Of a stretch of 64,000 nucleotides of DNA, positions 1-64,000 are shown one piece after another (position 1 is the first letter of the stretch; each line of letters begins with the position of its first letter). The DNA comes from an uncultured Parcubacteria group bacterium. GTDB taxonomy: Bacteria > Patescibacteriota > Patescibacteriia > UBA9934 > CAMTUG01. Under the pieces are notes generated by a model. It saw only the letters and a list, made by a program, of their open reading frames with translations, was not told the origin of the DNA and searched no databases. The stretch is from assembly GCA_947084965.1 (NCBI GenBank), contig CAMTUG010000001.1, positions 276,206 to 340,205 on the forward strand, in the 5' to 3' direction. Made by a program: the position numbers and the translations under genes.

Positions 1-907
1 AAAGATCAAGAAGCACGCCTTTCACCTGTTGATCTTTTCGATCCTTCTCCTGATCCTAGTTTTTATCCCAGGGATCGGATCGAGCTTTGGAACTTCGCAT
101 AGCTGGATTACGCTTGGCGGACTGTTTTCGATTCAGCCGGCCGAGATCGTCAAGCTGACCTTTTTGTTTTATCTCGCGGCCTGGCTGGAAAAGCGCGGCG
201 GGGTTGTCAAAGATCTGGATGGACTGATGCCGTTTCTGATCGCCCTTGGATCGGTGCTTTTTCTGATCGCCCTTCAGCCAGATACCGGCACCATGGCGGT
301 GATCGCGGGGATGTCGTTCATCGTCTACTTTGTCGCCGGCGCTCCGATTCTTCATTTGGCTGGACTTGGAGGGATTGGGGCGGTCTTTTTGCTCATCCTC
401 ATTAAATCATCGACCTATCGCGCCGAACGATTCATGGCTTTTTTACACCCCGAGCTTGATCCCCAGGGGATCGGGTATCATATTAACCAGGCACTTCTGG
501 CGATTGGCTCTGGTGGGTTATTCGGTTTGGGCTACGGCTTGTCGCGTCAAAAGTTCGAGTACCTGCCGGAAGTCGTCGGAGACTCGATCTTTGCAGTGAT
601 CGCTGAAGAGATGGGATTCGTGATCGCCGCCGGTTTGGTCGTTCTCTTCGTCGCCTTTTTGTGGCGCGGCATGAAAATCGCCAAAGCAGCGCCCGACGCT
701 TTTGGGAAATATTTGGTCGTCGGGGTTGTTTCGTGGATTACGATTCAGGCCTTTGTGAACATCGGTTCGATGACCTCGATCATGCCGATGACCGGAGTGA
801 CGCTGCCATTCGTCAGCTACGGCGGAACGTCGCTCGTAGTGTGTATGTCGGCGGTCGGGGTGGTGCTTAGTGTGTCACGTGGAAACTATGGGAATGCAAA
901 ATCCTAA
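1..907 (+). CDS. ftsW: FtsW/RodA (SEDS) family cell-division/elongation protein, 5'-truncated by the window edge
   Basis: Reading frame is open from position 2. C-terminal SEDS-like motifs are present (GYHINQALLAIGSGGLFGLGYGLS, PEVVGDSIFAVIAEE). It sits immediately upstream of murG, as in dcw clusters. Confidence 0.75.
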   Translation, partial: KIKKHAFHLLIFSILLLILVFIPGIGSSFGTSHSWITLGGLFSIQPAEIVKLTFLFYLAAWLEKRGGVVKDLDGLMPFLIALGSVLFLIALQPDTGTMAVIAGMSFIVYFVAGAPILHLAGLGGIGAVFLLILIKSSTYRAERFMAFLHPELDPQGIGYHINQALLAIGSGGLFGLGYGLSRQKFEYLPEVVGDSIFAVIAEEMGFVIAAGLVVLFVAFLWRGMKIAKAAPDAFGKYLVVGVVSWITIQAFVNIGSMTSIMPMTGVTLPFVSYGGTSLVVCMSAVGVVLSVSRGNYGNAKS

Positions 908-1018
908 ATACGAAACACGAAACACGAAACAATCGGAAAGTTCGAATAGGAAATGTTTGAATATTTTTGATTTACGATTTGATTTTGTTTCGTATTTCGT
1001 ATTTCGTATTTCGTATTT
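908..1018. repeat. Intergenic inverted array of heptamer repeats (ACGAAAC x3 ... TCGTATT x4) forming a long imperfect hairpin between ftsW stop and murG start
   Basis: Seen directly: aaatacgaaacacgaaacacgaaacaatcggaaag ... gttttgtttcgtatttcgtatttcgtatttcgtattt. It is related to the element at 6425-6545. Confidence 0.7.
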
Positions 1019-2098
1019 ATGAAAGTCATGCTCACAGGCGGAGGAACGCTCGGTCCGGTGACGCCGCTTTTGGCGATCGCCGAAGTCTGGCGTCGGGAAG
1101 ATATCCGTGCGGAGTTTGTCTGGATCGGCACACCTGGCGGACCGGAACGGAGCGTTGTCGAAGCGGCCGGGATCCCATTTCATCCTTTGTTTGTTCCTAA
1201 GCTTGATCGTTATGCTCCCGGGAAGTGGGTGTTCATTCCCTTTCGGTTGCTTTGGTCGATGAAGATGGCCCTGCACCTGATTCAACGCGAGCGGCCGGAT
1301 GTGGTGGTGACGGCTGGGGGGTATGTCAGCGTTCCGCTCCTGTGGGCCGCCAAGCTGTACGGCATCCCAACCTGGGTGCATCAGCAAGATGTGCGCGCCG
1401 GACTTGCCAATAAACTCATGGCGCCGTTTGCGACCAAGATTTCCGTCGCTTGGACGCGGTCGCTGCACGCGTTTGATGAGAAAAAGACGATCCATATCGG
1501 GAATCCGGTACGGGATTCTGTTTTGCACGGATCGCAGCAACGCGGGGCGGAGCGATTCGGATTTGATCTGTCGCGTCCAACGGTTCTGGTTTTTGGTGGT
1601 GGCACGGGCGCGGCCTGGATCAATCACGCGATCGCTCAGGTCGTTCCTGAATTGTGTATGACCGCGAATGTTCTGCATATCACCGGGCGAGGGAAGTTGA
1701 CGTCGGTCGAGCCTCGACCAAACTATCAGGCCGTAGAGTTACTCACGACCGAGATGCCGGATGCGCTCGCTCTCGCCGATCTGGTCGTCTGTCGTGCTGG
1801 CATGGCCACGATTTCCGAACTTGCCGCATTAGCCAAACCGGCGATGGTGATTCCGATCCCAGATTCGCACCAAGAAGATAACACCGCCGCCCTAGAAGAA
1901 CTCAGTGCTGCGGTGATTGTTCACCAGGCGCAGACAACGCCGCAGATGCTCTTGCAGCACATCCTTGGTTTTCTTGAGAATCCAGAAGAACGACGTAAGC
2001 TCGGTGCGCGACTGCACGCCGCGTTACCAACCACGGACGTTGCCCTCAAACTGGCGCATCATTTGGAAGCTATGGTAAAACAAGGATCCTCCCGCTAA
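1019..2098 (+). CDS. murG: UDP-N-acetylglucosamine--N-acetylmuramyl-(pentapeptide) pyrophosphoryl-undecaprenol GlcNAc transferase MurG
   Basis: N-terminus MKVMLTGGGTLGPVTPLLAIAE, GT28 architecture, 359 aa, adjacent to ftsW. Confidence 0.85.
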   Translation: MKVMLTGGGTLGPVTPLLAIAEVWRREDIRAEFVWIGTPGGPERSVVEAAGIPFHPLFVPKLDRYAPGKWVFIPFRLLWSMKMALHLIQRERPDVVVTAGGYVSVPLLWAAKLYGIPTWVHQQDVRAGLANKLMAPFATKISVAWTRSLHAFDEKKTIHIGNPVRDSVLHGSQQRGAERFGFDLSRPTVLVFGGGTGAAWINHAIAQVVPELCMTANVLHITGRGKLTSVEPRPNYQAVELLTTEMPDALALADLVVCRAGMATISELAALAKPAMVIPIPDSHQEDNTAALEELSAAVIVHQAQTTPQMLLQHILGFLENPEERRKLGARLHAALPTTDVALKLAHHLEAMVKQGSSR

Positions 2099-2154
2099 CC
2101 AGAAAAGCTCCCCATAAACATGAGAAGCTTTTCTGGTGCGCTGGGCGGGGATCG
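2092..2154. repeat. Copy 1 of a 63-nt direct repeat: murG 3' end, a bidirectional terminator hairpin and the last 21 nt of tRNA-Lys
   Basis: Identical 63-mer at 2092-2154 and 2266-2328: ccgctaaccagaaaagctccccataaacatgagaagcttttctggtgcgctgggcggggatcg. The hairpin is ccagaaaagct...agcttttctgg. Confidence 0.8.
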
Positions 2155-2307
2155 TCCGTCGTGAGCCTCCCCATAGGGGCTTCCGCCCCTCTGGTCGTCG
2201 CTTCGCTCCTGTCACCCCCGGCATGTAAGGGGAGTGCCTCCCCTTACCATCCCCTCGTCCGATCCCCGCTAACCAGAAAAGCTCCCCATAAACATGAGAA
2301 GCTTTTC

Positions 2308-2383
2308 TGGTGCGCTGGGCGGGGATCGGACCCGCGACCTTGGGCTTAAAAGGCCCCTGCTCTACCACTGAGCTACCAGCGCA
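2308..2383 (-). tRNA. tRNA-Lys (anticodon TTT), CCA encoded
   Basis: The reverse complement folds as a cloverleaf: acceptor GCGCTGG/CCAGCGC, D-arm GCTCAGTGGTAGAGC, anticodon loop CTTTTAA, T-arm GCGGG-TCCGATC-CCCGC, discriminator A plus CCA. Confidence 0.8.
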
Positions 2384-2433
2384 TGCGCCCGAGATTATCA
2401 GAAAATAATGTGATTGGCAAGTGAAAGACCTCT

Positions 2434-3114
2434 ATGGGACTCAAGCATTTAGCAATGATCCTGGACGGCAACCGTCGGTGGGCAAAATCTAAGGGCTTAC
2501 CGACGCTCGAAGGCCATCGCCGCGGGTACGATAATGTGAAGACGATCGGGCTCGCTGCCCTCGAACGTGGGGTTGAGCAGTTCACTGTTTTTGCCTTTTC
2601 CACGGAAAACTGGAAGCGCTCCGAAGAGGAGGTTGGTTATTTGATGGATCTGTTGCACCACGCCCTCACGGCCGAAGTTGATTTTTACATGAAGCACAAC
2701 GTGCGCTTACGCGTGGTCGGTCGGCGCGAAGGATTGTCGGAAAAGATGATCACGGCGATTGGTGCGGCAGAGGCAAAGACGGCAGGGAACACGGCAGGAC
2801 AGATCAATTTGTGTATCAATTACGGCGGGCGGCCAGAGATCGTCGATGCGGTCAAGGCGCTCGTGGCCGACGGGGTTAAGCCAGAGGACGTGACCGAGGA
2901 TTTGCTCGCTTCGAAGATGTGGATGGCCGGGATCCCGGACCCTGATCTGATCGTGCGTACTTCGGGTGAACAGCGTCTGTCTGGGTTTCTCACGTGGTCA
3001 GGGGTGTACAGCGAACTATTATTTGTAGATAAACACTGGCCGGATTTTTCCGTTGAAGATTTAGATGCTGCGCTTGCCGAGTTTGATCAGCGTGGACGAA
3101 GGTTTGGCAAGTAA
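2434..3114 (+). CDS. uppS: Isoprenyl transferase (undecaprenyl diphosphate synthase)
   Basis: MGLKHLAMILDGNRRWAKSKGLPTLEGHRRGY; length 226 aa, typical of cis-prenyltransferases. Confidence 0.85.
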   Translation: MGLKHLAMILDGNRRWAKSKGLPTLEGHRRGYDNVKTIGLAALERGVEQFTVFAFSTENWKRSEEEVGYLMDLLHHALTAEVDFYMKHNVRLRVVGRREGLSEKMITAIGAAEAKTAGNTAGQINLCINYGGRPEIVDAVKALVADGVKPEDVTEDLLASKMWMAGIPDPDLIVRTSGEQRLSGFLTWSGVYSELLFVDKHWPDFSVEDLDAALAEFDQRGRRFGK

Positions 3115-3119
3115 GGGGA

Positions 3120-3151
3120 CTTGTCAGTGCCAGTTGCTTTTGATACGTTCC
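3120..3151 (+). promoter_or_regulatory. Putative sigma70 promoter of the GC-rich cassette gene (TTGTCA-17-TACGTT)
   Basis: Hexamers read directly upstream of an AAGGAG SD and the ATG at 3172. Confidence 0.35.
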
Positions 3152-3171
3152 TGCCGTCCCAAAGGAGTCCC

Positions 3172-3741
3172 ATGCCCCCTCGTTCTTCCGCCCCCGCCGG
3201 TCTCTCCTGCTCCTTCTGCACCAAGGCCGCCAACACCCCTGAGGTGAAGAAGGTCATCGCCGGCGTAAACGTCTACATCTGTGACGTCTGCGTCAAGGGG
3301 ATGGTCGCGCTCGTCGTTGTCCAACGTCCGGCTGACGCATCCTACCTCCTGCGTCGGCCCGAGCTCGATCTGCGCACCTTCACCATGACCGTCACGGGGT
3401 CGACGACGCTCGGTGACGTGCTCGGCTGGTACCTGCGTGTCTACCGTACGTTCCCTCACCTCCCCAAGGAGACCGGGACGGTCATCACGAGTGCTGCCTG
3501 CCGATTCTGCAGCCGGGTCGACCAGGTCGTGATCAGCCGCCTCGCGGCCAACATCTGCCTCGACTGCCTGCGGGACGTCGCCAAGATCCTGCTCAAGGAC
3601 GACCCTGCGCCGTCCTACCTGGTGCGTGATGCGGTGCTCGACTTGTGCCCGTTCGCCACCCTCCGCCTCGACGTGGATGAGCCGCACACCATCGGCGATG
3701 TTCTCAACGCCTACACGACCGCATCTCCGCCGCTGAACTGA
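3172..3741 (+). CDS. Small protein with two ClpX-type C4 zinc-finger motifs and no AAA+ domain. Extreme GC3 codon usage unlike the backbone
   Basis: AAGGAG SD 5 nt upstream. Motifs LSCSFCTKAANTPEVKKVIAGVNVYICDVCV and CRFCSRVDQVVISRLAANICLDCL resemble the ClpX N-terminal zinc finger. Third codon positions are almost all G/C, whereas the antisense ORF (3124-3756) lacks that signature. Confidence 0.7.
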   Translation: MPPRSSAPAGLSCSFCTKAANTPEVKKVIAGVNVYICDVCVKGMVALVVVQRPADASYLLRRPELDLRTFTMTVTGSTTLGDVLGWYLRVYRTFPHLPKETGTVITSAACRFCSRVDQVVISRLAANICLDCLRDVAKILLKDDPAPSYLVRDAVLDLCPFATLRLDVDEPHTIGDVLNAYTTASPPLN

Positions 3742-3829
3742 TCTTCGGCAGCTCACCTCGGCCGCCGATCTATACGGAACGCCGCTCGGAATACTCCCGG
3801 GCGGCGTCTGAACTTAATTGAATTTCAAA

Positions 3830-3857
3830 CCGCGCTCGTCCAGGACGGAGAGCGCGG
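3830..3857. terminator. Bidirectional hairpin terminator between convergent genes
   Basis: ccgcgctc-gtccaggacgga-gagcgcgg, followed by atttgatt. Confidence 0.6.
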
Positions 3858-3863
3858 ATTTGA

Positions 3864-5048
3864 TTACGGTCGTTCCTTGGGGCGGAGGAAGTAGAGGACG
3901 ATCGCGAGAATGACGAGCAGTCCGCCGGAAGCGAGCCAGACGTCAGCGATGTTCGCCGGCGTGTCCTCGCGGCCGGACATGTAGAAGGCGAGTGAGAAGA
4001 GGACGATCGCGGCGCCGATCTCTTCCATCAGCGACTGCAACGATCCGAACGTCGAGCGGTATTCGCTCGTAACGTGGTGGTTGGTGTAGCTGTCGAGGAG
4101 CGGTCGGAACGCCCCGCGGCCGACTTCGTGCACCACGCCCATCACGAGGACCAGTCCAAGCCCAGGAACTTGCCCGATGAGCGCCAGGCCAACCCCAGCG
4201 ACGACGAGGGCGATCATCACGGCTTTGGCTTCGGCCCCTGAAGCGATCTTCGCTTTGCGAATGATCATCCCGGCGATGAAGAGCGCCAGATAGAGCGGGC
4301 TCCAGATCAGTCCGAGCTGGCTGGTGGCCACAAACTGCTCGAAGTACTTCGGCCAGTAGTGGTTGAACGCCACGACCAGACCGCTCACCATCCCTACCGC
4401 CACGGCCCAGCGCAGCGCCGAGCTGTTGCGCAGGGCATTGACGCTCCGCTTGAGCGCCTCTTTCTCGCTGACCTTTTCGTGGGCCAGTACTTCGCCGTCG
4501 CCGTTCATGTAGCGGGTGACGACAAAGAGTCCGACGAGAGCAAAGAACGCACTAGCGATCCACGGCCACCGAAGGCCGAAGGTCGATCCGATCCACGAGC
4601 CAAAGATCGCCGCCGGTGCGGCCAGCAATCCTTTGACGATCGCGGCGTTGGCGAACGTCTGCCCCTTTTCGTTTTCGCGATTGTGCAACTTCAAGGCGTC
4701 GACGATCCAGGCCTGCTGAATCCCCGAGAGGAAGGTGAAGGCCAAACCGTTGACCACTTCGGCCGCCAGCGCCCACCAGACGTTCTCTGCCAGGAAGTAG
4801 ATCGCGTTGCCCAGAGCGAAGATCAGGAAGCCGATGCGCAAGGACCAGGCGCGGGAGCGGGCGTCGGCCCACATCCCGGTCGGGACTTCGAAGAGGATGA
4901 TCGCCACCCAGAACCAACCGTTGACCATCGAAACCTGGCTCAAGGTGAGCCCGATCGAGGTGAGGAACGGAACGTAGGTCGCCGTGGTGACCATGAACAT
5001 CAGGCCCAGGGCGGCGGAGAAGAGGATGTAGGCGCGGGAAGGGGACAT
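3864..5048 (-). CDS. MFS-type transporter (12 predicted TM helices), GC-elevated
   Basis: Hydrophobic helices throughout, GGAGG SD upstream, ~60% GC with a high-GC3 5' half. Confidence 0.65.
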   Translation of the reverse strand: MSPSRAYILFSAALGLMFMVTTATYVPFLTSIGLTLSQVSMVNGWFWVAIILFEVPTGMWADARSRAWSLRIGFLIFALGNAIYFLAENVWWALAAEVVNGLAFTFLSGIQQAWIVDALKLHNRENEKGQTFANAAIVKGLLAAPAAIFGSWIGSTFGLRWPWIASAFFALVGLFVVTRYMNGDGEVLAHEKVSEKEALKRSVNALRNSSALRWAVAVGMVSGLVVAFNHYWPKYFEQFVATSQLGLIWSPLYLALFIAGMIIRKAKIASGAEAKAVMIALVVAGVGLALIGQVPGLGLVLVMGVVHEVGRGAFRPLLDSYTNHHVTSEYRSTFGSLQSLMEEIGAAIVLFSLAFYMSGREDTPANIADVWLASGGLLVILAIVLYFLRPKERP

Positions 5049-5311
5049 AGAGCCTCCGGAGAGTCAAAAAAAGAACACGACCCGGGATGATTCCCAGGTC
5101 GTGCGAGGACTCATTATGCAAAAAATCATGCAATCAGTGCTCGACCACCTGAGAAATACAACGCTTTCGGCATATCGCAGCCGACGAACGCGCGTCCGGT
5201 AATGTGGAGAGACTGATAATTCATACTGTTTTTAGTAGACAGGACTTTGTGAGTGATGTCAAGTGACGGAGTCTATATAAAAGCCAGCGGTTACGGTAAA
5301 CTGTCCCCAGT

Positions 5312-6424
5312 ATGAAAATCGCCTTTATTGGGCAGAAAGCAATGGGAGTTGGAGGGCGAGGGGGTGGCATTGAACGGCATGTGACCGAAATTGCTACGCG
5401 GTTGGTTCGGCGCGGGCACGAAGTAACGGTCTATGCACGCAAGCTGTACATGCCAGACAAGGTGCGTGAATTTCGTGGGGTGAGGATTGTGTATGTGCCG
5501 ACGATCTACACCAAAAATTTTGAAGCGATCATTCACACATTTTTTTCAACGCTCCACGCCCTGTTTAAAAATTTTGATGTCTATCACTATCACGGCGTCG
5601 GTCCGGCAACGCTTGCTTGGATGCCGCGGCTTTTTCGTCCTCACGCTCGGGTGGTCGTCACCTTTCATTCGCAAGATCGTTTTCACAAAAAGTGGGGATG
5701 GTTCGCACGGAACTATCTGCACTTCGGCGAATGGGCCAGTGTCTGGTTTCCGCACGCTTGCATCGCGGTGTCTCATGTGATTCAGGTTTATGCGCGTAAT
5801 GTGTATAAACGCCAGGTGATTTACATTCCAAACGGTGCAGATGTGCAGAGCGTTTCGTCTGATCGTGAACTGGAAACGTTCGGCCTGACCAAAGGCGAAT
5901 ACATCGTCAACGTTGGGCGCATCGTGCCGCAGAAAGGACTGCAGTATCTCCTTGCGGCGTATCAAAAACTCGAGACGCAGAAAAAGCTTGTGATTGTCGG
6001 GACTCCAAGTTTTTCTGAACGCTACGCCGATGAATTAAAACGGATGGCGGCAGGAAATCCGAACATCCTTTTTGTTGGACATCAAGTTGGGGAAGCATTG
6101 CGACAGCTTTACGGCCATGCGTATCTTTTCGTGCAGCCGTCTGAATCAGAAGGCCTTTCGATCGTCGTGTTAGAAGCGATGAGCTACGGCCTTGCTCCTT
6201 TGGTTAGCGACATCCCGGAAAATCTTGAAGCGATTAAGAATACGGGATTCACCTTTAGTAATCGTGACGCGGATGATTTAGCGATGCGGTTGCGACAGCT
6301 CCTGCAGCATCCTGAATTGGTTGTTGAGATGGGCGTCAAGGCGCGCGAGCTGGTGCGCACCGATTTTAATTGGGATGTTATTGCGGATCGCACGGAAGGG
6401 ATTTATGTTTCGATTCGGCATTAG
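5312..6424 (+). CDS. Glycosyltransferase family 4 (GT4/GT-B)
   Basis: N-terminus MKIAFIGQKAMGVGGRGGGIERHVTEIATRLVRRGHEV, plus an E-x7-E-like C-terminal region. Confidence 0.75.
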   Translation: MKIAFIGQKAMGVGGRGGGIERHVTEIATRLVRRGHEVTVYARKLYMPDKVREFRGVRIVYVPTIYTKNFEAIIHTFFSTLHALFKNFDVYHYHGVGPATLAWMPRLFRPHARVVVTFHSQDRFHKKWGWFARNYLHFGEWASVWFPHACIAVSHVIQVYARNVYKRQVIYIPNGADVQSVSSDRELETFGLTKGEYIVNVGRIVPQKGLQYLLAAYQKLETQKKLVIVGTPSFSERYADELKRMAAGNPNILFVGHQVGEALRQLYGHAYLFVQPSESEGLSIVVLEAMSYGLAPLVSDIPENLEAIKNTGFTFSNRDADDLAMRLRQLLQHPELVVEMGVKARELVRTDFNWDVIADRTEGIYVSIRH

Positions 6425-6545
6425 TATGAAAATACGAAATCCGGAAATCGAAATTCGAAACAAATCAGAATCGGAAAGGGAAAATTTCAAACCTTTCACT
6501 TTTTTCTCTTTTCCGATCGTTTCGAATTTCGATATTTGAATTTCG
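6425..6545. repeat. Intergenic inverted-repeat element with TTCGAA(A/T)-type units forming a long hairpin. Related to 908-1018
   Basis: aatcgaaattcgaaac ... gtttcgaatttcgat; tcggaaag ... cttttccga. It shares aatcggaaag and acgaaa units with the ftsW-murG element. Confidence 0.7.
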
Positions 6546-6550
6546 AATAT

Positions 6551-8998
6551 ATGAACAAGGAAGTCCTGTTAAAAAATGAGCTCCCCTCAACGCCTCCTCC
6601 GGGGTACGGCGTGTTAGTGCTGAATCAACTGAAGTCGCCCCTGGTTTATATTTTGCTCGTCGCGGCTGGGTTGTCGGTTGCCGTTCATGAATATTTTGAT
6701 GCCGGCGTTATCTTATTCGCGGTTTTATTGAATACATCGTTAGGGTTTTTACAAGAGTTTAAGGCTTCGCGAGCGCTCGATGCCTTAAAAGCACTGGTGC
6801 AACCGGAAGCTCGGGTCAAGCGAGATGGTAAGATCGTCACGATCGCGGCGCGTGATGTGGTTGTGGGCGACACGCTCGTGCTTGAGACGGGGGATCGTGT
6901 CGCTGCAGATGCAAGAGTTTCCGTCGCGGTTGAATTACAGGTCAACGAATCAACGCTGACCGGAGAATCGATGCCGGTCACCAAAGTTTTTGATGGAAAG
7001 GAACAGGTCTTCATGGGCACAACGATTGTGGCCGGGCGCGGAGAAGCCGTGGTGACAGAGATCGGGATCAATACGCGCCTTGGACAGACGGCGGAGCTGG
7101 TTGCATCGATGGAAGAAGAAGATACACCGCTGCAAACGGAACTTGGGCGACTGTCACAGACGTTGTCGATCGCGGTTTTGGTGATCGGGCTCGTAGTGAT
7201 CGTGATCGGGGTGTCCAAAGGGGGCGAGGTGATCGAGATGGTTACGCTCGCCGCCGCCCTCGCCGTGGCTGCGATTCCCGAAGGACTGCTCGTCGGGCTG
7301 ACCGTTATTTTAGCGATCGGCATGCAGCGGATGCTCAAAGCCAAGGCATTGACGCGGCGTCTCGTCGCGGCTGAAACGCTGGGGAGCGTCTCTGTTATTT
7401 GTACAGATAAAACAGGAACGATCACTAAAGGCGAAATGGAAGTGACCGTAATCGAATCCGAGGATCGAAAAAAAGCGCTCAGGGTTGCCGCGCTCTGCAA
7501 CAACGCCGAACTTGAAGGGATGCAGGTGCGTGGAACGATGACGGAAATGGCCTTACTTACCGCAGCCATGCATGAAGGGTTGGTCAAGGAAGCGCTCGAG
7601 GCAGATTATCCGCGTCTGGATGAACGACCGTTTTCTTCGTCCGCTAAGTTTATGGCGACGCTGCATCGTCACGGGAGTCATAACATGATTCTGTTAAAAG
7701 GGGCTCCAGAGGTCGTTGCCAGTTTTTGTTCGAAGGGAGGAGAGATTGTGTCGCATCATGCCCCGAAGATGACAGAAAAAGGATTGCGGGTGATCGCTTT
7801 GGCGATGAAAGAGGTAGGACAGACAACAACCACGCTGCGGGATGAAGATCTGCACGGGTTGACCTGCGTAGGATTGATCGGGCTCAGCGACCCGATTCGT
7901 CCTGAAGCAGCGCAAACGATCAAAGAAGCCAAGGTCGCCGGGGTGCGCACGATTATCATTACCGGAGATCATCCAAGGACGGCCCAAACGATCGCTGAAC
8001 AGGCGGGGTTTGGTCCAGAGAATAAGCGCGTGATCACAGGTGAGGAACTGGACGCCCTTTCTGAATCTGATTTTGCGCGGCGTCTTTCTTCGATCGATAT
8101 TTATGCCCGTGTGTTGCCGGCGCACAAAGTTCGTATCGTTCAGGCATGGCGTCACGCCGGGGCGTCTGTGGCCATGATCGGAGATGGGGTCAACGATGCG
8201 CCTGCCCTCAAAGCCGCCGACATCGGTGTCGCTTTGGGCAGTGGGACAGAGGTGGCCAAGCAGACAGGGGATATGGTTTTGCTCGATAATAATCTGTCGA
8301 CGTTGGTTCATGCGATCGCTCAGGGCCGAGTCATTTTTGACAACATCCGTAAGGTCGTTGCGTATCTGCTGACAGATAGCTTTACGGAACTGCTCCTGAT
8401 CATCGCCACGTTTCTCATCGGATTGCCGATCCCGATCTTTCCGGCGCAGATTTTGTGGATCAACTTGGTGACCGATGGATTTCCACACATGGCCCTGACG
8501 ATTGAAAAACCTGAACGCGGAATCATGAACGAACCGCCGCGGCCACGCACCGAGCGCGTCATAAACAAAGAGATGCGGGTCATTATTTCGCTCGTCGGTC
8601 TCACCACGGTCGTTCTGCTTCTCGGTCTGTATATCTACCTTCTTTCCACAGAGATGCCGATCGAAAAGATCCGCACGGTCATCTTCACGGCCCTCGGATT
8701 AAACTCGCTTCTGTACGTTCTTTCGATCCGGACCTTCCGTTCATCGATGTTCACCTCAAATCCGTTACAAAATCCTTGGCTCGTCGCATCGATGTTCGTT
8801 GGATTCCTCTTTTTGCTCGCCCCACTCGTGATCCCATCGTTCCGTACTCTGTTCGGTTTTGTGCCGCTGACCTTCCTAGAATTCGGGGCATTAGTTATGC
8901 TAGCCTTAGGACGCCAGCTCTTAACAGAAGCGATCAAGTTTTACTACCATTATGGAAAACGAAAAGAATCCCGAACCGGCATGGCTCTTTCAGCGTAA
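6551..8998 (+). CDS. P-type cation-transporting ATPase, type II Ca2+/Mg2+-like
   Basis: DKTGTIT phosphorylation motif, TGDHPRTA, GDGVNDAPALKAADIGVA, multiple TM segments. Start taken at ATG 6551; an in-frame TTG at 6536 is possible. Confidence 0.85.
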   Translation: MNKEVLLKNELPSTPPPGYGVLVLNQLKSPLVYILLVAAGLSVAVHEYFDAGVILFAVLLNTSLGFLQEFKASRALDALKALVQPEARVKRDGKIVTIAARDVVVGDTLVLETGDRVAADARVSVAVELQVNESTLTGESMPVTKVFDGKEQVFMGTTIVAGRGEAVVTEIGINTRLGQTAELVASMEEEDTPLQTELGRLSQTLSIAVLVIGLVVIVIGVSKGGEVIEMVTLAAALAVAAIPEGLLVGLTVILAIGMQRMLKAKALTRRLVAAETLGSVSVICTDKTGTITKGEMEVTVIESEDRKKALRVAALCNNAELEGMQVRGTMTEMALLTAAMHEGLVKEALEADYPRLDERPFSSSAKFMATLHRHGSHNMILLKGAPEVVASFCSKGGEIVSHHAPKMTEKGLRVIALAMKEVGQTTTTLRDEDLHGLTCVGLIGLSDPIRPEAAQTIKEAKVAGVRTIIITGDHPRTAQTIAEQAGFGPENKRVITGEELDALSESDFARRLSSIDIYARVLPAHKVRIVQAWRHAGASVAMIGDGVNDAPALKAADIGVALGSGTEVAKQTGDMVLLDNNLSTLVHAIAQGRVIFDNIRKVVAYLLTDSFTELLLIIATFLIGLPIPIFPAQILWINLVTDGFPHMALTIEKPERGIMNEPPRPRTERVINKEMRVIISLVGLTTVVLLLGLYIYLLSTEMPIEKIRTVIFTALGLNSLLYVLSIRTFRSSMFTSNPLQNPWLVASMFVGFLFLLAPLVIPSFRTLFGFVPLTFLEFGALVMLALGRQLLTEAIKFYYHYGKRKESRTGMALSA

Positions 8999-9638
8999 CG
9001 AACTTGATCTCCTGGAGCAGGATTTTCGTGCCGCCTGGGCGGATGCTCTTGGAGCGGAACGACCGTTGACCGAAGTCGAAGAAGAAGTCATGGCCGAAGT
9101 CGATCAAATAGATGGCGCAGCGCATGCTGATCTTGAAGTCCTGTTTGCTGAGGCGGGGGTGGAAGACGATCGCTGTCCGGTGCACGGTGCCGATTGCCAT
9201 GGGGGGGAGGGGGACGCTTCAATCGCCGAGATGTTGGATGCGACGATCACCCACGATCCTCTCTCGTCGCGAGCGTTTCAGTTGGAGCGCGCGGTAGCCG
9301 ATTGGTGTCGGACGGCGGCGGTCCCGCAACCGATGTATCGTGATCTCTTTCGTTTGCGAATCAATGCTCCGCTCTTTGCCGCGAAGATCGTCTTTGCTGC
9401 ACAGGAAGAAGCGGTAGGGGATGCTCTCTCTATTCGGGTGGCGATAAAAGAATTAGAGGTAGGGGTCGCTTATCTGCGCCGCGCGACCGATGCGTTGAAC
9501 GTCTTGATGCATGGTGAGGCGCTCTCGCAAGGGATCGGGAGTGAGTGGCTACGCGAAGCCGAGGCGTTGTTGGTGCAGGCGCAAGAAAGACAACAACGTC
9601 TGCAATGGTTCATTCGTTTTCGTGGCAATGCGTTATGA
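8952..9638 (+). CDS. Hypothetical acidic protein. Start uncertain, with an alternative ATG at 9090
   Basis: ORF with backbone codon usage. Its stop overlaps the next start (ATGA). The 5' 47 nt would overlap the ATPase. Confidence 0.4.
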   Translation: MENEKNPEPAWLFQRNELDLLEQDFRAAWADALGAERPLTEVEEEVMAEVDQIDGAAHADLEVLFAEAGVEDDRCPVHGADCHGGEGDASIAEMLDATITHDPLSSRAFQLERAVADWCRTAAVPQPMYRDLFRLRINAPLFAAKIVFAAQEEAVGDALSIRVAIKELEVGVAYLRRATDALNVLMHGEALSQGIGSEWLREAEALLVQAQERQQRLQWFIRFRGNAL

Positions 9639-10297
9639 CCAGTATTGCGGCGATCGTGCCGGCCTACAATGAAGCACAGACGATTGCGGACGTCGTAGCG
9701 ACGCTCCGTCAGAGTGTATTGGTGCAGGAGGTGATCGTCGTTTCTGACGGTTCAACCGATGATACGGAAGCGTTGGCGGCCTCTGCGGGGGCGCGGGTCA
9801 TTCGTCTGTCAAAAAAAGGAGGGAAGGGAGCGGCGATGCTCCATGGACTCACACAGACCGATGCCCAGATTATTCTGTTTACTGACGCGGATTTGATTGG
9901 ATTTACCACTGAGCATGTTGAACGCCTCTTACTTCCGATCCTAAACGGAGCGCGGGTTATGAACGTCGGTTTGCGTGACCGAGGGCGCTTGATTACGGCT
10001 CTGGGAAGGTTCTTGCCTCTCATTGGCGGCGAGCGGGCGATTCGGCGATCGGTCATTGAACAGATTCCTCCTCACTTTTTGCAAGGATTTATGATAGAAT
10101 CTGCTTTGAACTACTTCTGTCGATCGCGGCGCTTGGCGTACGGTTCCGTAGCCCTGCCTGGGCTTACCATTCGACGCAAGTATCAAAAAGTGGGTTGGAA
10201 GGAAGGATTTAAACAATATGCTCGGATGTCGGGCCAGATCGTGACCGCTATGGTTCGTGTCCGTATCGCCCATTTGACTGGAACATTTCACGTATGA
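9636..10297 (+). CDS. Glycosyltransferase family 2, polyprenyl-phosphate sugar transferase-like
   Basis: AIVPAYNEAQTIADVV...VIVVSDGSTDDTEALA (GT2 DxD region). Translationally coupled to murD by ATGA. Confidence 0.75.
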
Positions 10298-11733
10298 AGA
10301 TCGAAGATTTTAAAGATGCAGTCGTAACCGTGATGGGACTCGGTCGCTTTAAGCAAGGGAGCGGTGTTGGCGCCACCAAATGGTTGATGCGCCATGGGGC
10401 GCAGGTGATTATCACGGATCTGAAGTCTGAGGCTGAGCTGAAAGAATCCGTTGATGAAGTGACGAATTGGTACGAGCAGTATCGCAAAGATCATCCTGAT
10501 CGCGAGATTTACCATCCGTTGTTTGTGCTTGGGGAACATCGCGAGGAGGATTTCACCGAATGCGCCGCTGTGCTGCAAAATCCAGACGTCAAACGAGAAG
10601 ATAAATTCGTCGCTTTAGCTCGGGCACACAACATCCCGATCTTTTCCGACGTCAGTCTGTTTTTTCACTTCTGTCCGTTTCCGATCACTGGCGTAACCGG
10701 TACGCGCGGAAAGACCACGACCACAGCATTGATTGGCGAAATGTACAAAGCGATGGATCCGCGAGCGATTACGGCTGGCAACATCAAAGTGTCTCCGCTG
10801 GAATATTTGGACGAGATTTTGAAGGATGAAAAGCCGCGCCCGATCGTCCTTGAATTATCATCGTCATTGATTGAAAGTTTGGGGGATTCTGGTCGTGGAC
10901 CAGATATTGGAGTTTTGACCAACATGTTTCCGGACCACCTCAATCGTTACGGATCGTATGAAGAATACCGACTGGCCAAAGAGATGATGTTTAAGATGCA
11001 AAAGCCCGACGCCTTCGCCATTATCAACAAAGACAACCTAGATGCTTCGGCGATCGCCCCGCGTGTCCCGAGCAAGCTGTATTGGTTCACCCGCGGCGAG
11101 GATTTAGCGGGGGTCGGAGGGACGTTTGTCAAAGATGGAATGCTCTTTTTCCGTCAGGGAGGAACAGACGAAGCCATCATCTCCGTCGCCGACATTGCCC
11201 TGGAGGGCGAACATAACCTTGAGAATGTGTTAGCGGCCGTTTGTGCGGCCAAAGTGCACGGAACGCCAAATGCGGCGATCGTGACCGCACTGAAGACCTT
11301 TAATGGGATGCCAGAGCGTCAGGAGGTGGTACGCGAAGTGAACGGCGTGACGTATGTTGATGACACGACGGCGACGTCACCAGAGGGGGCGATGGCTGCC
11401 CTCAAGCGCTTCGGACAAAAGGGGAAGGTGGTGTTGCTTGCGGGGGGTGCGTCCAAGAATTTGCCGCTCGATGATCTGGGAAAGATGATCCGTACGACCT
11501 GCAAGTACGTCGTGTTGTTTGAAGGGACCGCGACCGATGATTTTATGAAAGCGATTGGAGATTCTGTCCCGACCGTGCGGGTGAATTCGATGGTCGAAGC
11601 GATGCAGGCCGCTTCGAGTGTGGCGCAGTCGGGTGACATCGTTTTGCTTTCACCGGGCACGGCCAGTTTCGGGATCTTCAAAAATGAATTTGACCGCGGG
11701 GCCCAGTTTAAAGACGCGGTTGCCAAGCTCTAA
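10294..11733 (+). CDS. murD: UDP-N-acetylmuramoylalanine--D-glutamate ligase
   Basis: MurD-like N-terminal Rossmann domain (VMGLGRFKQGSG), Mur ligase P-loop GVTGTRGKTTTTALIGEMY. Confidence 0.8.
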   Translation: MKIEDFKDAVVTVMGLGRFKQGSGVGATKWLMRHGAQVIITDLKSEAELKESVDEVTNWYEQYRKDHPDREIYHPLFVLGEHREEDFTECAAVLQNPDVKREDKFVALARAHNIPIFSDVSLFFHFCPFPITGVTGTRGKTTTTALIGEMYKAMDPRAITAGNIKVSPLEYLDEILKDEKPRPIVLELSSSLIESLGDSGRGPDIGVLTNMFPDHLNRYGSYEEYRLAKEMMFKMQKPDAFAIINKDNLDASAIAPRVPSKLYWFTRGEDLAGVGGTFVKDGMLFFRQGGTDEAIISVADIALEGEHNLENVLAAVCAAKVHGTPNAAIVTALKTFNGMPERQEVVREVNGVTYVDDTTATSPEGAMAALKRFGQKGKVVLLAGGASKNLPLDDLGKMIRTTCKYVVLFEGTATDDFMKAIGDSVPTVRVNSMVEAMQAASSVAQSGDIVLLSPGTASFGIFKNEFDRGAQFKDAVAKL

Positions 11734-11780
11734 TCGGGCTTTCTTTATCGATTGAACGTAAGGGGATTTTCTGCTAAGTT

Positions 11781-13073
11781 GTGATGGCTATGGTTAAAGC
11801 CTTGTTGCGAAAAGTCCTCCCAACATCGTTGCTGAGCCTCTATCACTTCTGCCTTGCTCGGGCGGCAGCGTTTGTTTATGGCAACCCTTCGGAAAAGATG
11901 ATTGTGATTGGTGTCACGGGAACGAGCGGTAAGTCCACCACCGTTTCATTTATCGGGCAGATTTTAGAGCATGCGGGTCATCGGGTGGGATGGACCTCCA
12001 CCGCGACCTTTAAAGTTGGCTCGAAGGAATGGGCCAATGATCGCAAGATGACGAGTCTCGGTCGCTTTCAAACACAAAAGTTGCTCAAGGAGATGGTCAA
12101 CGCGGGTTGCACCCACGCTATTGTCGAAGTGACGTCTCAGGGGATCGTGCAGCACCGCCATCAGGGGATTAATTTTGATGTCGCCGTTTTTACTAATTTG
12201 TGGCCAGAACATATTGAATCGCACGGAAGTTTTGAGAATTACAAGCAAGCCAAGCTGAAGTTATTTCAACACCTGACCGCTCGTCCGCATAAACATCTTT
12301 TCGGAAAAGAAATTCCAAAGGTGATCGTTGCGAACGGCAACGATCCGCACGCCAATGATTTTCTTGCTCATAAGGCCGATCGAAAAGTTGCGTTCGAGGT
12401 AGATCCGGATCTTGAACTTACCGCAGCCGGTGCATCCTTTAGCGCTCTTGGCGTTGAGATGGACCTGCCTATACTCGGCGCCTTCAATGTACAAAATGCT
12501 TTGGCAGCTGCTTCGGTGGCGATGGTGCTCGATGTGCCCGTTTCTATTATTAAAGATGCTGTGGCGCGTTTGCGCGGGGTTCCAGGACGGCTCGAAAGAA
12601 TCGACGAAGGCCAGTCGTTCGGGGTGATCGTTGACTATGCCTTTGAACCTGTGGCCATGAAACGCATCTATGAGACGCTTTCCCTTTTGCCCTACGAACG
12701 GTTGATTCATGTGTTTGGCAGTTGTGGGGGTGGACGGGATGCCGCTCGGCGCCCAATTTTGGGGCGTATGTCTGGGGAGTTTGCTGATATCTGCATCGTC
12801 ACCAACGAAGATCCGTATGATGATGATCCGATGCAGATTATTCGAGAGGTGGCAGCCGGAGCGCGAGAAGTGGGAAAGAAGGATGGCGAAGACCTTTTTG
12901 TGATCGAGGATCGCGGAGAGGCGATTAAGAAAGCGATCCAGATGGCTGCGTCAAATGACCTCGTGCTTGTGACGGGCAAGGGGAGCGAACCTGTTATGGC
13001 GGTCGCTCATGGTAAACTGATCCCGTGGGACGATCGCGTTGAGGTAAGAAAAGCATTGCATGAACGTCAGTAA
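11781..13073 (+). CDS. murE: UDP-N-acetylmuramoyl-tripeptide ligase (MurE-like)
   Basis: GVTGTSGKSTT; C-terminal GRLERIDEGQSFGVIVDYAFEP...FGSCGGGRDAARRP...VTNEDPYDDDP...LVTGKGSE matches the MurE C-terminus. Confidence 0.75.
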   Translation: MMAMVKALLRKVLPTSLLSLYHFCLARAAAFVYGNPSEKMIVIGVTGTSGKSTTVSFIGQILEHAGHRVGWTSTATFKVGSKEWANDRKMTSLGRFQTQKLLKEMVNAGCTHAIVEVTSQGIVQHRHQGINFDVAVFTNLWPEHIESHGSFENYKQAKLKLFQHLTARPHKHLFGKEIPKVIVANGNDPHANDFLAHKADRKVAFEVDPDLELTAAGASFSALGVEMDLPILGAFNVQNALAAASVAMVLDVPVSIIKDAVARLRGVPGRLERIDEGQSFGVIVDYAFEPVAMKRIYETLSLLPYERLIHVFGSCGGGRDAARRPILGRMSGEFADICIVTNEDPYDDDPMQIIREVAAGAREVGKKDGEDLFVIEDRGEAIKKAIQMAASNDLVLVTGKGSEPVMAVAHGKLIPWDDRVEVRKALHERQ

Positions 13074-13569
13074 ACTCGTCCAATTAAAGCCCGAAGAAGA
13101 GGTCATCCTGGTCGTCCATCAGTCGCTCATTCCTTGGTGGCCCAAGTTTTTGTTGGCGATATTGTGGGTGTTACTGCCGTTTTTTCTGCTTTTTCCCCTC
13201 TTTCAGATGCGCTTTTGGGGGGTGATGATCTTTCTTGCACTTCTGGCGAGCGGCGCGATCTACGCTTGGCGTACCTTTTTGGCTTGGCATCGATCCATTT
13301 TCATCATCACTGACCGCCGCATCATCGATCACGACCAGCGTGGACTATTCAGTCGTGTCGTTTCCGAAGCCCCCTTTTCGACCATTCAGGACGTCAGCTA
13401 TAAGATTAGCGGTTTCTGGCCGACCGTTCTGCGCTACGGCGATGTGACGGTGCAGATTCGCGGCAATGCGGTGAATCTGGAGATCTTTCATGTCCGACGA
13501 CCGCACCACGTCCATGATTTGCTCAATGATCTGCGTCTGGATCTCGAAGAAAATTCGGAAAACCCATAA
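13060..13569 (+). CDS. Membrane protein with bacterial PH-like (YdbT/DUF304-type) domain
   Basis: Two N-terminal TM helices followed by a soluble domain; the match is weak. Confidence 0.45.
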   Translation: MNVSKLVQLKPEEEVILVVHQSLIPWWPKFLLAILWVLLPFFLLFPLFQMRFWGVMIFLALLASGAIYAWRTFLAWHRSIFIITDRRIIDHDQRGLFSRVVSEAPFSTIQDVSYKISGFWPTVLRYGDVTVQIRGNAVNLEIFHVRRPHHVHDLLNDLRLDLEENSENP

Positions 13570-13572
13570 TCC

Positions 13573-14043
13573 ATGGCTACCACAAACTTCATTCGCCGCC
13601 TGCTCGAACTACGTCTCTTCCTTGTGATTAACTTGGTGGCGCTCTTTTTCCTTTCACTTTCGTTCGGCCGCGAATATCTCCGTAATGCATCGATTGAGTC
13701 AGAAATTGCTTCGCTTAAAGCAGAAGAGTCAGCTCTTTCTGCCCGTAACCTAGAAATCATTGCTCTCTCTGAGTCTGTCCAAACTCAGTATTTTGTCGAA
13801 GGTGAGGGACGGGTCAAATACGGTTTACGCAAACCGGGGGAGGAATTGGTCGTTGTGACTCAAACGGAAACCGCCCAGCCACAGGCAACGGTGACGGACG
13901 GCCAGTCGGCCACGTCGAGCGACACAGGACCGACGGAATCAGAGGGGGAGGAGAACCGGGTAGGCAATCCGACGCGTTGGTGGTATTTCTTGTTCGATCA
14001 CCCGGCTTACGATCAACTGATCACAGACTATGGAAACGGCTGA
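13573..14043 (+). CDS. Septum formation initiator (FtsB/DivIC/FtsL-like)
   Basis: N-terminal TM, coiled coil, conserved YFVEGEGRVKYGLRKPGEELVVV tail. Confidence 0.65.
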   Translation: MATTNFIRRLLELRLFLVINLVALFFLSLSFGREYLRNASIESEIASLKAEESALSARNLEIIALSESVQTQYFVEGEGRVKYGLRKPGEELVVVTQTETAQPQATVTDGQSATSSDTGPTESEGEENRVGNPTRWWYFLFDHPAYDQLITDYGNG

Positions 14044-14935
14044 AGTCATCATTCATCCAAAACAGAAAACGCGCGCGCCTCGCTGGCCCTTCGCGATTTT
14101 ATTCGCGATCGCCTGTGTCGTGTTTGTTTGGTACGGCATGATGTATGGCCATAAGAGTGGTTGGGTCACGCGGTTTATCAGTGTTGTTCTCCCTGTGCCG
14201 GCGGTTGTGGTGAATGATGATACGATCACCTATCGCGATCTGCTGGTGCGGACGGATACGCTGTTATGGTTGAAGGGGGAGGACGCCGATCGCGAAGAGA
14301 CCTTTGCTCAGGCGATTAATGTGCTGATCGAGCAAGCACTTATTGAACAGATCGCTCGTGATTACGACGTCGAAGTGACCCGGGATGATAAGGATGCGGC
14401 GCTCTTGATGCTTGCAGGAGAGCTCGATGAAGATGCGTTTGCAGAAAAGATTCGCGACGAGTTGGATATGAGCTTGCGTCAGTTTGCGCGGGTGGTGGTC
14501 GAACCGCTCGCCTTGGCACAGAAACTTGAAATAGCGATTCATGAAGACGAGGCGACGCAAGCCGAAGTCCAGGCTAAGGCTGAAGAGGCGAGGGATAAGG
14601 TGTTGGCAGGGATGAGTTTTTCTGAAGCAGCAGCGCTCTATTCGCAAGATCCTTCGGGAGCAGAGGGCGGGGATGTTGGCTATATCACCAAAGCGACATT
14701 ACCAGCCGGTTGGGATATGTTGCTGACGTTACCAGAGGAGGGGGTGAGTGGGGTGATTGAAACAGAAGGGGAGTTCGTAATTTTGAAAGTCGCCTGGTTG
14801 GTTGGGGTCGGCGAAGATACACAGATCCGCACTCAGGCGATTATTCTCAAAAAGAAGACACTGTCAGAGATTGTTGCGTCGCGCCGCGAAACGAGTGATA
14901 TTTCGTACGTGGTGAAAAATGTTGATGGGCTCTAG
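14030..14935 (+). CDS. SurA/PrsA-like protein with PpiC (parvulin) peptidyl-prolyl isomerase domain
   Basis: N-terminal TM. C-terminal parvulin-like LAGMSFSEAAALYSQDPSGAEGGDVGYITKATLPAGWDMLLTLPEEGVSGVIETEGEFVILKV. Confidence 0.6.
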   Translation: METAEVIIHPKQKTRAPRWPFAILFAIACVVFVWYGMMYGHKSGWVTRFISVVLPVPAVVVNDDTITYRDLLVRTDTLLWLKGEDADREETFAQAINVLIEQALIEQIARDYDVEVTRDDKDAALLMLAGELDEDAFAEKIRDELDMSLRQFARVVVEPLALAQKLEIAIHEDEATQAEVQAKAEEARDKVLAGMSFSEAAALYSQDPSGAEGGDVGYITKATLPAGWDMLLTLPEEGVSGVIETEGEFVILKVAWLVGVGEDTQIRTQAIILKKKTLSEIVASRRETSDISYVVKNVDGL

Positions 14936-15012
14936 TTGGAGGTGCTTCAAAATACTGTTTTACAGTTCGTTTGAGCACATAATGTCGTCAAACGAACTGT
15001 AAAAGTACTTTT
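14936..15012. repeat. ~77-nt intergenic hairpin element, copy 1. Copy 2 is at 59868-59945
   Basis: ttttacaGTTCGTTTGAgcacataatgtcgTCAAACGAACtgtaaaag: 12-13 bp stem, 13-nt loop. ~85% identical to copy 2, including the flanks. Confidence 0.75.
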
Positions 15013-15034
15013 TAAGACACCCAACCTCGCGCGT

Positions 15035-15451
15035 ATGAAATCCATTCTTTATTTTGACTTCTTTGGCACGATCTACGACGGCACCCGGATCCCTCCGTCT
15101 ATGATTGATGTCATTCGAGAGCTTTCTAAAAGCTCTACCCTTGTGATCGTTTCATCAGCAGGAACTTCGTACATACGTGCGATCGTTGAACGCGAAGGGA
15201 TCGCCAATCATTTCCTCCACATCATGGGCGGTGACACGGGCGGATCAAAGTCAGACAAAATGATCGCGGTCGGGGTGACAGATGCCGTCATGATTACGGA
15301 TACGGCTGGGGATATCCGCGAAGCCAAAAAGGCTGGGGTTCGCGCGATCGGTGTCACCTGGGGATCAGATGCCGCTGAAGACCTTCTGGTGGCGGGGGCG
15401 GATGCTCTTGCTTCGGATGTGAAGGATCTTGCGGGCCTCTTGGCAAAATAA
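15035..15451 (+). CDS. HAD-superfamily hydrolase-like protein, short, with a degenerate motif I
   Basis: FDFFGTIYDG in place of DxDGT. Motifs III/IV ITDTAGDIREAKKAGVRAIGVTWG are present. Confidence 0.5.
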   Translation: MKSILYFDFFGTIYDGTRIPPSMIDVIRELSKSSTLVIVSSAGTSYIRAIVEREGIANHFLHIMGGDTGGSKSDKMIAVGVTDAVMITDTAGDIREAKKAGVRAIGVTWGSDAAEDLLVAGADALASDVKDLAGLLAK

Positions 15452-15481
15452 GCGCCTCCCGATATACTGACGCCGCCGTAT

Positions 15482-15555
15482 GCGGGATTAGTACAGTGGT
15501 AGTATGCAAGCTTCCCAAGCTTGAGAGGCGAGTTCGATTCTCGTATCCCGCTCCA
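15482..15555 (+). tRNA. tRNA-Gly (anticodon CCC)
   Basis: GCGGGAT acceptor, D-arm GTACAGTGGTAGTAT, anticodon loop TTCCCAA, T-arm AGAGGCGAGTTCGATTCTCG, ATCCCGC-T-CCA. Confidence 0.85.
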
Positions 15556-15715
15556 GGAACATCGTAAATTTTGGAACACTGCTTTGTTGCGGGTCCCTGC
15601 CACCTTCGTCGACGCACCTTTCAGTGCGCCTCCTCGGATGGCATCCCGCGCCTCGCATTGTTCTCAAAATTGACGATGTTCCTGGAAGCCAGTCCCGATG
15701 ACTGTTGATTTTGAT

Positions 15716-15790
15716 GCCGATGTAGCTCAGTGGTAGAGCAATGCTTTCGTAAAGCAGAGGTCGCGAGTTCGACTCTCGCCATCGGCTCCA
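15716..15790 (+). tRNA. tRNA-Thr (anticodon CGT)
   Basis: GCCGATG acceptor, GCTCAGTGGTAGAGC, anticodon loop TTCGTAA, T-arm GCGAGTTCGACTCTCGC, CATCGGC-T-CCA. Confidence 0.85.
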
Positions 15791-15820
15791 AAAAATCTTC
15801 ACTTTGGTGGAGATTTTTTG
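15791..15820 (+). terminator. Rho-independent terminator after the tRNA-Gly/Thr pair
   Basis: aaaatcttcac-tttg-gtggagatttt, followed by a T-run. Confidence 0.6.
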
Positions 15821-15840
15821 TTGTGCTATACTGTTGGCGT

Positions 15841-16521
15841 GTGATTCACTTTAAGAACGTGACCAAAACATATCCACCGAACGTGGTGGGGCTGAAGGAC
15901 TGCTCCTTGCACATCAAACCAGGGGAGTTTGTTTGCATCGTCGGGAGGAGCGGAACGGGGAAGTCTACTCTCGCCAAATGTCTGTTTGCAGAAGAGCGCG
16001 CGGAGCGTGGAACGGTGGAGATTGGCGGCTGGGATATTACCAACATTAAAGCGAGTGAAGTTCCGTTGCTGCGTCGTCAGATCGGTGTCGTCTTCCAGGA
16101 CTTTAAATTATTGCCGAAAAAAACGGCGGAGGAGAACGTTTCCTTTGCCCTGGAAGTTGCCGGCGAACGTCCCAAGCGTATCCGCGAAGTGGTGCCGAAC
16201 GTGATGCGGATCGTCGGGCTGGGGGACAAAATGCACCGCTATCCACATCAGCTTTCCGGAGGGGAACAGCAGCGCATTTCAATCGCTCGTGCCTTGGTGC
16301 ATCGTCCGAAAGTGCTCGTCGCCGATGAACCAACGGGAAATTTAGACACGGTCAACACGCACGAAATCATCGAACTGCTCAAAAAGATTAACGACTTTGG
16401 GACAACGATCGTGCTCGTGACCCACAATCGCGAGGTAGTCAACAAGTTAAAAAAACGGGTCGTCACGCTCGAGGGGGGAAAGATCATCTCCGACGTTGAA
16501 GAAGGAAAATACAAACTGTGA
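15841..16521 (+). CDS. ftsE: Cell-division ABC transporter ATP-binding protein FtsE
   Basis: Walker A GRSGTGKST, ABC signature LSGGEQQRISIARAL, Walker B VLVADEPT. GTG start at 15841. The ORF-track extension back to 15730 would run into the tRNA-Thr. Confidence 0.8.
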   Translation: MIHFKNVTKTYPPNVVGLKDCSLHIKPGEFVCIVGRSGTGKSTLAKCLFAEERAERGTVEIGGWDITNIKASEVPLLRRQIGVVFQDFKLLPKKTAEENVSFALEVAGERPKRIREVVPNVMRIVGLGDKMHRYPHQLSGGEQQRISIARALVHRPKVLVADEPTGNLDTVNTHEIIELLKKINDFGTTIVLVTHNREVVNKLKKRVVTLEGGKIISDVEEGKYKL

Positions 16522-17429
16522 TTACAGTTTATCGCATCGGAAAATTTGCGTTCCAGAACTTCTGGAGGAATATCTGGCTCTCGATCATCACCGTGACCAT
16601 TTTGGTGTTGACGTTGCTCACCGTGAACATCCTTTTGGTGTTGAATGTGATCGGACAGACGGCGGTCAAGACGATTGAAGCGAAGATCGACGTCTCCGTG
16701 ACGTTCACTCCGGAGACGAGTACAACCCTGATCGGCAACGCTCGCGGATATTTGCTCTCCTTGCCGCAAGTTAAGGATGTGCGCACGCTCTCTCCAGAGG
16801 AGGTGTTGCGGGACTTCCGTGCAGACAACGCGGGGAATCCAGATGTCCTCGCTTCGCTCGATGAGGTCGAAGGCAATCCATTCGGTGGTCAGTTGGTGAT
16901 CCTCGCCAACAATCCGGAGGATTTCGATTTCATTCTGGAGGCGCTGGAAAGTCCAGAATACAAACCGTCTATCGCGGACAAAGATTTTGAAGATCATCAG
17001 GTGGTGATTCAGAACATCACGACGACCTTCGACAAGATTCGTACGGGGGGGATTATTCTCGGTGGAATCTTTTTGTTGATCACCGTTCTTATTATCGTGA
17101 ATACGATCCGGGTTGCTATTTATACCCACCGAGAAGAGATCGGCATTATGCGCCTCGTCGGTGCACCAAACTTCTTCATCCGCGCTCCATTCCTCGTCGA
17201 GGCGATGCTGTATACCTTGATCGCTGTGCTCGTAACGATCGCGATCGTCTATCCGACGATCAGCCTGATTGAGCCGGCTCTTGATGCCTTCTTCCAAACC
17301 ACGCCTACCGGTTTGCTGAGCTATTTCACCGCCAACTTTGAGCTTATTTTCGGCTTGCAGCTGGCGGCGCTCTGTATCATCAACATGGTTGCGACGGGGT
17401 TTGCTATGCGCAAGTACCTTCAGGTTTGA
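16518..17429 (+). CDS. ftsX: Cell-division permease FtsX
   Basis: FtsX topology of TM, large extracellular loop and 3 TM; overlaps ftsE by 4 nt. Confidence 0.8.
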   Translation: MITVYRIGKFAFQNFWRNIWLSIITVTILVLTLLTVNILLVLNVIGQTAVKTIEAKIDVSVTFTPETSTTLIGNARGYLLSLPQVKDVRTLSPEEVLRDFRADNAGNPDVLASLDEVEGNPFGGQLVILANNPEDFDFILEALESPEYKPSIADKDFEDHQVVIQNITTTFDKIRTGGIILGGIFLLITVLIIVNTIRVAIYTHREEIGIMRLVGAPNFFIRAPFLVEAMLYTLIAVLVTIAIVYPTISLIEPALDAFFQTTPTGLLSYFTANFELIFGLQLAALCIINMVATGFAMRKYLQV

Positions 17430-17556
17430 TGAAACGAGGTAAATTCCTCGATTTGCTGCGTTATGGGGCCCCGACGACTCCTCAACGTACCGGCCATGTA
17501 CGTCTTGATCGTCGTCCTCCCCATGCCTTGCAACTCGAGTTTTTACCTCGTTTCAT
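17429..17556. repeat. 128-nt imperfect palindromic long-hairpin element (REP/MITE-like), family copy E1
   Basis: Perfect 15-bp terminal inverted repeats atgaaacgaggtaaa / tttacctcgtttcat. Nested inner stems and an apical hairpin acgtac-cggccat-gtacgt. Related to the element at 27258-27379. Confidence 0.7.
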
Positions 17557-17593
17557 TGACTTAGCATCATCATTGTAGTACTATCCGATCCTT

Positions 17594-19048
17594 ATGACAG
17601 AGAACACGTTTTTCGGGTTAGGGATTGCGCCAAAGCTGCTCGACGTTTTGCAAGCCAATAAATACGTCACGCCAACGCCGATTCAGCAAAAGGCGATCCC
17701 GATCGCCATTGAAGGGAAGGATATCGTTGGAATCGCACAGACCGGAACGGGAAAGACGCTCGCTTTTTCCATCCCGATGCTTCAGCGACTGGCCGCCACC
17801 GGGGGAAAAGGGTTGGTGATTTTGCCAACCCGCGAATTAGCGTTGCAGGTCGAAGAAACGGTCATGAAGATCGGCCGCACGGCTGGGATTCGCACCGCTG
17901 TTTTAATTGGTGGTGCGTCGATGGGGTTACAGAAGAAGATGATCGAACGCAAGCCGCACGTGATCGTGGCCACCCCAGGTCGCTTGAATGATCATTTGCA
18001 GCAGGGGACGGTCAAGCTCGATGACGTCCGAGTTTTGGTGCTCGATGAAGCGGATCGCATGCTCGATATGGGCTTTGCTCCGCAGATCAACAAGATCATG
18101 GTCAAGTTGCCAAAGGATCGCCAGACGATGTTGTTTTCGGCAACGATGCCGCAGGAGATCGCCAAGATGGCCGCGGAATTTATGAAGCTCCCGTTGCGCG
18201 TCGAGATCGCCCGTCAAGGGACGACGGCTGAGCGGGTGGTGCAAGAAATGTTTGTGGTCAACAAAGAAGACAAGCAGCGTCTGCTCGAAAAATTACTCAC
18301 GGAATATAAAGGTACGGTTCTTGTCTTTTCACGCACCAAGCACGGGGCAAAAAAGATTTGCAAAGCGATCCAGACGATGGGGCACACCTCGGCCGAAATC
18401 CATTCCAATCGCTCACTTGCCCAGCGTAAAGAGGCGTTGAATGGATTTAAGAGCGGGAAGTATCGCGTCCTTGTAGCCACCGACATCGCTGCTCGCGGGA
18501 TCGACGTTACGGGGATTGAACTGGTCATCAACTTTGATCTTCCGGATGCTTCCGAAGACTACGTCCATCGCATCGGCCGCACCGGCCGCGCCGGCATGGC
18601 TGGTCGCGCTATTTCCTTTGCTACACCAGATCAACGCGGAGACATTCGCCAGATCGAGCGCTTAGTGCGTACCCAATTCAACTTGTTGAAACCAGAAGGG
18701 TTGCCAGAGCGCCGTGCTGCGCCGCCTGCTGATCCTAAGGATCAACGCACCCATGGCGGTCCTGCGCGTCATGGTGGAGGCCCATCACGCCACGGCCGTT
18801 CGCCACAAGGCGGCCGCCCGAATCGTGATGCTTCCCGTTTTGAACAAAAATCTCATCCAGCCCCACAGCATCACGCTTCGACCGGCGGATCGTCCGCTCC
18901 TCGTCGTGACGACGCTCGTCCACCGCGCCGAGACGATTCGCGTCCACCCCGCCGCGAAGGCGGTCACGGCCGCTCATCCGGCGCCGGCAATCCAAACCGC
19001 CCACCCAAGCGCGGCCCCAAGAAGTATTTTTACGGTTCAGCCTGGTAA
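17594..19048 (+). CDS. DEAD-box ATP-dependent RNA helicase with Arg/Gly/Pro-rich disordered C-terminal tail
   Basis: Q-motif, GTGKT, DEAD (VLDEADRML), SAT, HRIGRTGRAG; the tail carries RPPRRDD repeats. Confidence 0.85.
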   Translation: MTENTFFGLGIAPKLLDVLQANKYVTPTPIQQKAIPIAIEGKDIVGIAQTGTGKTLAFSIPMLQRLAATGGKGLVILPTRELALQVEETVMKIGRTAGIRTAVLIGGASMGLQKKMIERKPHVIVATPGRLNDHLQQGTVKLDDVRVLVLDEADRMLDMGFAPQINKIMVKLPKDRQTMLFSATMPQEIAKMAAEFMKLPLRVEIARQGTTAERVVQEMFVVNKEDKQRLLEKLLTEYKGTVLVFSRTKHGAKKICKAIQTMGHTSAEIHSNRSLAQRKEALNGFKSGKYRVLVATDIAARGIDVTGIELVINFDLPDASEDYVHRIGRTGRAGMAGRAISFATPDQRGDIRQIERLVRTQFNLLKPEGLPERRAAPPADPKDQRTHGGPARHGGGPSRHGRSPQGGRPNRDASRFEQKSHPAPQHHASTGGSSAPRRDDARPPRRDDSRPPRREGGHGRSSGAGNPNRPPKRGPKKYFYGSAW

Positions 19049-19060
19049 TCTCTGCTTCGT

Positions 19061-19384
19061 ATGCCCGTCATCCGCATTGATTTCGACAACGAAAAAGTTT
19101 CGGAGGCGGAGGTGAAATCGCTTTCAGAAGCGACGCGTATGATTGTCCTCGAGACGACCGGCACAGATGATGTGATGGTCTACGCCAACAGCGCACAGAT
19201 CAAAGTCAACGTGCACCCGATCGAGATCTTCGTACAAATGAGTGCGCATAAAGTGAAGGATCTCGAGGAACTCGTGGCCACCATCAAATCTCGCCTCGCG
19301 GAGTGGAAGCAAACAAACAACTTTACCCACCCGATCAATTTTACCTTCATGCCGATGCAGTGGAAGATCGAAATTGGGATTTAG
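19061..19384 (+). CDS. Hypothetical protein, possibly tautomerase/MIF-superfamily (N-terminal Met-Pro)
   Basis: Begins MPVIRIDF... and is ~107 aa; the assignment rests on weak resemblance only. Confidence 0.35.
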   Translation: MPVIRIDFDNEKVSEAEVKSLSEATRMIVLETTGTDDVMVYANSAQIKVNVHPIEIFVQMSAHKVKDLEELVATIKSRLAEWKQTNNFTHPINFTFMPMQWKIEIGI

Positions 19385-19529
19385 CCGATCTCTTGATCGA
19401 TTTAAGATTTTGTCGTACGATCCCCACGCATTCCGGGAGCCGACTGCATCGGCCCCGTCGTTCGCTCGGGAATGTCGAAGCGGTGAGTTTCTCCATTGCG
19501 CTCACTCACTCCGGGATCGTCTAATGGCA

Positions 19530-19603
19530 GGACAGCGGCCTTTGAAGCCGTGAATCGTGGTTCGAATCCACGTCCCGGAACCAAGAAAAATGACCAGCGC
19601 GTG
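19530..19603 (+). tRNA. tRNA-Gln (anticodon TTG)
   Basis: TCCGGGA acceptor, anticodon loop CTTTGAA, T-arm CGTGGTTCGAATCCACG, TCCCGGA-A-CCA. Confidence 0.8.
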
Positions 19604-19637
19604 CTGGTCGTTTTTCTTTGTCGACGTGGATTCGAAT
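19604..19637. terminator. Bidirectional terminator hairpin between tRNA-Gln and mscL
   Basis: aaaaat-gaccagc-gcgt-gctggtc-gttttt. Confidence 0.65.
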
Positions 19638-19662
19638 GGGAAGAGGTGCCTCGCCCTGGGCC

Positions 19663-20061
19663 TTACACAGCAACTTGTGTACAAAAAGAACACCGTTTTG
19701 CTTGGCGTGGAATTTCACTCAGGCATTCCTTGCATTTTTTTGTTGTAGGGTCTTCTGAAGGTTTGTTGCGAGATTTGGAAACGAGTAGATTCATGGGTTT
19801 GACCACGAAAAAGAAGACAGCGGTGGCTACAAGAAAGAATCCAATGAGGGCATTAATAAAGTGACCGTAAAGGAATTGACTGCCGTTAATCGTAAATGTG
19901 AGTTCACTAAAATCAGGTACTTTGGCAACAGCGGCGATGAGCGGAGTAAGGAGGTCATTTACGAGAGACGAGACCACTGTTCCAAATGCCGTACCTATGA
20001 TGACCCCAACCGCCAGGTCTACGACATTTCCCCTCAATAAAAACTGCTTAAATTCATGCAT
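19663..20061 (-). CDS. mscL: Large-conductance mechanosensitive channel MscL with a C-terminal CxxC...CxxC extension
   Basis: FKQFLLRGNVVDLAVGVIIGTAFGTVVSSLVNDLLTPLI. Tail CKECLSEIPRQAKRCSFC. Confidence 0.8.
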   Translation of the reverse strand: MHEFKQFLLRGNVVDLAVGVIIGTAFGTVVSSLVNDLLTPLIAAVAKVPDFSELTFTINGSQFLYGHFINALIGFFLVATAVFFFVVKPMNLLVSKSRNKPSEDPTTKKCKECLSEIPRQAKRCSFCTQVAV

Positions 20062-20155
20062 ATATTCTATGGTGTATAAGTAAACAACCCACATCCTAAT
20101 TATACAGGAGCTTCCTAAGTTTCAACACGTCTGTTTGTGTTATACTTCGATATAT

Positions 20156-20644
20156 ATGAAAAAAATTCTGCTTTTAACTCTTGCTGTTTTTATTCTTGCG
20201 GTGGCCTACTGGCTCTTGTCACCATTTTTTATCGATAAGCAGGTTTCAGAAGATTCTCCTCTGTTGGAGCAGGGGACAGTAGAGATAAGCGATGAGACGG
20301 ATCCAGAACGCGTTCTTCCGCAGCAAGTCGCCAGCGGGATGTTTGTCGGTTTTGATGACATTCATCACGGGAGTGGTACGGCATCGCTCATAAAAACTGA
20401 CAGCGGCTATGTGTTGCGTTTCGAGGAGGACTTTGTTGTGGCCAATGGCCCTGATCTGTACGTAGGATTGGGAACTGATGGTCAGTATGTGAAGGATTCC
20501 GAGATCTCAAAACTAAAAGGTAATATCGGATCTCAGAATTACGAGCTCCCACCAGATTTCGACATCACCACGACGAACGAAGTTTGGATTTGGTGCCGAG
20601 CGTTTTCAACCCCGTTTGCGAGAGCCGTTCTGGATCAAAGATGA
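20156..20644 (+). CDS. Secreted/membrane-anchored DM13-domain protein
   Basis: Signal/TM N-terminus; GFDDIHHGSGTASLIKTDSGYVLRFEEDFVVANGPDLYVGL matches the DM13 pattern. Confidence 0.55.
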   Translation: MKKILLLTLAVFILAVAYWLLSPFFIDKQVSEDSPLLEQGTVEISDETDPERVLPQQVASGMFVGFDDIHHGSGTASLIKTDSGYVLRFEEDFVVANGPDLYVGLGTDGQYVKDSEISKLKGNIGSQNYELPPDFDITTTNEVWIWCRAFSTPFARAVLDQR

Positions 20645-21124
20645 TTATTTTTTGCCCGGAGTCAGGGCGAGCATCCAGCGAATGCGTAATTGAGAAGATT
20701 TTTTGATCCAAGGGAAAGGAAAGTCAAACCAAATGCGCATGAACGTTTCGTGATCCAGGGATCGCCGCTTTCCATTTTCTGGATCAATAAAGATCACACG
20801 CAGATCCGTTACGCCGACAACGACAGAATAATGGCCTTCGTTAACAGAAAACCAGTTAAAAATAACAGGAACGCCTTTTTCACAGTACGCACGTATATCA
20901 GCGATCGTGGAGTGCTTTTTCCATCGCCCGCGAAAACCGTAGTGGTGTGCTGCGGTGAGCATCTGTGAAGGAGATGTTCCGTGGGAAACGGTCGTTTTGG
21001 CGAGGCGGCCAATTTCGCGTTGGGTAGCGACAACTCCATAATACGCGAAGACCATCTGCAGGCTTGCAGGACCACAATACGAGGGATATTGACGATAGGC
21101 GGGAACGTCTAGGTTTTTTGACAT
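20645..21124 (-). CDS. Papain-like C39-type peptidase-domain protein
   Basis: YPSYCGPASLQMVFAYYG catalytic Cys context, with downstream His/Asp-like residues. Confidence 0.5.
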   Translation of the reverse strand: MSKNLDVPAYRQYPSYCGPASLQMVFAYYGVVATQREIGRLAKTTVSHGTSPSQMLTAAHHYGFRGRWKKHSTIADIRAYCEKGVPVIFNWFSVNEGHYSVVVGVTDLRVIFIDPENGKRRSLDHETFMRIWFDFPFPWIKKSSQLRIRWMLALTPGKK

Positions 21125-21136
21125 ACGAAACTCAAA

Positions 21137-21730
21137 TTAGTGCAGTTGTTTCTTTCTGCCGAGGAGGATCGCGGCTACGACGGCAAAGTTACAGATGAAA
21201 ATATAGAACGGGTAGGCGAGGAGGGGGAGGTCAATGACGCCGACAGCTAACAGGCCAAAGAATCCTCCGGTGCCAGAAAGGGCCCAAGTGATTAACGTTT
21301 CGCTCTCTGGATGTTCGTAGGATTTGATGACGGTCAGCCAGGCGCCCATGGCGTCAATCAATACGGTTAAGTAGACGGCGATGACCGCATTATCGGTAAA
21401 GTACCAGATGAGCAACGTTACCGCGGCCGCAAGAAGGGTGATTACATCGCGTTTGAGGAGTCCGCCGAATCCGTAGCGGATCGAGAGGAGAAGAACAATG
21501 ATCACGCCGATCCCTTGAATGCCTGGGAGCCAGAGGGAATGGGTAGCACCCACGGCGAGTTGGGTAAAGAACCCCATGGCAGTGAGCACGCTCCAAATTA
21601 GCCACGACGCACGTTCTGGCCTCACAGTCCCTTTCACGATGGCGATGATGTACGGCGGATAGGAGATCGCACTAAAAACTCCTGCCAGGATGCCGAAAAT
21701 AGCGAGAATGTTCATATAGTTACAACCCAC
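21137..21730 (-). CDS. Hypothetical polytopic membrane protein (~6 TM)
   Basis: Hydrophobic throughout; overlaps the FemAB gene by 11 nt, consistent with an operon. Confidence 0.5.
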   Translation of the reverse strand: MGCNYMNILAIFGILAGVFSAISYPPYIIAIVKGTVRPERASWLIWSVLTAMGFFTQLAVGATHSLWLPGIQGIGVIIVLLLSIRYGFGGLLKRDVITLLAAAVTLLIWYFTDNAVIAVYLTVLIDAMGAWLTVIKSYEHPESETLITWALSGTGGFFGLLAVGVIDLPLLAYPFYIFICNFAVVAAILLGRKKQLH

Positions 21731-22739
21731 GCTTTAAGCGGCGGAACGTTTCGATGGCGAAGTTGAGCCAGTACTTTTTGGTGAGCGGCAGGTCTTGGGC
21801 GTGAACGTACTCTTCGGGGAATCCACCGAATCCTTTTTTGAAAAGCGACAGTCCGGCCCAGGGGTGTTTGGGTTTGTTGTCCGGGGAGATTCCCCAGAAG
21901 TTATAGAGCGTACAGCCCCGGCGCTTGGCTTCTTGAATCGCTCGCCATTGCAAAAGCGATGAGGCGTTCAAGTGAGGGAAGATCTGAAGTGAACCGCTGT
22001 GGTGATAGTAGGCGGAACCGTTGTAGAAGATAATGATCGAGGCGGCGATGATCGTCCCTTGATAGGTGCCAAAGAAAAAGGCGGCCTGGTTGTCTTTAGC
22101 AAAAAGGTCAAACTCTTGTTTGAGGTAGGACTTGCTGAACGGCGTGTAGTGCTGACGATCCGCTGTCGCTTTGTACACTTTCCAAAAATCTTCCATCGCT
22201 TCCGGGTCGGTGCGCATGGTGATTTCGATCCTGTCCTTTTCTGACTTTTTGATCAGGTAGCGTGTTGTTTTGCGCATCTCTTTCAATAGCGTTTCCTCAT
22301 CTTTGGTGATGTCGAGGAGCCAGGAGAGTTCTGGATGCATGTGAATCGGTGCAGGGCGGAATCCTAGTGATGCGTAGAGACTTTTTTCCGTCACGGGTTG
22401 TAGTGGACAGATGCGAATGAAATCGCAGCGCTCGCGTTGTCCGATGTTAAGGAGTTCCTCGACGAGCACCTTGAGAATCCCAGCTGCGTCTGCATCTCTG
22501 GCGACCGTCGGACCGTGTGGACAGAGCAAAAAGGCTCCACGACGGGCGTTAATCTTAATGAGCAGAGCTACAGCCATCAATTGCTCCGCGCGATACACAC
22601 CCAGGCGGAAGATCTTTGATCCTGAGTGCTCGTACTGCAACCCCCATTTCCAGGAATGCAAAAACGTATGCGGACGCTGTTCTTGCATGAACGCTTCCCA
22701 ACGTTGTTCATCCTTTATTTCTGCAACGGAATAGTTCAT
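21720..22739 (-). CDS. FemAB-family aminoacyl-tRNA-dependent peptidyltransferase (FemX/MurM-like)
   Basis: 339 aa with FemAB-like motifs (HSWKWG, LLQWRAIQEAKRRG). Confidence 0.65.
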   Translation of the reverse strand: MNYSVAEIKDEQRWEAFMQEQRPHTFLHSWKWGLQYEHSGSKIFRLGVYRAEQLMAVALLIKINARRGAFLLCPHGPTVARDADAAGILKVLVEELLNIGQRERCDFIRICPLQPVTEKSLYASLGFRPAPIHMHPELSWLLDITKDEETLLKEMRKTTRYLIKKSEKDRIEITMRTDPEAMEDFWKVYKATADRQHYTPFSKSYLKQEFDLFAKDNQAAFFFGTYQGTIIAASIIIFYNGSAYYHHSGSLQIFPHLNASSLLQWRAIQEAKRRGCTLYNFWGISPDNKPKHPWAGLSLFKKGFGGFPEEYVHAQDLPLTKKYWLNFAIETFRRLKRGL

Positions 22740-23935
22740 ACCTCGTGTTGAGTGGCAAACCAGGCGTTCACTTCGCGTACAATGCGCTCGGCGTCGGCCT
22801 TGGAGATCGAACGGTGCGTCGGTAAGTTGAGAATCTGCTCAGAAACGAACTCCGACTGCGGGCACGTCCCGGTATAATCGGTCAGGTACATGTATTTTTT
22901 AGGTGCGATTGGAGCATCGTACCAAATGTCGCTGATGTAGATACGGCGCTTGCGCAGATAGGTGATCAGACCTTCTCGCTGTTTTACGAGAATCGGGAAG
23001 CGCAGATAGATCGCATCGTTATGATTCGCGGCTAACATTAAAAGATCTTTGCTAAGACCTGATTGATATATTTCGGTAATCATCTTGCGATGCGTAATCA
23101 TCTTCGGAAGAACGGTGTATTCATGCATCGCTTGCACGGTGTACCAACTCGGAAGTTCGTGCGCTTCGACCGTCATGCCAGGAGGAAGAGGTTTGGAAAG
23201 CAGATGCAAGGATCGGCAGACTTTGTGAAGTAGTTTCCCAATACCTAGCGCATGAGTGAGCCGAATTTTATAGGTGAGGGTCGGATAAAAACGATCGCGC
23301 AGTTGCTGTGAGCGAGAGATCTGTTTTGCTGGAGCGTGCGTTTTGTCGCTGTACTGCTTCGAACGGGTGATCAGCGCGCCGCCGGAAACGGCATCAATCA
23401 CTTTGTCTTGGCTAAACGAAAGGATCGTGAAGTCGCCGATCGTTCCGGCTTCTTCACCAGATGTGTATTGAACGCCGATCGAATGAGCCAAGTCCTCGAT
23501 CAACACCAACTGTTTTGATCGACAGAACTCGGCGATCTCTCGCGCTTCACACGGCTCGCCAAGCGTATTTTGAATGATGACAACGGTGATATCTGGGTTT
23601 GCTTCCACGGCGGTTTTCAACGCATCAAGGGAGAAGTTCAGCGAACCTGGTTCAATATCGAGGAGCTCGGCACGATATCCGCTGTTCACAATGGCCTGAT
23701 AGACGGCATAACAGGTGAAGCCGTTGATGATGACCGTACTTCCAGGCTTAGTGATTTTATTCAGAGCGAGGGCGATCGCTTCGCGGCCTTTGTAGGTGAG
23801 GGTCACTTCGCCGCCATAGCGTGACGATAAGAAATCAATAAAGCGCTGGCGTCTGGCCGGTGTGCCAACAGCCAGAAACGTTCGCCAAGCGTCGAAGAAT
23901 CCGTAGTTTGATCCGAGAGAGTTGAAGATGCTCAT
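22736..23935 (-). CDS. DegT/DnrJ/EryC1/StrS-family PLP-dependent aminotransferase (nucleotide-sugar aminotransferase-like)
   Basis: ILSFSQDKVIDAVSGGALITRS (PLP-lysine context), DLAHSIG, overall DegT-like. Confidence 0.7.
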   Translation of the reverse strand: MSIFNSLGSNYGFFDAWRTFLAVGTPARRQRFIDFLSSRYGGEVTLTYKGREAIALALNKITKPGSTVIINGFTCYAVYQAIVNSGYRAELLDIEPGSLNFSLDALKTAVEANPDITVVIIQNTLGEPCEAREIAEFCRSKQLVLIEDLAHSIGVQYTSGEEAGTIGDFTILSFSQDKVIDAVSGGALITRSKQYSDKTHAPAKQISRSQQLRDRFYPTLTYKIRLTHALGIGKLLHKVCRSLHLLSKPLPPGMTVEAHELPSWYTVQAMHEYTVLPKMITHRKMITEIYQSGLSKDLLMLAANHNDAIYLRFPILVKQREGLITYLRKRRIYISDIWYDAPIAPKKYMYLTDYTGTCPQSEFVSEQILNLPTHRSISKADAERIVREVNAWFATQHEV

Positions 23936-23936
23936 A

Positions 23937-24623
23937 CTAGGCGAGCTCCTGAATGATCTGTTCAGCGACAACTTCCGGATGCGTAACGTGTGGGGAGTGT
24001 CGCGCATTTGGAATCACAAAAAGCTTTGAATTCTCAATCGATCGGTGCATCAACTCACCGTCACTAAGCGGGGTGCTGCCGTCGTTCGCGCCCCAAATGA
24101 GGAGTGTTGGTGCTTTGATGCTTGATAAAACGGAACGCAGATCAACGCCGATCAGGTTAGCCATCGTTTTGCGCATGGCGGGACTTGCCTTCTCATAATC
24201 GCGTTCGCGGGCGGCACGATAGAGAAGTTTGCGTAGGCGATCGGATGAACTGAAGAGCTTTCCGACTTTGGCGAGGAGCCAAAAGACGCTGCGCTTGATG
24301 CGAATTTTTAAACCGTTCGGATAGATCCCGGCGCTGTCGATCAAAATCAATCGCTCAACTTTTTCTGGATATCGTGAAGCAAAAGCGATCGAGATGCGCC
24401 CGCCGTTTGAGTGGCCGACTAAGATGACCTTCTCTTCGTCTTTGAGTTCTGACTTCAACCAATCAACGTAATCATCGAGCGTCCAGGTGCGATCGGTGCC
24501 GTCGGTTAAGCCCGGAACGGGCAACAATTGCGAATCAATCCCGCTTTGCTTAAGCAGGGCGATGAGCGGATTCCAGGTGTCGGTGGTGTACGTCCAACCG
24601 TGGAGGATGTAAATCTTTTTCAT
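23937..24623 (-). CDS. Alpha/beta-fold hydrolase
   Basis: HGW...VGHSNGG nucleophile elbow, with Asp and His in the C-terminal part. Confidence 0.65.
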   Translation of the reverse strand: MKKIYILHGWTYTTDTWNPLIALLKQSGIDSQLLPVPGLTDGTDRTWTLDDYVDWLKSELKDEEKVILVGHSNGGRISIAFASRYPEKVERLILIDSAGIYPNGLKIRIKRSVFWLLAKVGKLFSSSDRLRKLLYRAARERDYEKASPAMRKTMANLIGVDLRSVLSSIKAPTLLIWGANDGSTPLSDGELMHRSIENSKLFVIPNARHSPHVTHPEVVAEQIIQELA

Positions 24624-25894
24624 AATGACCACTGCTTACGGCGAATCTGCCAGATCTGTTCGCGGCGGCAGAGCTTGTTTACATCGTCAGGGGAGGCAAG
24701 GAGATGTTCGATGACCCCTTCGAGGAATCGCGCGCCCTTAAATAGCAAAACCTCATCGCCTTTGATCGCAGACGAAAGATAATCAAGTGCGTCCTTCGGT
24801 TGGATGAATGATTCAATGTGCACTCCACGTTCTTCAAGTTCAGCTAACTTTGGCAGAGTGTACTTGGTGAGGCGTGGACCGACAAGAATGATCTGTTCGA
24901 AGTCGCTATCCACCAGGAGTTCAGCGAGGCCTTCGTGCTCGGTTTGCTCCTGTTCACCTTGCTCGATCAGATCACCAAGGATCGCCCACTTTTTTTCTGC
25001 TCGAAGTTGATTGACCATCGATACAATGACAGAGACAGAAGCGAGGTTGGCGTTATAGCTGCTGTCGATGATCGTTGTGTTTTTGATTCCAGCAAACAAC
25101 GAGCTCCGTCCTGGGGGCATGACAAGGCGTGAGAAGTGTTCGTCCGTTTGCTGTCCAAAGTATTCACAAATAACAGGCGTGGCAGCGATCGCATAGAACG
25201 TTTCTTTTGGAAGAAGATAGGGGAGATGATACGCGCGCCCACTGATCACAAATCCTGTCCCGGTCGTGGCAACGGAATATTCTTCGAGGTGGTCATCCTC
25301 GCGCACTTCGCGCCATTCGGCGGTCGTGCGTTTTTTCTGATCAACGATTAGTTTGTTGTCACCGTTCGTGATAACGAGTTTTGATGCCTGTTCGACGAAA
25401 TACCCAAACTCGTAGGCGATCGCCTCGTCTACGTTAGTAAACTTTCCTGTGCGCAGTAATTTTTCAAACTGCTGGCTGTGCGTTCGAGCACAGCTGAGCC
25501 AGATAACAATTTCTGGCTTGAGTAAAGCACTCAGGAAGCGACCTTCTCCTGGACGTTCCGCATCGGCTTCGACAACATAGATTTTCTCTGTCGGCGGTTT
25601 TTTCCAGGCCCGAATCGGAGCGAGAAGAAAAAGACCGATCCACTCAACGGGAGAAAACGTCGTACGTTTCAACCCGAGAATATCAAACGGAATTCCGTAA
25701 GTGCTGTTAGCGTGATGAGAATACTTGGCCGCTGTCTGCAGCTGCGATTCGAGCAGATGGAGGGCGGTCGTCTTTCCGTTTGATCCGGTAACAACAACAA
25801 TGCGCGGCTTCCAGAGGTGCAATTGAATCAACGCGCAATACTTAAAATAATGCGCGATAAAAAAATACAGTTTGTGCTTGATTTTCCTGAACAT
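24620..25894 (-). CDS. murF: Mur-ligase-family protein, MurF-like (lacks N-terminal domain; hydrophobic N-terminus)
   Basis: VVTGSNGKTT P-loop. C-terminal IIDSSYNANLASV...ILGDLIEQGEQE...LLFKGARF resembles MurF DDSYNAN...GDMAELG. Confidence 0.55.
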   Translation of the reverse strand: MFRKIKHKLYFFIAHYFKYCALIQLHLWKPRIVVVTGSNGKTTALHLLESQLQTAAKYSHHANSTYGIPFDILGLKRTTFSPVEWIGLFLLAPIRAWKKPPTEKIYVVEADAERPGEGRFLSALLKPEIVIWLSCARTHSQQFEKLLRTGKFTNVDEAIAYEFGYFVEQASKLVITNGDNKLIVDQKKRTTAEWREVREDDHLEEYSVATTGTGFVISGRAYHLPYLLPKETFYAIAATPVICEYFGQQTDEHFSRLVMPPGRSSLFAGIKNTTIIDSSYNANLASVSVIVSMVNQLRAEKKWAILGDLIEQGEQEQTEHEGLAELLVDSDFEQIILVGPRLTKYTLPKLAELEERGVHIESFIQPKDALDYLSSAIKGDEVLLFKGARFLEGVIEHLLASPDDVNKLCRREQIWQIRRKQWSL

Positions 25895-25967
25895 TTCGGC
25901 TGGTTATAGCCCCCCCGTGAACACCCTAAACCTTTCAGAGAATAACAGAATTCGAGCATTTTGACCA

Positions 25968-26025
25968 CAAAAATCAGAAGCCGCCCTCGGGAGAGTGTGT
26001 CGCGAAGGCGACTTCCGAGAGCGGC
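25968..26025 (-). terminator. Rho-independent terminator of the GC-rich Zn-ribbon cassette gene
   Basis: On the minus strand, gccgctctcgg...ccgagggcggc followed by ttctgatttttg. Confidence 0.55.
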
Positions 26026-26035
26026 GTGAGCCGGG

Positions 26036-26329
26036 TCAGTGGTAGAGGATGGTCGGATCGTCCGAACCGTCCGTGCCGGTGGTGGCGACCCTCCAGGCTC
26101 GGAGGATGCGTTGTAGTACCTCGTCTGGTTCGGCGGCCTTCGGCGTGACCGGAGGGTTCGAGGGCGTCATCGCGGCGTATCGATGACCGCAGTCCTCGCA
26201 GACGTACTCCGTCGTTGGGCGATCCGCCCCGAAGTTCACGATCTCCACGAGCTGGGTGTTCCGTCGCGGGCACCAGTCGCAGTCGCCGGTACACAGAGGG
26301 TTGCTCTGAAGCAGGCGGGTCTTAGACAT
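26036..26329 (-). CDS. Small Cys-rich zinc-ribbon protein, extreme GC3, inserted inside the operon
   Basis: GGAG SD 5 nt upstream. CTGDCDWC...CEDCGHRY forms two CxxC pairs. Almost all third positions are G/C. A putative TTGACG-17-TATTCC promoter lies in the 3' end of the RimK gene. Confidence 0.65.
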   Translation of the reverse strand: MSKTRLLQSNPLCTGDCDWCPRRNTQLVEIVNFGADRPTTEYVCEDCGHRYAAMTPSNPPVTPKAAEPDEVLQRILRAWRVATTGTDGSDDPTILYH

Positions 26330-26355
26330 GAGGTCTCCTGGTTGAACTAGGAATA

Positions 26356-27252
26356 TCAGTTTCGATTGAGGCCGTCAACTGTTTTGACAGCAAAGTCAAC
26401 GATCGCGCCAGCGACATCGACGCCCGATGCGCGTTCTAATTCTTCAAATCCTGGATTGGCGTTGACTTCGATCACCAGCGGTCCTCGTTTTGAGCGAAGG
26501 ATATCGACGCCGGCGATTTCAAGGCTGAACGCTTTTGCCGCCTCGATCGCCATGCGCATCTCTTCTTCTGTCAGTTCAACCGCTGTGCCAACTCCACCAA
26601 GCGACGCGTTGGCACGAACGTCACCGATGATTGCGGTGCGTTCCATCGCTGCAATCACTTGGTCACCAACAACAAAGGCGCGCAGATCTTTGCGACCCGC
26701 TTCGGCGATAAACTCCTCAACGATGATCGGGTTTTTGTCACGAATATGTAAATATTCAACGATCGGGGAGAGCGTTTCCACGTTCTCGGCGTAAAAAATC
26801 CCTTTGCCGTGGGTACCGAAGGCAACTTTTAAAATGATCGGATAGCCGATTTTGGCCGCCTCCGCTCGGGCATGATCCGAGGTGCGGCAGATCGCCCAGC
26901 GCGGCATGGCCACGCCAGCACGCGAGAGAATGAAATGTTGCGCCAGCTTATTTTTGGCGATCCCTCCGAGCGGGGAGTGGTTGATCACGCGAAAACCAAG
27001 AGCAACGAGCGCGTCCGTCGTAACGGCGTGCAAGCTCGGCTCTTCGACGAACCCTGGTCGGTTAATAATCACATCGAGCTTCGGTAACTCAGCTCCCATG
27101 TGCGTGACGATGCCTCCGGCGATGACGATCTCCGGCTCATGGAGCATCGTCACCTCGTGTCCCATCGCTCGTGCGGCCTGAATCAACCGCGGTGCGAGCG
27201 CTGGGTCGTCGATCTGTTTTGGGCGGCCGCTGGTTAAGATTCCAATGTGCAT
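26356..27252 (-). CDS. RimK-family ATP-grasp ligase (alpha-L-glutamate ligase-like)
   Basis: ATP-grasp motifs (GYPIILKVAFGTHGKGIFY, EEFI...GRKDLRAFVVGDQVIAAMER, GVDILRSKRGPLVIEVNANPGF). Confidence 0.75.
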   Translation of the reverse strand: MHIGILTSGRPKQIDDPALAPRLIQAARAMGHEVTMLHEPEIVIAGGIVTHMGAELPKLDVIINRPGFVEEPSLHAVTTDALVALGFRVINHSPLGGIAKNKLAQHFILSRAGVAMPRWAICRTSDHARAEAAKIGYPIILKVAFGTHGKGIFYAENVETLSPIVEYLHIRDKNPIIVEEFIAEAGRKDLRAFVVGDQVIAAMERTAIIGDVRANASLGGVGTAVELTEEEMRMAIEAAKAFSLEIAGVDILRSKRGPLVIEVNANPGFEELERASGVDVAGAIVDFAVKTVDGLNRN

Positions 27253-27257
27253 AATGT

Positions 27258-27379
27258 GGATCTTTAGAAAACTGCGTCTTTTCGTTTCACGGGTCCCGTC
27301 GACCCACTCAACGTAGAATCCCTACGTCTCGCGGGCTCGACACCCGTTCAACGAAAATACATCAGTTTTCTAAAGATCC
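27258..27379. repeat. 122-nt imperfect palindromic long-hairpin element, family copy E2
   Basis: Perfect 17-bp terminal inverted repeats ggatctttagaaaactg / cagttttctaaagatcc. Apical hairpin acgtag-aatcc-ctacgt. Inner motif ccgtcgacccactcaacgta is similar to E1 ccccgacgactcctcaacgta. Confidence 0.7.
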
Positions 27380-28324
27380 AAGAGCTAGTTCGAGATCTTC
27401 GATCGTCGAGATCGCGTGGAGTTTTTCGCGCATCATTTTGGCTCCGGGCAGGCCTTTGAAGTACCACATCAAATGCTTCCGGAAAGAGACGATCCCTTTG
27501 GGGCCGTACTGTTCAACGTGAAGTTCTGCATGACGGCGGATGACGCGCAGGCGTTCTTCAAAGCTCACTGGTGTTGGTGTTTTCCCATTCAATATTTCGT
27601 GCATCTGCGAAAAGATCCACGGATTGCCGAGCGCTCCGCGGGCGATCAGTACGCCGTCGCAGCCGGACGCTCTGAGCGCTTCGGGCATCAACTCGGCTTT
27701 ATGAATGTCACCGTTACACAATACAGGAATCGACACGGCAGACTTTACCTTACCAACCTGCACCCAATCAGCGGTACCAGAATAGCCTTGCATTTTCGTG
27801 CGTCCATGAACGGTGATCAGATCAGCTCCGGCCGCTTCAAGCACCTTAGCAAACTCCACGCACTGTTCAGGGTCGTTCCATCCAAGACGGATTTTGACTG
27901 AAAGTGGAACGTTGATCACCGCCTTCATCGCTTTTATAATCTCGCCGGCTAACTTTGGTTCTTTCATCAGCGCCGCGCCATTAAAGTTGTGGACGATTTT
28001 ATACACCGGGCATCCCATGTTGATGTCGAACCCTTCCGGGTTATGCTCAGCCGCGATGATCCGTGCCGACTCGGCCATCGTGGCCGGGTCGCTTCCAAAG
28101 ATCTGCTGCACCAAAGGCCGTTCCGCTGGGTGAATCTCGGTCATCCCGAGCGTTTTGTCCGATCCGCGTACCACCGCTTCGGCCGAAACCATCTCACGAA
28201 ATTCAACCAAGTTCACTTCCGGAGGAGTGACTTCGCGCACCACGCGACAAAAGGCCGAGTCGGTCATGTCGGCCATCGGCGAAAGCGCAATGATCGGGCG
28301 TGGGAGAGATTTCCAATCGAGCAT
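27362..28324 (-). CDS. tRNA-dihydrouridine synthase (DusB-like)
   Basis: ALSPMADMTDSAFCRV, TIM-barrel FMN motifs, catalytic-Cys region NMGCPV. Confidence 0.8.
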   Translation of the reverse strand: MLDWKSLPRPIIALSPMADMTDSAFCRVVREVTPPEVNLVEFREMVSAEAVVRGSDKTLGMTEIHPAERPLVQQIFGSDPATMAESARIIAAEHNPEGFDINMGCPVYKIVHNFNGAALMKEPKLAGEIIKAMKAVINVPLSVKIRLGWNDPEQCVEFAKVLEAAGADLITVHGRTKMQGYSGTADWVQVGKVKSAVSIPVLCNGDIHKAELMPEALRASGCDGVLIARGALGNPWIFSQMHEILNGKTPTPVSFEERLRVIRRHAELHVEQYGPKGIVSFRKHLMWYFKGLPGAKMMREKLHAISTIEDLELALGSLEN

Positions 28325-28405
28325 AGCAAGGCAGGATGATACATCCACAGGACGCGTCAGTCAATTCTGTGCTATACTTTTAGCAATTAATCTAACGTCA
28401 TTTTT

Positions 28406-29245
28406 ATGCGTACGCGAGGCATGACAAACGGCGGCAACGGGGGATGCCCCGAATGCCCCGAGCATAAATCATTTTGGCCGAGCTGGCACGGCAACACGCC
28501 GTTCGCCCTCGTCCTTCTTCTGATCGGTGCGTTCACCGTCGTTTACTTGATGGCACGCATCACTCAGATTCAGACCGAAACAAAAGAGATCGGTAAGCCG
28601 ATGCCGTATGAACATCAGATTACCGTTGATGGTCAGGGTCGCGTTGTTGGTACGCCAGACGTGGCAACGGTGAGCATGTCGGTGGAAACAAAGGGTGATG
28701 ACGTGGCGGCTACACAAACGCAGAACTCAGCAACGATGACGGCATTGATCGAAAAGATCAAAGCGCTCGGCGTCGCCGCGGCGGACGTGCAGACCAGTTC
28801 CTACAGTGTCTACGAAAACACAGTTTGGAACGCGGAGACACAGACGTATGATGCAAACGGTTGGGTCGTCAGTCAGTCGCTGACCGTCAAGGTACGCGAC
28901 ACGGCCAAGATCGCTTCGGTTCTTGAAACAGCTGGTCAGAACGGCGCGACGAACATCTACGGTCCGAATTTCGAGATCGATGACACCACAGCGTTGAAGA
29001 ATGAGGCCCGCGAGGAAGCGATGCAAAAAGCGCAGGAGAAGGCGATGATGCTTGCAAGCAAACTCGGTGTCCGCTTGGAAAAAGTGGTTGGCTACAGTGA
29101 ATGGGAAGACATGGGACCTTATCCGTACTACGATGGTTACATGGTGGGAGAATCGAGCGCGTCATTGAAAGCCGCTCCAGCGATCGAAGCCGGTTCGCAG
29201 GAGGTGACGCTGAACGTTTCGATCACCTACAAGTTGGTGGACTAG
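28406..29245 (+). CDS. SIMPL/DUF541 (BP26/OMP28-like) periplasmic protein
   Basis: N-terminal TM, then SIMPL-like YSVYENTVWNAETQTYDANGWVVSQSLTVKVRD... Confidence 0.6.
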   Translation: MRTRGMTNGGNGGCPECPEHKSFWPSWHGNTPFALVLLLIGAFTVVYLMARITQIQTETKEIGKPMPYEHQITVDGQGRVVGTPDVATVSMSVETKGDDVAATQTQNSATMTALIEKIKALGVAAADVQTSSYSVYENTVWNAETQTYDANGWVVSQSLTVKVRDTAKIASVLETAGQNGATNIYGPNFEIDDTTALKNEAREEAMQKAQEKAMMLASKLGVRLEKVVGYSEWEDMGPYPYYDGYMVGESSASLKAAPAIEAGSQEVTLNVSITYKLVD

Positions 29246-29456
29246 CGAACAGGATTCAATAAGGCGGGGCACATTTGATGTCGCTCCGTCTTTTGATTTT
29301 GTATCTCGCGCATGTCTGAGTGTCTCAAAGTACTCGCATTCAAAATTTTTGAGCACGAAAAGTAGTCAAAAAGTTTGAAATCAACAATTTTTAAAGTCCA
29401 CATTTCCTTGCACTACACACAACGATCGACTACCCTATGAGTAATTAATTATCACT

Positions 29457-30290
29457 ATGAAAAATATTGGCTTGTGGATCGTGCTTGTCCTCGCTGTGGT
29501 TCTTGGTGCCTGGGTGTGGATGGAAACGTCGGACACCACGGAGGATCAGGAGGTCCAGGAAATGGTGTTGAATGAAACCGAGGACAGGGTCGAAGATGAG
29601 GAAGACGTGGCACCACAGGAGGCTGTCTGTACGCCATCGGATGCTAAGGTGGTCGTTGTGTCGAATGATGACATGACCTCACACACGGTGATGGTAAACG
29701 GAACGGCGGTTGGCACGCTTAGGGCGAGTGACAACGAATGGACAGAGTCCGCGGCCGAAGTTTGGCGCCAGACAGATTGCTACACGTTCATTGACTTCTC
29801 CCCAACCGGTCTCGGTGGCGCCATTTATTATGGCGGGCCATTCCGTCTGTACGTCGTAGATAAAGCCGAAGGAACGATGCGTTCTATTCCGACCGAAGGA
29901 TTCGTTGCCGACATTTCTCCAGACGGGCAGTGGGTGGCGGCGCGGGCGGAGTTCGACGGAAAGCAGTCTGTTGTTGGTGTGCAAATCGTCGGGACGGCTG
30001 CCGGGAGCGTCGCTCAACTGATCGCTCCGCCGGATGATTCCGGATTCGATGACGGGATCAGTGCGAAGTTTTCTCCGGACGGGACGAAACTTGCATATAC
30101 GGTAGCCGCACGCTGGAGTTGTGTTGAAGGAGATGGTGTTGATGTCTGTGATGTGGGTGCCTATATCATTGATTTAGACACCGGTTTGCAGACGGAATTA
30201 GAGATCAGTTCAACGATTCGAGATGGCTATCCTGTTTACGTCAGTGGTTGGAGTGATAACAACACCCCAATGATCACAGACGAGATGTAA
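29457..30290 (+). CDS. Secreted protein with TolB/PD40-like beta-propeller repeats
   Basis: Signal/TM, then ISPDGQWVA and FSPDGTKLAY repeats. Confidence 0.5.
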   Translation: MKNIGLWIVLVLAVVLGAWVWMETSDTTEDQEVQEMVLNETEDRVEDEEDVAPQEAVCTPSDAKVVVVSNDDMTSHTVMVNGTAVGTLRASDNEWTESAAEVWRQTDCYTFIDFSPTGLGGAIYYGGPFRLYVVDKAEGTMRSIPTEGFVADISPDGQWVAARAEFDGKQSVVGVQIVGTAAGSVAQLIAPPDDSGFDDGISAKFSPDGTKLAYTVAARWSCVEGDGVDVCDVGAYIIDLDTGLQTELEISSTIRDGYPVYVSGWSDNNTPMITDEM

Positions 30291-30307
30291 GATTTTGAAA
30301 TGCCGAA

Positions 30308-30333
30308 CCCCACCTGCGTTCCAGGTGGGGTTT
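30308..30333. terminator. Bidirectional terminator hairpin
   Basis: ccccacctg-cgttc-caggtgggg followed by ttt. Confidence 0.6.
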
Positions 30334-30348
30334 CGTGCGTCAGGTCGG

Positions 30349-30726
30349 CTAGCGTGCGACGACCACGTAGATGCCGTCGCGGTACTGACCGAGGAGGTAG
30401 AAGATCAGACCCTCGACCGTGATCCGCAGCGGGCGCAAGTGCGGCTCGAGCGGGACCGTGCCAAGGAGCATCCTTTCGACCGTGGCGGTGGTGCCGCCCA
30501 GCCGCAGGATGTGCACGGCGCTGATGGCGGGGTGGACCTGGGCCTGCAGCGTCCGGATGATCGCTGTGATGATCGGGTTGGGCGTGCCAGGCTTCGTGCC
30601 GGCCAGCTCGCCAGACGCGAGCTCCTCGCGCCGGATCGCGAGGGTGACCATGATCGGTCGGATGCGCAGCTCGGCCTCGGGCCCGAGCGTGGTACGAAGG
30701 TGGTTGCGCAGTCGGGCGGTGTCCAT
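30349..30726 (-). CDS. Hypothetical 125-aa protein, extreme GC3 (cassette gene)
   Basis: GGAG SD 9 nt upstream; putative promoter TTGACG-17-TATGAT. About 93% G/C at third positions but ~45% at second positions. Overlapping antisense ORFs were rejected. Confidence 0.6.
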   Translation of the reverse strand: MDTARLRNHLRTTLGPEAELRIRPIMVTLAIRREELASGELAGTKPGTPNPIITAIIRTLQAQVHPAISAVHILRLGGTTATVERMLLGTVPLEPHLRPLRITVEGLIFYLLGQYRDGIYVVVAR

Positions 30727-30791
30727 GGCAGATCTCCGTTGGGGACCCTGGATCATATGCGTTTTTGACGTTCGCGTCAAGGATTGCTAGG

Positions 30792-31313
30792 ATGAAAACA
30801 TCAATTATGTCGAACACCTGTCTTTTTATCGGTCGCTTCCAGCCCTTTCATCGCGGGCATTTGATGGTCGTGCAAGGGATGCGCAAAGTGTGCGGGCGGA
30901 TTATTATCGGCGTTGGTTCGGTTCATGCGCCAGAATCGGCGGCAGATCCGTTTAATGTTCAGGAACGTCACGAAATGATCAGTGCTGCGTTGCTTGACGC
31001 GGACATCCCAGACGCCGACATTTACGATATTCCAGATATTGAACACGACCAGGAATGGGTCGATCATGTGGTGAAGATCACGGGCCCGATCGACACGGTT
31101 TGGACCGGAAATGATCAGGTGGAGAAGTTGTTTGTTGAGAAGGGGATCAACGTCCAAAAAATCAAAGAGGTGCCGGGAATTAGTTCCACCGAAATCCGCG
31201 CTCGGTTGCTGAACGGTGATGATTGGCGCGAACTCGTTCCAGACGGTGTGGCCAGTGTGTTATCGAAGATCGCAGCGATGGATCGCATGCGCACGTTAGC
31301 AAAGCGCGGCTAG
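30792..31313 (+). CDS. Archaeal-type nicotinamide-nucleotide adenylyltransferase / cytidylyltransferase-like (NadM-like)
   Basis: CLFIGRFQPFHRGHLMVVQ nucleotidyltransferase motif; AAGGA SD upstream of ATG 30792. Confidence 0.65.
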   Translation: MKTSIMSNTCLFIGRFQPFHRGHLMVVQGMRKVCGRIIIGVGSVHAPESAADPFNVQERHEMISAALLDADIPDADIYDIPDIEHDQEWVDHVVKITGPIDTVWTGNDQVEKLFVEKGINVQKIKEVPGISSTEIRARLLNGDDWRELVPDGVASVLSKIAAMDRMRTLAKRG

Positions 31314-31322
31314 CTCGCGTGT

Positions 31323-32132
31323 ATGAAGATCGTCTCGTTGAACTGTTTCATGGGGCACGTCTTCGAGTCCCTGTTAGATTTTTTAGTACGTGAGTCGGCA
31401 ACAACCGACGTTTTTTGTTTGCAGGAGATGCAGAGTAATCCGAAAGGGGACCTGTCCGTACTCCCAAGACACGGCCGGGCCGATATTCTAGAGCAGATTA
31501 AAAAACGATTGCCGGGATTCGTCTGTTATTTCGCTCCGGCGCAGGATGATTTTGATATAGAACCGGCCTATCGAGGACAGATGCAGCTTGGCAACGCGAC
31601 CTTTTATCGTCCGTCGCTTCCTGTGTCTGAAGCAGGGAGCTTTTTTATCTACAACGGATTCAATACGTACACCGGAGCAAAGCAGTGGGAAACGCTCGGG
31701 CACGTCGCCATCTCCCTTTCCATCGACGGACCAACACCGTTGACGATCGTCAATGTGCACGGTAATTCTCAGCCGGCAGACAAACTTGATTCGCCGAAGC
31801 GTTTGGAACAGTCACAAAAGATTATTGATTTCTTGGCAGAGCGAACGGGCGAAAAGATCGTCATGGGGGATTTTAATTTGCTCCCGGATACAGAGAGTGT
31901 GCGGGTGTTTGAACGCTCGGGATATCGCAACTTGGTGGCGGAATATAAGATTTCGACGACACGCGGTTCACATATGCGCAAGCTCTTCCCGGAGTATGAG
32001 CACGGGCCGTACGGGTTCCAGGAATTTGCAGATTATACGTTTGTTTCTCCAGGGATAAATGTGTCCAAATTTGAAGTTCCAGACGTTCCGATCTCCGATC
32101 ATCTTCCGATGATCCTAGAGATTGATGGTTGA
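31323..32132 (+). CDS. Endonuclease/exonuclease/phosphatase (EEP) family protein
   Basis: VSLNCF...CLQEM N-terminus, SDHLP C-terminal motif. Confidence 0.6.
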   Translation: MKIVSLNCFMGHVFESLLDFLVRESATTDVFCLQEMQSNPKGDLSVLPRHGRADILEQIKKRLPGFVCYFAPAQDDFDIEPAYRGQMQLGNATFYRPSLPVSEAGSFFIYNGFNTYTGAKQWETLGHVAISLSIDGPTPLTIVNVHGNSQPADKLDSPKRLEQSQKIIDFLAERTGEKIVMGDFNLLPDTESVRVFERSGYRNLVAEYKISTTRGSHMRKLFPEYEHGPYGFQEFADYTFVSPGINVSKFEVPDVPISDHLPMILEIDG

Positions 32133-32213
32133 CCCTGGTCTCTCTTTTTGTTACTGTGGCCTTACAATTTGCTTATGACCCCCTAGAGCGCACGCTCTCG
32201 GGGCATTTGCTGT

Positions 32214-34304
32214 ATGGAGTTTAAAATCCATTCGAAATACAAGCCGGCGGGGGATCAGCCAGTAGCGATTGCGCAATTGGTTGATGGGGTGAATAAAGGT
32301 CTCAACATGCAGACCTTGCTTGGTGTTACCGGTTCGGGGAAGACGTTTACGATGGCGAACGTGATTGAAAAGACGCAAAAACCAACGCTGATCATCGCGC
32401 ACAACAAAACGCTCGCCGCCCAGCTATGCAATGAGTTTCGCGAGTTTTTTCCGGAGAACGTCGTGGAATACTTTGTTTCGTACTACGACTACTACCAGCC
32501 GGAGGCGTACATGCCGCGGACGGACACATATATTGAGAAAGAAGCGATGATCAACGACGAGATCGATCGGCTGCGTCACGCCGCGTCCCAGGCGTTGTTG
32601 ACCCGGCGCGACGTGATCATCGTTGCCTCTGTTTCGTGTATTTACGGTTTGGGCTCGCCAGTAGAGTATGAACGCTCGGTGTTGCATTTAGTGTCCGCGA
32701 AAGAGGAAAGAGGTGAGAGGAAAGAGGAAGGACTCGGACGTGCCGAACTATTGCATCGTCTGATCGATATGCAGTTTGAGCGGACGAATGCAGATTTAAA
32801 GCGCGGAAGTTTCCGTGCTCGTGGGGAGGTGATTGAAATCATGCCGATGCAAGAGGAGGTCGTCTATCGATTGATTTTCGAAGGCGATGTTATTCGCGAG
32901 ATCTTTTTGCTTGATCCTGTGTCGCGAGCAGAAAAGAGCAAAACGCAAGATGTTTGGATCTTTCCTGCCAAGCATTATGTTGTTTCACCAAAACAGAAGT
33001 CCACGGCGTTAGCGCAAATTCGCGCCGAGTTAAAAGCTCAGCTGGAGAAGTTCGATAAAGAAGGCAAGGTGCTGGAAGCCGAACGTCTGTCGCGTCGCAC
33101 TCGTTATGACATCGAAATGATTGAACAGGTCGGCTACTGCAACGGGATCGAAAATTACTCGCGCCATTTTGATGGTCGTGCTCCGGGCGAACCACCGTTT
33201 ACGTTAATGGATTATTTCCCGGATGACTTTTTGACGATCATCGACGAATCACATGTGACGGTGTCACAAGTTGGTGGGATGTTTAACGGCGACCAGGCGC
33301 GCAAAAACATGCTGATCGAGCACGGATTTCGTTTGCCGTCGGCGCGCGATAACCGTCCGCTCAAGTTTGAAGAGTTTGAAGAGCGCTTGGGGCAGACGAT
33401 CTTTACCTCAGCAACACCTGGGGAATACGAAGGAGAGCATTCTGAACAGATCGTTGAGCAGATTATTCGTCCAACAGGGTTGGTTGATCCAGAAGTAGAC
33501 GTGCGACCGGTAACTGGGATCGGCGGGAAAAAGGGGCAGGTGGATGACTTGATCGGTGAAATCGAAGAGCGGGTCAAGCTCGGCGAGCGCACGTTGGTCA
33601 CCACACTCACCAAAAAGATGGCCGAAGATCTGACGACGTTTTTGATTGAGAGGAAGATCAAGGTGCAATATCTGCACTCAGACGTCGACACATTGGAGCG
33701 CATTACCGTTCTGACCGATCTACGCAAAGGGAAGTACGACGTGCTCGTTGGAGTCAACTTGTTGCGCGAAGGGCTCGACTTACCAGAAGTTACGCTGGTG
33801 GCGATTCTTGACGCGGATAAAGAAGGGTTCTTGCGTTCAGACACGTCGATCATTCAGACGATCGGGCGTGCGGCGCGCAACGTCAAAGGGAAAGTTATTC
33901 TGTACGCGGACGTGATGACCGGTTCGATGAAGCGAGCGATCAAAGAAACGGATCGTCGTCGTGTCAAACAATTGGCGTATAACAAGGAACACGGCATTAC
34001 GCCGAAGAGCGTTGAAAAGGGGATCAAAGATATTCGCGCCATGCTCGGGGTCAGCGAGGAGGTTGATATCAAGTCCATTCTCAAACTGGAATTGACTGTA
34101 GAGCCACATGAGATTGACGAGGTGATCAAGCAGAAGGGGATCGAGATGCGATTAGCGGCCCGCGATTTGGACTTTGAACTGGCGGCGCTTCTACGTGATG
34201 AGATCGAGCTCTTAAAAAACGAACAGAAACAAAAAAAACGCACGGGCGCGAAAGATAAGGAGACTGCCACCCCGAAGAAGTTTTCCTCGGGGGGCAGGGA
34301 GTGA
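32214..34304 (+). CDS. uvrB: Excinuclease ABC subunit B
   Basis: [15 protein letters not shown], helicase motifs, C-terminal UVR domain; a small lineage-specific insertion ([11 protein letters not shown]). Confidence 0.9.
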
Positions 34305-34501
34305 TGTAGTGAGTCGATCTTGCACTCAGTCAGACGCCTTCGGGGCCTGGAGTCAGTTCCAGATGACGGGCGGTGCCGGGACCTTGCGGCCGCTGCTCTG
34401 CTCGTTCGGACGATTCTTCCTCTTCGGCCACCAGTCGGGAAATCCGCCTGGACACTTGATCGGCTCCGCCGGAAGGTGGGAACTTGCGCCCCCGCCGCCG
34501 A

Positions 34502-34518
34502 CGTGAACGCTGTTCACG
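34502..34518. promoter_or_regulatory. Palindrome CGTGAAC-GCT-GTTCACG ~85 nt upstream of uvrA (candidate operator; LexA-like GAAC...GTTC half-sites with atypical 3-nt spacer)
   Basis: Seen directly; location between the SOS-type genes uvrB and uvrA. Confidence 0.3.
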
Positions 34519-34605
34519 GTACTCTCTCCTCACCCAACGGAAGGGTTGGGCTACACCTAATTACATCAAAAAAATTCATCTTCGAAAAATTGTTTGTGGA
34601 TAAGT

Positions 34606-37128
34606 ATGCACGATAAGATCACCATCAAAGGCGCGCGCGAGCACAACCTAAAAAACATCTCGCTTGAGATGCCACGCAATAAACTTGTGTGCATCACCGG
34701 GCTTTCTGGATCAGGAAAGTCGAGTTTAGCGTTCGATACAATCTTTGCCGAAGGCCAGCGTCGTTACGTGGAGTCGTTGTCGGCCTACGCTCGGCAGTTT
34801 TTGGGACAGATGCAGAAGCCAGATGTCGATGAAATCGAAGGGTTATCCCCGGCGATTTCTATCGATCAAAAGGCGCATTCCGCCAACCCGCGTTCGACCG
34901 TGGCGACGATCACCGAAGTGTACGACTATCTGCGTGTGTTATTTGCGCGCGTCGGTCATCCCCACTGTCCCATCTGCAAGCGCGAGATTCAGAAGCTGAC
35001 CGTGGATGAGATGGTTGATTTGGTTATTGAAGAAAGTGGTAAGCAGAAAGGAGTAAGGACAGACACAAAAGGAAAGGAACTTCTCGTCCTGGCGCCGGTC
35101 GTGCGTGGTCGCAAAGGGAATTACTTTCAGTTGCTCTACGATCTTTATAACTCTGGGTTTGCTCGCGTCCGCATCGATGGCAAGGTTTTTTCTTTGTCCG
35201 AACGTATTGATCTCGCTCGATTTAAACAGCACACGATTGAAGTGATCGTCGACACGATCCCGGTGGTTGATCTTGCCACCAAGGAAGGTCGTCAGCGCTT
35301 GGCCGAAGCGATCGAAACGTCGATCAAGCACGGCGAAGATACGGTGCAAGTCATCTTCCCTGACAAAACTGAGCGCTTACTGTCAGCTAAGTTTTCTTGT
35401 CCGGATGATGGATTCTCGTTCCCGGAAATCGAACCGCGCCTGTTCAGTTTCAACTCACCGTATGGAGCCTGTCCTGATTGCACCGGGCTCGGCACGAAGG
35501 AGCTTTTTTCTGAGGACCTGTGCCCGAGCTGTCTTGGGATGCGTCTGCGTCGCGAATCGATGTTCGTGTGGCTTCCAGGTAATCGCTCGATTGTGGACGT
35601 GACGTTCATGTCGATAGACGAAGCGGTCAAATACTTTGATGAACTGACACTTAGCGAAAAGGAGATGGAGATCGCCACGACGATCTTAAAAGAGATCCGC
35701 AATCGTTTGCAATTCATGCTTTCGGTCGGGTTGCACTATCTGACACTCAATCGTATGGCTGGAACGCTTTCGGGTGGAGAAGCACAGCGTATTCGTTTGG
35801 CTTCACAAGTTGGAACGCGCCTGACAGGAGCGATGTATGTCCTTGATGAACCGACGATCGGCCTGCATCAGCGCGATAACGAACGGTTAATCGAAACGCT
35901 TCTCGAACTGCGCGACTTGGGCAACACCGTGATCGTTGTCGAACATGATGAAGACACGATTCGCGCTTCGGATTACATGATCGAAATCGGTCCGGGTGCT
36001 GGCGTCCACGGTGGGAATGTCATGGCGAGCGGCACCGTGCCGGAGATTTTTAAGGATAAAAAGTCGTTGACGGCGGCCTATTTGCGCGGGGACAAAAAGA
36101 TCCCAGTTCCAGAAAAGCGCCGCGCGCCGGGGCATGATGCGATCAGGATCCAGGGAGCGAAAGAAAATAACTTGAAGAATATCGACGTGGAAATTCCATT
36201 GCGTCGGTTTGTCTGCATCACCGGCGTCTCTGGTTCAGGGAAGTCGTCGTTGACCCGCGATATTTTGTATCGCGAACTGTCGCGTCGTTTGTACAGCTCG
36301 CGCGAAAAGCCTGGGGAGCACAAAGCCGTATTCGGAACGGATTACATCGATAAGTGTATTCTTGTGGACCAGTCAGCGATCGGCCGCACGCCGCGTTCAA
36401 ATCCAGCGACCTACACCGGTGCCTGGGGCCCGATTCGCGATATCTTTGCTGCTACGGCTGAAGCACGCTACCGCGGCTACAAGCCAGGACGGTTTAGTTT
36501 TAACACTCCGGGTGGACGCTGTGAAAACTGCGAAGGTCACGGGCTAATCGCCATTGAAATGCACTTCTTGCCAACGGTCTATGTGACCTGCGAGGTCTGC
36601 AAGGGCAAGCGCTTTGATCGTGAAACACTCGAGATCGAGTTCAAAGAAAAAAATATTCACGATATTTTGGAGATGACGATCGAAGAAGCCGAAGTTTTTT
36701 TCCGCGAGATTCCGTTGGTGCACGACAAACTCAAGACGCTCGTTGAAGTCGGACTCGGTTATCTGAAAGTCGGTCAAGGGGCGCCAACGCTTTCCGGTGG
36801 GGAAGCACAGCGTGTTAAACTCGCGGCGGAATTATCAAAGCGCCAAACGGGGCGGACGTTATATTTGCTCGATGAGCCGACGACCGGTCTGCACTTCGAG
36901 GACGTTAAGAATCTTCTGGAGGTGTTGCACAAGTTAGTCGATAAAGGAAATTCCGTCTTGGTGATCGAACACAACTTGGACGTGATCAAAACCGCGGACT
37001 GGATTATCGACCTCGGCCCCGAGGGGGGCGATCGCGGGGGCGAATTGGTTGCCTTCGGCACACCAGAAGATATTGTGCGATCTGCGCGATCGCACACGGG
37101 ACGCTATTTGAAGAAGTATCTAGCTTAG
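34606..37128 (+). CDS. uvrA: Excinuclease ABC subunit A (short form, 841 aa)
   Basis: Two ABC modules (GLSGSGKSS / GVSGSGKSS, two LSGGE signatures), zinc-finger Cys pairs. Confidence 0.9.
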
Positions 37129-37340
37129 CAACGTCGGCGGCGGAGGTGCGAGCTGACGAGTTCTCTTTTCGCGCGCAGTCGTGTCCTTTCTTAGAGACGA
37201 GCACGAAAAGAGTGTCAGCGAGACCGAGTACGACGACGTTTGGTCGCCCTCTCCACGCGCTTCGCAGAATCCCGCCGCGACATAGATTCTTGGCCATTAA
37301 TGTCGCGGACGTGATCCTGCTTCGCGGTGGATCGGGCGAC

Positions 37341-37736
37341 TTAGCTCGTTTTTGCTTTGTGCTTGAGCATTGTTTTGTGTCTTTCCGGCAGCGATTGCCA
37401 GAACAGAGCGATCGTTCCGGTGGCGAGTCCGATGTCGCGGACAGTAATTTCGTTGATACCAGAAACAATCAGAATGCCGACGAGATGCACGGTGGCGAGA
37501 AGGGCGACGACCCACGGCAACAGGTTGATGAGCATCATGAATCCGAGGATGATATCAAAAACCGCTGTGCCGAGAATCGTTTGCACCGGATCGATTGGGA
37601 TCAGTTCACGCACCCAAGGATTGATGAACGCGGCCCAAGTTTGTGGATCGCGGAAGATCAACACCCCGATCCAGATAAAGGTGATCCCCATCCCGACCCG
37701 CAAGATGTGATACGACGCGTTTGGTTTACCGTCCAT
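37341..37736 (-). CDS. DoxX-family membrane protein
   Basis: 4-TM DoxX-like small membrane protein. Confidence 0.55.
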   Translation of the reverse strand: MDGKPNASYHILRVGMGITFIWIGVLIFRDPQTWAAFINPWVRELIPIDPVQTILGTAVFDIILGFMMLINLLPWVVALLATVHLVGILIVSGINEITVRDIGLATGTIALFWQSLPERHKTMLKHKAKTS

Positions 37737-37742
37737 AATATG

Positions 37743-38177
37743 TTAGATGCGTGAAGTTAGAGCGGCGACGTCAAAGCCGCTGATGATAATGATCAGAGCC
37801 ATCAGACCGACGGTGAGCGAAGACATCAAGCACCAAAAGCACCAGTGTTTGACAATCTTCCATTGGATAAAGATGAGGACGAGCGACATGATCGCCGAGC
37901 CACCGACCATGAGTATCAGAAGTTTATTCCACAGATCTGTTGGTCCAACTTGGACGACGAACAGGCCGGAGATGATGCAGACGGCGACATAAAACCCAAA
38001 TCCGAGGATGTCGTTATGCACCCCGAACATACGGTTATACTTGCTTTCCAGGACCGCACGGCATCCGCCGCCGATCGGGCAGACCGGTTTCTCAGATGCG
38101 TAGCGTTTCTCGATAAGGTATGCTGTTTCTGCGATCCCGAACGCGGCCAGGGTGAAAAGAAGGGCGAGTGATGTCAT
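37743..38177 (-). CDS. Vitamin K epoxide reductase (VKOR)-family protein
   Basis: CPIGGGC loop cysteines and CFWC active-site CxxC within a TM helix. Confidence 0.65.
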   Translation of the reverse strand: MTSLALLFTLAAFGIAETAYLIEKRYASEKPVCPIGGGCRAVLESKYNRMFGVHNDILGFGFYVAVCIISGLFVVQVGPTDLWNKLLILMVGGSAIMSLVLIFIQWKIVKHWCFWCLMSSLTVGLMALIIIISGFDVAALTSRI

Positions 38178-38197
38178 AATGGGCTTATTGTAACACT

Positions 38198-38635
38198 ATG
38201 GAAGATGTACGAAAACTCGTGACCGAAGTTCTTGATGCTGGCTATTTGATGAGTTTAGCAACGATCGATGCATCCGGAGCGTGGGCGAGTGTCGTCGTTT
38301 TTATCCACGATGCGGATTTTAATTTGTACTGGTTGTCTCTCCCAACGCGCCGTCATTCCGTTGCTGTTGAGAACGATCCCCGTGCCGCGGCGACGATCAC
38401 GTTGGCTCAAAAACATGGCGACGAAAAAATCGGTTTGCAAGTTTCTGGTCGTGCGGAGCGACTCAGTTCTGCTCCAGCGGAGATCGTGGAAGCATATGGG
38501 CGTCGCATGCAAAAGACCTCGATCGACGGACAAGTTTTCGCGCCGGGTCAAGCTTGGTACGTCCTTCGCCCAACAAAGATCGACCTTATCCATCAACCGC
38601 TCTTCGGGTACGAAAAAAAGTTTCTTGAGCTGTGA
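38198..38635 (+). CDS. Pyridoxamine 5'-phosphate oxidase-like FMN-binding split-barrel protein
   Basis: YLMSLATIDASGAWASVVVFIHD..NLYWLS pattern. Confidence 0.6.
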   Translation: MEDVRKLVTEVLDAGYLMSLATIDASGAWASVVVFIHDADFNLYWLSLPTRRHSVAVENDPRAAATITLAQKHGDEKIGLQVSGRAERLSSAPAEIVEAYGRRMQKTSIDGQVFAPGQAWYVLRPTKIDLIHQPLFGYEKKFLEL

Positions 38636-39627
38636 TTGAATTTGTTTCACAACGCGCTGTGAGTGATTGGCTCCAAGACCATGTTGCGAAGTCAAAGGTT
38701 GTGTTGAAGCCTCTAACCGGCGGATTGTTAAATCAAAACTTGTTGGCGGACGTCGGTGATTCTCGTGTGGTGGTAAAAGTTTACGACGTCATGATGGACA
38801 CAGTAAAGGTGAAAGAGCTTCATCGAATGCTTGCCCACGCAGTGAAGGACGGTATTCCCGTCGCTCAACCAATTTTGGAAGGAAAGATTGATCGTCATGT
38901 TGTGGCCGTCTATCCGTTTATCAATGGAAAGCACCCGCCGCGTTATCGAAATACGCAATCAAGGATTCGAACGATGGGTGCGATGCTTGGAAAGATCGAT
39001 ACTTCACTCGAGTCGTTTCACTCTAAGGTGGAGCAGACAGATCGAGCGAAGCTTTTGCTGAGAATTAATCCTGAACGTTTTTTGTCGGAGATCAAAGACG
39101 TGCGAGCTTCACTGCGGGGCAAGCCGTCGTCATTGCAACGCATCGTGCGAGAAAATCTTGATCGACTTCAGAGAATCGCGGAAACGCATGACTGGCTGGA
39201 GCAGGGGATGGATAAGCTCCCGTTGCGGATGTGTCACGGTGATTATCACATCAAAAATGTGTTGATGCGCGGCGAGGAGATTACGGCGGTCCTCGATTGG
39301 GATAAAGCCGGGAAGGACTGGCGTGGCTTCGAGATCATGCGTTCGGTGATGTTTAATTGTCGACGTGACGACTCACATTTAAGCTGGCCGTTGGTCGAAA
39401 CGTATCTCAAGAGCTACAAGCGTCACGCACCTGCGCTCAGTGAGCTCGAGAAAGTTCTGGTTTTTGAATGTGGATTTCGCCGCGCGTTGTTTTCTTTGTG
39501 GTCGGTCAAGCAATACATTGCCGGAGAACAGAGCGTAGTCAGTAACTTTATCCGTCGCGTGCATTTGTTTCAGTCACTGGCAGAACATCGTGCTGAATAC
39601 GCCGAACGCATCGCGAAGTTGCTTTGA
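38632..39627 (+). CDS. Aminoglycoside/choline-kinase-like phosphotransferase (APH family)
   Basis: Brenner motif HGDYHIKNVL and LDWDKAG (DFG-equivalent). Confidence 0.7.
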   Translation: MIEFVSQRAVSDWLQDHVAKSKVVLKPLTGGLLNQNLLADVGDSRVVVKVYDVMMDTVKVKELHRMLAHAVKDGIPVAQPILEGKIDRHVVAVYPFINGKHPPRYRNTQSRIRTMGAMLGKIDTSLESFHSKVEQTDRAKLLLRINPERFLSEIKDVRASLRGKPSSLQRIVRENLDRLQRIAETHDWLEQGMDKLPLRMCHGDYHIKNVLMRGEEITAVLDWDKAGKDWRGFEIMRSVMFNCRRDDSHLSWPLVETYLKSYKRHAPALSELEKVLVFECGFRRALFSLWSVKQYIAGEQSVVSNFIRRVHLFQSLAEHRAEYAERIAKLL

Positions 39628-39644
39628 TTGTGCACAATTTACAA

Positions 39645-39673
39645 TTGACAAATGGAGTTTTTTCTGGTTAAAT
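39645..39673 (+). promoter_or_regulatory. Near-consensus sigma70 promoter (TTGACA-17-TTAAAT) driving the candidate ncRNA
   Basis: Hexamers read directly. Confidence 0.45.
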
Positions 39674-39679
39674 AGAGTG

Positions 39680-39944
39680 ACAATAAGGTAGTAGGGTGCA
39701 AAGGAAGACCCTCGAAATCATTTGATGATCTCGGGGGATTTTGTTTGTCGAGACTTGGGATCCGTGGGCCCTGATACGGTTATCCTGCTGAACCTCATCA
39801 ATTCGGCACGAGGGGTTCGACTCCCCTAGGGTCCACGGCTTCAGGTCTTGACCAAATGTCACTTTTTCTAGTAGGTTTAAATCGATGAGGTTCAGCTGAT
39901 GATACCTATCAGAAACAAAACAGAGCGCAATGGCGCTCTGTTTT
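39680..39944 (+). ncRNA. Candidate structured ncRNA (~265 nt) with a tRNA-like acceptor/T-arm module. Identity unresolved (tmRNA-like, tRNA-derived or novel)
   Basis: Promoter upstream and a strong terminator at 39917-39944 (aaaacagagcgc-aatg-gcgctctgtttt). A perfect T-arm AGGGG-TTCGACT-CCCCT is followed by the acceptor 3' strand AGGGTCC; the 5' strand GGGCCCT (39766-39772) pairs with it. A 13-nt long-range inverted repeat (gctgaacctcatc at 39787-39799, gatgaggttcagc at 39884-39896) is present, plus several local hairpins. Confidence 0.35.
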
Positions 39945-39968
39945 GCAACTCCGTGATAAAATAGTTTC

Positions 39969-41294
39969 ATGATTCCCAAATTCATCACCACCAAAAACGC
40001 TGAGCTTCCGGATAATCCGGGGGTGTATTTTTACTATGATACGAAAGGGAAGTTGCTGTACATCGGCAAGGCGACGAGTTTGAAAAAACGCGTGGGATCA
40101 TATTTCACCAAAGCGCATGATAATCGCATCGCCGATTTGGTAACGAAGATTGCGCGGATTGATTACATCGAAACACCGACCGTTATCGAAGCGCTAGTGC
40201 TTGAAGCGAATCAGATCAAAGCGCATACGCCGCCGTACAATGTTTTGCAGCGCGATGACAAAAGTTTTCTGTATGTGGCGATCACCAATGAAGACTTTCC
40301 CAAGCCGACGTTGCTTCGCGGGTTGGAGTTGCAGCGCATGGGAGTTGATCCGTTTGCGCCGACGCTCTCGCTCAAAGCCAAGCGCAAGTTCAAGGCGATT
40401 TATGGTCCGTACACCAGCGGGCATTCGTTGAAGATCGCTCTCGATCTGATTCGTAAGAGCATTCCTTGGACAACCTGTGAACCGCCAGAAGTGACGGGAG
40501 TAGCCAAAGCCTGTTTTTATCGCCACCTTGGCCAGTGTCCAGGAGTTTGTACAGGAGAGATCACCAAGCGTGATTATGCGAAGATTATTCGCAGTCTGAT
40601 GCTGTTTTTTGAGGGCAAAAAGGAACAGATCATACGCCAGATGCGTCGGGAGATGAAGTCTGCGGCGAATGATTTAGATTTTGAACGCGCCGCGGAATTG
40701 AAGCGTAAGACTTTCGCGTTAACGCATATTCAAGACGTGGCGTTGGTGAGTCACGAAGAGCCGTTGCCGTACAATCGCGAGTCGAAGCCGTACATTGATA
40801 TTCTCGGGCGCATCGAAGCGTACGACATCAGTAATATTTCTGGCACCTCCGCAGTTGGATCGATGGTTGTGTTTGATGACGGGAAGCCAGCCAAACAGCA
40901 CTATCGCAAGTTTAAAATCAAAACCGTGGTTGGCGCGAACGACGTGGCGTGTTTAGAGGAGGTGATGCGTCGTCGTTTGGCGCGTGCGGAGCTGCAGCCA
41001 AAAGCTTGGCCGTTGCCAGAGCTGATGGTGATTGATGGCGGCAAGCCGCAAGTCAATCGGGTGCAAGAAGTGCTCGATGAGTTGCAGGTTGCACTGCCGA
41101 TTGTTGGGCTGGCCAAAGGATTTGATCGCAAGCAGGACGTGTTGATTTTTGATCCTGCCAATCGCGAGTTAAAGCGTGTCGTCGAAACGAACAAAGAGAT
41201 CCTCCAGCGCGCCCGCGACGAAGCGCATCGCTTTGCTATCAGCTACCATCGTAAACTACGAGGAAAACGCTCATTATTGGGCCCTCATACTTGA
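39969..41294 (+). CDS. uvrC: Excinuclease ABC subunit C (short form, 441 aa, lacks C-terminal HhH region)
   Basis: GIY-YIG N-terminus (GVYFYYDTKGKLLYIGKATSLKKR), Cys-rich region, UVR domain, RNase H-like endonuclease domain. Confidence 0.85.
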   Translation: MIPKFITTKNAELPDNPGVYFYYDTKGKLLYIGKATSLKKRVGSYFTKAHDNRIADLVTKIARIDYIETPTVIEALVLEANQIKAHTPPYNVLQRDDKSFLYVAITNEDFPKPTLLRGLELQRMGVDPFAPTLSLKAKRKFKAIYGPYTSGHSLKIALDLIRKSIPWTTCEPPEVTGVAKACFYRHLGQCPGVCTGEITKRDYAKIIRSLMLFFEGKKEQIIRQMRREMKSAANDLDFERAAELKRKTFALTHIQDVALVSHEEPLPYNRESKPYIDILGRIEAYDISNISGTSAVGSMVVFDDGKPAKQHYRKFKIKTVVGANDVACLEEVMRRRLARAELQPKAWPLPELMVIDGGKPQVNRVQEVLDELQVALPIVGLAKGFDRKQDVLIFDPANRELKRVVETNKEILQRARDEAHRFAISYHRKLRGKRSLLGPHT

Positions 41295-41319
41295 CAGGGA
41301 TCGATTTTTGCTTTATCTT
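41291..41319 (+). promoter_or_regulatory. Putative sigma70 promoter of cassette gene (TTGACA-17-TATCTT), overlapping the uvrC stop
   Basis: Read directly. Confidence 0.4.
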
Positions 41320-41343
41320 TACCCTCCACCCCAAGGAGTCTCA

Positions 41344-41688
41344 ATGTCCGAGTCCGTCACCGCCTTCCGTCCCGATCCGGCCAAGATCTACGAGATCACG
41401 CTCCTCGAGGGCGACGTGGATCAGATCTGGAACCTCGCCCACGAAGGGGGTCGTTCGATCCTGCTTCTCGTGCGAGACCAGGCCGATCCCGCCGCGCCCG
41501 AGCAGGGGCTCTCCCTCATCCTCTACTCCGTCGCCTGGGAGGGCGGCGACAAGGAAAACCACCCGAACGAGGTCGTCGTCCGCGGCCGCATCCACGGCCG
41601 TACCGCGGACGAGCCGAACCCGGTGATCGGGTTTTGCTGGGACGACAAGTCCCGGACCGGTCTCCTCAACGTGGTCCTCCCGGTCTAG
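41344..41688 (+). CDS. Hypothetical 114-aa protein, extreme GC3 (cassette gene)
   Basis: AAGGAG SD 5 nt upstream of ATG 41344. G/C-ending codons dominate. Followed by terminator 41744-41802. Confidence 0.6.
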   Translation: MSESVTAFRPDPAKIYEITLLEGDVDQIWNLAHEGGRSILLLVRDQADPAAPEQGLSLILYSVAWEGGDKENHPNEVVVRGRIHGRTADEPNPVIGFCWDDKSRTGLLNVVLPV

Positions 41689-41743
41689 ACGTCCGGGCCT
41701 CGCCCTGCACGTCCGACCGGCTGCGATTCTCGCACCCGCCCCG

Positions 41744-41802
41744 GCATGAGCCCCTCGCTCACACTGCCGCGGTGGGTGCTCATGCTTTTATCGTCTTTTT
41801 TT
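41744..41802 (+). terminator. Rho-independent terminator of cassette gene
   Basis: gcatgagc...gctcatgc stem followed by ttttatcgtcttttttt. Confidence 0.55.
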
Positions 41803-41804
41803 GA

Positions 41805-42983
41805 ATGCCGTGTTACATTGTCCCTACTATGAAACATTATCTTTCTGGTCCGTTATTTTTGGGACTTATCGTGACTATGGGCTTTATTCCAATGTCGGTT
41901 TGGGCGGCGAGTGCCTGGCCGGCGTCCACGCAAGGGACGAGTATTGGCGGAGGGTTTGCGGGGATGACTCCGGCATTTGAACCGAGTGGGATTGAATGGT
42001 TGAGTGGGCGTTCTCAATTTGTCGTGGTCGGGGACGAAGGTCAGGTGGCGACGATGAATGCGGACGGAAGTGCTGCCAAGGTCTGGGATCTCGGTCGCAG
42101 CTATGACTTAGAAGGGGTCGCCGTAGCAGATGGGAATTCGAGCCGCGTCTATCTACTCGATGAAAACACCAGCTCGGCATTGGAGTTTGATTTGACGACC
42201 GGAACGCTGACCGGAAAAGTTTGGAGCTTTGCTGACAAACTTTCTGAAATCGACGGTTCTGGAGCGGAAGCTCTCGCTTATGCCAACGGCGCTTTCTATG
42301 TTGGCTGGCAGTACGACGGCGACATTTACGTCTATCCCGCAGATTTGGCGGTTAGTGGCTCGCAAGTTTTTGAACGCGAAATTCACATGACCTCTGGATA
42401 CGTTGATCTTGCTGGACTCACCTACAACAGCGACACCCAAAGACTCTACGCGCTATATGACGGGCTTAACTTGATCGAAGAGCGCTCGCTTAGTGGGGAA
42501 TTGCTCGCTTCCTACACAGCCCCTGGTGTGAATCAGGAGGGTATTGCTTTTGTGAACAACTGCGCTGGATCAAATGCAACGGTGGCGATCGCGGAAGATT
42601 CGGGGAATGTGGTGAGTTACGCGGGGTATCCGATCTCCTGTATTTCTCCGGCCCCAGCTCCTGCCCCTGCACCAGAACCTACGCCAGAGCCAACCCCGGA
42701 GCCAGCTCCTGAACCAGAGCTCATTACGATCACCTCCGTTTCCGGCGTGCGCGATGGGGACATTCTCGTTGCTTACTCCGACGGATCAACGGTGCGTTAC
42801 TCGATCTGGAGCAAAACAACTCGCACCAAGACCTCTGTTCAGCCGCTCACAGATCCGACCCATTACTTAGTGATCCTTGGGAAACAGGTCGCGGTCGTTG
42901 ATGCGATGGATGGTACGATTCTTGGTACGCGCAGCAAACCGCGATCCTCGTCAGTGCTGTACAGCTGGGCCAATTCGTTCTAA
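41805..42983 (+). CDS. Secreted hypothetical protein with beta-propeller-like N-domain, (PAPAPEPTPEP) linker and C-terminal domain
   Basis: Signal peptide, Pro/Ala/Glu linker. Alternative start at 41829. Confidence 0.45.
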   Translation: MPCYIVPTMKHYLSGPLFLGLIVTMGFIPMSVWAASAWPASTQGTSIGGGFAGMTPAFEPSGIEWLSGRSQFVVVGDEGQVATMNADGSAAKVWDLGRSYDLEGVAVADGNSSRVYLLDENTSSALEFDLTTGTLTGKVWSFADKLSEIDGSGAEALAYANGAFYVGWQYDGDIYVYPADLAVSGSQVFEREIHMTSGYVDLAGLTYNSDTQRLYALYDGLNLIEERSLSGELLASYTAPGVNQEGIAFVNNCAGSNATVAIAEDSGNVVSYAGYPISCISPAPAPAPAPEPTPEPTPEPAPEPELITITSVSGVRDGDILVAYSDGSTVRYSIWSKTTRTKTSVQPLTDPTHYLVILGKQVAVVDAMDGTILGTRSKPRSSSVLYSWANSF

Positions 42984-43011
42984 AGAAATTCAAGAGAAAC
43001 AAATCCGGCTC

Positions 43012-43045
43012 ACGGGGCCGGATTTGTGTTTTGGAGTTATCCACA
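43012..43045 (+). terminator. Rho-independent terminator
   Basis: aatccggc-tcacgggg-gccggatt followed by tgtgttttgg. Confidence 0.6.
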
Positions 43046-43074
43046 TTTTGCAACTTTTCTAAGGGAAAAAGGTG

Positions 43075-43103
43075 TTGACGCGTGTCACTGAGTGGAATAG
43101 AAT
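43075..43103 (+). promoter_or_regulatory. dcw-type promoter upstream of mraZ (TTGACG-17-TAGAAT), with a ~145-nt leader carrying GTGGG(G) direct repeats (candidate MraZ boxes)
   Basis: Hexamers read directly. GTGGG at 43122 and GTGGGG at 43133 are spaced ~10 nt apart; a third GTGGGG is at 43189. Confidence 0.5.
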
Positions 43104-43247
43104 GGGGTTACAGGGAACGAAGTGGGTAACTGTGGGGAAGGTCGATCAACGCGTCGGCGTCCTCATTTTTATTCTCCTGTGGGGTACAAAGCAATCGCAA
43201 AACAAAAACAAAAAGTGCCTGCTAAGTAACGTGACCGTGAGTCCACT

Positions 43248-43679
43248 ATGTTTCTCGGAGAATATCATCACTCCATAGACGAGAAAGGCCGACTGGCAGT
43301 GCCAGTGAAGTTTCGGGCTGACTTGTCGAAGGGGGCGGTGATCACTCGGGGACTCGACGGCGCGTTATTCTTGTTTCCCCAGGAGGAGTGGGGAAAGCTT
43401 GCAGAGAAATTGGCAAGCTTGCCCTTGGGGCGAGCAAACTCACGTGCATTCGCCCGGCTCATGCTTGCGGGCGCAATGGACGCTTCACTCGATAAACAAG
43501 GCCGCGTCGTCGTCCCCGAGTTCCTCCGGGAGTATGCGGGTATTGCCAAAACGGTGGTAATCGCTGGTCTCTATAACCGTCTGGAAATTTGGGATGAAGC
43601 GAAGTGGGCTTTATACAAAACCGAAACAGAAGGGGAGGCAGGCGGGATTGCAGAACAGTTGGGTGAGCTTGGGCTCTAG
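43248..43679 (+). CDS. mraZ: Transcriptional regulator MraZ
   Basis: MFLGEYHHSIDEKGRLAVPVKFR..., two MraZ repeats, 143 aa. Confidence 0.85.
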   Translation: MFLGEYHHSIDEKGRLAVPVKFRADLSKGAVITRGLDGALFLFPQEEWGKLAEKLASLPLGRANSRAFARLMLAGAMDASLDKQGRVVVPEFLREYAGIAKTVVIAGLYNRLEIWDEAKWALYKTETEGEAGGIAEQLGELGL

Positions 43680-43681
43680 CT

Positions 43682-44614
43682 ATGCAACACATCCCCGTTT
43701 TAGCCGAAGAAGTCCTCCGCGCCCTGCATCCAGAACCTGGGCAGGATTTTATCGACGGTACGGTCGGACTTGGTGGACATGCCAAGCTGATCCTCGAAGC
43801 CACGGCCCCGAACGGACGATTGCTCGCCTTTGATAAGGATGCGGCCAATCTGGCGACCGCGAAAGAACATCTGAAATCGTTTGGCGACCGTGTCGTTTTT
43901 GTAAACGCCTCGTACGCCACTTTGAAAGAAAACGTGTATGTACATGGATTTGGTGAAGCTCGCGGTTTACTCTTGGACCTTGGCTTCAGCTCAGTTCACA
44001 TCGAAGATCCAGAACGCGGATTTTCTTTCCAAAGTGCAGGACCTTTGGACATGAGGTATGACCTCCGCCAGGAACTCACAGCCGAAACGATTGTGAATTC
44101 ATGGCGGGCGGAAGATCTGACCGATATCTTCCGTGTCTACGGAGAGGAACGACATGCCGGGAAGATTGCCAGACGCCTCGTGGAGGAACGCCGACGCGAA
44201 CGGATCCAAACAACGGATCGTCTCGCCCAAATCATCTCAAGCGTCGTGCCACGCAGCGGAAAAATTCATCCAGCCACTCGCGTTTTCCAAGCGCTCCGCA
44301 TTGCGGTAAATGACGAGCTCAATGAGCTCGAAACAGTACTGCCTGAGACGCTAGACGTATTACCGGCTGGGGCAACCCTTGCCGTCATATCGTTCCACTC
44401 CCTCGAAGACCGCATCGTCAAGCAATTCATGAAGGCGCATGCGGGGAACGGGTTGGAGGTGAAGACAAAAAGACCGATCGAACCGAGCGAAGCAGAAATC
44501 AAAAAAAATCCGCGGGCACGGAGCGCTAAGCTTCGGGTCGCGGAAGTCACTGGGGGATATGAACGCGCAAACAAAAATCAACACATCGAGAATCGTCCTC
44601 CTGAACACTGTTAG
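43682..44614 (+). CDS. rsmH: 16S rRNA (cytosine1402-N4)-methyltransferase RsmH (MraW)
   Basis: HIPVL, DGTVGLGGH, FHSLEDRIVK motifs. Confidence 0.85.
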   Translation: MQHIPVLAEEVLRALHPEPGQDFIDGTVGLGGHAKLILEATAPNGRLLAFDKDAANLATAKEHLKSFGDRVVFVNASYATLKENVYVHGFGEARGLLLDLGFSSVHIEDPERGFSFQSAGPLDMRYDLRQELTAETIVNSWRAEDLTDIFRVYGEERHAGKIARRLVEERRRERIQTTDRLAQIISSVVPRSGKIHPATRVFQALRIAVNDELNELETVLPETLDVLPAGATLAVISFHSLEDRIVKQFMKAHAGNGLEVKTKRPIEPSEAEIKKNPRARSAKLRVAEVTGGYERANKNQHIENRPPEHC

Positions 44615-44870
44615 CTTCTGTCTTGTCATTGTGATGGGGGTCGGCTATATTGCTCAAATCAACCGGAGCGCCAGTCACGGGTTCGAGATGAAGGCGCTTG
44701 AGGAACGGATTGCCGCACTGAACGTAGAGAACGAAGGACTGGAATTTGCGGTTGCAGAACATCAAAGTGTGGACACGGTGACGCGCAAATTAAAGATGCT
44801 CGGGATGGTCCCCGTTGACCAGATCGCCTATACGAGCGGCGCAACGTCTTCCGTTGCCATCAATCGATAA
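44559..44870 (+). CDS. Cell-division protein FtsL-like (TM + coiled coil)
   Basis: Position after rsmH, single TM, leucine-zipper-like region. Overlaps rsmH by 56 nt, so the start is uncertain. Confidence 0.5.
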   Translation: MNAQTKINTSRIVLLNTVSFCLVIVMGVGYIAQINRSASHGFEMKALEERIAALNVENEGLEFAVAEHQSVDTVTRKLKMLGMVPVDQIAYTSGATSSVAINR

Positions 44871-44872
44871 AC

Positions 44873-45910
44873 ATGAAATCGTTTACTACTTCGCACGGGA
44901 CAATTCAGTTTCCAGAGTTCATGCCGATCGCCACCAAAGGCGCGGTCAAAACGCTGGATGTGGGGGATCTGCGACACTTAGGTGCGCAGATCATTTTGTC
45001 GAATACGTATCATTTGCTGTTGCGTCCTGGGCTTGAAGGGATGAAGAAACTTGGCGGTCTGCATCGTTTTATGGGTTGGGATGGGCCGATCTTAACGGAT
45101 AGCGGTGGATACCAAGTATTTTCTCTGCCCAACAAAACGACCGAAGAAGGGGTGGAGTTTAAATCCCCGATCGACGGAGCCAAGATTTTTTTGACTCCGG
45201 AATTGTCGATGGAGATGCAGACCGCGATCGGTTCAGACATTGTGATGCAGTTTGATGACGTTGCGGCAGGAGATTCTGATCGTGTGCGCTACGAAGAAGC
45301 GATGCAGCGATCACTGCGATGGGCCAAGCGATGCAGAGAATCGTACAACGGTCCTGGAAAACTGTTTGGGATTGTTCAAGGGGGGACGCATGAAGATTTG
45401 CGCGAGAGATCAGCGACAGAGTTGATGAAGATCGGCTTTGATGGCTACGCCATCGGCGGTCTTTCCGTAGGGGAAAAACGCGAGGATGCATTTCGTATTG
45501 CCAAGCACGTGGCGGCGATGCTTCCGGCGGACAAGCCGCGGTATTTTATGGGCGGCGGGTTTCCGGAGGAGATCGTCTATTATGTTTCTGTTGGCATCGA
45601 CATGTTTGATTGTGTTCTCCCGACGCGTAATGCACGGCACGGAACGTTATTTGTGTGGAAAGGGGAGCCAGGAGAGTGTGTGCGAAAGGCGTATGATTTG
45701 GCGTTGTCGGGGGGACCAGATAAAGAAATAGCGGCCGTTTTGTACGAACAGTTGCATGTGACGAACGAAAAGTTCGCGTTCGATGAACAATGGGGCTACT
45801 TGCGGCATCTGTTTATGGTCGGGGAGCCGCTGGCGATGCGATTGGCCACTCTCCACAACCTGAAGTTTTATTTGCAGCTGATGGAAGAGTTGAGAGGTAT
45901 CAAAAAATAA
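44873..45910 (+). CDS. tgt: Queuine tRNA-ribosyltransferase (tRNA-guanine transglycosylase)
   Basis: ILTDSGGYQVFSL catalytic-Asp motif, TIM-barrel TGT pattern. Confidence 0.8.
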   Translation: MKSFTTSHGTIQFPEFMPIATKGAVKTLDVGDLRHLGAQIILSNTYHLLLRPGLEGMKKLGGLHRFMGWDGPILTDSGGYQVFSLPNKTTEEGVEFKSPIDGAKIFLTPELSMEMQTAIGSDIVMQFDDVAAGDSDRVRYEEAMQRSLRWAKRCRESYNGPGKLFGIVQGGTHEDLRERSATELMKIGFDGYAIGGLSVGEKREDAFRIAKHVAAMLPADKPRYFMGGGFPEEIVYYVSVGIDMFDCVLPTRNARHGTLFVWKGEPGECVRKAYDLALSGGPDKEIAAVLYEQLHVTNEKFAFDEQWGYLRHLFMVGEPLAMRLATLHNLKFYLQLMEELRGIKK

Positions 45911-45920
45911 TGCCGAATCG

Positions 45921-45944
45921 AATATGCCTCTCGAGAGGCATATT
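45921..45944. terminator. Perfect 24-nt palindrome (aatatgcctctc|gagaggcatatt) between convergent genes
   Basis: Seen directly. Confidence 0.6.
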
Positions 45945-45955
45945 GCTATGGGCCA

Positions 45956-46624
45956 TTATTTTGCTACAGCCACCTCGGATTCGCGTTCAGAGTATTGGCG
46001 ATCACTAAGCCGTTTGAGTTCAAGGAGAAGGCGAGCGATTTTGGTCGCCTCTGGGACGAGCGCTTCTTCGAGTCCTTGAATCGATTTGGTGATGCGGGTA
46101 ACGGCGGCAGGGTCGTCTGACTTTTCTTTTAGGAGTTCACGCTTCATCTCTATTGCAGAAAGGATTGGGAAGTATCCGTTCAATTTCTGGGCGAGATAAT
46201 TTGTGATCGTTGGGAGATTGGCAGAGGTGCTGACATCGGCCAGTGAGGAATTGCGATAAAGTTCCTCGATCGATTTCGGATACGGAAGCGGATGACCGTG
46301 TTCGTCGTCGCGTTTAAAAAGCTCGAGATCTCGGGTGAAAAGTTGATCGATCTGTTCTTGGTCCATCAGTTCTGTTGAACGGAGGATTTCCTGAAAGAGC
46401 GGCTGGGCGAGGAGCGTTTCGAGGTTTGCTTGGAGCTGACGGGTGGTGAATTCTGTCCCTTCTTTTGCTCGCTCTATCTCCCAAACATGGTTAAGGGCCG
46501 GCAGGTGTGCATAATCAACCGGCGGCGCATTGGGTGCCTCTGGTGCTGTAAACATCTGTTCTGAAAAACCTTCTTCTCCGGACATAGTGTGGTGATTATC
46601 GCACAGGGATGGTAAAATAGGCAA
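45956..46624 (-). CDS. Hypothetical protein
   Basis: ORF with backbone codon usage; no recognisable motif. Confidence 0.4.
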   Translation of the reverse strand: MPILPSLCDNHHTMSGEEGFSEQMFTAPEAPNAPPVDYAHLPALNHVWEIERAKEGTEFTTRQLQANLETLLAQPLFQEILRSTELMDQEQIDQLFTRDLELFKRDDEHGHPLPYPKSIEELYRNSSLADVSTSANLPTITNYLAQKLNGYFPILSAIEMKRELLKEKSDDPAAVTRITKSIQGLEEALVPEATKIARLLLELKRLSDRQYSERESEVAVAK

Positions 46625-46627
46625 CGT

Positions 46628-47005
46628 ATGGCACAGAACGCGGTTGCCCTTAGTGCGAAGTATTTTGTGGTCGATCTCATCGGTGGGATCGTCCTTTTTC
46701 CGGTCTGGTGGTACACGCGCGGATTGGTGAAAATGGGGAGCGGTGTGTTGGACTTTTGGACAGCGGAGCGCAGTTCGCTAGCGATCGGTGTTTGGATCAA
46801 GAACATCTTCACCCCCATGTACGGTACGCACGATATCGCTGGGCGATTGATCAGCTTTTTCATGCGCATCGTGCAGATCATCGGTCGAACGATTGTGCTC
46901 CTGATTTGGACCGTGCTCTTGCTCCTCTTTTTTGTGGCCTATCTCGTTTTTCCTGCCTTTGTCGCTCTGGAAGTAGTCTATCACCTTGTTGGATCGCTTT
47001 TATGA
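46628..47005 (+). CDS. Small membrane protein (3-4 TM), translationally coupled (ATGA) to the ClpB-like gene
   Basis: Hydrophobic; stop overlaps ATG 47002. Confidence 0.5.
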   Translation: MAQNAVALSAKYFVVDLIGGIVLFPVWWYTRGLVKMGSGVLDFWTAERSSLAIGVWIKNIFTPMYGTHDIAGRLISFFMRIVQIIGRTIVLLIWTVLLLLFFVAYLVFPAFVALEVVYHLVGSLL

Positions 47006-49593
47006 AGGGACTTGTTGTAAACAGTAAGCCGTTCGCCTTCACGGAACGCGTCGATGAAGTATCTATCATGTTGAAGCACGCACGTGATGGGGTGCAGAAA
47101 CTGATCGATCTCGTTGTGTTAGCTGGTGTCGTGCTCCTTCTGGCAATTTTTGCTCTCGGTACATTCGTGCTTAGCGATCCGGCAGAGATGATTGAACTTC
47201 TCTTTTGGACGACCCCAAGCGCTTATCTGTTCTGCTTCTGGTCTGCCATCTTTTTGATTCTGTTCTTCATCTATCGTCGGCTTGAGGCACGCCGCGAACA
47301 CGCCGTTCTGCCGACGCTCGAGCCTGACGCCGCTGCAGCGCTCGCACCAACCGATCTTTCTCACGGCCACAATATTCGCCAGTTCATGGATGACGAGGCG
47401 GTCAAATCCGTTGAACAAGGATTTGAAACGGCGCATAAGTTCAAACATGGAAGCGTTGATGCCCTTCACCTGTTTATCGGATCGCTGACCACACGTGAGG
47501 CATCCATCGTCTTTGCGCGCCTCGGATTATCATTCGATACGATGCGTGATGCGGTTGTGCGTCGACTTGCTTCCTTGCCCGCGGCGGGTGGAACGACTCT
47601 CGGTGACAACGCGCAGAAGATTTTGGCGCAGGCCATGAAGTCCGCTATCGTCCATCGACGCCGTCACATTACCCCGGTTGAGCTGATGATCGCTGCGTAT
47701 GACGCAGACGAATTTTTACAGGAGTTATTGTACAGTAAAAAAATTGAACGCCAGGATTTCGAAAACGTCTTGCAGTGGATTCGCATCAACGACGAACAGC
47801 GCCGCCGGATCAAAGAGTTTTCTCGGGCCGCGTCCCTCAAGCCAAAGGGGCCGGTCAACCGTGCCTACACGTCGGTGGCGACACCGTTTCTTGATTCTGT
47901 TTCGGACGACCTGACGCGTGCCGCGGCTTGGGGGCAGTTGCCAATGCTGGTTGGACGCGCTCAGGAATTGACCTCTGTGTTTCGGGCGATCGAAGGGGGG
48001 AATCAGAGCGTTGTTTTGGTTGGGCTACCAGGAGTGGGAAAGGACGCGTTGATTTCGGGGATCGCCGAAGCGATGGTTGAAGAGCGCGTGCCAGAGATTT
48101 TACAAGACAAGCGCTTAGTGAAAATTTCTCTGCCACACATTATTGCCGGATCAAGCGGTACGCAGGCTGAGGCTAAGCTTCTGCAAGCTCTGCGCGAAAT
48201 TGCGATTTCTGGAAACATCGTTACGGTCATCACCGACATCGACCAGATGATCGGGCAGGGGCTCGATCTTTCGGCAATTTTGTCGCAAGAGCTGGATCGT
48301 CGCTACACGTTTGTGATCGCTACCACAACGCCGGAAGGGTATGCCAGCAAGGTGGAGCGCTCGGTGCTCGGACAGAAGCTGATTAAAATTGACGTTCAAG
48401 AGCCGAAGCAAAACGAAGCCATTCATATCCTTGAAGCCAAGATCGGATCGATTGAATATAAGCACAACGTCGTCTTTACGTATGAAGCGGTCAGCCGTGT
48501 CGTTTCCTTAACCGATCGCTACATGCACGATCGTCAGTTGCCAGAAAAGGCGATCGAAGTGGCTCAAGAAGTTGCCCTCGAGGTGCATAAAAAGAAGGGC
48601 GACGGAGCGCGGGTGGTTGGGGAAGATGTTGCCGCGATCATCAGCGAAAAAACGCGTGTGCCGGTGACCGAAGTCGCCAGCGAGGAAAAAGAGAAGTTGC
48701 TGCACTTGGAAGAGCGGATGCACGGCCGTGTCGTTGGTCAAGACGAGGCGGTCAAAGCGATTGCGGCGGCGTTGCGTCGCGCCCGTGCGGACTTGCGTTC
48801 CCAAGATCGTCCGATCGCCAACTTTTTGTTTCTTGGGCCAACCGGGGTCGGAAAAACGGAGCTGGCCAAAACGGTCAGTGAAGTGTACTTCGGCAGCGAA
48901 GGGGCGATGCTTCGCTTTGATATGTCGGAATATCAGGAGCAGGGGAGCATTAATCGTCTGATCGGTGCGGCCGGGCAAGGGGGGTTGATTACTGAAGCGG
49001 TGCGTAAAGCTCCGTTCTCTTTATTGCTCCTCGATGAACTTGAGAAGGCGCATCCAGATATTTTGAACCTCTTCCTGCAAGTGATGGATGACGGCCGTTT
49101 GACCGACGGCGCGGGTCGCACGATCGACTTTACCAACGTTATTTTGATCGCCACGTCAAACGCCGGGGCGCAGTATCTGCAGCAGGCGGTCCGTCAGAAC
49201 ATTCCAATGGAGCAGATCAAGGAGAACCTGATCGAAAACGAACTCAAGGGCATTTATCGTCCAGAGTTTTTGAACCGCTTCGATGGAATTATCGTTTTCA
49301 AGCCGCTTGGGATGGAAGAGGTTGTGCAGATCGCTTATCTCATGATTTCTAAAGTTACGGAACGATTGAAGGCGAAGGGGATTACGTTCCGCGCCAGCGA
49401 CGAAGCGGTGTACGAATTGGCGCAAAAAGGATTTGATCCAAAGTTTGGTGCGCGTCCGTTGCGCCGAGTGATTCAGGAAGAGGTCGACAACGCCGTGGCG
49501 ACCGTCCTTTTGAAAGGGGAAGTGGGACGTCGCGATACGCTGGTGCTTGAAGCAGGGGGCAAGATTCACGTCGAAAAGGCGGCCGAGCTGTAG
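47002..49593 (+). CDS. Membrane-anchored ClpB/ClpC-type AAA+ protein with Clp_N domain, degenerate D1 (GVGKD, no Walker-B Glu) and canonical D2
   Basis: Two N-terminal TM helices. Clp_N repeat (HLFIGSLTTREASIVFARLG). D1 GLPGVGKDALISGIAE / TVITDIDQ. D2 GPTGVGKTELAKTV / LLLLDELEKAHPD. The ORF-track N-extension from 46708 was rejected. Confidence 0.75.
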   Translation: MKGLVVNSKPFAFTERVDEVSIMLKHARDGVQKLIDLVVLAGVVLLLAIFALGTFVLSDPAEMIELLFWTTPSAYLFCFWSAIFLILFFIYRRLEARREHAVLPTLEPDAAAALAPTDLSHGHNIRQFMDDEAVKSVEQGFETAHKFKHGSVDALHLFIGSLTTREASIVFARLGLSFDTMRDAVVRRLASLPAAGGTTLGDNAQKILAQAMKSAIVHRRRHITPVELMIAAYDADEFLQELLYSKKIERQDFENVLQWIRINDEQRRRIKEFSRAASLKPKGPVNRAYTSVATPFLDSVSDDLTRAAAWGQLPMLVGRAQELTSVFRAIEGGNQSVVLVGLPGVGKDALISGIAEAMVEERVPEILQDKRLVKISLPHIIAGSSGTQAEAKLLQALREIAISGNIVTVITDIDQMIGQGLDLSAILSQELDRRYTFVIATTTPEGYASKVERSVLGQKLIKIDVQEPKQNEAIHILEAKIGSIEYKHNVVFTYEAVSRVVSLTDRYMHDRQLPEKAIEVAQEVALEVHKKKGDGARVVGEDVAAIISEKTRVPVTEVASEEKEKLLHLEERMHGRVVGQDEAVKAIAAALRRARADLRSQDRPIANFLFLGPTGVGKTELAKTVSEVYFGSEGAMLRFDMSEYQEQGSINRLIGAAGQGGLITEAVRKAPFSLLLLDELEKAHPDILNLFLQVMDDGRLTDGAGRTIDFTNVILIATSNAGAQYLQQAVRQNIPMEQIKENLIENELKGIYRPEFLNRFDGIIVFKPLGMEEVVQIAYLMISKVTERLKAKGITFRASDEAVYELAQKGFDPKFGARPLRRVIQEEVDNAVATVLLKGEVGRRDTLVLEAGGKIHVEKAAEL

Positions 49594-49594
49594 T

Positions 49595-50650
49595 ATGCAA
49601 TTCTTCTGGTTTCTTTGGGCGGGTCTCGGGTTTCTCGTTGCCTTCCTAGCGATCCCGTTGATCGCTAGGTTTGCCGAACGCGCCGGAGTGGTAGCTCGGC
49701 CTTCTGGACACCCCAAAGAGGTGCACAAAAGCCCCGTTCCATTGCTTGGTGGGCTCGCAGTTTTTTTAGGTGTCGGTGTGCCCCTCCTGTTGATCTTAGC
49801 GACGAGTGACGCTCTGACCGACGGATTGATCCATGCCAGTCACTATCTTGGGTTTCTTCTTGGCGGTGCGGTTCTCATGATCGGTGGATTTTTAGACGAC
49901 AAATACAACCTCCCTCCCAAGGTCACGATTCTTTTTCCCATGATCGCCGCGGCCACGGCCGTCCTTTTCGGGATCGGGGTTGATCGACTGACAAATCCCT
50001 TTGGTGAAACGCCGTTTTTTCTCGCAGACTGGCAATCTTCTTTGCTGACGTTTGTCTGGTTGATGGTCGTCATGTACACCACAAAGTTTCTTGATGGTCT
50101 CGACGGCTTAGCAAGTGGCGTCAGTGGGATCGGTGCGTTTATGATGTTCTTGCTGGCTGTCACGGTGACGTATTTTCAACCGGACGTGGCATTATTCTCG
50201 TTGATTGCGGTCGGGGCGCTGGCAGCATTTTTTGTCTGGAACTTTCATCCGGCCGTTATTTTTCTTGGTGAAGGCGGGAGTACGTATGTCGGATTTTTAC
50301 TCGGCGTGCTTTCGGTCATCGGTGGAGCCAAACTCGGTACACTCCTTCTCGTTCTGGCTATTCCGTTCCTTGATGTGTTGTGGGTCGTGTTGCGCCGTGT
50401 GTTCGTTGAGCATAAATCACCGACGTCCGGTGACCGCAAGCATCTTCATCATCGTCTGCTTGATCTTGGATTGTCTCAGCGTCAAGTGGTCGTCCTCTAC
50501 GTCGGTGTCGCTGCCGCGTCCGGTATGTCGACCCTTCTGCTTCAAAGTCGCGACAAGATTATTACCTTTGGCGTCATCGCTACGCTGATGATCATCGCCG
50601 CGACCTATATTGTTATCACCAGTCGCAAGCGCCTTGAGCACAACGTATGA
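49595..50650 (+). CDS. Polyprenyl-phosphate HexNAc-1-phosphate transferase family (MraY/WecA-like)
   Basis: 10-11 TM, DDKYNLPP and FLDGLDGLASG motifs; MraY versus WecA not resolved. Confidence 0.65.
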   Translation: MQFFWFLWAGLGFLVAFLAIPLIARFAERAGVVARPSGHPKEVHKSPVPLLGGLAVFLGVGVPLLLILATSDALTDGLIHASHYLGFLLGGAVLMIGGFLDDKYNLPPKVTILFPMIAAATAVLFGIGVDRLTNPFGETPFFLADWQSSLLTFVWLMVVMYTTKFLDGLDGLASGVSGIGAFMMFLLAVTVTYFQPDVALFSLIAVGALAAFFVWNFHPAVIFLGEGGSTYVGFLLGVLSVIGGAKLGTLLLVLAIPFLDVLWVVLRRVFVEHKSPTSGDRKHLHHRLLDLGLSQRQVVVLYVGVAAASGMSTLLLQSRDKIITFGVIATLMIIAATYIVITSRKRLEHNV

Positions 50651-51114
50651 TCAAACGCTCTTGGCGATTGTTGATTCTTCTCGCTGCTATCGTGATCATC
50701 GCGATCATGGTGATGAGGATGTCGTCGCCGTCGATCGGTGTGCCCGATGACGGATCTGTTGCATTCGAAGGTGGACCGATCGTTCCGGTGGAGATCTCGG
50801 ATTCACAAGACGAACAGGTTCGTGGACTCTCGGGGCGCGATGGGCTCGCTCCAGGATCAGGAATGCTCTTTGTCTACGATGATCAAAAGGTCCGGACATA
50901 TTGGATGAAAGAGATGCGTTTCTCGATCGATATTATTTGGATTGCGGACGGACAGGTGATCGGGTTTGTCGAGCGCGCTGTGCCGCCGATCGGTCCGGGC
51001 GACCCGCTTGATCTGTACCGGTCCCCAGAACCCGCTGATCGTGTTCTTGAAGTTGAGGCGGGTTTTATCGAAGAACACGGGGTCTTCATCGGGCAGACGG
51101 TGGTAACCAATTGA
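50647..51114 (+). CDS. DUF192-domain protein
   Basis: GLSGRDGLAPGSGMLFVY...SIDIIWIADGQVIG pattern. Confidence 0.55.
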   Translation: MIKRSWRLLILLAAIVIIAIMVMRMSSPSIGVPDDGSVAFEGGPIVPVEISDSQDEQVRGLSGRDGLAPGSGMLFVYDDQKVRTYWMKEMRFSIDIIWIADGQVIGFVERAVPPIGPGDPLDLYRSPEPADRVLEVEAGFIEEHGVFIGQTVVTN

Positions 51115-51215
51115 CGTTTTTCGTCTTCTTTGCTACTATTTTCGCGTCATTCACAGCGCTGGCCAATGGGTTTCAAGAGCTGAAAAGCCCCCAGGTGCCG
51201 CGGTAATTTAAGAGT

Positions 51216-51524
51216 ATGTTCGCAGTTATTAAGACGGGTGGTAAGCAGGAGATCGTCCGCGAAGGACAGCTTTTGACCACCGAAAAGCTCGAGATCGAAG
51301 TCGGTAAGCCCGTAGAATTCGAGGTATTGCTCACCGCCGAAGATGACGGATCGTCGGTCGAAGTCGGCAAGCCGGTGCTCAAAACGGTGGTCAAAGGGAC
51401 GGTCGTTGAACACGGTAAGGGCGATAAAGTGTCGGTTATCAAATACAAAGCCAAGTCGCGTTACCGCCGCAACGGCAGCCACCGACAGCCATTCACCAAA
51501 GTCAAAATCGAAAAGATCGGATAA
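51216..51524 (+). CDS. rplU: 50S ribosomal protein L21
   Basis: MFAVIKTGGKQEIVREGQLL...; 102 aa. Confidence 0.9.
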   Translation: MFAVIKTGGKQEIVREGQLLTTEKLEIEVGKPVEFEVLLTAEDDGSSVEVGKPVLKTVVKGTVVEHGKGDKVSVIKYKAKSRYRRNGSHRQPFTKVKIEKIG

Positions 51525-51528
51525 GGAG

Positions 51529-51556
51529 AGCGGGGTCATGCGCCCCGCTTTTTCGT
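51529..51556 (+). terminator. Rho-independent terminator after rplU
   Basis: agcgggg-tcatgcg-ccccgct followed by ttttcgtttc. Confidence 0.6.
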
Positions 51557-51632
51557 TTCAAAAACAGAAGCGCGCACCCGGAGAGAGCGGCTAGCCGGGT
51601 GGGCTTCTGCCGCGCTTCAGGTGCGCGTGACC

Positions 51633-52100
51633 TCAGCCGTAGAAGCCGAGGCGTTGGTAGAGGTGGGGTGGGAAGGAGACGCTGGGGGTCAGCGCCTGGT
51701 CCTCTGTGGTCGAGGTGGCGACGACCTGGTTGGTGCCGAGGTCCGTGTTCACGAAGAACTGGAACTCGACCGCTCCGGTCCCGAAGAAGGTGGAGATCAC
51801 GGCCACGCCCTGCTCGTTCGAGCGGACGTACCCGTAGTAGTCGAACCCGCTGTAGCCGATCAGCGGGATCTCGAGCTTGAACCCGACCAGCGCGCAGAAC
51901 GGTCGGTCGCCCCTGAGGACGATGTTCTGCATGCTGCGCTCGAGCCCTTCCGCCTTCGCACCGCGGTAGGTGTAGCGGACCATCTGGTTGGAGTACTTGA
52001 TGAAGTCGGCCATGAAGCCGAACTTCTTCAGGAATTCCTTGCTGAGGAAGACCGCCAGTGTGGTGGAGAGGACGAGGCAGGTGGTGAGGAGAACGGTCAT
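51633..52100 (-). CDS. Secreted/membrane-anchored hypothetical protein (155 aa), extreme GC3 (cassette gene)
   Basis: GGAAGG SD upstream. Near-consensus promoter TTGACT-17-TATATT, whose + strand reverse complement lies at 52146-52174. Terminator hairpin gaagcgcg...cgcgcttc plus T-run after the stop. The antisense ORFs 51621-52190(+) and 51502-52155(-) were rejected. Confidence 0.65.
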   Translation of the reverse strand: MTVLLTTCLVLSTTLAVFLSKEFLKKFGFMADFIKYSNQMVRYTYRGAKAEGLERSMQNIVLRGDRPFCALVGFKLEIPLIGYSGFDYYGYVRSNEQGVAVISTFFGTGAVEFQFFVNTDLGTNQVVATSTTEDQALTPSVSFPPHLYQRLGFYG

Positions 52101-52238
52101 CGGAACCTTCCTGTAAGCCGCGGCGGGGATGCCATGCGGGGGATGAATATAGCATATTTTGGGCAAAAAGTCAACGGTTCAGAAAGGTGATTTCTACAAA
52201 AAGTAACAAAAAACAGCCCTTTCTTAACGAAAGAACTG

Positions 52239-52841
52239 TTAAACTTCTTTTCTGCCAGTCAGTGATTCGCCTAACGTCACTTCGTCGGCGAATTCGAGCT
52301 CGGCGCCGAGCGGGAGACCGCGGGCGAGGCGAGTGACTTTGCGCCCGAGGGGACGCAGGAATTTTGATAAATAGTGGGTCGTCGTTTCGCCGTGGACGTT
52401 GGGAGAAACAGCAAGGATGATTTCGGTGATTCCCGGTTCGGCTTCAAGACGAACGACCAATTCACGGATATTCAAAACGTCAGGTGTGACCCCTTCGACA
52501 GGATTCAACAACCCACCAAGAACGAAGTAGCGGCCGCGGAATTCGCCGGTGTCTTCGATCGTGGCGATGTCGCGCGGTTCGGCGACCACACAGAGTGTCT
52601 GGGTTACGCGCTTAGGGTCACCGCAAATTTCGCACGGCGTGCGTTCGGAGTAGGTGCGACACAGATCGCAAACGGTGATGTCGCGTGTCAACGCCACAAG
52701 CGAACGGGCGAAGTGCTCAACTTCACCTTTGGGCTGGCGCAGCAAGGCAAAAACATACCGGAGGGCGGTTTTTGGACCGACCCCCGGAAGCGTGGAAAAT
52801 GCTGCCACGAGATTATGAATAGGAGCGGGAAACTTTCGCAT
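52239..52841 (-). CDS. recR: Recombination protein RecR
   Basis: HhH (LPGVGPKTALR), C4 zinc finger CDLC...CEIC, Toprim. Confidence 0.9.
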   Translation of the reverse strand: MRKFPAPIHNLVAAFSTLPGVGPKTALRYVFALLRQPKGEVEHFARSLVALTRDITVCDLCRTYSERTPCEICGDPKRVTQTLCVVAEPRDIATIEDTGEFRGRYFVLGGLLNPVEGVTPDVLNIRELVVRLEAEPGITEIILAVSPNVHGETTTHYLSKFLRPLGRKVTRLARGLPLGAELEFADEVTLGESLTGRKEV

Positions 52842-52870
52842 GTCGTTAACCTTTTTCTCTCACCTCTAAC

Positions 52871-53170
52871 TTATAATCCAAGATCCTTGAATGCATCAAG
52901 CCCTCCCATCTCTTTCATCTTGCCGGCGAGTTCTTTATGTAGCTTTTTGAGAGCGTCGTTGAAGGCGTCCTTGATCCCTTGCTGAAGTTTGACGACATCG
53001 TTCATCATCTCTGGGTCGATCTTTACATTTTCGACCTGTTGATTCCCGTCGATCATGACCGAAACTTTTCCCCAGCAGGCCGAGCCTTCGCAGTGAACTT
53101 CGGCGAGCACGGACTGCATGCCTTTGGCTTTGTCGCGTAAGTCCTTAATCGCTTTAATTTTGTTGAACAT
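52871..53170 (-). CDS. ybaB: Nucleoid-associated protein YbaB/EbfC
   Basis: 99 aa with the YbaB pattern. Confidence 0.8.
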   Translation of the reverse strand: MFNKIKAIKDLRDKAKGMQSVLAEVHCEGSACWGKVSVMIDGNQQVENVKIDPEMMNDVVKLQQGIKDAFNDALKKLHKELAGKMKEMGGLDAFKDLGL

Positions 53171-53179
53171 AGGTAGTGA

Positions 53180-54643
53180 TTAGAATGGGTGAGCTGGCGG
53201 GGCCGGTGGCGGTGGGGGCGGCGGTGGCAATGCACGTCCGCCGTTCGGCCCGATCCCCGCAGGGATCGCGGCACCTGGTGGCGGAGGGGTATTGCTTCGG
53301 CGTTCGAGATTTTTAAAGCTGGCGCGGGTAGAGTCAAAAAAGACGTTGACCACCCCGGTCGGGCCGTTACGATGTTTGCTGATATGGATTTCAGCCAAAT
53401 TTTTCTCTTCTGGGGCCAAATCTTCGAGCCGGAAGTTCTTATCCGCCGCTTTGCGGTAGATAAATAATACCACATCGGCGTCCTGTTCAATGGAACCGGA
53501 TTCACGCAAGTGAGCGAGTTTTGGAATGGCCGGTTTTACCAGTTCCACGGCACGGTTCAGCTGGGAGAGGCAGAGCACAGGGATGTTCAACTCACGAGCA
53601 AGTTGTTTGAGCGAACGGCTGATTTCAGAAACTTCTTGCACGCGGTTGTCACCCCCGTTGTACTTATGCGATTCCATCAGCTGTAAGTAGTCGATGATGA
53701 TCAATCCCAAGCCGTGTTCTGCCTGCAAACGTCGGGCTTTGGTGCGAATTTCAAGCGCCGTACAGCCGGCGGAGTCGTCGATGAAGATCGGTGCTTCGGA
53801 CAAAACCCCGAGCGCCTGGCCGATCCGCGGAAAATCATCATCGCGTTCGGAAAGTTTACCGGTGCGCAATCGCCACAAGTCGATTCCGGCTTCGGCACAG
53901 ATCATACGATCCACCAGCTGTTCTTTGGACATTTCCAGTGAAAAGATCCCCACCGCCTTTTTTGTTTTAACCGCGGCGTTGCGGGCAATGTCCAAAGCCA
54001 GCGACGTCTTTCCAACCGAAGGACGGGCAGCGAGAATAATCAGGTCCGAGTTTTGCAGACCGGCCAAAATATTGTCGAGTTCGGTGAATCCCGTTGTCAG
54101 GCCACGTAACTTGCCGCGTTCTTTGTGCAGTTCGTCGATGCGTTCGAAAGCGTCAGAAAGGACAGAGCGAATGGGGGAGAAGGACTGCTTCAAAAAGTTA
54201 CTGGAGACGTTGAAAAGTTTTTGTTCCGCCCCGTCAAGCAGAACGTCAGTGTCTTTTTCTTCATCATAGCCCATTTCGGTGATCTCGCTTGCGGTACGAA
54301 TCAACCGCCGCAGTGTCGCCTTCTTCTGAATAATTTTGGCGTAGTGGGCGCAGTTGCCAGACGTAGCCACGGCGTTCGCGAGCTCAGCGAGAAAAGACCG
54401 TCCGCCAATCTGGGTTAGCATCCCGCGTTCGTCCAAGCGGTTTCCCACAGATAGCAGATCGATCGGCTCGTGCCGTTCGAACAATTCAATAATCGTCTCA
54501 AAAACCATCCGGTGGGCGTCTTTATAAAAATCGTCCGCCCGCACCAGGTCGGCCACTTTAATGATCGCATCCGGATCGATCAAAATCGACCCGATCAGTG
54601 AGATCTCAGCTTCCAGGTTTTGTGGGGGGATGCGGTCTGCCAT
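53180..54643 (-). CDS. dnaB: Replicative DNA helicase DnaB with a Pro-rich C-terminal extension
   Basis: N-terminal IPPQNLEAEISLIGSIL, Walker A ARPSVGKTS, and an RecA-like core. The last ~45 aa are PPPPGAAIPAGIGPNGGRALPPPPPPPPAPPAHPF. Confidence 0.85.
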   Translation of the reverse strand: MADRIPPQNLEAEISLIGSILIDPDAIIKVADLVRADDFYKDAHRMVFETIIELFERHEPIDLLSVGNRLDERGMLTQIGGRSFLAELANAVATSGNCAHYAKIIQKKATLRRLIRTASEITEMGYDEEKDTDVLLDGAEQKLFNVSSNFLKQSFSPIRSVLSDAFERIDELHKERGKLRGLTTGFTELDNILAGLQNSDLIILAARPSVGKTSLALDIARNAAVKTKKAVGIFSLEMSKEQLVDRMICAEAGIDLWRLRTGKLSERDDDFPRIGQALGVLSEAPIFIDDSAGCTALEIRTKARRLQAEHGLGLIIIDYLQLMESHKYNGGDNRVQEVSEISRSLKQLARELNIPVLCLSQLNRAVELVKPAIPKLAHLRESGSIEQDADVVLFIYRKAADKNFRLEDLAPEEKNLAEIHISKHRNGPTGVVNVFFDSTRASFKNLERRSNTPPPPGAAIPAGIGPNGGRALPPPPPPPPAPPAHPF

Positions 54644-54717
54644 AAGCGACGGTATCTTACCACTGGCCCCTGCCGGGACAAGTGTAAAACGTGTGGGTAG
54701 TGTATACTGTGGTCATT

Positions 54718-55866
54718 ATGCTCAAGGTTTTGGAAGGTCGATCGTTTCGTGCTGTGCTACTGATGACGAGTGGGGTTGTTGGGGTGGGGGTTTTGGGTCT
54801 GCCGTACGTCATGAGTCAGTCCGGCTATTTGGTCGGATTTTTGCAGTTGGTCTTGATTACGATGGTGATGGTGATCATCGCCCTCATGTACGCTGAGATC
54901 ACCGTCCAGACAGAAGGGAAGCACCGGTTCGTCGCCTACATCGGTCGATTTTTAGGGGAACGTGGGAGAAAGGTCGCCACCTTTGCCTTTTTGTTCAGTA
55001 CGCTTGGGGGGTTGACCGCGTTCGTTATCCTTTCCGGAGAAGCACTTTCATCTGTCACCCACGGGGCGCTCACCCCCTTTTGGGCGTCGATCACGGTAAC
55101 GGTCGCTGTGGCGCTCATCGCCTTTCAAGGGCTTTTCTTCGTTTCAAAAATCGCCAGCTGGGCGATCGGATTCATCTTGATTTTTTACGTGGCACTCATC
55201 GTCGCTGCGTTGCCGTCGCTGCAGGTTCCTCACATGACAGTCATTGGCGAATCGTGGCGCGAACTGCTGATGCCCTACGGGGTGTTAATCTTTTCCCTGG
55301 CAGGGATGGGAGTTATTCCTGAAGTGCATGACCTGTTAGGCAGGCAGGTGAAAAAGCTTTCTGGAGCGATTATGGTGAGTTATGCCATGATCTTTGTGTT
55401 GTACGCCGTGTTTCCACTGGCGATGATCGGTGCACTCGGGGATCGTGTTTCTTCGGTAGCGTTGACGGATCTGCCGCAGATCGTTTCCGCACCGTTGGCC
55501 ACGGTCGGAACACTCCTCGGATGCCTGTCGGTCGCCTCGATCTTCCTCGTTCTTTCTTGGGAGTTGATCGCCACCTTGACGATCGATTTCAAACTGAGCA
55601 AACCGCTTGCTTGGTTGACGACCTTCGGCGTGCCCCTCATCCTCTTTTTCCTCGGCGTGCGGGAATTCATCGATACGATCGGGTTTGTTGGCAGTATCTT
55701 TGGTGGAACGACCGGTATCTTAGTGATCCTTGCGTACGAAAAGTTAAAGCGCACGCGCGGGTGTGAACAGCACAAGTGCTTCCGTCTCCCCACAAGTATT
55801 TCCATGATCGTCGGCGCGGCATTTCTTTTCGGCATCTTGATTGAAATTTGGTATACTCTTACCTAG
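54718..55866 (+). CDS. Amino-acid permease (aromatic/hydroxy amino acid transporter-like, 11 TM)
   Basis: Polytopic. The GVLGLPY motif is typical of the Tyr/Trp permease family. Confidence 0.6.
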   Translation: MLKVLEGRSFRAVLLMTSGVVGVGVLGLPYVMSQSGYLVGFLQLVLITMVMVIIALMYAEITVQTEGKHRFVAYIGRFLGERGRKVATFAFLFSTLGGLTAFVILSGEALSSVTHGALTPFWASITVTVAVALIAFQGLFFVSKIASWAIGFILIFYVALIVAALPSLQVPHMTVIGESWRELLMPYGVLIFSLAGMGVIPEVHDLLGRQVKKLSGAIMVSYAMIFVLYAVFPLAMIGALGDRVSSVALTDLPQIVSAPLATVGTLLGCLSVASIFLVLSWELIATLTIDFKLSKPLAWLTTFGVPLILFFLGVREFIDTIGFVGSIFGGTTGILVILAYEKLKRTRGCEQHKCFRLPTSISMIVGAAFLFGILIEIWYTLT

Positions 55867-56290
55867 TATGACAGCAAAACGTTTTGCCGCTTTTTGGGCC
55901 ATCGATTATGTCGTTGCCGGAGTGATCGTCTTCACCCTTGTGAATGGGGCTGTCCTTCTTGGCTTGCCGACGATCCTGCGACAGGCGATCGCTGTGTTTG
56001 TTCCGCTCTCAACGTTGTTTTTTGCCTGGGTCGCTTTTCATGGATCAACAAAAGAGCCCGCCCATCGTTATACGGTGGCGGCGCTTTGGCTCGGGCTCTC
56101 GATCTTCCTTGATGTGTTGACGGTCGCGCTTTTTTATCAAGCGTCGCCACTGGTGTTGTTCACTTCACCGCCGACGATCCTTGCCTATGGCTTTAAGTTT
56201 TTTGCGGTCGTTGGAGCCGGTACGCTTTCACGACGTTCAGCATCAGCATCGCTACCGTCACCGGACCTACTCCCCCCGGCACAGGCGTAA
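55841..56290 (+). CDS. Hypothetical membrane protein
   Basis: Hydrophobic ORF. Overlaps both neighbours, so it is uncertain. Confidence 0.3.
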   Translation: MKFGILLPSMTAKRFAAFWAIDYVVAGVIVFTLVNGAVLLGLPTILRQAIAVFVPLSTLFFAWVAFHGSTKEPAHRYTVAALWLGLSIFLDVLTVALFYQASPLVLFTSPPTILAYGFKFFAVVGAGTLSRRSASASLPSPDLLPPAQA

Positions 56291-57029
56291 GGGCGCCAGC
56301 CACCGGTTCAACGGACTCAAATTCCACGTCCCCGAGCACTTGATCGCCCACTTTGGTGGTGCCAACGTCAATGACGATGGCCCCTTTTTTGATCATCGAC
56401 CCTTTGATCCGTTTCGGCTGACCAACAGCGACGATCAGCACATCTGCTTCGAGGCAGATGGCTGCGAGCTCCGCTGAGTCGGGGTGCACGATCTTGCTTT
56501 CGATTCCACCTTCCTTCAACAAAGCGACGAGAGGCCGAGCGAAGATTTCGGAGCAGACGAGTGTGGCTCGCTTCACGTGTGTTTGATGCGCTGTATCGAT
56601 CAGCTTCATCACCCCCATCGCTACAGGTGAAATCAATCCTGGAAGCCCATGCTCCAATCGGCGTAGGTTTTCTGGATGAAATCCGTCAATATCTTTGTTG
56701 GGATCGATCGCGCGAATGACGTCATCTGGGTTTTGATGGGGGAGGGGGAGCTGAACTAAGATGCCCTGGATATCTTCGCGAGCGTTCAAGGCATGGATCT
56801 TTGCGATTAAATCAGTTTGAGAAATCGTGGCGTCAAATACGTGCTTCTCAAAGCGAATCCCAACTTCATTACACGCCTTTTCTTTTAATGACACGTACAG
56901 ATGTGACGCCGGATCGTCGCCAACTAAAAGCGCGGCCATGCCCGGGGTGTCGGGAGAGCCTTTAATCATCTCTTTGACTTTGTCGCGGATGCGCGCGGCG
57001 ATCTCGCGGCCGTTCAATATCTGCGCCAT
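56193..57029 (-). CDS. folD: Bifunctional methylene-THF dehydrogenase/methenyl-THF cyclohydrolase
   Basis: MAQILNGREIAARIR..., YVSLKEKA, GILVQLPLP. Confidence 0.9.
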   Translation of the reverse strand: MAQILNGREIAARIRDKVKEMIKGSPDTPGMAALLVGDDPASHLYVSLKEKACNEVGIRFEKHVFDATISQTDLIAKIHALNAREDIQGILVQLPLPHQNPDDVIRAIDPNKDIDGFHPENLRRLEHGLPGLISPVAMGVMKLIDTAHQTHVKRATLVCSEIFARPLVALLKEGGIESKIVHPDSAELAAICLEADVLIVAVGQPKRIKGSMIKKGAIVIDVGTTKVGDQVLGDVEFESVEPVAGALTPVPGGVGPVTVAMLMLNVVKAYRLQRPQKT

Positions 57030-57030
57030 G

Positions 57031-58272
57031 TTAGTAGGAAAGCCCGGGATAGAGCGGGAATTTCGAAGTCATCTCTTTAACCTGATTTCTGATTTCCGTC
57101 AATGCGGTTTCGTCGTTCGTGTGCGTGATGGCGAGGTCGATCCAAGCAGCAATCAATTTCATCTCTTCTTCCTTCATCCCGCGGGTGGTGAGCGCCGGCG
57201 TGCCGAGGCGGATGCCGGAAGGATCCATCGGTCCGCGTGGGTCGTCTGGAATCGCGTTTTTATTGACCGTGATTCCGGCGGCGTCGAGGGCGATCTGGGC
57301 TTGCTTACCCGTGACGTTTTTGTTGGTGAGGTCGAGCAAGAGCAAATGATTTTCTGTGTGACCAAAACAAATGGAGTATCCGCGGGCGATGAATTCTGCT
57401 TCAAGCACTTTGGCGTTTGCCTTGATCTGCCTTGCATACGCCTTGAATTCCGGCAAAAGGGCTTCTTTGAACGCCACGGCTTTGGCGGCGATAACATTTT
57501 CGTGCGGTCCGCCTTGTAATCCCGGGAAGACTGCCTTGTCGATCGCTTTGGCATGGATTGCCTTGCACATGATCATCCCGCCGCGAGGGCCGCGGAGTGT
57601 TTTGTGTGTGGTTGTTGAAACAACGTCGAAGATCGGCACCGGGTTGTTCATCTCACCCGCGGCGATGAGTCCAGCGATGTGGGCGATGTCGGCCATCGTC
57701 AGCGCGCCCACTTCATCAGCAATCTCTTTGACCCGGGCGTAGTTAATCTCGCGCGAATAAGCGCTGTAGCCGACCAGGATCAACTTCGGCTTATGCTCGA
57801 GCGCCATCTGACGTAAGTTGTCGTAATCAATCGAACCATCGGCCACTGTTTTGTAGCGGATGAAGTTGTAGATGCCTGCGCTGAACGTCACCGGGTGCCC
57901 GTGCGTTAAGTGGCCGCCGTGAGACAAGTCCATCCCGAGGACGGTATCGCCTGGGGAGAGAAGAGCGGCATAGACGGCGATGTTGGCTGGTGCACCGGAA
58001 AGCGGCTGGACGTTGACGTGTTCCGCACCAAATAATTGCTTGGCACGTTCAATCGCCAGGCCCTCCATCACATCGATGAATTCGCAGCCGCCGTAGTAGC
58101 GTTTGCTGATATACCCTTCAGAATATTTGTTTGTGGCGACGCTACCGAGGGCTTCAAGGACTGCTCGTGAAACGAAGTTTTCACTTGGAATCATCTCTAA
58201 TCCTTCACGTTCACGATCGAGTTCATTTTGTAATGCTCCAGCGATATCAGGATCAAATTGTTTCAAAAACAT
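57031..58272 (-). CDS. glyA: Serine hydroxymethyltransferase
   Basis: Tetrapeptide [14 protein letters not shown] around the PLP-lysine, plus the SHMT signature. Confidence 0.9.
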
Positions 58273-58646
58273 ACAAGCGTTAAAGATCATGGATTATCCG
58301 TTACAGTTTGTACATTCTACAACATATTCCTGACTTGCACCTGCAAATTTTCTGGCCGGTGACGTACTTCGTTGGCTTATTTAGGCCTCGGTTGAATGAA
58401 AGAAAATGTAAAAAAGTTGAGGCGGCCGCGCACGTGGGGCGGCCGCCTGGGAGCTGGCTTGGTATCTGCAGACGTGGGGACCGTGAAGCGGTCCCCGGGA
58501 CTCAGGCGACGCAGGTCGTCATGCGATCCTCCTTGCCGTTCGGCTCGGGGGTTGCTGGCTGCGGGTTGCACGCACCGAACAAGCTGTATTCGGTGCGATT
58601 TTTACTCTAGCAGGCGTTCGCAATTCTTGCTAGAGTTTGTGTGGAT

Positions 58647-59867
58647 ATGTTTGAGTCAGTACAAAAGGCCCATTTAATCGGTGTGGGAGGGATAGGCGTT
58701 TCGGCGCTCGGGAAGTTGTTTTTGCATTTGGGGAAAGTGGTTAGCGGATCGGATAGCTATCCAAACGAGCAGGTCGATGCCTTGCGTGCGCTTGGGGCAC
58801 ACGTGACGATCGGTCAGAGTGCAGACAACATCACCGAAGATATCGATCTGATTATTTACTCGCCGGCCGTGCCGGTTGATAATGCTGAACGTGCTCGAGG
58901 ACGAGAACTCGGGTTGATTGAGATGAGCTATCCAGAAGTGCTCGGCGAGATCTGCAAACAAAAACGTTGTGTGGCGATCGCGGGCACGCACGGCAAGTCG
59001 ACCACCACGGCGATGATCGGATTGGTCCTCGAAGCAGCTGGTCTCGATCCACTCGTGATCGTTGGATCAAAAGTGCCGACGTGGAAAGACGGCAACTTGC
59101 GCATGGGGCACGGCGAGATCTTCGTTGTCGAAGCGTGCGAGCACATGGCGAGCTTTCTGAAGCTGCATCCAGAGATCGCGGTCGTTACCAACATCGAAAT
59201 GGATCACCCAGATTTTTATCGCGACCTGGCGCATGTGCAGGAAACGTTTGCGAAATTTAAATTGCAATCTAAGCGCGTGATTGATGCTGGGACATGGTCT
59301 GGTAATCTGTCGCTCAAAGTTCCTGGTGCATTCAATATCGAAAATGCGCGACTGGCCGCGACCGTTGCCAAGGAATTTGATGTGCGTGATGAAGTCATCA
59401 CTGATGCGCTCAACACGTTTACTGGCTTGTGGCGCCGATTTGAGCGCGTCGGGCAGTATCGTGGTGCGGATGTCATCAGTGACTACGCCCATCACCCAAC
59501 GGCGATCGCGAAAACACTTCAAGCGACACGCGAGGCTTTTCCGAATCGACGCATCGTCCTTTGTTTCCAGCCACACCAACACGCTCGCACGAAGGAATTG
59601 TTCAATGCATTTGTTCCTGCGTTTGATAACGCGGATCGGATTATCCTGGTAGAGATTTACGCGGTTGCTGGACGGCTTGAGGTGGCAGGGGAGGTTTCCA
59701 GTAAGGACCTTGCTCGGTCCATTAAGGAACGGGGGAAGGATGTCTCATACGCAGTGGATCTCGTAGATGCGGAGAAACAAGTAAGAGATGTGGTCCAGGC
59801 GGGAGATGTCGTGCTGATCATGGGGGCGGGGGACGTCGATGATGTTGCGCGGAGGATCATAGAATAG
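58647..59867 (+). CDS. murC: UDP-N-acetylmuramate--L-alanine ligase
   Basis: HLIGVGGIGVSALG, GTHGKSTTTAMIG, DYAHHP. Confidence 0.8.
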   Translation: MFESVQKAHLIGVGGIGVSALGKLFLHLGKVVSGSDSYPNEQVDALRALGAHVTIGQSADNITEDIDLIIYSPAVPVDNAERARGRELGLIEMSYPEVLGEICKQKRCVAIAGTHGKSTTTAMIGLVLEAAGLDPLVIVGSKVPTWKDGNLRMGHGEIFVVEACEHMASFLKLHPEIAVVTNIEMDHPDFYRDLAHVQETFAKFKLQSKRVIDAGTWSGNLSLKVPGAFNIENARLAATVAKEFDVRDEVITDALNTFTGLWRRFERVGQYRGADVISDYAHHPTAIAKTLQATREAFPNRRIVLCFQPHQHARTKELFNAFVPAFDNADRIILVEIYAVAGRLEVAGEVSSKDLARSIKERGKDVSYAVDLVDAEKQVRDVVQAGDVVLIMGAGDVDDVARRIIE

Positions 59868-59945
59868 TTGGGTACGCAAAAATCACTTTTACAACTCGTT
59901 TGAGCACAAAATGTATTCAAACGAACTGAAAACTTACTTTATGGA
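59868..59945. repeat. ~78-nt intergenic hairpin element, copy 2 (see 14936-15012)
   Basis: ttttacaaCTCGTTTGAgcacaaaatgtatTCAAACGAactgaaaac. It starts right after a TAG stop, as copy 1 does. Confidence 0.75.
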
Positions 59946-60360
59946 CACACCCATCACTCTCTTCACAAAATTTCTTAATCGCGTCGGCGAGACGTCGGGT
60001 CAGCTTCTCTATCTTTCCTGCGGGGATGAACCGGCAATGAAGGAGCTTGCGGAAAAGGGGTATGACGTCGAAGCGTTCTGCCCGACCGTCACCGATGCGT
60101 GGCCGCAAAAAGATGACACCTACCATCTCGCGGTCGACACGTCGTTCTTCAAAAATCTTACGGATCCAGAAGAACGCGCTTACTGGCGCCGTGAGTTAAC
60201 CCGCGTTCTTCGAGAAGATTCTCTCGCTCTGGTTGTTCTTGGTGACATGATTGATCTCGATGATGCGGAAGCATTACTTGCTCCAGAGTTTAAAGTCGTC
60301 AACTACGATGGCCCGGCGTTCATCTTCAAAAAAGACGCGATCACCGTTTCTCAGGAGTAA
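59941..60360 (+). CDS. Hypothetical protein
   Basis: ORF. Start moved to ATG 59941 because the upstream ATG 59911 lies in the repeat hairpin loop. Confidence 0.4.
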   Translation: MDTPITLFTKFLNRVGETSGQLLYLSCGDEPAMKELAEKGYDVEAFCPTVTDAWPQKDDTYHLAVDTSFFKNLTDPEERAYWRRELTRVLREDSLALVVLGDMIDLDDAEALLAPEFKVVNYDGPAFIFKKDAITVSQE

Positions 60361-60362
60361 GT

Positions 60363-60794
60363 ATGGCAGACGAAACGATGCAGTTCGGTGAACCAAAAGG
60401 AGAGTACCCGACGCGGCGAAGCGCCTACGCGGTCGTGATCGATGACCGTAAGATTCTCTGCCTTTTGGTGCGCGGAAAGTACCATCTTCCAGGCGGGGGG
60501 ATTGATGAAAACGAAGATGCCGAGGAAGCGCTCAAACGCGAGATGCGGGAAGAGACGGGTTATCAGGTCATGGCACTGACAGAGATTGGTAAGGCGAATC
60601 AGTTTTTCGAAATGACAAAAGAAGGCCATCCACTCAACAAACTTGGTACGTTCTATACAGCGACCGTTGATCTTACGCACGTCGGACAAGGTCAGGAGGC
60701 AGATCATGAGCCGTGCTGGATTCCCGTTGATGCCTTTCTCAACTCGACCGCGGGCGACTTTCAGAAGTGGGCGGTTAAACAAGCGATGCTATGA
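60363..60794 (+). CDS. NUDIX hydrolase
   Basis: Nudix box GGGIDENEDAEEALKREMREETGY. Confidence 0.75.
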   Translation: MADETMQFGEPKGEYPTRRSAYAVVIDDRKILCLLVRGKYHLPGGGIDENEDAEEALKREMREETGYQVMALTEIGKANQFFEMTKEGHPLNKLGTFYTATVDLTHVGQGQEADHEPCWIPVDAFLNSTAGDFQKWAVKQAML

Positions 60795-61348
60795 AGCTCC
60801 CAGAATCAGCGGTGCGGGTGTTCAAAGGAGTTATCTTTGATGTCTATCAATGGCCGCAGAAGATGTTTGATGGAAGCACGGAAACGTTTGAGATGTTGAA
60901 GCGCCCGAGTACGGTCACCGTTCTGGCGACGCATGGAGAATCGATCATCGTTCACGAAGAAGAGCAGCCAGGGAAGCCGCCGTTTGTGACAATCCCTGGC
61001 GGACGGCGCGAGGAAGGGGAAGATCCGCTGGCTACAGCAAAGCGCGAGTTGCTCGAGGAGTCGGGGATGGAGTCAGACGATTGGGAAGAATTGCGTGTCT
61101 ACTCACCGGCGACGAAGATCGATTGGGAGATCTATGTTTTTGTTGCGCGTAACTGTCGTAAGGTGGCGGACCAGATGCTCGACGTTGGAGAGAAGATTCG
61201 TGTGCGCGAAGTAAGCTGGGAAGAGTTCTTGCAGATCGCTTGCGGAGAGCGGTTCTCGGAGACCGAGCTGGGCGCAGAGATCATGCGTCTGCGATTAGAT
61301 CCTGATCAGAGTAAGATGGACGCGTTCCGCAAAAAGATTTTTAGATAG
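60791..61348 (+). CDS. NUDIX hydrolase (ADP-ribose pyrophosphatase-like)
   Basis: Nudix box GGRREEGEDPLATAKRELLEESGM. Confidence 0.75.
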   Translation: MKLPESAVRVFKGVIFDVYQWPQKMFDGSTETFEMLKRPSTVTVLATHGESIIVHEEEQPGKPPFVTIPGGRREEGEDPLATAKRELLEESGMESDDWEELRVYSPATKIDWEIYVFVARNCRKVADQMLDVGEKIRVREVSWEEFLQIACGERFSETELGAEIMRLRLDPDQSKMDAFRKKIFR

Positions 61349-61349
61349 T

Positions 61350-62216
61350 ATGACGATCAAAGAAAACGAAGTGATGAGCAAACACACAACGTTCCGTATT
61401 GGCGGACCGGCGAGGTTGTATGTTGAGGTGGCGAACGTTGATGAGTTAAAGCAAGCGATCGCGTTAGCTGACGAAAAACAACTTCCATGGTTTGTACTCG
61501 GTGGCGGGAGCAACACCCTCGTGGCAGACAAAGGTTACGACGGCGTAGTGATCGCGATGGCCAATCGTGACGTGTCGATTGATGGTGATCGTGTGACGGC
61601 TGGTGCCGGAGCGATTTCGGTCGCTGTGGCGCGTGCCGCTGGTGGTGCAGATCTCGCAGGGATTGAATGGATGGTCTCTTTGCCAGGAACGATCGGCGGC
61701 GCGGTGCGCGGAAATGCTGGATGTTTTGGTGGGGAGATGCAGCAGGTCGTAGAGACAGTCCGCGTGTTTCGTAATGGGGAAGTTGTCGAGGTGTCTAACA
61801 GTGACTGTCAGTTTGGCTATCGCGAATCGATCTTTAAGCATAATGGCGACGTGGTGATCGATGTGACACTGAAACTTGCGAAGGGTGATCCTGCGGCGAT
61901 CAAAGCCAAGATGGACGAAGTGCTCAGCAAGCGTAAATCGACACAACCTACGGCGAGTGGCACAGCCGGATGCGCCTTCAAAAATCCTCTTGTCGACGGT
62001 AAATTGCAATCGTGTGGAAAAATTATCGACAACCTTGGTCTGAAAGGAACACAGATCGGCGGGATCAGTATTAGCGATGTGCACGGCAATTTTTTGATCA
62101 ACGACGGCACCGCCACGGCCGACCAAGTGCTTCAGCTCGTGAGCCTTATCAAAATGCGCGCTCGCGACGAACTTGGTGTACACTTACAAGAAGAGATTCA
62201 ATATCTAGGATTTTAG
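61350..62216 (+). CDS. murB: UDP-N-acetylenolpyruvoylglucosamine reductase
   Basis: FAD-binding N-terminus (HTTFRIGGPARLYVEV, VLGGGSNTL), MurB C-terminal domain. Confidence 0.8.
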   Translation: MTIKENEVMSKHTTFRIGGPARLYVEVANVDELKQAIALADEKQLPWFVLGGGSNTLVADKGYDGVVIAMANRDVSIDGDRVTAGAGAISVAVARAAGGADLAGIEWMVSLPGTIGGAVRGNAGCFGGEMQQVVETVRVFRNGEVVEVSNSDCQFGYRESIFKHNGDVVIDVTLKLAKGDPAAIKAKMDEVLSKRKSTQPTASGTAGCAFKNPLVDGKLQSCGKIIDNLGLKGTQIGGISISDVHGNFLINDGTATADQVLQLVSLIKMRARDELGVHLQEEIQYLGF

Positions 62217-62218
62217 CT

Positions 62219-63334
62219 ATGGAGCGCAGCGGCGAATTTCATACAGGGCAAGCAGATGAAGAACGTCGCCAGGCCGTTGGTGAACATCTTCGCGTGCTTC
62301 ACGAACATCCGATGATCAAAAAGTATCAACCGACCTTGTTGGGCGAAGGGATGCACCACGCCGTCTTTACAGTAGAAAATCAAAAAGGACTTCCTCGGAA
62401 CGTGGTAGCCAAAGTGCGTCGTTGGCACGCCATCAGGTCGATTGAAGAAGCCGGTAATGAAGATTTCCCCAAGGTACTTCAGGAAACGTTAGAACGAGAG
62501 AAAGAAAGCGTTCGTGTGTTTAAAGAGTACTTCGGTCGGGCGGCCCTTGCGGAAAAAGTAATGATACAGAACGTTCCGGTAACGGCAGAGCTTCTTCGGA
62601 CCGCTTCTCCGGAGGACGAGCCGATGGGACGCATCCCTGCCGGAGTGCATGAAGCAGCGACCTTGGTCACCATTCAGGAAAAGGCTCCCGCAGAAGCGTT
62701 TGGTGCCGAATCGATTGGAGTACAAACATTTTATTTGGAAGACCATCCGTATATCATTGATGGCACGGCCTTGGATGATTATCAGACGTTGAATCGTGCG
62801 TTTATCGATAATGTCCCACAGAATGATCCGGCGTTCGCTAGTTCACTTACCCCCGAGGAAGGGGACGCGGCGACGTTGTTTGAACAGATCGACCGTGAAC
62901 CGAAGTTGCGCGAGGCCCTGAGCGAAGTGGTGCGCAATGCTATTCAGTACAGCGCGGAAACAGGTGAGTATCTTGATTTTGTCGGCGATAATAATATTCG
63001 GGTGTATCCGGAGCAAAAAGATGGGGAGAAGCAGTGGAGGGTCGTGTTGATCGATGCACGCGTGTCAGGGAACGTTTTTGGAGAGGGGCGCGCAGCCCTC
63101 AAGAAAATGCTCAATCAGGAACCGCTTAGCGATCGGGAAATTGCGAAAGCCGAAATGGCGATGACGTACACCCGTTTTGTGAATGCTTTGGCGAGCCGAT
63201 TGGGGATGAGCGAACGTCTTACGATCAGCGATCGGCCGGTTGCTGAGCAAGGAGCGTTTTTGATGGGTTACTTCAATATGCTGCGAGAGCATCAGGAGGA
63301 AATGTTGAAAGAGGCCACCGCGCAAGGTGGGTAA
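62219..63334 (+). CDS. Hypothetical protein, possibly atypical protein-kinase-like fold
   Basis: GEGMHHAVFTV...VAKV is Gly-loop/Lys-like and VLIDARVSGN is DFG-like, but both matches are weak. Confidence 0.35.
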   Translation: MERSGEFHTGQADEERRQAVGEHLRVLHEHPMIKKYQPTLLGEGMHHAVFTVENQKGLPRNVVAKVRRWHAIRSIEEAGNEDFPKVLQETLEREKESVRVFKEYFGRAALAEKVMIQNVPVTAELLRTASPEDEPMGRIPAGVHEAATLVTIQEKAPAEAFGAESIGVQTFYLEDHPYIIDGTALDDYQTLNRAFIDNVPQNDPAFASSLTPEEGDAATLFEQIDREPKLREALSEVVRNAIQYSAETGEYLDFVGDNNIRVYPEQKDGEKQWRVVLIDARVSGNVFGEGRAALKKMLNQEPLSDREIAKAEMAMTYTRFVNALASRLGMSERLTISDRPVAEQGAFLMGYFNMLREHQEEMLKEATAQGG

Positions 63335-63361
63335 GGAGATTATTCTTAGGGGTACATCATT

Positions 63362-64000
63362 ATGCAACGCCTGTTCACCGTTCTCTGTATCTGCACGCCG
63401 CTCATGCTTGGTGGATTTGGATGTGAAACAGCGATCGAATCATCGAAGACGTTGACTTCAGATTTTGTGCCGCCAACCGGGAAGGCGAGCAACCCGCCGC
63501 CCGCCAGCGCGGGGGAACGTCGATTGCTCACAGCAACATCGACAGACGGTATGACATTTACTCCCACCGGCGAAGTTTTTACAGATCAGGCTAACGTTTC
63601 TGACATGGTCGTGGCGGATGATGGCACAATCTACGTTTATTACATTGGGCAAGGGGTCGGAATTGAACCGGAATGGACCGTTGTCGCTATCTCGACTGAC
63701 AACGGCGCAACTTGGGTGTACAAACATCTCGTTTTGGAAGATTGGCCATCACAACGTGCCCCGAGCGATCCGGATGTCGTTTTGCTCGAAGATGGCACGT
63801 TCCGTATGTACTACACCGGGGAAGTGAATCCGCGCCCCGACAATCAACTCGGCATCAATTACGGCACCTCAACCGACGGCATTCACTTTACGTACGGCGG
63901 CACAGCGCTCAAAATGGATTTCACCGTCATTGATTCAACAACGTTCTATTTTAATGGGATGTGGCACATGTACGTTCTCGACGAAAAACAGCCGCGGCAA
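63362..64000 (+). CDS. Lipoprotein with predicted beta-propeller (BNR/GH-like) domain, 3'-truncated by window end
   Basis: ATG 63362, signal plus lipobox-like LGGFGC, open to the window end. Repeated TDG/STDG motifs. Confidence 0.45.
   Translation, partial: MQRLFTVLCICTPLMLGGFGCETAIESSKTLTSDFVPPTGKASNPPPASAGERRLLTATSTDGMTFTPTGEVFTDQANVSDMVVADDGTIYVYYIGQGVGIEPEWTVVAISTDNGATWVYKHLVLEDWPSQRAPSDPDVVLLEDGTFRMYYTGEVNPRPDNQLGINYGTSTDGIHFTYGGTALKMDFTVIDSTTFYFNGMWHMYVLDEKQPRQ

What the first reader, a model, noticed from the sequence alone, without database searches (positions are those of the whole stretch)
14936..15012. Repeated ~80-nt intergenic element with conserved TTCGTTTGA-N13-TCAAACGAA hairpin, found twice
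Two copies (14936-15012 and 59868-59945) are ~85% identical over ~80 nt. Both begin immediately after a TAG stop, and both lie ~30 nt upstream of a start codon. The stem is conserved with a GCACA-AATGT loop.

The 9-bp inverted repeat with a 13-nt spacer also resembles a dimeric transcription-factor operator. This suggests a small regulon (HAD-like hydrolase and an unknown 140-aa protein) or a mobile terminator-promoter module.
Basis: seen in the sequence. Interest (0 to 1): 0.55.

Follow-up and report, generated by a model that had tools for sequence, protein, structure and literature searches.

The report
Repeated hairpin at gene boundaries
A small family of four look-alike DNA palindromes, each able to fold into a hairpin with the same loop, sits at boundaries between neighbouring genes in an uncultivated Patescibacteria genome; it is real and matches no catalogued family, but it is confined to this lineage and its function is still a guess.

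Summary
The exact string TTGAGCAC-N9-TCAA occurs four times in the window, all on the + strand, against about 0.008 expected by chance. The copies are c1 (14934-15027), c2 (59866-59960), c3 (29316-29406) and c4 (50615-50675).

- All four share a 4-5 bp closing stem and a 13-nt loop that begins GCAC.
- The lower stem differs in sequence between c1/c2, c3 and c4. It stays clearly complementary in c3; the support for c4 is modest.
- c1 and c2 also share a ~90-bp palindrome that starts in the upstream TAG stop codon.
- c4 lies inside coding DNA, at the ATGA stop/start overlap of two genes.

The downstream genes are unrelated: a cap-less HAD, an ORFan, a membrane-anchored unknown and a DUF192 protein. 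No promoter was found in the elements, and no nearby regulator gene apart from MraZ. There was no target-site duplication, no Rfam match, and no copy in about 70 kb from relatives or in public collections.

Best guess (0.35): a sense-strand RNA stem-loop at cistron boundaries, recognised through its loop. Rivals are a selfish palindromic repeat, a transcription-factor operator, a plain terminator and an ssDNA-level site. Interest is modest.

The parts
14934..15027 (+). Copy c1, a ~90-nt imperfect palindrome that fills the gap between the PpiC/SurA-like gene and the HAD-like gene. The core hairpin is 14959-15003, with a 17-bp perfect stem and a 13-nt loop GCACATAATGTCG at 14975-14987. The outer pairing GTTGG/CCAAC starts at the G of the TAG stop.
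   Evidence: (-37.5 kcal/mol, z = -7.2).
59866..59960 (+). Copy c2, the same ~90-nt palindrome after murC. The stem TCGTTTGA/TCAAACGA is intact. The lower stem is weakened by two transitions and one indel. The loop is GCACAAAATGTAT at 59904-59916. The right end overlaps the start of the next ORF.
   Evidence: (-17.3 kcal/mol, z = -2.3).
29316..29406 (+). Copy c3, a diverged copy with core hairpin 29339-29380 (TTCAAAATTTTTGA / GCACGAAAAGTAG / TCAAAAAGTTTGAA). The core is 19/23 identical to c1 and the left flank about 70%. The lower arms are only 7/22 identical yet remain complementary.
50615..50675 (+). Copy c4, the apical module only (CTTGA GCACAACGTATGA TCAAACG, 50633-50659), on its own GC-rich extended stem. 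It lies inside coding DNA, and the 13-nt loop holds the ATGA stop/start overlap of the GT4 (MraY-like) and DUF192 genes.
   Evidence: family D7; -18.3 kcal/mol, z = -2.0.
15035..15451 (+). Gene downstream of c1: a 138-aa HAD-like protein that lacks the cap domain and has F in place of the second Asp of motif I. Its start is ambiguous, because another public gene call starts at 15101.
59911..60360 (+). Gene downstream of c2: an ORFan of 149 aa if started at the loop ATG (59911) or 139 aa if started at ATG 59941. There is one partial homologue (75% identity) in the whole protein collection, and a faint resemblance to SAM-dependent methyltransferases.
29261..29300 (+). Ordinary intrinsic terminator of the SIMPL/DUF541 gene, with a GC-rich stem followed by TTTTGATTTT. 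It lies just upstream of c3, which shows that c3 is not needed for termination.
   Evidence: -22.4 kcal/mol, z = -5.4.

Best explanation
The finding is one member of a four-copy, same-strand family of hairpin-forming palindromes. The family is specific to this Patescibacteria lineage, whose closest named relatives are Uhrbacteria-like.

Anatomy. Every copy has the same apical module: a 4-5 bp closing stem (T)TTGA/TCAA(A) around a 13-nt loop that begins GCAC. This module sits on a lower stem whose sequence differs between c1/c2, c3 and c4. That stem stays clearly complementary in c3; the support for c4 is modest. All four copies lie at boundaries between co-directional genes, in the sense orientation.

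Proposed mechanism. I think the element is most likely transcribed as part of the flanking polycistronic mRNA and acts as an RNA stem-loop. A lineage-specific factor, a ribonuclease or an RNA-binding protein, would recognise the conserved loop and closing stem. That would define a processing, 3'-end or stability point, or gate translation of the next cistron. This organism shows no Shine-Dalgarno signal, and in c2 and c4 an in-frame AUG for the downstream ORF sits in the loop.

c1 and c2 additionally share about 90 nt of palindrome because they are recent duplicates of one another.

Shown: the sequences, the palindromes, the heterogeneous conservation, the complementarity of c3's arms, the positions and the orientation.
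Inferred: that the element is transcribed, that it acts at the RNA level, that a binding factor exists, and what the outcome is.
For: - Copy number. The exact pattern TTGAGCAC-N9-TCAA occurs four times, all on the + strand. With 12 specified bases, about 0.008 matches are expected in 128 kb of two-strand sequence. The 14-base palindromic pattern with up to 2 mismatches gives the same four sites, against 0.03 in shuffles.
- Uneven conservation. Between c1 and c3 the core is 19/23 identical and the lower arms 7/22 (Fisher p = 8e-4). The c3 arms still pair at 9 of 13 positions (shuffle p = 0.01). Five pairs differ on both sides, against 0-2 in the slid controls.
- c4. It carries the same module, with the same 13-nt loop length, on an unrelated GC-rich stem inside coding DNA (z = -2.0). 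The orthologous junction in relative L005 has neither the motif nor a hairpin.
- Orientation and position. All four copies are co-oriented with the flanking genes and sit at cistron boundaries.
- No promoter. No sigma-70-like promoter was found in or beside c1-c3, although clear extended -10 promoters are visible elsewhere in the window.
- c3 follows a canonical terminator, so it is not simply that gene's terminator.
- Translation context. An SD-like motif lies upstream of 6 of 47 starts, which equals the 14% background. Start-site accessibility is therefore a plausible control point.
- The loop is strand-asymmetric. GC follows TTGA in all four copies but is not mirrored before TCAA.
Against: - Only four copies from one genome are available, and c1 and c2 are not independent.
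- No transcript data exist.
- Counts of G-U against A-C give no support for the sense strand. The two transitions in c2 break pairs in the + strand RNA but would be G-U pairs in the - strand RNA. The - strand folds slightly better in all four copies.
- Hairpin stability is very uneven: z = -7 for c1, about -2 for c2, c3 and c4. A structure under uniform selection would be expected to be more even.
- The + strand is also the leading strand throughout the window, since cumulative GC skew rises monotonically. The shared orientation may therefore reflect replication rather than transcription.
- Palindromes can keep their symmetry through template-switch repair without any selection on RNA.
- No candidate binding protein was identified.
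- Distances to the next start codon vary: about 0, 31, 54 and 98 nt.
Confidence: 0.35

Rival explanations
1. A selfish, non-autonomous palindromic repeat of the MITE, REPIN or RPE type. It spreads or is copied into gene-boundary positions and has no dedicated function. Any terminator-like or structural effect is incidental.
For: - c1 and c2 are similar over about 90 nt, far more than any binding site needs. The similarity includes inverted-repeat-like ends, GGTG(C/T)(T/C)T(C/T)AAAA..TACT, which c3 partly shares.
- One copy is pristine and the others are decayed, as expected for copies of different ages.
- The family is absent from about 70 kb of relatives with 65-73% MurC identity.
- The downstream genes are lineage-specific or degenerate.
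- The murC-NUDIX gap that holds c2 has different content in every relative.
- The window holds at least one other family of long AT-rich palindromes in similar gaps.
- Rickettsia RPEs show that such elements can sit in frame inside genes (established knowledge). That could account for c4, where the window has about 6 extra codons relative to L005.
Against: - There is no target-site duplication at any copy (read directly).
- The centre and loop are the best-conserved part and the arms the worst. This is the reverse of MITEs and REPINs, where the ends or arms are recognised and the loops drift.
- c4 carries only the ~28-nt core, not the 90-nt unit.
- No transposase, RAYT or integrase domain was found among the roughly 60 window ORFs scanned.
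- Four copies per 64 kb is a low density.
Confidence: 0.25
2. An operator for a dimeric DNA-binding regulator. The protein would bind the duplex palindrome TTTGAnnAC-N5-GTnnTCAAA near the starts of four genes.
For: - A 23-bp two-fold symmetric consensus is matched exactly in c1, c2 and c3, and with 2 mismatches in c4.
- Half-site centres are about two helical turns apart.
- The sites lie 0-98 nt upstream of start codons, in a genome with short or absent leaders.
- The lack of strand preference in the G-U counts fits a DNA-level site.
Against: - No promoter is detectable at c1, c2 or c3, and c4 sits inside an operon at a stop/start overlap.
- The continued complementarity of the diverged lower arms in c3 (p = 0.01) has no explanation under this model. 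The extended stem in c4 is similarly unexplained.
- The invariant GC on the left half is not mirrored on the right.
- The target genes are functionally unrelated.
- The only recognisable regulator in the window is MraZ. From established knowledge it binds TGGGN direct repeats, and such repeats are visible upstream of mraZ.
- The motif is absent upstream of anything in the relatives.
Confidence: 0.2
3. Ordinary factor-independent (bidirectional) transcription terminators that happen to share ancestry.
For: - c1 and c2 start at the upstream stop codon.
- An A-run precedes each hairpin and a T-run follows it: TTTTT, TTTAT and TTTTT in c1, c2 and c3.
- c1 is a very stable hairpin at the end of the murF-murE-divIC-ppiC gene run, with no other terminator before the tRNA genes.
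Against: - None of the copies passes the terminator scan.
- The genome's clear terminators have GC-rich stems and 4-nt loops. These elements have AT-rich stems and 13-nt loops.
- The T-run is 4-9 nt from the stem in c1 and c3.
- c3 follows a canonical terminator.
- c2 would cut off murB and two NUDIX genes, which have no promoter of their own.
- c4 has no T-run and lies in coding DNA.
- A terminator has no need for a conserved loop.
Confidence: 0.08
4. A single-stranded-DNA or cruciform site, recognised during replication by a DNA enzyme such as a HUH/Y1 transposase of the IS200/IS605 or RAYT kind, or a recombinase.
For: - The hairpin potential is kept while the arm sequence changes, and the loop is conserved.
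- No RNA-strand preference is seen.
- All copies have the same orientation relative to the leading strand.
Against: - No such enzyme is present in the window.
- No conserved cleavage tetranucleotide is shared by all copies.
- There are very few copies.
- The strong bias towards gene boundaries fits expression-level roles better.
Confidence: 0.07

Closest known systems
REP / REPIN elements (E. coli, Pseudomonas) and their RAYT transposases
   Same: Short palindromic repeats that form hairpins and sit at gene ends. Compensatory arm changes have been reported for REPINs. They can act as mRNA 3' stabilisers.
   Different: REPINs keep their arms and let the loop vary, whereas here the loop and closing stem are the most conserved part. 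Copy number is tiny. One copy is in coding DNA. No RAYT gene is seen in the window, and the rest of the genome could not be tested.
Bacterial MITEs (Correia, RUP, Rickettsia RPE)
   Same: c1 and c2 are ~90-bp units with inverted-repeat-like ends, found at gene boundaries. RPEs can also lie in frame within genes.
   Different: There is no target-site duplication. The ends are less conserved than the centre. c4 has only the core. No parent transposase was seen.
Intrinsic bidirectional terminators
   Same: A hairpin flanked by an A-run and a T-run, placed directly after a stop codon in c1 and c2.
   Different: The stem is AT-rich and 17 bp long, with a 13-nt conserved loop, and the T-run is not adjacent to the stem. 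The elements fail the scan that finds this genome's own GC-rich terminators with 4-nt loops.
Translational operator hairpins of RNA phages (MS2/PP7 coat protein-replicase operator) and other protein-bound mRNA stem-loops at start codons
   Same: A sequence-specific loop on a stem whose sequence may vary. A start codon lies in or next to the hairpin in c2 and c4.
   Different: No binding protein is known. c3 has no AUG in its loop. In c1 and c3 the annotated start is 54 and 98 nt away. This resemblance comes from general knowledge and was not tested.
Integron attC sites
   Same: Imperfect palindromes of about 60-140 bp next to small ORFan-like genes, with structure more conserved than sequence.
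   Different: The end motifs are in the opposite order: GTTGGRK...CCAAC here, against RYYYAAC...GTTRRRY in attC. The sites are isolated rather than arrayed, and no integrase is present in the window.

Membership tests
Any Rfam family | Score at or above the family's gathering threshold | tested here: not met
   Searches cover the whole window, and one search covers the c1 region at E<=10. The only hits are generic miRNA-precursor hairpins at 11-28 bits, against thresholds of 60-140 bits.
Intrinsic terminator | Short GC-rich stem, loop of 3-8 nt, and a T-run within 0-2 nt of the stem | tested here: not met
   None of c1-c3 is called by the scan. c4 has no T-run. The canonical terminators of this genome look different.
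MITE | Terminal inverted repeats | tested here: inconclusive
   The ends of c1, c2 and c3 are related and mutually inverted, at roughly 70% identity with gaps in AT-rich sequence. c4 has no such ends.
MITE | Target-site duplication flanking each copy | tested here: not met
   The flanks were read directly. No direct repeat of 2-10 bp brackets any copy.
MITE / REPIN | A cognate transposase or RAYT gene in the genome, and many copies | not testable with these tools
   Only 64 kb of the 476,519-bp source contig could be read. No transposase domain was found among the window ORFs scanned.
REPIN | Arms (the REP units) conserved, loop or spacer variable | tested here: not met
   The pattern is the opposite. 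Between c1 and c3 the core is 19/23 identical and the arms 7/22.
Integron attC | R'' (RYYYAAC) at the 5' end and R' (GTTRRRY) at the 3' end of the palindrome | tested here: not met
   Both strands read GTTGG...CCAAC, which is the reversed order (read directly).
Integron attC | An array of cassettes, or an adjacent integron integrase | tested here: not met
   The copies are 14-21 kb apart. No tyrosine recombinase is present among the window ORFs scanned.
Transcription-factor operator | Two-fold symmetric site overlapping or adjoining a promoter | tested here: inconclusive
   The symmetric consensus is present. No promoter-like site was found at c1-c3, but the scan is simple.
Transcription-factor operator | Conservation upstream of orthologous genes in related genomes | tested here: not met
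   The motif is absent from L005, L007, L010, L015 and L016. The orthologous murC and GT4/DUF192 junctions lack it.
TIGR array / CRISPR array | Tandem interspaced units next to a Tas (Nop-domain) or Cas gene | tested here: not met
   The copies are solitary and tens of kb apart. No tandem family was found, and no Nop or Cas domain was found. The definition is taken from PMC12045711.

The most novel reading that the evidence does not exclude
The hairpins are operators of a post-transcriptional regulon in a Shine-Dalgarno-less CPR bacterium. A lineage-specific RNA-binding protein or endoribonuclease would recognise the UUGA-GCAC...-UCAA apical module in polycistronic mRNAs. It would thereby uncouple or gate expression of the downstream cistron, in two cases by acting on a start codon displayed in the loop.
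Probability: 0.15. Interest if true: 0.6.

Novelty: new member of a known kind. Interest (0 to 1): 0.35.

Why it matters
Very little is known about cis-regulatory signals in Patescibacteria. These bacteria are uncultivated, have reduced genomes, and in this case show no Shine-Dalgarno signal. A hairpin module with a conserved loop that recurs at cistron boundaries, once even across a stop/start overlap, would be a concrete handle on how such organisms punctuate or tune polycistronic transcripts. If it is instead a selfish palindrome, it documents repeat proliferation in a streamlined genome. In either case the present evidence is four copies in one lineage, so the value is that of a lead and not of a finding with broad reach.

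Tried and rejected
- Exact-core scans of genome contigs and metagenome contigs gave only unrelated chance hits, with no flanking similarity.
- A viral-contig scan and distant blastn against the plasmid and phage collections gave nothing.
- Reaching the rest of the source contig failed. Look-ups return only Logan contigs identical to the window.
- The orthologous murC loci in relatives (L005-L012, L015) lack the element.
- The only homologue of the ORFan sits on a 1-kb contig that starts inside the gene.
- The HAD homologue locus L016 is not orthologous.
- Promoter hexamers were looked for by eye and by scan. No consistent -35/-10 pair with legal spacing was found on either strand.
- An apparent rule that the hairpin base ends 8 nt before the start codon did not survive refolding with other windows.
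- The loose loop pattern GCACR-N1-7-RTGT is not enriched: 16 matches against 12.5 expected. The similar loop in the terminator at 29269 is therefore treated as chance.
- The 12-nt match between c3 and 37198-37209 is at chance level.
- The strand test by G-U against A-C counts was uninformative.
- Resemblances recalled from memory to CIRCE, CtsR boxes, the LexA/Cheo box, parS, DnaA boxes, sigma-54 promoters, IHF sites and the EcoKI site each failed on spacing or key bases. They were not pursued further.
- attC, TIGR and CRISPR readings were rejected (see the membership tests).

Full report
**Observation.** Both reported copies are present. They are 81% identical over 64 ungapped nt and 82% identical by mean column identity over a 107-column alignment. 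The pattern TTCGTTTGA-N13-TCAAACGAA is exact in copy 1 and has one mismatch in copy 2; two matches were found against 0.08 expected. Each copy begins right after a TAG stop.

In c1 the stem is 17 perfect base pairs around a 13-nt loop. The whole 99-nt gap, from the G of TAG (14935) to about 15027, is one imperfect palindrome (-37.5 kcal/mol, z = -7.2). c2 is the same unit but decayed by two transitions and one indel in the lower stem (-17.3 kcal/mol, z = -2.3). Its right end overlaps the next ORF. One candidate ATG is at 59941, and the ATG used by the public gene calls (59911) lies in the loop.

**More copies.** The centre pattern TTTGAGCACANAATGTNNTCAAA with up to 3 mismatches finds a third site at 29348-29370, with 0.00 expected. 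The exact pattern TTGAGCAC-N9-TCAA finds four sites, at 14971, 29349, 50634 and 59900, all on the + strand. Its 12 specified bases give about 0.008 chance matches. A 14-base symmetric pattern with up to 2 mismatches finds the same four sites, against 0.03 in shuffles. Covariance models built from three copies (R1) and from four copies (R2) find no fifth member in the window.

**Anatomy of the family.** All four copies share (T)TTGA / 13-nt loop starting GCAC / TCAA(A).

- c3 (29316-29406) resembles c1 in the core (19/23) and in the left flank (about 70%; the right flank is weaker, 14 of 25), but not in the lower arms (7/22; Fisher p = 8e-4). Those arms nevertheless still pair at 9 of 13 positions (shuffle p = 0.01). 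Five pairs differ on both sides, against 0-2 in the slid controls.
- c4 (50615-50675) has only the apical module, on an unrelated GC-rich extended stem (-18.3 kcal/mol, z = -2.0). It lies in coding DNA, and its loop holds the ATGA stop/start overlap of a GT4 (MraY-like) gene and a DUF192 gene.
- The orthologous junction in relative L005 has neither the motif nor a hairpin. The window has about six extra codons at that junction.

**Context.** The window comes from a Patescibacteria genome. The best named MurC hits are Patescibacteria and Uhrbacteria MAGs, and the source contig is 476,519 bp. The region is rich in cell-wall and division genes: FtsW, MurG, UppS, several Mur ligases, DivIC, MraZ/MraW, MurC and MurB.

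All four copies sit between co-directional + strand genes:

| Copy | Upstream gene | Downstream gene |
|---|---|---|
| c1 | PpiC-like | cap-less HAD |
| c2 | MurC | ORFan |
| c3 | SIMPL/DUF541 | membrane-anchored unknown |
| c4 | GT4 (MraY-like) | DUF192 |

- The downstream genes are functionally unrelated, and two are lineage-specific oddities. The HAD homologues are 214-229 aa and at most 40% identical. The ORFan has a single partial homologue among 5.8 billion clusters and a faint methyltransferase match.
- The murC-NUDIX gap that holds c2 differs in every relative. It contains DUF5678 plus a 133-aa ORF, or a NYN gene, or nothing, or an unrelated hairpin.
- The genome's clear promoters are of the extended -10 type. 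Its clear terminators have GC-rich stems with 4-nt loops.
- None of c1-c3 scores as a promoter or a terminator.
- c3 lies just after a strong canonical terminator.
- SD-like motifs precede 6 of 47 starts, equal to the 14% background.

**Spread.** The element has no Rfam match. It has no match in viral contigs, plasmids or phages. The genome and metagenome collection scans gave only chance hits. About 70 kb from relatives with 65-73% MurC identity contains no copy. The rest of the source genome could not be retrieved.

**Interpretation.**
- The conserved centre, the diverged but still complementary lower arms in c3, and more weakly the extended stem in c4, argue that hairpin formation itself matters. 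They also argue that something reads the loop and closing stem.
- This fits poorly with a simple duplex operator. Such a model gives no reason for arm complementarity, no promoter is visible, and the target genes are unrelated.
- It also fits poorly with MITEs or REPINs. Those conserve their ends or arms rather than the loop, and here there is no target-site duplication.
- It fits poorly with plain terminators as well. The loop is conserved, c3 is redundant for termination, and c2 and c4 sit inside tightly packed co-directional gene runs.
- The sense orientation of all four copies and their position at cistron boundaries favour an RNA stem-loop in the mRNAs, recognised by a lineage-specific protein or RNase. 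I give this 0.35.

**Caveats.**
- There are only four copies, and two of them are recent duplicates.
- Stability is very uneven across copies.
- The G-U against A-C counts do not favour the sense strand.
- The + strand is also the leading strand across the window.
- Palindromes can maintain their symmetry by template switching.
- The ~90-nt similarity of c1 and c2, and their decay pattern, are what a selfish repeat would show (rival, 0.25).
- The remaining rivals are a transcription-factor operator (0.2), a plain terminator (0.08) and an ssDNA-level site (0.07).

**Comparison and novelty.** The closest known kinds are REP/REPIN elements, MITEs, bidirectional terminators, protein-bound mRNA operator hairpins and attC sites. 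Each defining feature that could be tested was either not met or inconclusive (see the membership table). I therefore do not file the element under any of them. I classify it as a new, lineage-restricted member of the general class of repeated hairpin-forming gene-boundary elements. Interest is modest. The element is real, and c4 makes it curious, but the sample is tiny and the function is inferred.

Noticed in passing
window 892-1022 and 6430-6548: A second, unrelated family of long AT-rich palindromes built from ACGAAAC / GTTTCGT(A) heptamer-like units. They fill the 111-nt FtsW-MurG gap and the GT1 to P-type ATPase gap from stop to start (-40 and -41 kcal/mol, z about -5). The two copies are about 72-86% alike.
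   Followed up: partly
window 2091-2154 and 2265-2328: A 64-nt exact direct repeat, 174 nt apart. The second copy overlaps the 3' end of tRNA-Lys (2308-2382, minus strand). It looks like an att-type duplication of a tRNA end plus its terminator.
   Followed up: no
window 39628-39968: A 341-nt gap before uvrC that holds a tRNA-like element at 39765-39835 (T-arm GGGGTTCGACTCCCC). It gets only sub-threshold tRNA-Sec/mascRNA-like Rfam hits and is not called by ARAGORN. It may be a divergent tmRNA or a tRNA-like RNA. A clean terminator lies at 39916-39945.
   Followed up: partly
window 37132-37216 and L013 11228-11312 (just beyond the window's right end, after the S30AE gene): An 85-nt non-coding repeat, 94% identical between the two places, that contains a hairpin (CTCTTTTCGCGC...GCACGAAAAGAG). 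The 202-aa ORF listed at 37146-37754 looks spurious.
   Followed up: no
window 17430-17593 and 15556-15715 (also 41627-41804, 27253-27361): GC-rich, apparently structured intergenic blocks. The first two are bounded by 14-18 nt inverted repeats, for example TGAAACGAGGTAAA...TTTACCTCGTTTCA. There is no Rfam match and no significant similarity between blocks.
   Followed up: partly
murC-NUDIX gap: window 59868-60362; L005 11228-11861; L007 7333-7445; L010 11233-11235; L015 1723-2266: This gap is a hot spot of gene-content change among relatives. It contains an ORFan, or DUF5678 plus a 133-aa ORF, or a NYN gene, or nothing. In L007 it contains an unrelated hairpin with a 16-bp stem at 7340-7416.
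   Followed up: partly
whole window (47 gene starts): There is no Shine-Dalgarno enrichment upstream of start codons (6 of 47, against a 14% background). Most starts are preceded by T at -1 (..TATG). Several promoters are of the extended -10 type (TGnTAnAnT) and lie very close to the start codon, for example about 58625 before murC.
   Followed up: partly
window 42984-43247: Upstream of mraZ there is a good -35/-10 pair (TTGACG...TAGAAT), followed by TGGGG/TGGGT direct repeats that look like MraZ boxes.
   Followed up: no

What the first reader, a model, noticed from the sequence alone, without database searches (positions are those of the whole stretch)
17429..17556. 128-nt near-palindromic long-hairpin element between ftsX and the DEAD-box helicase gene (E1)
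Perfect 15-bp terminal inverted repeats begin at the ftsX stop codon. They enclose nested imperfect stems and an apical ACGTAC...GTACGT hairpin. The architecture matches REP/ERIC/Correia-type miniature elements. It could also be a long structured 5' leader, such as a thermosensor, of the cold-shock-type helicase. A second family member is at 27258-27379.
Basis: seen in the sequence. Interest (0 to 1): 0.6.

Follow-up and report, generated by a model that had tools for sequence, protein, structure and literature searches.

The report
Widespread long-hairpin repeat at gene ends
The 128-base palindrome after ftsX is real and is one copy of a large, uncatalogued family of about 125-base hairpin-forming repeats that sit flush against stop codons and tRNA gene ends in bacteria from at least four phyla; it most resembles REP/REPIN-type selfish palindromic repeats and is not a leader of the helicase gene.

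Summary
Window 17429-17556 is a 128-nt single long hairpin with 15-bp perfect outer arms, starting at the last base of the ftsX stop codon. The second copy (27257-27380) is real, and a third lies between tRNA-Gly and tRNA-Thr (15552-15686). The host is a Candidatus Uhrbacteria (Patescibacteria) genome.

A covariance model found about 140 full-length relatives. 23 are in the window plus 13 of 80 Uhrbacteria/Patescibacteria loci. At least 117 are in metagenome and viral contigs, some from Nitrospira/Nitrospirota, Ca. Rokubacteria and Ca. Entotheonellia. Every helix covaries. The apical stem RCGUAC-loop-GUACGU sits on two G.U pairs and a tandem G.A loop, and it and a second internal loop are nearly invariant.

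No Rfam or Pfam family matches, and no plasmid record does.

Copies are present or absent at orthologous sites and are multi-copy per contig. One foot lies within a few bases of a stop codon in 38 of 115 cases, against 3 of 116 for the other foot, or against a tRNA end.

Best reading: a REP/REPIN-like non-autonomous palindromic repeat, co-transcribed as a 3'-end hairpin. The GTAG/CGTC tag, a target-site duplication and a linked transposase were not found. The helicase-leader (thermosensor) idea is not supported.

The parts
17429..17556 (-). E1: 128-nt long-hairpin repeat, family member. The strand given is the orientation of the covariance model. On the + strand it is co-oriented with ftsX.
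   Evidence: fold, arms; 118 bits on the - strand, 29 on the +.
17429..17443 (.). Left outer arm (ATGAAACGAGGTAAA). Its first base is the A of the ftsX TGA stop.
17542..17556 (.). Right outer arm (TTTACCTCGTTTCAT), perfectly complementary to the left arm.
17481..17507 (.). Conserved core, CTCA-ACGTAC-loop-GTACGT-CTTG on the + strand. On the - strand it reads CAAG-ACGUAC-loop-GUACGU-UGAG: an apical stem closed by a G.U pair, above a 2x2 purine loop that is a tandem G.A in most members and A.G/A.A in E1.
17455..17462 (.). One half of the conserved internal loop: GCTGCGTT on the + strand, AACGCAGC on the - strand.
   Evidence: Consensus AACG(A/C)(A/C)GC across 77 metagenome members.
17525..17531 (.). 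The other half of the conserved internal loop: GCCTTGC on the + strand, GCAAGGC on the - strand.
   Evidence: Consensus gC(A/G)AGGC.
17540..17544 (+). T5 run inside the 3' arm on the + strand, directly after the inner stem CCTCGA..TCGAG. It pairs with the A-rich part of the 5' arm. This A-run/T-run is shared by most family members.
   Evidence: The terminator scan itself found nothing.
17556..17584 (+). Sigma-70-like promoter TTGACT-17-TACTAT, 9 nt before the helicase ATG at 17594.
   Evidence: 9 of 12 matches; 0.5 expected per region.
17426..17429 (.). TTGA, repeated directly at 17556-17559 on the other side of TGAAACG..CGTTTCA. Seen at E1 only, so possibly chance.
   Evidence: No equivalent at E2, E3, L053 or L126.
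15552..15686 (-). E3: third family member, in the tRNA-Gly/tRNA-Thr spacer. Its arm includes the TCCA 3' end of tRNA-Gly.
   Evidence: The spacer is 1-16 nt in many relatives.
27257..27380 (-). E2: second family member, between dus and rimK (both on the - strand). Its 5' arm holds the last 6 codons and the stop of dus. Its 3' foot is 4 nt before the rimK ATG.

Best explanation
E1, E2 and E3 are copies of a non-autonomous, hairpin-forming interspersed repeat. It is REP/REPIN-like: about 125 nt, one long imperfect palindrome, in some subfamilies with a 24-40-nt tail on one side. The family has spread within and between genomes of several phyla.

Shown: it is a multi-copy family with a conserved fold. 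Copies are gained or lost at orthologous sites. Copies lie in intergenic DNA with one foot flush against a stop codon or a tRNA end.

Inferred: the fold and the invariant apical and internal-loop nucleotides are kept because a trans-acting protein recognises the folded single strand. A RAYT/IS200-type HUH enzyme is the model; none was found here. That protein would copy or move the element.

Inferred for this locus: E1 is transcribed as the 3' end of the ftsEX message. There its 47-bp hairpin, with an internal T5 run, would act as a 3'-end barrier against exonucleases and possibly as a terminator. Because it starts at the stop codon, it could also slow termination of FtsX translation, as reported for REPs closer than 16 nt to a stop codon. 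The helicase is read from its own promoter downstream of the element.
For: - Family and fold. A model built from E1 and L053 found 16 relatives, and the rebuilt model 23, in the window plus 13 Uhrbacteria/Patescibacteria loci. It found 77 and 43 more in metagenome and viral contigs that were picked only by a 19-base core pattern.
- Covariation. 90% and 89% of cells are paired, against 32-43% when partners are slid. 41 and 39 of 46 pairs show changes on both sides.
- Gain and loss. The tRNA-Gly/tRNA-Thr spacer is 1-16 nt in many relatives (1 nt in L001, one of the two loci with the closest FtsX). Other genomes hold a hairpin next to Gly, next to Thr, or both. The ftsX-helicase spacer of L002 and the dus-rimK spacer of L052 lack the element. 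L057 14802 is a decayed copy.
- Paralogs. Several contigs carry 2-5 copies. The two L111 copies are alike along the whole hairpin, and similarity ends 4-6 nt beyond its feet.
- Position. A stop codon of an ORF of at least 100 codons lies within -5..+2 of one foot in 38 of 115 cases, against 3 of 116 for the other foot. This matches the published habit of REPs, which sit less than 20 bp from ORF 3' ends (PMC3733652). REPs closer than 16 nt to a stop codon down-regulate translation (Liang et al. 2015, as cited in PMC12306157).
- Neighbours. Abutting genes are unrelated housekeeping genes.
- A-run/T-run in the arms. REPIN doublets interpreted as co-opted terminators show the same (PMC3337134).
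Against: - Canonical REP/REPIN features are missing. There is no GT[AG]G or CGTC tag at the foot, no evident pair of short REP palindromes, and no RAYT/IS200-like gene. Clustering of ORFs in the 120 metagenome loci showed no recurrent non-housekeeping protein family. Only fragments of genomes were available.
- No consistent target-site duplication or conserved terminal repeat was found.
- The invariant nucleotides are the same from 38% to 78% GC, across Patescibacteria, Nitrospirota, Rokubacteria and Entotheonellia. That is unusual for REPs, which co-evolve with a lineage-specific transposase. It would fit a host-function RNA equally well.
- The stronger fold and the purine-rich non-Watson-Crick motifs are on the strand opposite to the one co-transcribed with the upstream gene in most copies.
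- The simple terminator scan finds nothing at E1.
- There are no expression data.
Confidence: 0.55

Rival explanations
1. It is a host-function structured RNA module rather than selfish DNA. One version is a 3'-end element coupled to translation termination, acting as a terminator, a stabiliser, or a docking site for a conserved RNA-binding protein or RNase. The other version is a small RNA read from the strand that carries the G.U / G.A motifs.
For: - Every helix covaries, while the unpaired or non-Watson-Crick nucleotides are nearly invariant across four phyla and 38-78% GC. These are two G.U pairs, a tandem G.A, and the gCAAGGC / AACGMMGC loop.
- G.U pairs outnumber A.C on one strand: 266:61, or 121:61 without the two fixed columns.
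- That strand folds 4-20 kcal/mol better in all copies examined.
- One foot sits at the stop codon to within a few bases.
- A promoter-like site on the - strand, CTGTCA-17-TACAAT at 17600-17572, points into E1.
Against: - Copies are absent at orthologous sites in relatives, and one copy is decayed.
- In the same tRNA-Gly/Thr operon the element occurs in either orientation.
- No conserved promoter lies upstream in the model orientation in the Uhrbacteria copies (by eye).
- In most copies the co-transcribed strand is the weaker, pyrimidine-loop strand.
- Several copies per contig beside unrelated genes is atypical of a dedicated RNA gene.
- The alignment was fitted to the model strand, which inflates the G.U count.
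Confidence: 0.25
2. It is a classical MITE, or the end of a DNA transposon, moved by a DDE or IS200/IS605-type transposase with a defined target. Candidates are IS630/Correia-like (TA target) or an IS605-like peel-and-paste element inserting next to a short target sequence.
For: - Presence or absence polymorphism and paralogous copies.
- E1 is flanked by the direct repeat TTGA.
- In the Nitrospira-type subfamily the flush stop codon is usually TA followed by the first stem G.
- Some subfamilies carry a conserved tail on one side, which makes the unit asymmetric like IS200/IS605 ends.
Against: - No repeat flanks E2, E3, L053, L126 or the L111 pair.
- TA precedes the element only where a gene ends there, not otherwise.
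- Outer arms differ between copies, while the centre is the conserved part. This is the reverse of transposase-bound terminal repeats.
- No transposase was found near any copy.
Confidence: 0.1
3. It is a 5' leader of the DEAD-box helicase mRNA, for example an RNA thermometer.
For: The position is upstream of a cold-shock-type helicase gene, and the structure is strong.
Against: - A promoter-like site lies between the hairpin and the ATG.
- The hairpin ends 37 nt before the ATG and does not pair with the start region.
- The same element sits beside tRNAs, dus/rimK and dozens of unrelated genes.
- L002, whose helicase is 83% identical, lacks it.
Confidence: 0.03
4. It is an integron attC-like recombination site.
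For: The size (57-141 bp range), an imperfect palindrome directly after an ORF stop with a preferred orientation relative to the ORF, and a conserved structure with variable sequence.
Against: - The feet read TGRAACG..CGTTYCA or GCAGG..CCTGC, not RYYYAAC..GTTRRRY.
- The centre is conserved and the ends vary, the opposite of attC.
- Neighbours are core genes and tRNAs, not cassette arrays.
- The attC features are recalled from established knowledge, not from a library test.
Confidence: 0.02

Closest known systems
REPINs (REP doublets forming hairpins) and their RAYT transposases
   Same: Hairpin-forming, non-coding, multi-copy and extragenic. Size is about 100 nt. Site occupancy varies between relatives. 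The arms carry A/T runs, as in REPINs read as co-opted terminators. The element can fold as single-stranded DNA or as RNA (PMC3337134).
   Different: No two recognisable short REP palindromes, no GT[AG]G tag, and no RAYT seen. The most conserved part is the apex and the internal loops rather than the REP arms. The same core occurs in at least four phyla, whereas REPIN-RAYT pairs are lineage-specific (PMC6006769).
GTAG- and CGTC-tagged REP super-families (Di Nocera et al. 2013)
   Same: Super-families span several phyla. [quoted passage not shown] They are often annotated as spurious small ORFs (PMC3733652).
   Different: Those units have 5-13-bp stems and 2-20-nt loops with an unpaired tag at one end. 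This one is a single hairpin of about 47 bp with no such tag. It is also flush against the mature ends of tRNA genes.
Correia (Neisseria) and ERIC (enterobacterial) elements
   Different: Correia elements have conserved 26-bp terminal repeats and a TA duplication. ERIC is confined to enterobacteria and relatives. Neither feature was met here, and no sequence similarity was tested or seen.
Intrinsic (bidirectional) terminators
   Same: A hairpin directly after a gene or a tRNA, with an A-run in the 5' arm and a T-run in the 3' arm.
   Different: It is four to five times longer than usual. The T-run is internal to the outer stem in E1. Non-helical nucleotides are conserved. In L053 and L006 the next gene starts 13-14 nt after the element, so read-through must occur. 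The terminator scan was negative.

Membership tests
Canonical REP | Unpaired GT[AG]G (or CGTC) tetranucleotide at the foot of the stem-loop (PMC6006769, PMC3733652) | tested here: not met
   The feet and flanks of E1, E2, E3 and 22 relatives, and of 77 metagenome copies, were listed. No GTAG/GTGG/CGTC motif recurs at either foot.
Canonical REP | Short imperfect palindrome (stems 5-13 bp, about 20-40 nt) | tested here: not met
   A single hairpin of 109-135 nt with 42-52 pairs.
Canonical REP | Many copies per genome, extragenic, close to the 3' ends of ORFs | tested here: met
   3 copies in 64 kb, 5 in the 21 kb of L045 and 4 in L057. All are intergenic. A stop codon lies within -5..+2 of one foot in 38 of 115 cases. 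A whole-genome count was not possible.
REPIN | [quoted passage not shown] | tested here: inconclusive
   The whole element is one long hairpin. The arms show no evident self-palindromic REP unit when read by eye. No dedicated test was run.
REPIN / REPtron | A cognate single-copy RAYT (tnpA-REP, with HUH and Y motifs), usually flanked by the repeats | not testable with these tools
   Only fragments of carrier genomes are held. ORF clustering of 120 metagenome loci gave only ABC transporters, response regulators and the like. The window's other ORFs were not scanned.
MITE (Correia, ERIC, IS630-type) | Terminal inverted repeats conserved between copies | tested here: not met
   Outer arms differ between copies: ATGAAACGAGGTAAA, TGGATCTTTAGAAAACTG, TCCAGGAACATCGT. 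Only a loose TGRAAC..GTTYCA recurs in some Uhrbacteria copies. The centre is the conserved part.
MITE (Correia, ERIC, IS630-type) | Target-site duplication flanking each copy | tested here: not met
   TTGA flanks E1 only. There is no repeat at E2, E3, L053, L126 or the L111 pair. TA precedes the element only where it is part of a stop codon.
MITE (any) | Filled versus empty sites at orthologous loci | tested here: met
   The tRNA-Gly/Thr spacer is 1-16 nt in many relatives against 140-324 nt where it holds family hairpins (window, L002, L045, L057) and 408 nt in L055. The ftsX-helicase site (L002) and the dus-rimK site (L052) are empty. The genomes are too diverged to define exact boundaries.
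RNA thermometer / 5' leader of the helicase | Lies within the transcript's 5' UTR and occludes the ribosome-binding site or start codon | tested here: not met
   A promoter-like site at 17556-17584 lies downstream of the hairpin. The hairpin ends 37 nt before the ATG and pairs only with itself. The transcript start was not measured.
Intrinsic terminator | GC-rich stem followed directly by a U-tract | tested here: inconclusive
   The scan found none in 17300-17700. A T5 run follows the inner stem but is itself paired in the outer stem.
Integron attC | R''/R' core sites RYYYAAC..GTTRRRY, cassette arrays, a nearby integrase | tested here: not met
   The feet do not fit the core sites. Neighbours are ftsX, a helicase, tRNAs, dus and rimK.
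Any Rfam 15 family | A covariance-model match at or near the gathering score | tested here: not met
   Only tRNAs matched in the window and in 16 carrier loci. The E-value mode gave only chance-level hits.

The most novel reading that the evidence does not exclude
The element is not merely selfish DNA. It would be a cross-phylum structured nucleic-acid module whose invariant non-Watson-Crick core (two G.U pairs, a tandem G.A, and the AAGG/AACG loop) binds a conserved cellular factor. Its placement at the exact ends of functional units (stop codons, tRNA +1, tRNA CCA) would reflect a mechanism. One possibility is a 3'-end element coupled to translation termination and RNA processing. Another is an insertion process that joins the element to processed RNA or DNA ends.
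Probability: 0.15. Interest if true: 0.8.

Novelty: new variant of a known kind. Interest (0 to 1): 0.55.

Why it matters
- It would add a large, so far uncatalogued family of structured repeats shared by streamlined CPR bacteria and by abundant soil and groundwater lineages (Nitrospira, Rokubacteria, Entotheonellia).
- Gene callers translate it into spurious small proteins, and it shapes the 3' ends of many transcripts, so a model for it would improve annotation.
- Its presence in roughly 1-Mb episymbiont genomes, wedged into tRNA operons whose spacers are otherwise 1-4 nt, is a clear case of repeat invasion in reduced genomes.
- The one-sided flush placement at stop codons and tRNA ends, and the invariant core across phyla, are not explained by what is known of REPs. 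Both are testable in cultivable Nitrospira.

Tried and rejected
- **Rfam.** Gathering and E-value modes on the window, on E1 and on 16 + 4 carrier loci gave nothing but tRNAs.
- **Sliding-window folding of the whole window.** Too noisy. Replaced by a seed-based hairpin scan.
- **MAFFT alignment of 11 members.** Too poor outside the core for a consensus fold. Solved by building a model from the two colinear copies and iterating.
- **tRNA adjacency as the defining rule.** It held for 15-16 of 25 copies in ftsX-centred loci. It was largely a sampling effect: only 2 of 77 independent metagenome copies abut a tRNA.
- **TA or CTAG target with duplication.** CTAG occurs downstream in about 16 of 77 copies, roughly the chance rate. 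TA is tied to the presence of a stop codon, not to the element.
- **A conserved promoter upstream in the model orientation.** No consistent -10 element in the Uhrbacteria copies.
- **A linked protein.** ORF clustering plus Pfam gave only common families.
- **Pfam on translations of the element.** No family.
- **Plasmids and viral contigs.** No match in the plasmid collection; only 5 viral contigs.
- **Full-text search for the core sequence and for CPR, Nitrospira or Rokubacteria repeats.** Nothing describing this family.
- **Alignment of the L002 ftsX-helicase spacer to E1.** No convincing relic.
- **Two failed calls.** One wrong reading frame and one sequence over the length limit.
Full report
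**The observation.** The sequence at 17429-17556 is as described.
- Two 15-nt arms (ATGAAACGAGGTAAA / TTTACCTCGTTTCAT) are perfectly complementary, with 98 nt between them.
- The 128 nt fold into one unbranched hairpin of about 47 pairs. The + strand gives -57.7 kcal/mol (z = -8.4) and the - strand -64.7 (z = -10.2). None of 200 shuffles folds as well.
- The apex is ACGTAC-N7-GTACGT at 17485-17503. The relaxed pattern occurs only here and at 27311-27327, against 0.1 expected.
- The first paired base is the A of the TGA that ends ORF 16518-17429.
- Pfam confirms FtsE (15730-16521), FtsX (16518-17429) and a DEAD-box helicase (17594-19048). The second copy lies between a Dus and a RimK gene, both on the - strand.
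- That second copy is 27257-27380, with 18-bp perfect arms and z = -11.4 / -13.6.
It lies between tRNA-Gly and tRNA-Thr and starts within the TCCA end of tRNA-Gly.

**The host.** FtsX relatives in the species-representative genome collection are all Candidatus Uhrbacteria or other Patescibacteria MAGs. The best is only 61% identical, so the window comes from an unsampled Uhrbacteria-like CPR bacterium.

**It is a family.** A seed-based hairpin scan of the 80 related loci turned up look-alikes.
- L053 17278-17403 resembles E1, and L006 7516-7643 resembles E2. The inner 100 nt or so are alike, with compensatory changes, while the outer arms are mostly different.
- A covariance model built from E1 and L053 found 16 matches. 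The rebuilt model found 23, in the window plus 13 of the 80 loci.
- On the 16-member alignment, 90% of cells are paired against 34-43% when the 3' partners are slid. 41 of 46 pairs show changes on both sides.
- With filters off, the window holds exactly three members. All score far better on the - strand: 118, 93 and 87 bits, against 29, 22 and 25 on the + strand.
- No Rfam 15 family matches the window, E1 or 20 carrier loci.

- The model then recognised full-length hairpins of about 125 nt in nearly all of them. It gave 77 and 43 matches, in contigs of 37-78% GC.
- On the 77, 88.6% of cells are paired against 32-43% slid, and 39 of 46 pairs change on both sides. The apical pairs were fixed by the search pattern and carry no information.
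- Proteins encoded next to five copies fall in 90%-identity clusters with NCBI entries. These are named Nitrospira / Nitrospirota / Nitrospiraceae (three contigs), Candidatus Entotheonellia, and Candidatus Rokubacteria.
- Neighbouring genes include a proteasomal ATPase, a sigma-54 activator, an ammonium transporter, UvrD, EgtB and a B12 radical-SAM enzyme.
- The plasmid collection has no match, and the viral collection has only five.

**Anatomy.** This is read on the strand the model prefers, which is the window's - strand.
- An outer stem of 6-19 perfect pairs, with variable sequence.
- An A-run in the 5' arm opposite a T-run in the 3' arm.
- A stem, then an internal loop with nearly invariant gC(A/G)AGGC opposite AACG(A/C)(A/C)GC.
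- A GC-rich stem, a tandem G.A 2x2 loop (C-GA-G / U-GA-G), and two G.U pairs.
- The stem CGUAC/GUACG, and a loop of 5-10 nt with variable sequence.
- G.U pairs outnumber A.C pairs 266:61, or 121:61 without the two fixed columns. This strand folds 4-20 kcal/mol better in every copy examined. The alignment was fitted to that strand, so the count leans that way.

**Position and polarity.** In the ftsX-centred loci, 15 of 25 copies lie 0-12 nt from a tRNA gene, with a probable sixteenth in L033.
- It is always the same foot that faces the tRNA: the 3' foot in model orientation.
- That foot sits either just upstream of tRNA position +1 on the same strand, or just after the CCA end on the opposite strand.
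- This was largely repeated sampling of the same tRNA loci. Only 2 of 77 independent metagenome copies abut a tRNA.
- The general rule appears without any gene caller. Take the longest ORF of at least 100 codons that ends near a foot. Its stop codon lies within -5..+2 of the first stem base in 38 of 115 copies, on the strand reading CTCAACGTAC..GTACGYCTC.
- At the other foot the figure is 3 of 116. There, gene ends are spread from -120 to -6.
- TAG is the commonest flush stop (36 of 78). In the Nitrospira-type subfamily (arms GCAGGATGCT..AGCATCCTGC) the stop is typically TA plus the first stem G.
- E1 follows this rule: its foot is at the ftsX stop, on the gene's strand. E3 does too, with its foot at the tRNA-Gly CCA.
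- E2 is the minority arrangement. The flush foot lies 4 nt before the rimK ATG, and the other arm contains the last codons of dus.

**Gain and loss.**
- The tRNA-Gly(ccc)/tRNA-Thr(cgt) pair is conserved in about 30 loci. The spacer is 1-16 nt in many (1 nt in L001, which with L002 has the closest FtsX, 61% identical).
- The spacer is 140-324 nt where it holds one or two family hairpins (window, L002, L045, L057), and 408 nt in L055, which holds one plus other sequence. L049 (103 nt) holds a hairpin of another family, and L012 (455 nt) a GIY-YIG-like ORF.
- Different genomes carry the hairpin beside Gly, beside Thr, or both, in opposite orientations.
- L002, whose helicase is 83% identical, has a 160-nt ftsX-helicase spacer with no family match.
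- L052 has a dus-rimK spacer with no hairpin.
- L126 has a copy directly after an ftsX-like 3' end. L057 14802 is a decayed copy.
- Copies within one contig stay similar up to 0-6 nt beyond the flush foot. In some subfamilies they stay similar for 24-40 nt beyond the other foot. So the unit is a hairpin with an optional one-sided tail, which partly explains the polarity.
- No consistent target-site duplication exists. E1 alone is flanked by TTGA (17426-17429 and 17556-17559).

**The helicase-leader idea.**
- A sigma-70-like site (TTGACT-17-TACTAT, 17556-17584) lies between the hairpin and the ATG at 17594. Two such sites were found in the region against 0.5 expected. The other is on the - strand and points into the hairpin.
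- The hairpin pairs only with itself.
- It occurs beside unrelated genes, and a close helicase ortholog lacks it.
- The idea is therefore not supported. The transcript start itself was not measured.

**Interpretation.** The best-supported reading is a REP/REPIN-like, non-autonomous palindromic repeat.
- REPINs are hairpin-forming doublets thought to be mobilised in trans by a RAYT. Some are read as co-opted terminators because of flanking A and T runs (PMC3337134).
- REP super-families span several phyla and hug ORF 3' ends (PMC3733652).
- REPs closer than 16 nt to a stop codon reduce translation of the upstream gene (Liang et al. 2015, as cited in PMC12306157).
- What is shown here is the family, its fold, its polymorphic distribution and its placement.
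- What is inferred is the mode of spread (a structure-specific enzyme acting on the folded single strand) and the local effect (a 3'-end hairpin of the ftsEX message).
- Against full membership: there is no GT[AG]G or CGTC tag, no recognisable REP doublet, and no linked transposase in the fragments available.
- Also against it: the non-helical nucleotides stay the same across four phyla. That would suit a host-function RNA or a conserved binding partner at least as well.
- I put the selfish-repeat reading at about 0.55 and a host-function structured element at about 0.25. A classical transposase-driven MITE is at about 0.1, and the helicase leader and attC readings are at a few per cent.

**Limits.**
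- No complete carrier genome, expression data or strain-level comparison was available.
- The metagenome set was ascertained by the core pattern.
- ORF ends were inferred from open frames.
- Taxonomy rests on five contigs.
- The model-fitted alignments lean toward the modelled structure and strand.

Noticed in passing
L056 1263-1360; L073 11486-11581; L074 11082-11171; L078 9275-9346: tRNA-Gln genes near ftsX in relatives are flanked by 9-13-bp perfect inverted repeats. These extend the acceptor stem, and no CCA is encoded. 4 of 185 tRNAs reach at least 9 bp, against a maximum of 6 in position-shuffled controls. It could be a processing stem.
   Followed up: partly
window 19510-19636: The T-arm/acceptor 3' half of tRNA-Gln (19561-19574) has a perfect 14-nt complement at 19623-19636, with a terminator-like hairpin between them. 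An alternative pairing could compete with the tRNA fold.
   Followed up: no
window 2091-2145 and 2264-2318: A 55-nt palindromic unit (CCAGAAAAGCT..AGCTTTTCTGG) is duplicated next to and overlapping the 3' end of tRNA-Lys (2308-2382, - strand). This resembles an integration scar or a partial tRNA duplication.
   Followed up: no
window 893-1022 and 6432-6548: AT-rich intergenic hairpins built from ACGAAAC / CGAAAT repeats (z = -5.4 and -4.7). They are not members of the family studied.
   Followed up: no
window 14941-15021: An 81-nt near-perfect hairpin (z = -8.3) lies directly after ORF 14030-14935. It is likely a terminator or a different repeat.
   Followed up: no
window 19351-19453: A 103-nt single hairpin overlaps the end of ORF 19061-19384, 56 nt upstream of tRNA-Gln. 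The family model does not recognise it.
   Followed up: partly
L049 8788-8884 and 8965-9061: A different 97-nt hairpin family (CACGTACCAAAC..GTTTGGTACGTG) flanks tRNA-Gly on both sides within a few bases. Several unrelated hairpin families therefore occupy tRNA flanks in these CPR genomes.
   Followed up: no
L006 10131-10230; L017 6014-6127; L042 4910-5033; L051 11764-11859: Another interspersed hairpin repeat, with arms GTCATTGCGAG and core GAAGCAATC..GATTGCTTC, recurs in several Uhrbacteria loci.
   Followed up: no
L012 1472-1926: The tRNA-Gly/tRNA-Thr spacer holds a small GIY-YIG-like ORF (MHYVYVLFS..YVGYTNDLNRRLKEH) flanked by short GAGCTCAGCTC-type hairpins. This spacer is a hot spot for selfish insertions.
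   Followed up: no
L122, L134, L114 and other Nitrospira-type copies: On the strand co-oriented with the upstream gene, the element reads as a small open frame (MLKKSASGVL..STYP.GYAS..LLDSLFEHPAG). It is likely to be called as a hypothetical protein. Pfam has no family for it.
   Followed up: partly
L121, L097, L117, L133 (about 45 nt beyond the non-flush foot): The tail of the Nitrospira-type subfamily is conserved for about 45 nt (GGYCYGCACGT-N3-GG..CAACAGGAGAAC). Its role is unknown.
   Followed up: no

What the first reader, a model, noticed from the sequence alone, without database searches (positions are those of the whole stretch)
20645..27252. Minus-strand operon combining RimK ATP-grasp ligase, MurF-like Mur ligase, alpha/beta hydrolase, DegT aminotransferase, FemAB tRNA-dependent aminoacyltransferase, a membrane protein and a C39-like peptidase
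Seven backbone genes overlap by 1-13 nt or abut, which is the signature of one transcription unit. They are preceded by the long-hairpin element at 27258-27379.

The enzyme set points to a peptide-decorated amino-sugar or a non-canonical peptidoglycan stem or bridge:
- Two ATP-dependent amide-bond ligases of different superfamilies (ATP-grasp and Mur ligase).
- A tRNA-dependent aminoacyl transferase (FemAB).
- A sugar-nucleotide aminotransferase (DegT).
- A papain-like peptidase that could trim or cross-link the product.

No D-Ala-D-Ala ligase (also ATP-grasp) is visible in the window. The RimK-like gene sits directly upstream of the MurF-like gene, so an alternative dipeptide donor for MurF is conceivable. 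A foreign GC-rich zinc-ribbon gene has been inserted between the ATP-grasp and Mur-ligase genes without breaking the operon. This is a candidate novel cell-envelope modification pathway.
Basis: partly seen in the sequence, partly recalled or inferred. Interest (0 to 1): 0.75.

Follow-up and report, generated by a model that had tools for sequence, protein, structure and literature searches.

The report
Conserved murF-linked cell-wall cassette in CPR bacteria
Four of the flagged genes (a short MurF, a hydrolase, a PLP enzyme and a tRNA-dependent Fem transferase) form a cassette conserved across many ultra-small CPR bacteria; it sits exactly where sister genomes carry the D-Ala-D-Ala genes ddl-alr, so it may be an undescribed way of completing the cell-wall precursor.

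Summary
The genes and domain calls are real, but the seven-gene operon is a composite.

**Core.** The conserved unit is four genes, 21720-25894 (-): short MurF, alpha/beta-hydrolase, DegT-family PLP enzyme, FemAB-family transferase.
- It keeps the same order, mostly with overlapping junctions, in 73 of 80 species-level CPR genome loci and in many metagenome loci.
- DegT and FemAB are fused in some lineages.
- A second gene order (ABH-MurF-DegT-FemAB, often after LysRS and SerRS) occurs in another Parcubacteria clade.
- In some genomes it lies inside dcw clusters, between murF and mraY.

**Not part of it.** RimK, the GC-rich Zn-ribbon ORF, the membrane protein and the C39-like peptidase appear in 0 of about 147 related loci. 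A terminator-like hairpin separates RimK/Zn-ribbon from murF.

**Key result.** In genomes with identical flanks (DnaB-murF-[X]-maf), X is either this cassette or ddl-alr, never both. This holds in at least three lineages. Five MurF residues invariant in cassette genomes change in the ddl genomes. The Fem enzyme lacks the Lys/Arg that bind peptidoglycan precursors in characterised Fem enzymes.

**Best reading (about 0.5).** The cassette supplies the unit MurF adds, replacing Ddl/Alr. The rival is a FemX-type branch. Genome-wide absence of ddl could not be tested.

The parts
24620..25894 (-). Short-form MurF: Mur ligase central and C-terminal domains. The N-terminal UDP-binding domain is replaced by one long helix (residues 2-28). 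First gene of the conserved cassette.
   Evidence: - Pfam PF08245 and PF02875. Best NCBIfam model is murF TIGR01143, 128.7 bits, below the 288.6 cut-off.
- PDB sequence hits are MurF only.
- AF2 model: pLDDT 88.8. The top 10 Foldseek PDB hits are all MurF, TM-score up to 0.72.
- More than 1500 homologues at 50-75% identity, all about 420 aa; those that carry a taxon name are almost all CPR.
- It sits in the murF slot of dcw clusters.
23937..24623 (-). Alpha/beta-hydrolase of about 228 aa with an intact Ser-Asp-His triad. Second cassette gene. Its start ATG overlaps the murF stop codon (ATGA).
   Evidence: - Pfam Abhydrolase_1/6.
- Triad S75/D184/H212 is essentially invariant in 97 orthologues of both cassette types (one His->Lys).
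- Nearest solved relatives are small carboxylesterases/lipases and BioH.
- Present directly after murF in 72 of 80 loci.
22736..23935 (-). DegT/DnrJ/EryC1-family PLP enzyme (399 aa). Third cassette gene. Fused to the FemAB gene in Kaiserbacteria/Nomurabacteria-like relatives.
   Evidence: - PF01041, 133.8 bits. No NCBIfam equivalog cut-off is reached.
- PLP Lys178 and Asp148 are invariant in 75 orthologues.
- The subfamily has 436 representatives at E <= 1e-30. Fused forms of 706-743 aa recur.
- Fusions of 733-807 aa are seen.
21720..22739 (-). FemAB-family (aminoacyl-tRNA-dependent) transferase, 339 aa. Fourth cassette gene.
   Evidence: - PF02388, 135 bits.
- Profile-to-PDB hits: FemX_Sa 119 bits, FemA 93 bits, FemX_Wv 72 bits.
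- The catalytic Phe-Lys pair (F300-K301) is invariant.
- The columns of FemX_Wv Lys36 and Arg211 hold H/Q/N/Y and an almost invariant Phe (71 of 74).
25967..26018 (-). Terminator-like hairpin plus U-run between the Zn-ribbon ORF and murF. It marks a likely transcript boundary.
   Evidence: Fold of 25960-26040(-): a long GC-rich stem of about 18 pairs followed by UGAUUUUUG. dG -38.6 kcal/mol, z = -5.0, and 0 of 200 shuffles fold as well.
21137..21715 (-). Membrane protein of about 192 aa with no family match. Tightly packed after FemAB, but private to this lineage.
   Evidence: No Pfam or NCBIfam hit. Gene call in L001. No tblastn hit in 147 related loci.
20645..21124 (-). Stand-alone C39-like papain-fold peptidase, 159 aa. 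Last gene of the tight array. Private to this lineage.
   Evidence: - PF13529 at 58 bits and PF03412 at 52 bits.
- Best solved relative is the pseudomurein endoisopeptidase PeiR (8z4h, E = 8e-7), then ComA/PCAT C39 domains.
- Absent from 147 related loci.
26356..27252 (-). RimK-family alpha-L-glutamate ligase. An upstream neighbour, not part of the conserved cassette.
   Evidence: - TIGR00768 scores 207 bits against a cut-off of 143. Ddl models score about 29 bits against 243-246.
- Best PDB hit is E. coli RimK, 148 bits.
- Absent from all related loci.
26036..26329 (-). GC-rich 97-aa ORF with Cys pairs (Zn-ribbon-like). No family membership.
   Evidence: GC 64.3% and GC3 79.6%. Only sub-threshold Pfam hits. 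No relatives in the fetched loci.

Best explanation
**The unit.** The real functional unit is a four-gene, CPR-wide cassette at 21720-25894: murF(short)-ABH-DegT-like-FemAB-like. It belongs to cytoplasmic peptidoglycan-precursor synthesis and is mechanistically tied to the MurF step.

**Most likely function.** The three companion enzymes make or deliver the amino-acid or dipeptide unit that MurF ligates to UDP-MurNAc-tripeptide. In other words, they do the job that Ddl plus Alr do in other bacteria.

**Proposed steps (inferred, not shown):**
1. An aminoacyl-tRNA (Ala, Ser or Gly; SerRS and LysRS are adjacent in one clade) donates its acyl group. The Fem-like enzyme transfers it to the alpha-amine of a second small acceptor, either a free or a tRNA-bound amino acid.
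2. The PLP enzyme sets the D-configuration, or supplies a D-amino acid, by Calpha epimerisation or transamination.
3. The esterase-type hydrolase releases or proof-reads the ester-linked intermediate.
4. MurF adds the product.

**What is shown:** conservation, gene coupling, intact active sites, the in-situ alternation with ddl-alr, and MurF residues that co-vary with the partner system.

**In this window:** the cassette is followed by two lineage-private riders (membrane protein, C39-like peptidase). It is preceded by an unrelated RimK/Zn-ribbon unit.
For: 1. **Conservation.** MurF->ABH->DegT->FemAB lie on the same strand and are contiguous in 73 of 80 GTDB species loci. These span Levy-, Davies-, Roizman-, Kaiser-, Nomura-, Kerfeld-, Doudna- and Colwellbacteria. 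No other gene cluster occurs in more than 22 loci. Junctions mostly overlap. DegT-FemAB fusions occur.
2. **Second architecture.** Another Parcubacteria clade has (LysRS-x-SerRS-)ABH-MurF_long-DegT-FemAB(-FtsQ).
3. **dcw context.** Relatives carry PBP-MurE-MurC-MurB-MurA-[cassette]-MraY-MurL-MurD-FtsW-MurG. No ddl or alr lies within +-10 kb of the cassette, in these large clusters or in any other cassette locus.
4. **In-situ alternation.** The flanks c18-c19-c20-c21-DnaB-MurF-[X]-Maf-...-c33-c34-c35 are the same across this group. X is ABH-DegT-FemAB in L031, L052, L059 and L078. X is Ddl-Alr in L082 and L085. L089 and L160 have DnaB-MurF-Ddl. Across the fetched MurF-bearing loci that extend past murF, none has both, within 10 kb of the cassette.
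   - Ddl-type loci fall in at least 3 places in the MurF tree.
   - They are as close to cassette genomes as cassette genomes are to each other: DnaB identity 78.8% against 75.9%.
5. **MurF co-variation.** R341, P366, A388, R389 and R418 are 100% conserved in 76 cassette-type MurFs. They change in at least 5 of 6 Ddl-type MurFs. All five lie in the C-terminal, substrate-binding domain.
6. **Fem acceptor site.** The Fem enzyme keeps the catalytic Phe-Lys pair. It lacks the Lys36 and Arg211 equivalents that FemX_Wv, FemX_Sa and FemA share.
7. **Active sites.** The catalytic residues of all three companion enzymes are invariant or nearly so.
Against: - Genome-wide absence of ddl/alr in cassette-bearing genomes was not testable here. 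Only +-10 kb around each locus was seen. If ddl is elsewhere, the substitution idea falls.
- Fem enzymes are known only to transfer L-aminoacyl or glycyl groups to peptidoglycan precursors or natural-product amines. There is no precedent for building a MurF dipeptide this way.
- The hydrolase has no assigned step beyond analogy.
- In a Saccharimonadales locus (L091) a DegT homologue, 41% identical to the type-2 cassette DegT, sits directly upstream of ddl-alr. The PLP enzyme is therefore not simply an Alr substitute.
- Canonical MurF also carries Arg at the R389 position, so the co-varying residues may mark a protein-protein interface rather than substrate specificity.
- The NJ tree used to count independent swaps is crude.
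Confidence: 0.5

Rival explanations
1. FemX-type branching. MurF is the ordinary D-Ala-D-Ala-adding enzyme, fed by a ddl located elsewhere. The Fem-like enzyme adds an L-amino acid or Gly from aminoacyl-tRNA to the position-3 diamino acid of UDP-MurNAc-pentapeptide. The PLP enzyme and the hydrolase modify or trim that branch, for example by L-to-D conversion of the N-terminal residue.
For: - Membership of the FemAB family above the Pfam cut-off, with nearest solved relatives FemX and FemA.
- The position directly after murF, whose product is the FemX_Wv substrate, and before mraY.
- Metagenome papers already list 'femX' among Patescibacteria peptidoglycan genes (PMC12992704).
- The window MurE lacks the DAP-type DNPR motif (it has NEDPY), so a Lys- or Orn-type stem that could carry a branch is possible.
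Against: - It does not explain why the slot is occupied by ddl-alr exactly when the cassette is missing, in at least three lineages with identical flanks.
- It does not explain why MurF C-terminal-domain invariants are lost in those lineages.
- The Lys36 and Arg211 equivalents, listed among the precursor-binding residues of FemX_Wv (PMC8280954) and conserved in FemX_Sa and FemA, are replaced by H/Q/N/Y and an almost invariant Phe.
- It gives no role for a universally co-conserved, sometimes fused, PLP enzyme and a hydrolase.
Confidence: 0.25
2. Amino-sugar decoration. The DegT-like enzyme aminates a keto-sugar nucleotide derived from UDP-GlcNAc or UDP-MurNAc. The Fem-like GNAT-fold enzyme then N-aminoacylates the new amine, analogous to PseC/PseH or PglE/PglD pairs. 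The Mur ligase and the hydrolase extend or edit the product. This is essentially the first reader's 'peptide-decorated amino-sugar'.
For: - DegT-family membership, with best NCBIfam and PDB relatives among sugar aminotransferases.
- The aminotransferase-then-acyltransferase order and the fusions.
- GlmS and GlmU are neighbours in type-2 and Saccharimonadales loci.
Against: - No dehydratase or dehydrogenase that could make the keto-sugar is co-conserved in about 140 loci.
- The Mur ligase is the only MurF candidate in the dcw clusters examined (L081, L140). In sister genomes the same family pairs with Ddl.
- The Fem-like enzyme lacks the precursor-binding Lys and Arg expected for a nucleotide-sugar acceptor.
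- No equivalog cut-off for any sugar aminotransferase is reached.
Confidence: 0.1
3. One seven- or eight-gene operon in which RimK makes an alternative dipeptide for the MurF-like ligase and the C39 peptidase trims or cross-links the product.
For: All genes are co-directional and close together. No ddl is present in the window. The C39-like protein weakly resembles a cell-wall endoisopeptidase.
Against: - RimK, the Zn-ribbon ORF, the membrane protein and the C39 peptidase are absent from all about 147 related loci, including the locus whose MurF is 75% identical (L002) and loci whose FemAB is 60-64% identical.
- A terminator-like hairpin lies between the Zn-ribbon ORF and murF.
- RimK scores as a RimK-type glutamate ligase, not as Ddl.
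Confidence: 0.03

Closest known systems
murF-ddl(-alr) segment of the dcw cluster: Ddl (ATP-grasp) plus Alr (PLP racemase) feeding MurF
   Same: - The same MurF step.
- The same chromosomal slot: DnaB-murF-[X]-maf.
- The same logic of a peptide-bond-forming enzyme plus a PLP enzyme next to murF.
- Sister genomes carry ddl-alr exactly where this cassette lies.
   Different: No ATP-grasp enzyme and no fold-type III racemase. Instead there is a Fem-family tRNA-dependent transferase, a fold-type I DegT-like PLP enzyme and an extra alpha/beta-hydrolase. MurF lacks its N-terminal domain.
FemX (Weissella viridescens) / FemXAB (S. aureus) / MurMN peptidoglycan branch transferases
   Same: Pfam FemAB family and the double-GNAT fold family. 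The catalytic Phe-Lys motif is conserved. The gene is located among mur genes.
   Different: - The Lys36 and Arg211 equivalents are replaced.
- It scores far below the FemX equivalog model (45.9 bits against a cut-off of 500).
- It is always coupled, and sometimes fused, to a PLP enzyme and linked to a hydrolase and MurF. No characterised Fem system has this arrangement.
MurT/GatD (lipid II isoglutamine synthase)
   Same: A Mur-ligase paralogue without the N-terminal UDP-binding domain that works with a dedicated partner enzyme encoded next to it.
   Different: The window protein is closest to MurF, not MurT, by HMM and by fold: MurF TM-score 0.72, MurT 0.41-0.60. The partners are unrelated to GatD.
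MurD2/MurL alternative route to the D-Glu residue (Xanthomonadales type)
   Same: A precedent that a stereochemical step of stem-peptide synthesis can be replaced by a non-orthologous, murein-cluster-encoded enzyme. A MurL homologue sits in a CPR dcw cluster next to this cassette (L081).
   Different: It concerns position 2 (D-Glu), not the terminal dipeptide. The enzyme families are unrelated.
PLP enzymes acting on aminoacyl-tRNA (SepCysS, SelA)
   Same: Fold-type I PLP enzymes. Weak NCBIfam hits of the DegT-like protein to SepCysS models (E = 7e-5 and 5e-3). A conceptual precedent for PLP chemistry on a tRNA-bound amino acid.
   Different: The hits are far below cut-offs, and the protein is clearly DegT-family. 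This is an analogy only. It is recalled from general knowledge and was not tested.

Membership tests
MurF (UDP-MurNAc-tripeptide--D-Ala-D-Ala ligase) | Mur ligase central ATPase domain with P-loop, plus the C-terminal domain | tested here: met
   PF08245 and PF02875. The P-loop is TGSNGKTT. The DSSYNAN and GDLxEQG motifs are conserved.
MurF (UDP-MurNAc-tripeptide--D-Ala-D-Ala ligase) | Closer to MurF than to any other Mur ligase, by sequence and by fold | tested here: met
   The best NCBIfam model is murF. The only PDB sequence hits are MurF. The top 10 Foldseek hits are MurF, TM-score up to 0.72.
MurF (UDP-MurNAc-tripeptide--D-Ala-D-Ala ligase) | Reaches the curated family score | tested here: not met
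   TIGR01143 scores 128.7 bits against a cut-off of 288.6.
MurF (UDP-MurNAc-tripeptide--D-Ala-D-Ala ligase) | N-terminal UDP-MurNAc-binding domain | tested here: not met
   The P-loop starts at residue 36. In the AF2 model residues 2-28 form one helix. The window MurE is N-terminally short as well.
MurF (UDP-MurNAc-tripeptide--D-Ala-D-Ala ligase) | Occupies the murF position of dcw clusters, or is adjacent to ddl | tested here: met
   L081, L087 and L029 have murA-E ... [this gene] ... mraY. L082, L085, L089 and L160 have this gene followed by ddl.
MurF (UDP-MurNAc-tripeptide--D-Ala-D-Ala ligase) | Adds D-Ala-D-Ala to UDP-MurNAc-tripeptide | not testable with these tools
   Needs an enzymatic assay.
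Fem aminoacyl-tRNA transferases of peptidoglycan (FemX/FemA/FemB/MurM) | FemAB Pfam family above the gathering score | tested here: met
   PF02388 scores 135.1 bits against a cut-off of 24.
Fem aminoacyl-tRNA transferases of peptidoglycan (FemX/FemA/FemB/MurM) | Catalytic Phe304-Lys305 (FemX_Wv) equivalents | tested here: met
   F300-K301 is invariant in 74 orthologues.
Fem aminoacyl-tRNA transferases of peptidoglycan (FemX/FemA/FemB/MurM) | Precursor-binding Lys36 and Arg211 (FemX_Wv), conserved in FemX_Sa and FemA | tested here: not met
   The two columns hold H/Q/N/Y and Phe (71 of 74). The residue list is from PMC8280954. The alignment is at about 20% identity, so this is suggestive rather than proof.
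Fem aminoacyl-tRNA transferases of peptidoglycan (FemX/FemA/FemB/MurM) | Use of aminoacyl-tRNA as donor | not testable with these tools
   The only context hint is that SerRS and LysRS are adjacent in 10-11 type-2 loci.
DegT/DnrJ/EryC1 sugar aminotransferases | Family HMM plus the PLP-binding Lys and Asp | tested here: met
   PF01041 scores 133.8 bits. K178 and D148 are invariant.
DegT/DnrJ/EryC1 sugar aminotransferases | Partner enzyme that makes the keto-sugar substrate, encoded nearby | tested here: not met
   No dehydratase or dehydrogenase cluster recurs in 80 + 67 loci.
DegT/DnrJ/EryC1 sugar aminotransferases | Reaches a curated equivalog score (PseC, LegC, WecE, ArnB ...) | tested here: not met
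   The best is LegC-family at 89 bits against a cut-off of 420.
D-Ala-D-Ala ligase (for the RimK-like gene) | Ddl family HMM score | tested here: not met
   TIGR01205 scores 28.6 bits against 245.65. The protein passes RimK-family TIGR00768 (207 bits against 143).
C39 bacteriocin-processing peptidase | C39 domain fused to an ABC exporter | tested here: not met
   The protein is a stand-alone 159 aa. The PF13529 and PF03412 domain hits are above cut-off. No ABC transporter is adjacent.

The most novel reading that the evidence does not exclude
Most Microgenomates and Parcubacteria may have no Ddl or Alr at all. They would build the terminal unit of the peptidoglycan stem peptide by an ATP-grasp-independent route:
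- The Fem-like enzyme forms the peptide bond from aminoacyl-tRNA.
- The DegT-like PLP enzyme provides the D-stereochemistry.
- The esterase releases the product.
- A co-adapted, N-domain-less MurF installs it.

The product could be D-Ala-D-Ala or a different terminus. The MurF C-terminal invariants that are lost when Ddl takes over hint at the latter.
Probability: 0.4. Interest if true: 0.92.

Novelty: new variant of a known kind. Interest (0 to 1): 0.8.

Why it matters
**If the cassette replaces Ddl/Alr.** A step of peptidoglycan synthesis treated as near-universal, and targeted by D-cycloserine and indirectly by vancomycin, would have a non-orthologous, tRNA-dependent alternative in a large fraction of bacterial diversity.
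- It would change how CPR cell walls are modelled.
- It would predict altered antibiotic and lysozyme/amidase susceptibilities.
- It would link wall synthesis to the aminoacyl-tRNA pool in organisms that scavenge amino acids from hosts.
- It would add a new reaction type for Fem and DegT enzymes.

**If the rival is right.** An obligatory PLP- and hydrolase-assisted Fem branch conserved across CPR would still be an undescribed wall chemistry.

**Practical consequences.**
- The short 'Mur ligase family protein' or 'cyanophycin synthetase' annotations in CPR genomes should read MurF.
- 'femX' calls in Patescibacteria MAGs should not be taken as evidence of ordinary cross-bridges.

Tried and rejected
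- **Consensus promoter/terminator scan of 19.5-28.6 kb.** Counts were at chance level and uninformative. The terminator-like hairpin was found only by folding the gap.
- **Literature.** Nine full-text searches for the cassette, for CPR plus ddl/alr, and for DegT plus FemAB plus Mur ligase found nothing specific. The only relevant text was a passing 'murA-G, femX, mraY' in a Patescibacteria MAG paper.
- **Genome-level ddl test by contig-length fingerprints.** None of the 120 best Ddl hits sits on a contig length known to carry the cassette, apart from the Ddl-type loci themselves. The list is too shallow to count as evidence.
- **MurE specificity motif, to exclude a Lys-type branch.** The window MurE has NEDPY, neither DNPR nor the Lys type. 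Inconclusive.
- **RimK as a Ddl substitute.** Rejected.
- **The Mur ligase as CphA, MurT or FolC.** Rejected by HMM and by fold ranking.
- **Copies of the long hairpin elsewhere in the window.** None found.
- **Rfam.** Only four tRNAs.
- **AF2 for the DegT-like protein.** Not run. Only sequences returned by the search for homologous proteins may be aligned, and none were available for it.

Full report
**Observation**

The minus-strand ORFs exist as described, and the domain calls hold.
- 26356-27252 is a RimK-family ATP-grasp ligase. TIGR00768 scores 207 bits against a cut-off of 143. The Ddl models score only about 29 bits.
- 26036-26329 is a 97-aa Cys-rich ORF with no family.
- 24620-25894 has Mur_ligase_M and Mur_ligase_C. 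Its best model is murF (128.7 bits, cut-off 288.6).
- 23937-24632 is an alpha/beta-hydrolase.
- 22736-24007 is DegT-family. The likely start is 23935.
- 21720-22739 is FemAB-family.
- 21137-21730 is a membrane protein with no family.
- 20645-21124 is a C39-like peptidase.

The upstream gene is dusB.

Tight packing holds only from murF to the C39 gene: an ATGA overlap, a 1-nt gap, a 4-nt overlap, a 4-nt gap and a 12-nt gap. Between the Zn-ribbon ORF and murF lie 141 nt. They fold into a strong hairpin followed by UGAUUUUUG (dG -38.6 kcal/mol, z = -5.0). RimK and the Zn-ribbon ORF are therefore probably a separate transcript.

The Zn-ribbon ORF is compositionally foreign, with GC3 of 80%. The long hairpin between dusB and rimK is real (dG -76 kcal/mol, z = -11) and single-copy in the window.

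The window has no ddl or alr. It does contain ftsW, murG, uppS, murD, murE, murC and murB.

**Which genes belong together**

The Mur ligase has more than 1500 homologues. They are about 420 aa long and 50-75% identical; the few that carry a taxon name are almost all from Patescibacteria/CPR.

Neighbourhoods of six homologues showed the same four genes each time: Mur ligase, hydrolase, DegT, FemAB. DegT and FemAB were fused in some.

A scan of one genome per GTDB species returned 80 loci from Levy-, Davies-, Roizman-, Kaiser-, Nomura-, Kerfeld-, Doudna- and Colwellbacteria.
- tblastn and ORF clustering show the four genes in the same order and strand in 73 loci. The exceptions are contig ends and four special loci.
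- No other gene family is present in more than 22 loci.
- RimK, the Zn-ribbon ORF, the membrane protein and the C39 peptidase have no hit in any of the 80 loci.
- They also have no hit in 67 metagenome loci found with the window's FemAB, including loci whose FemAB is 60-64% identical.

The unit is therefore four genes. The other four are private neighbours of this lineage.

**A second architecture**

The metagenome loci revealed another arrangement in a different Parcubacteria clade: ABH, a long MurF (about 540 aa, TIGR01143 223-243 bits), DegT, FemAB. It is preceded in 10-11 loci by SerRS, and two genes further up by LysRS, and it is followed by an FtsQ-like gene. In L140 it is embedded in murC-murB-murA-glmU-glmS-[cassette]-mraY-ftsW-murG.

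Identities between the two types are 43% for FemAB, 33% for ABH and 26% for DegT. The two MurFs are barely alignable. The association of the four activities is therefore older than the gene order, and older than the MurF subtype.

**The Mur ligase is MurF**

- In L081 the order is PBP-MurE-MurC-MurB-MurA-[this gene-ABH-DegT-FemAB]-MraY-MurL-MurD-FtsW-MurG.
- It is the only MurF candidate there, and it sits in the murF slot. L087 and L029 are similar.
- Its only solved sequence relatives are MurF.
- An AF2 model (pLDDT 88.8) gives MurF structures as the ten best Foldseek hits, with TM-scores up to 0.72.
- The N-terminal UDP-binding domain is replaced by one helix, residues 2-28.

**The key result**

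The four genome loci without the cassette (L049, L082, L085, L086) have a bona fide ddl directly after murF instead (NF002528, 448 bits). In two of them alr follows.

In the Levybacteria-like group the flanks are identical: c18-c19-c20-c21-DnaB-MurF-[X]-Maf-...-c33-c34-c35.
- X is ABH-DegT-FemAB in L031, L052, L059 and L078.
- X is Ddl-Alr in L082 and L085.
- Two further loci reached through Ddl (L089 Roizmanbacteria; L160, a 739-kb contig) show DnaB-MurF-Ddl.

The Ddl-type genomes are as close to the cassette genomes as those are to each other. DnaB identity is 78.8% against 75.9%. They fall in at least three places in an NJ tree of MurF.

Ddl or Alr homologues occur in none of the cassette loci within +-10 kb. 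That includes nine loci with three or more other peptidoglycan genes, and five large dcw clusters.

This is the pattern of in-situ non-orthologous displacement.

**Supporting details**

Five MurF positions are 100% conserved in 76 cassette-type sequences: R341, P366, A388, R389 and R418. All lie in the C-terminal domain. They are changed in at least five of the six Ddl-type sequences, for example FKGARF to FKGSQF or FKGSKP.

The Fem-like enzyme keeps the catalytic Phe-Lys pair. The columns of FemX_Wv Lys36 and Arg211 are a different matter. Both are listed among the precursor-binding residues of FemX_Wv in PMC8280954, and both are Lys/Arg in FemX_Sa and FemA. In this family they hold H/Q/N/Y and Phe, the latter in 71 of 74 sequences.

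The hydrolase triad is essentially invariant (one His->Lys in 97 sequences), and the PLP Lys/Asp are invariant, in both cassette types. The DegT subfamily is distinct, with 436 representatives at E <= 1e-30.

**Interpretation**

*Shown:*
- A CPR-wide, MurF-centred four-gene cassette with intact active sites.
- Its location in peptidoglycan gene clusters.
- Mutual exclusivity with ddl(-alr) at the locus level.
- MurF residues that track the partner system.

*Inferred:* the cassette provides the unit MurF adds, in place of Ddl and Alr. The Fem-like enzyme would form a peptide bond from aminoacyl-tRNA onto a small acceptor. The PLP enzyme would provide D-stereochemistry. The esterase-type hydrolase would release or edit an ester intermediate. 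I give this about 0.5.

*Main weaknesses:*
- Genome-wide absence of ddl could not be checked.
- There is no biochemical precedent.
- A Saccharimonadales locus has a homologue of the type-2 DegT directly upstream of ddl-alr. The PLP enzyme is therefore not simply an Alr equivalent.

*Rivals:*
- An ordinary FemX-type branch with accessory enzymes (about 0.25). It fits the family label. It does not explain the alternation with ddl, the MurF co-variation or the missing Lys/Arg.
- An aminoacylated amino-sugar pathway (about 0.1). It lacks any keto-sugar-forming partner.
Conservation contradicts it.

**Comparison with what is known**

The closest known systems are:
- the murF-ddl-alr segment of dcw clusters (same slot and step, different enzymes);
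- FemX/FemABX/MurMN (same family, different conserved acceptor residues and obligatory partners);
- MurT/GatD (an N-domain-less Mur ligase with a partner);
- MurD2/MurL (a precedent for replacing a stereochemical step of stem-peptide synthesis; a MurL homologue lies next to the cassette in L081).

Nine full-text searches found no description of the cassette.

**Verdict**

The finding is real but mis-delimited. Its core is more interesting than proposed. It is a widely conserved, apparently undescribed peptidoglycan-precursor module that may substitute for Ddl/Alr. A phyletic census of ddl in cassette-bearing complete genomes would settle the main question quickly.

Noticed in passing
window 27253-27385 (-): A 120-nt near-perfect long hairpin (dG -76 kcal/mol, z = -11.4) spans the dusB stop codon to just upstream of the rimK ATG. 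Its outer stem re-uses the last codons of dusB. It is single-copy in the window.
   Followed up: partly
window 26036-26329 (-): A 97-aa Cys-pair ORF with GC 64% and GC3 80%, in a locus of 49-56% GC. It has no family and no relatives in 147 related loci. It lies downstream of a RimK-family ligase, an arrangement reminiscent of LysX/LysW, but its C-terminus (..TILYH) is not acidic.
   Followed up: partly
window 20645-21124 (-): The best solved relative of the stand-alone C39-like peptidase is the pseudomurein endoisopeptidase PeiR of a methanogen prophage (8z4h, E = 8e-7). It has no signal peptide and follows a family-less membrane protein.
   Followed up: partly
L115, L116, L119, L120, L124, L127, L129, L132, L147, L149 (e.g. 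L129:2825-11023): In the second cassette architecture, LysRS and SerRS sit immediately upstream: PBP2-x-LysRS-x-SerRS-ABH-MurF-DegT-FemAB-FtsQ. Aminoacyl-tRNA synthetase genes inside a dcw-like cluster are unusual and may point to the tRNA donors.
   Followed up: partly
L081:14195-16803: A MurL homologue (UDP-MurNAc-L-Ala-L-Glu epimerase; NF041275 at 397 bits, below the 700 cut-off) followed by MurD, in a CPR dcw cluster. This suggests the Xanthomonadales-type L-Glu route also occurs in Patescibacteria.
   Followed up: no
L091:8760-12201: A Saccharimonadales locus has GlmS-DegT'-Ddl-Alr. DegT' is 41% identical to the type-2 cassette DegT. The PLP enzyme therefore stays linked to D-Ala-D-Ala genes even without the Fem enzyme and the hydrolase.
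   Followed up: partly
window 11781-13073 (+): MurE also lacks its N-terminal domain: the profile match starts at model position 69. It has NEDPY where DAP-type enzymes have DNPR, so the position-3 residue of this organism's stem peptide is unclear.
   Followed up: partly
L002:1-9892: In the closest relative (MurF 75% identical), the DNA upstream of murF is a serine recombinase plus a helicase/AAA defence-like island instead of RimK and the Zn-ribbon ORF. The region 5' of murF is a variable insertion site.
   Followed up: no
L022, L024, L026, L029, L032, L039 and others; L085: Many TPA 'binchicken' assemblies titled 'uncultured Gammaproteobacteria', and one titled 'Limnocylindrales', carry typical CPR gene content and synteny. 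The organism labels look wrong.
   Followed up: no
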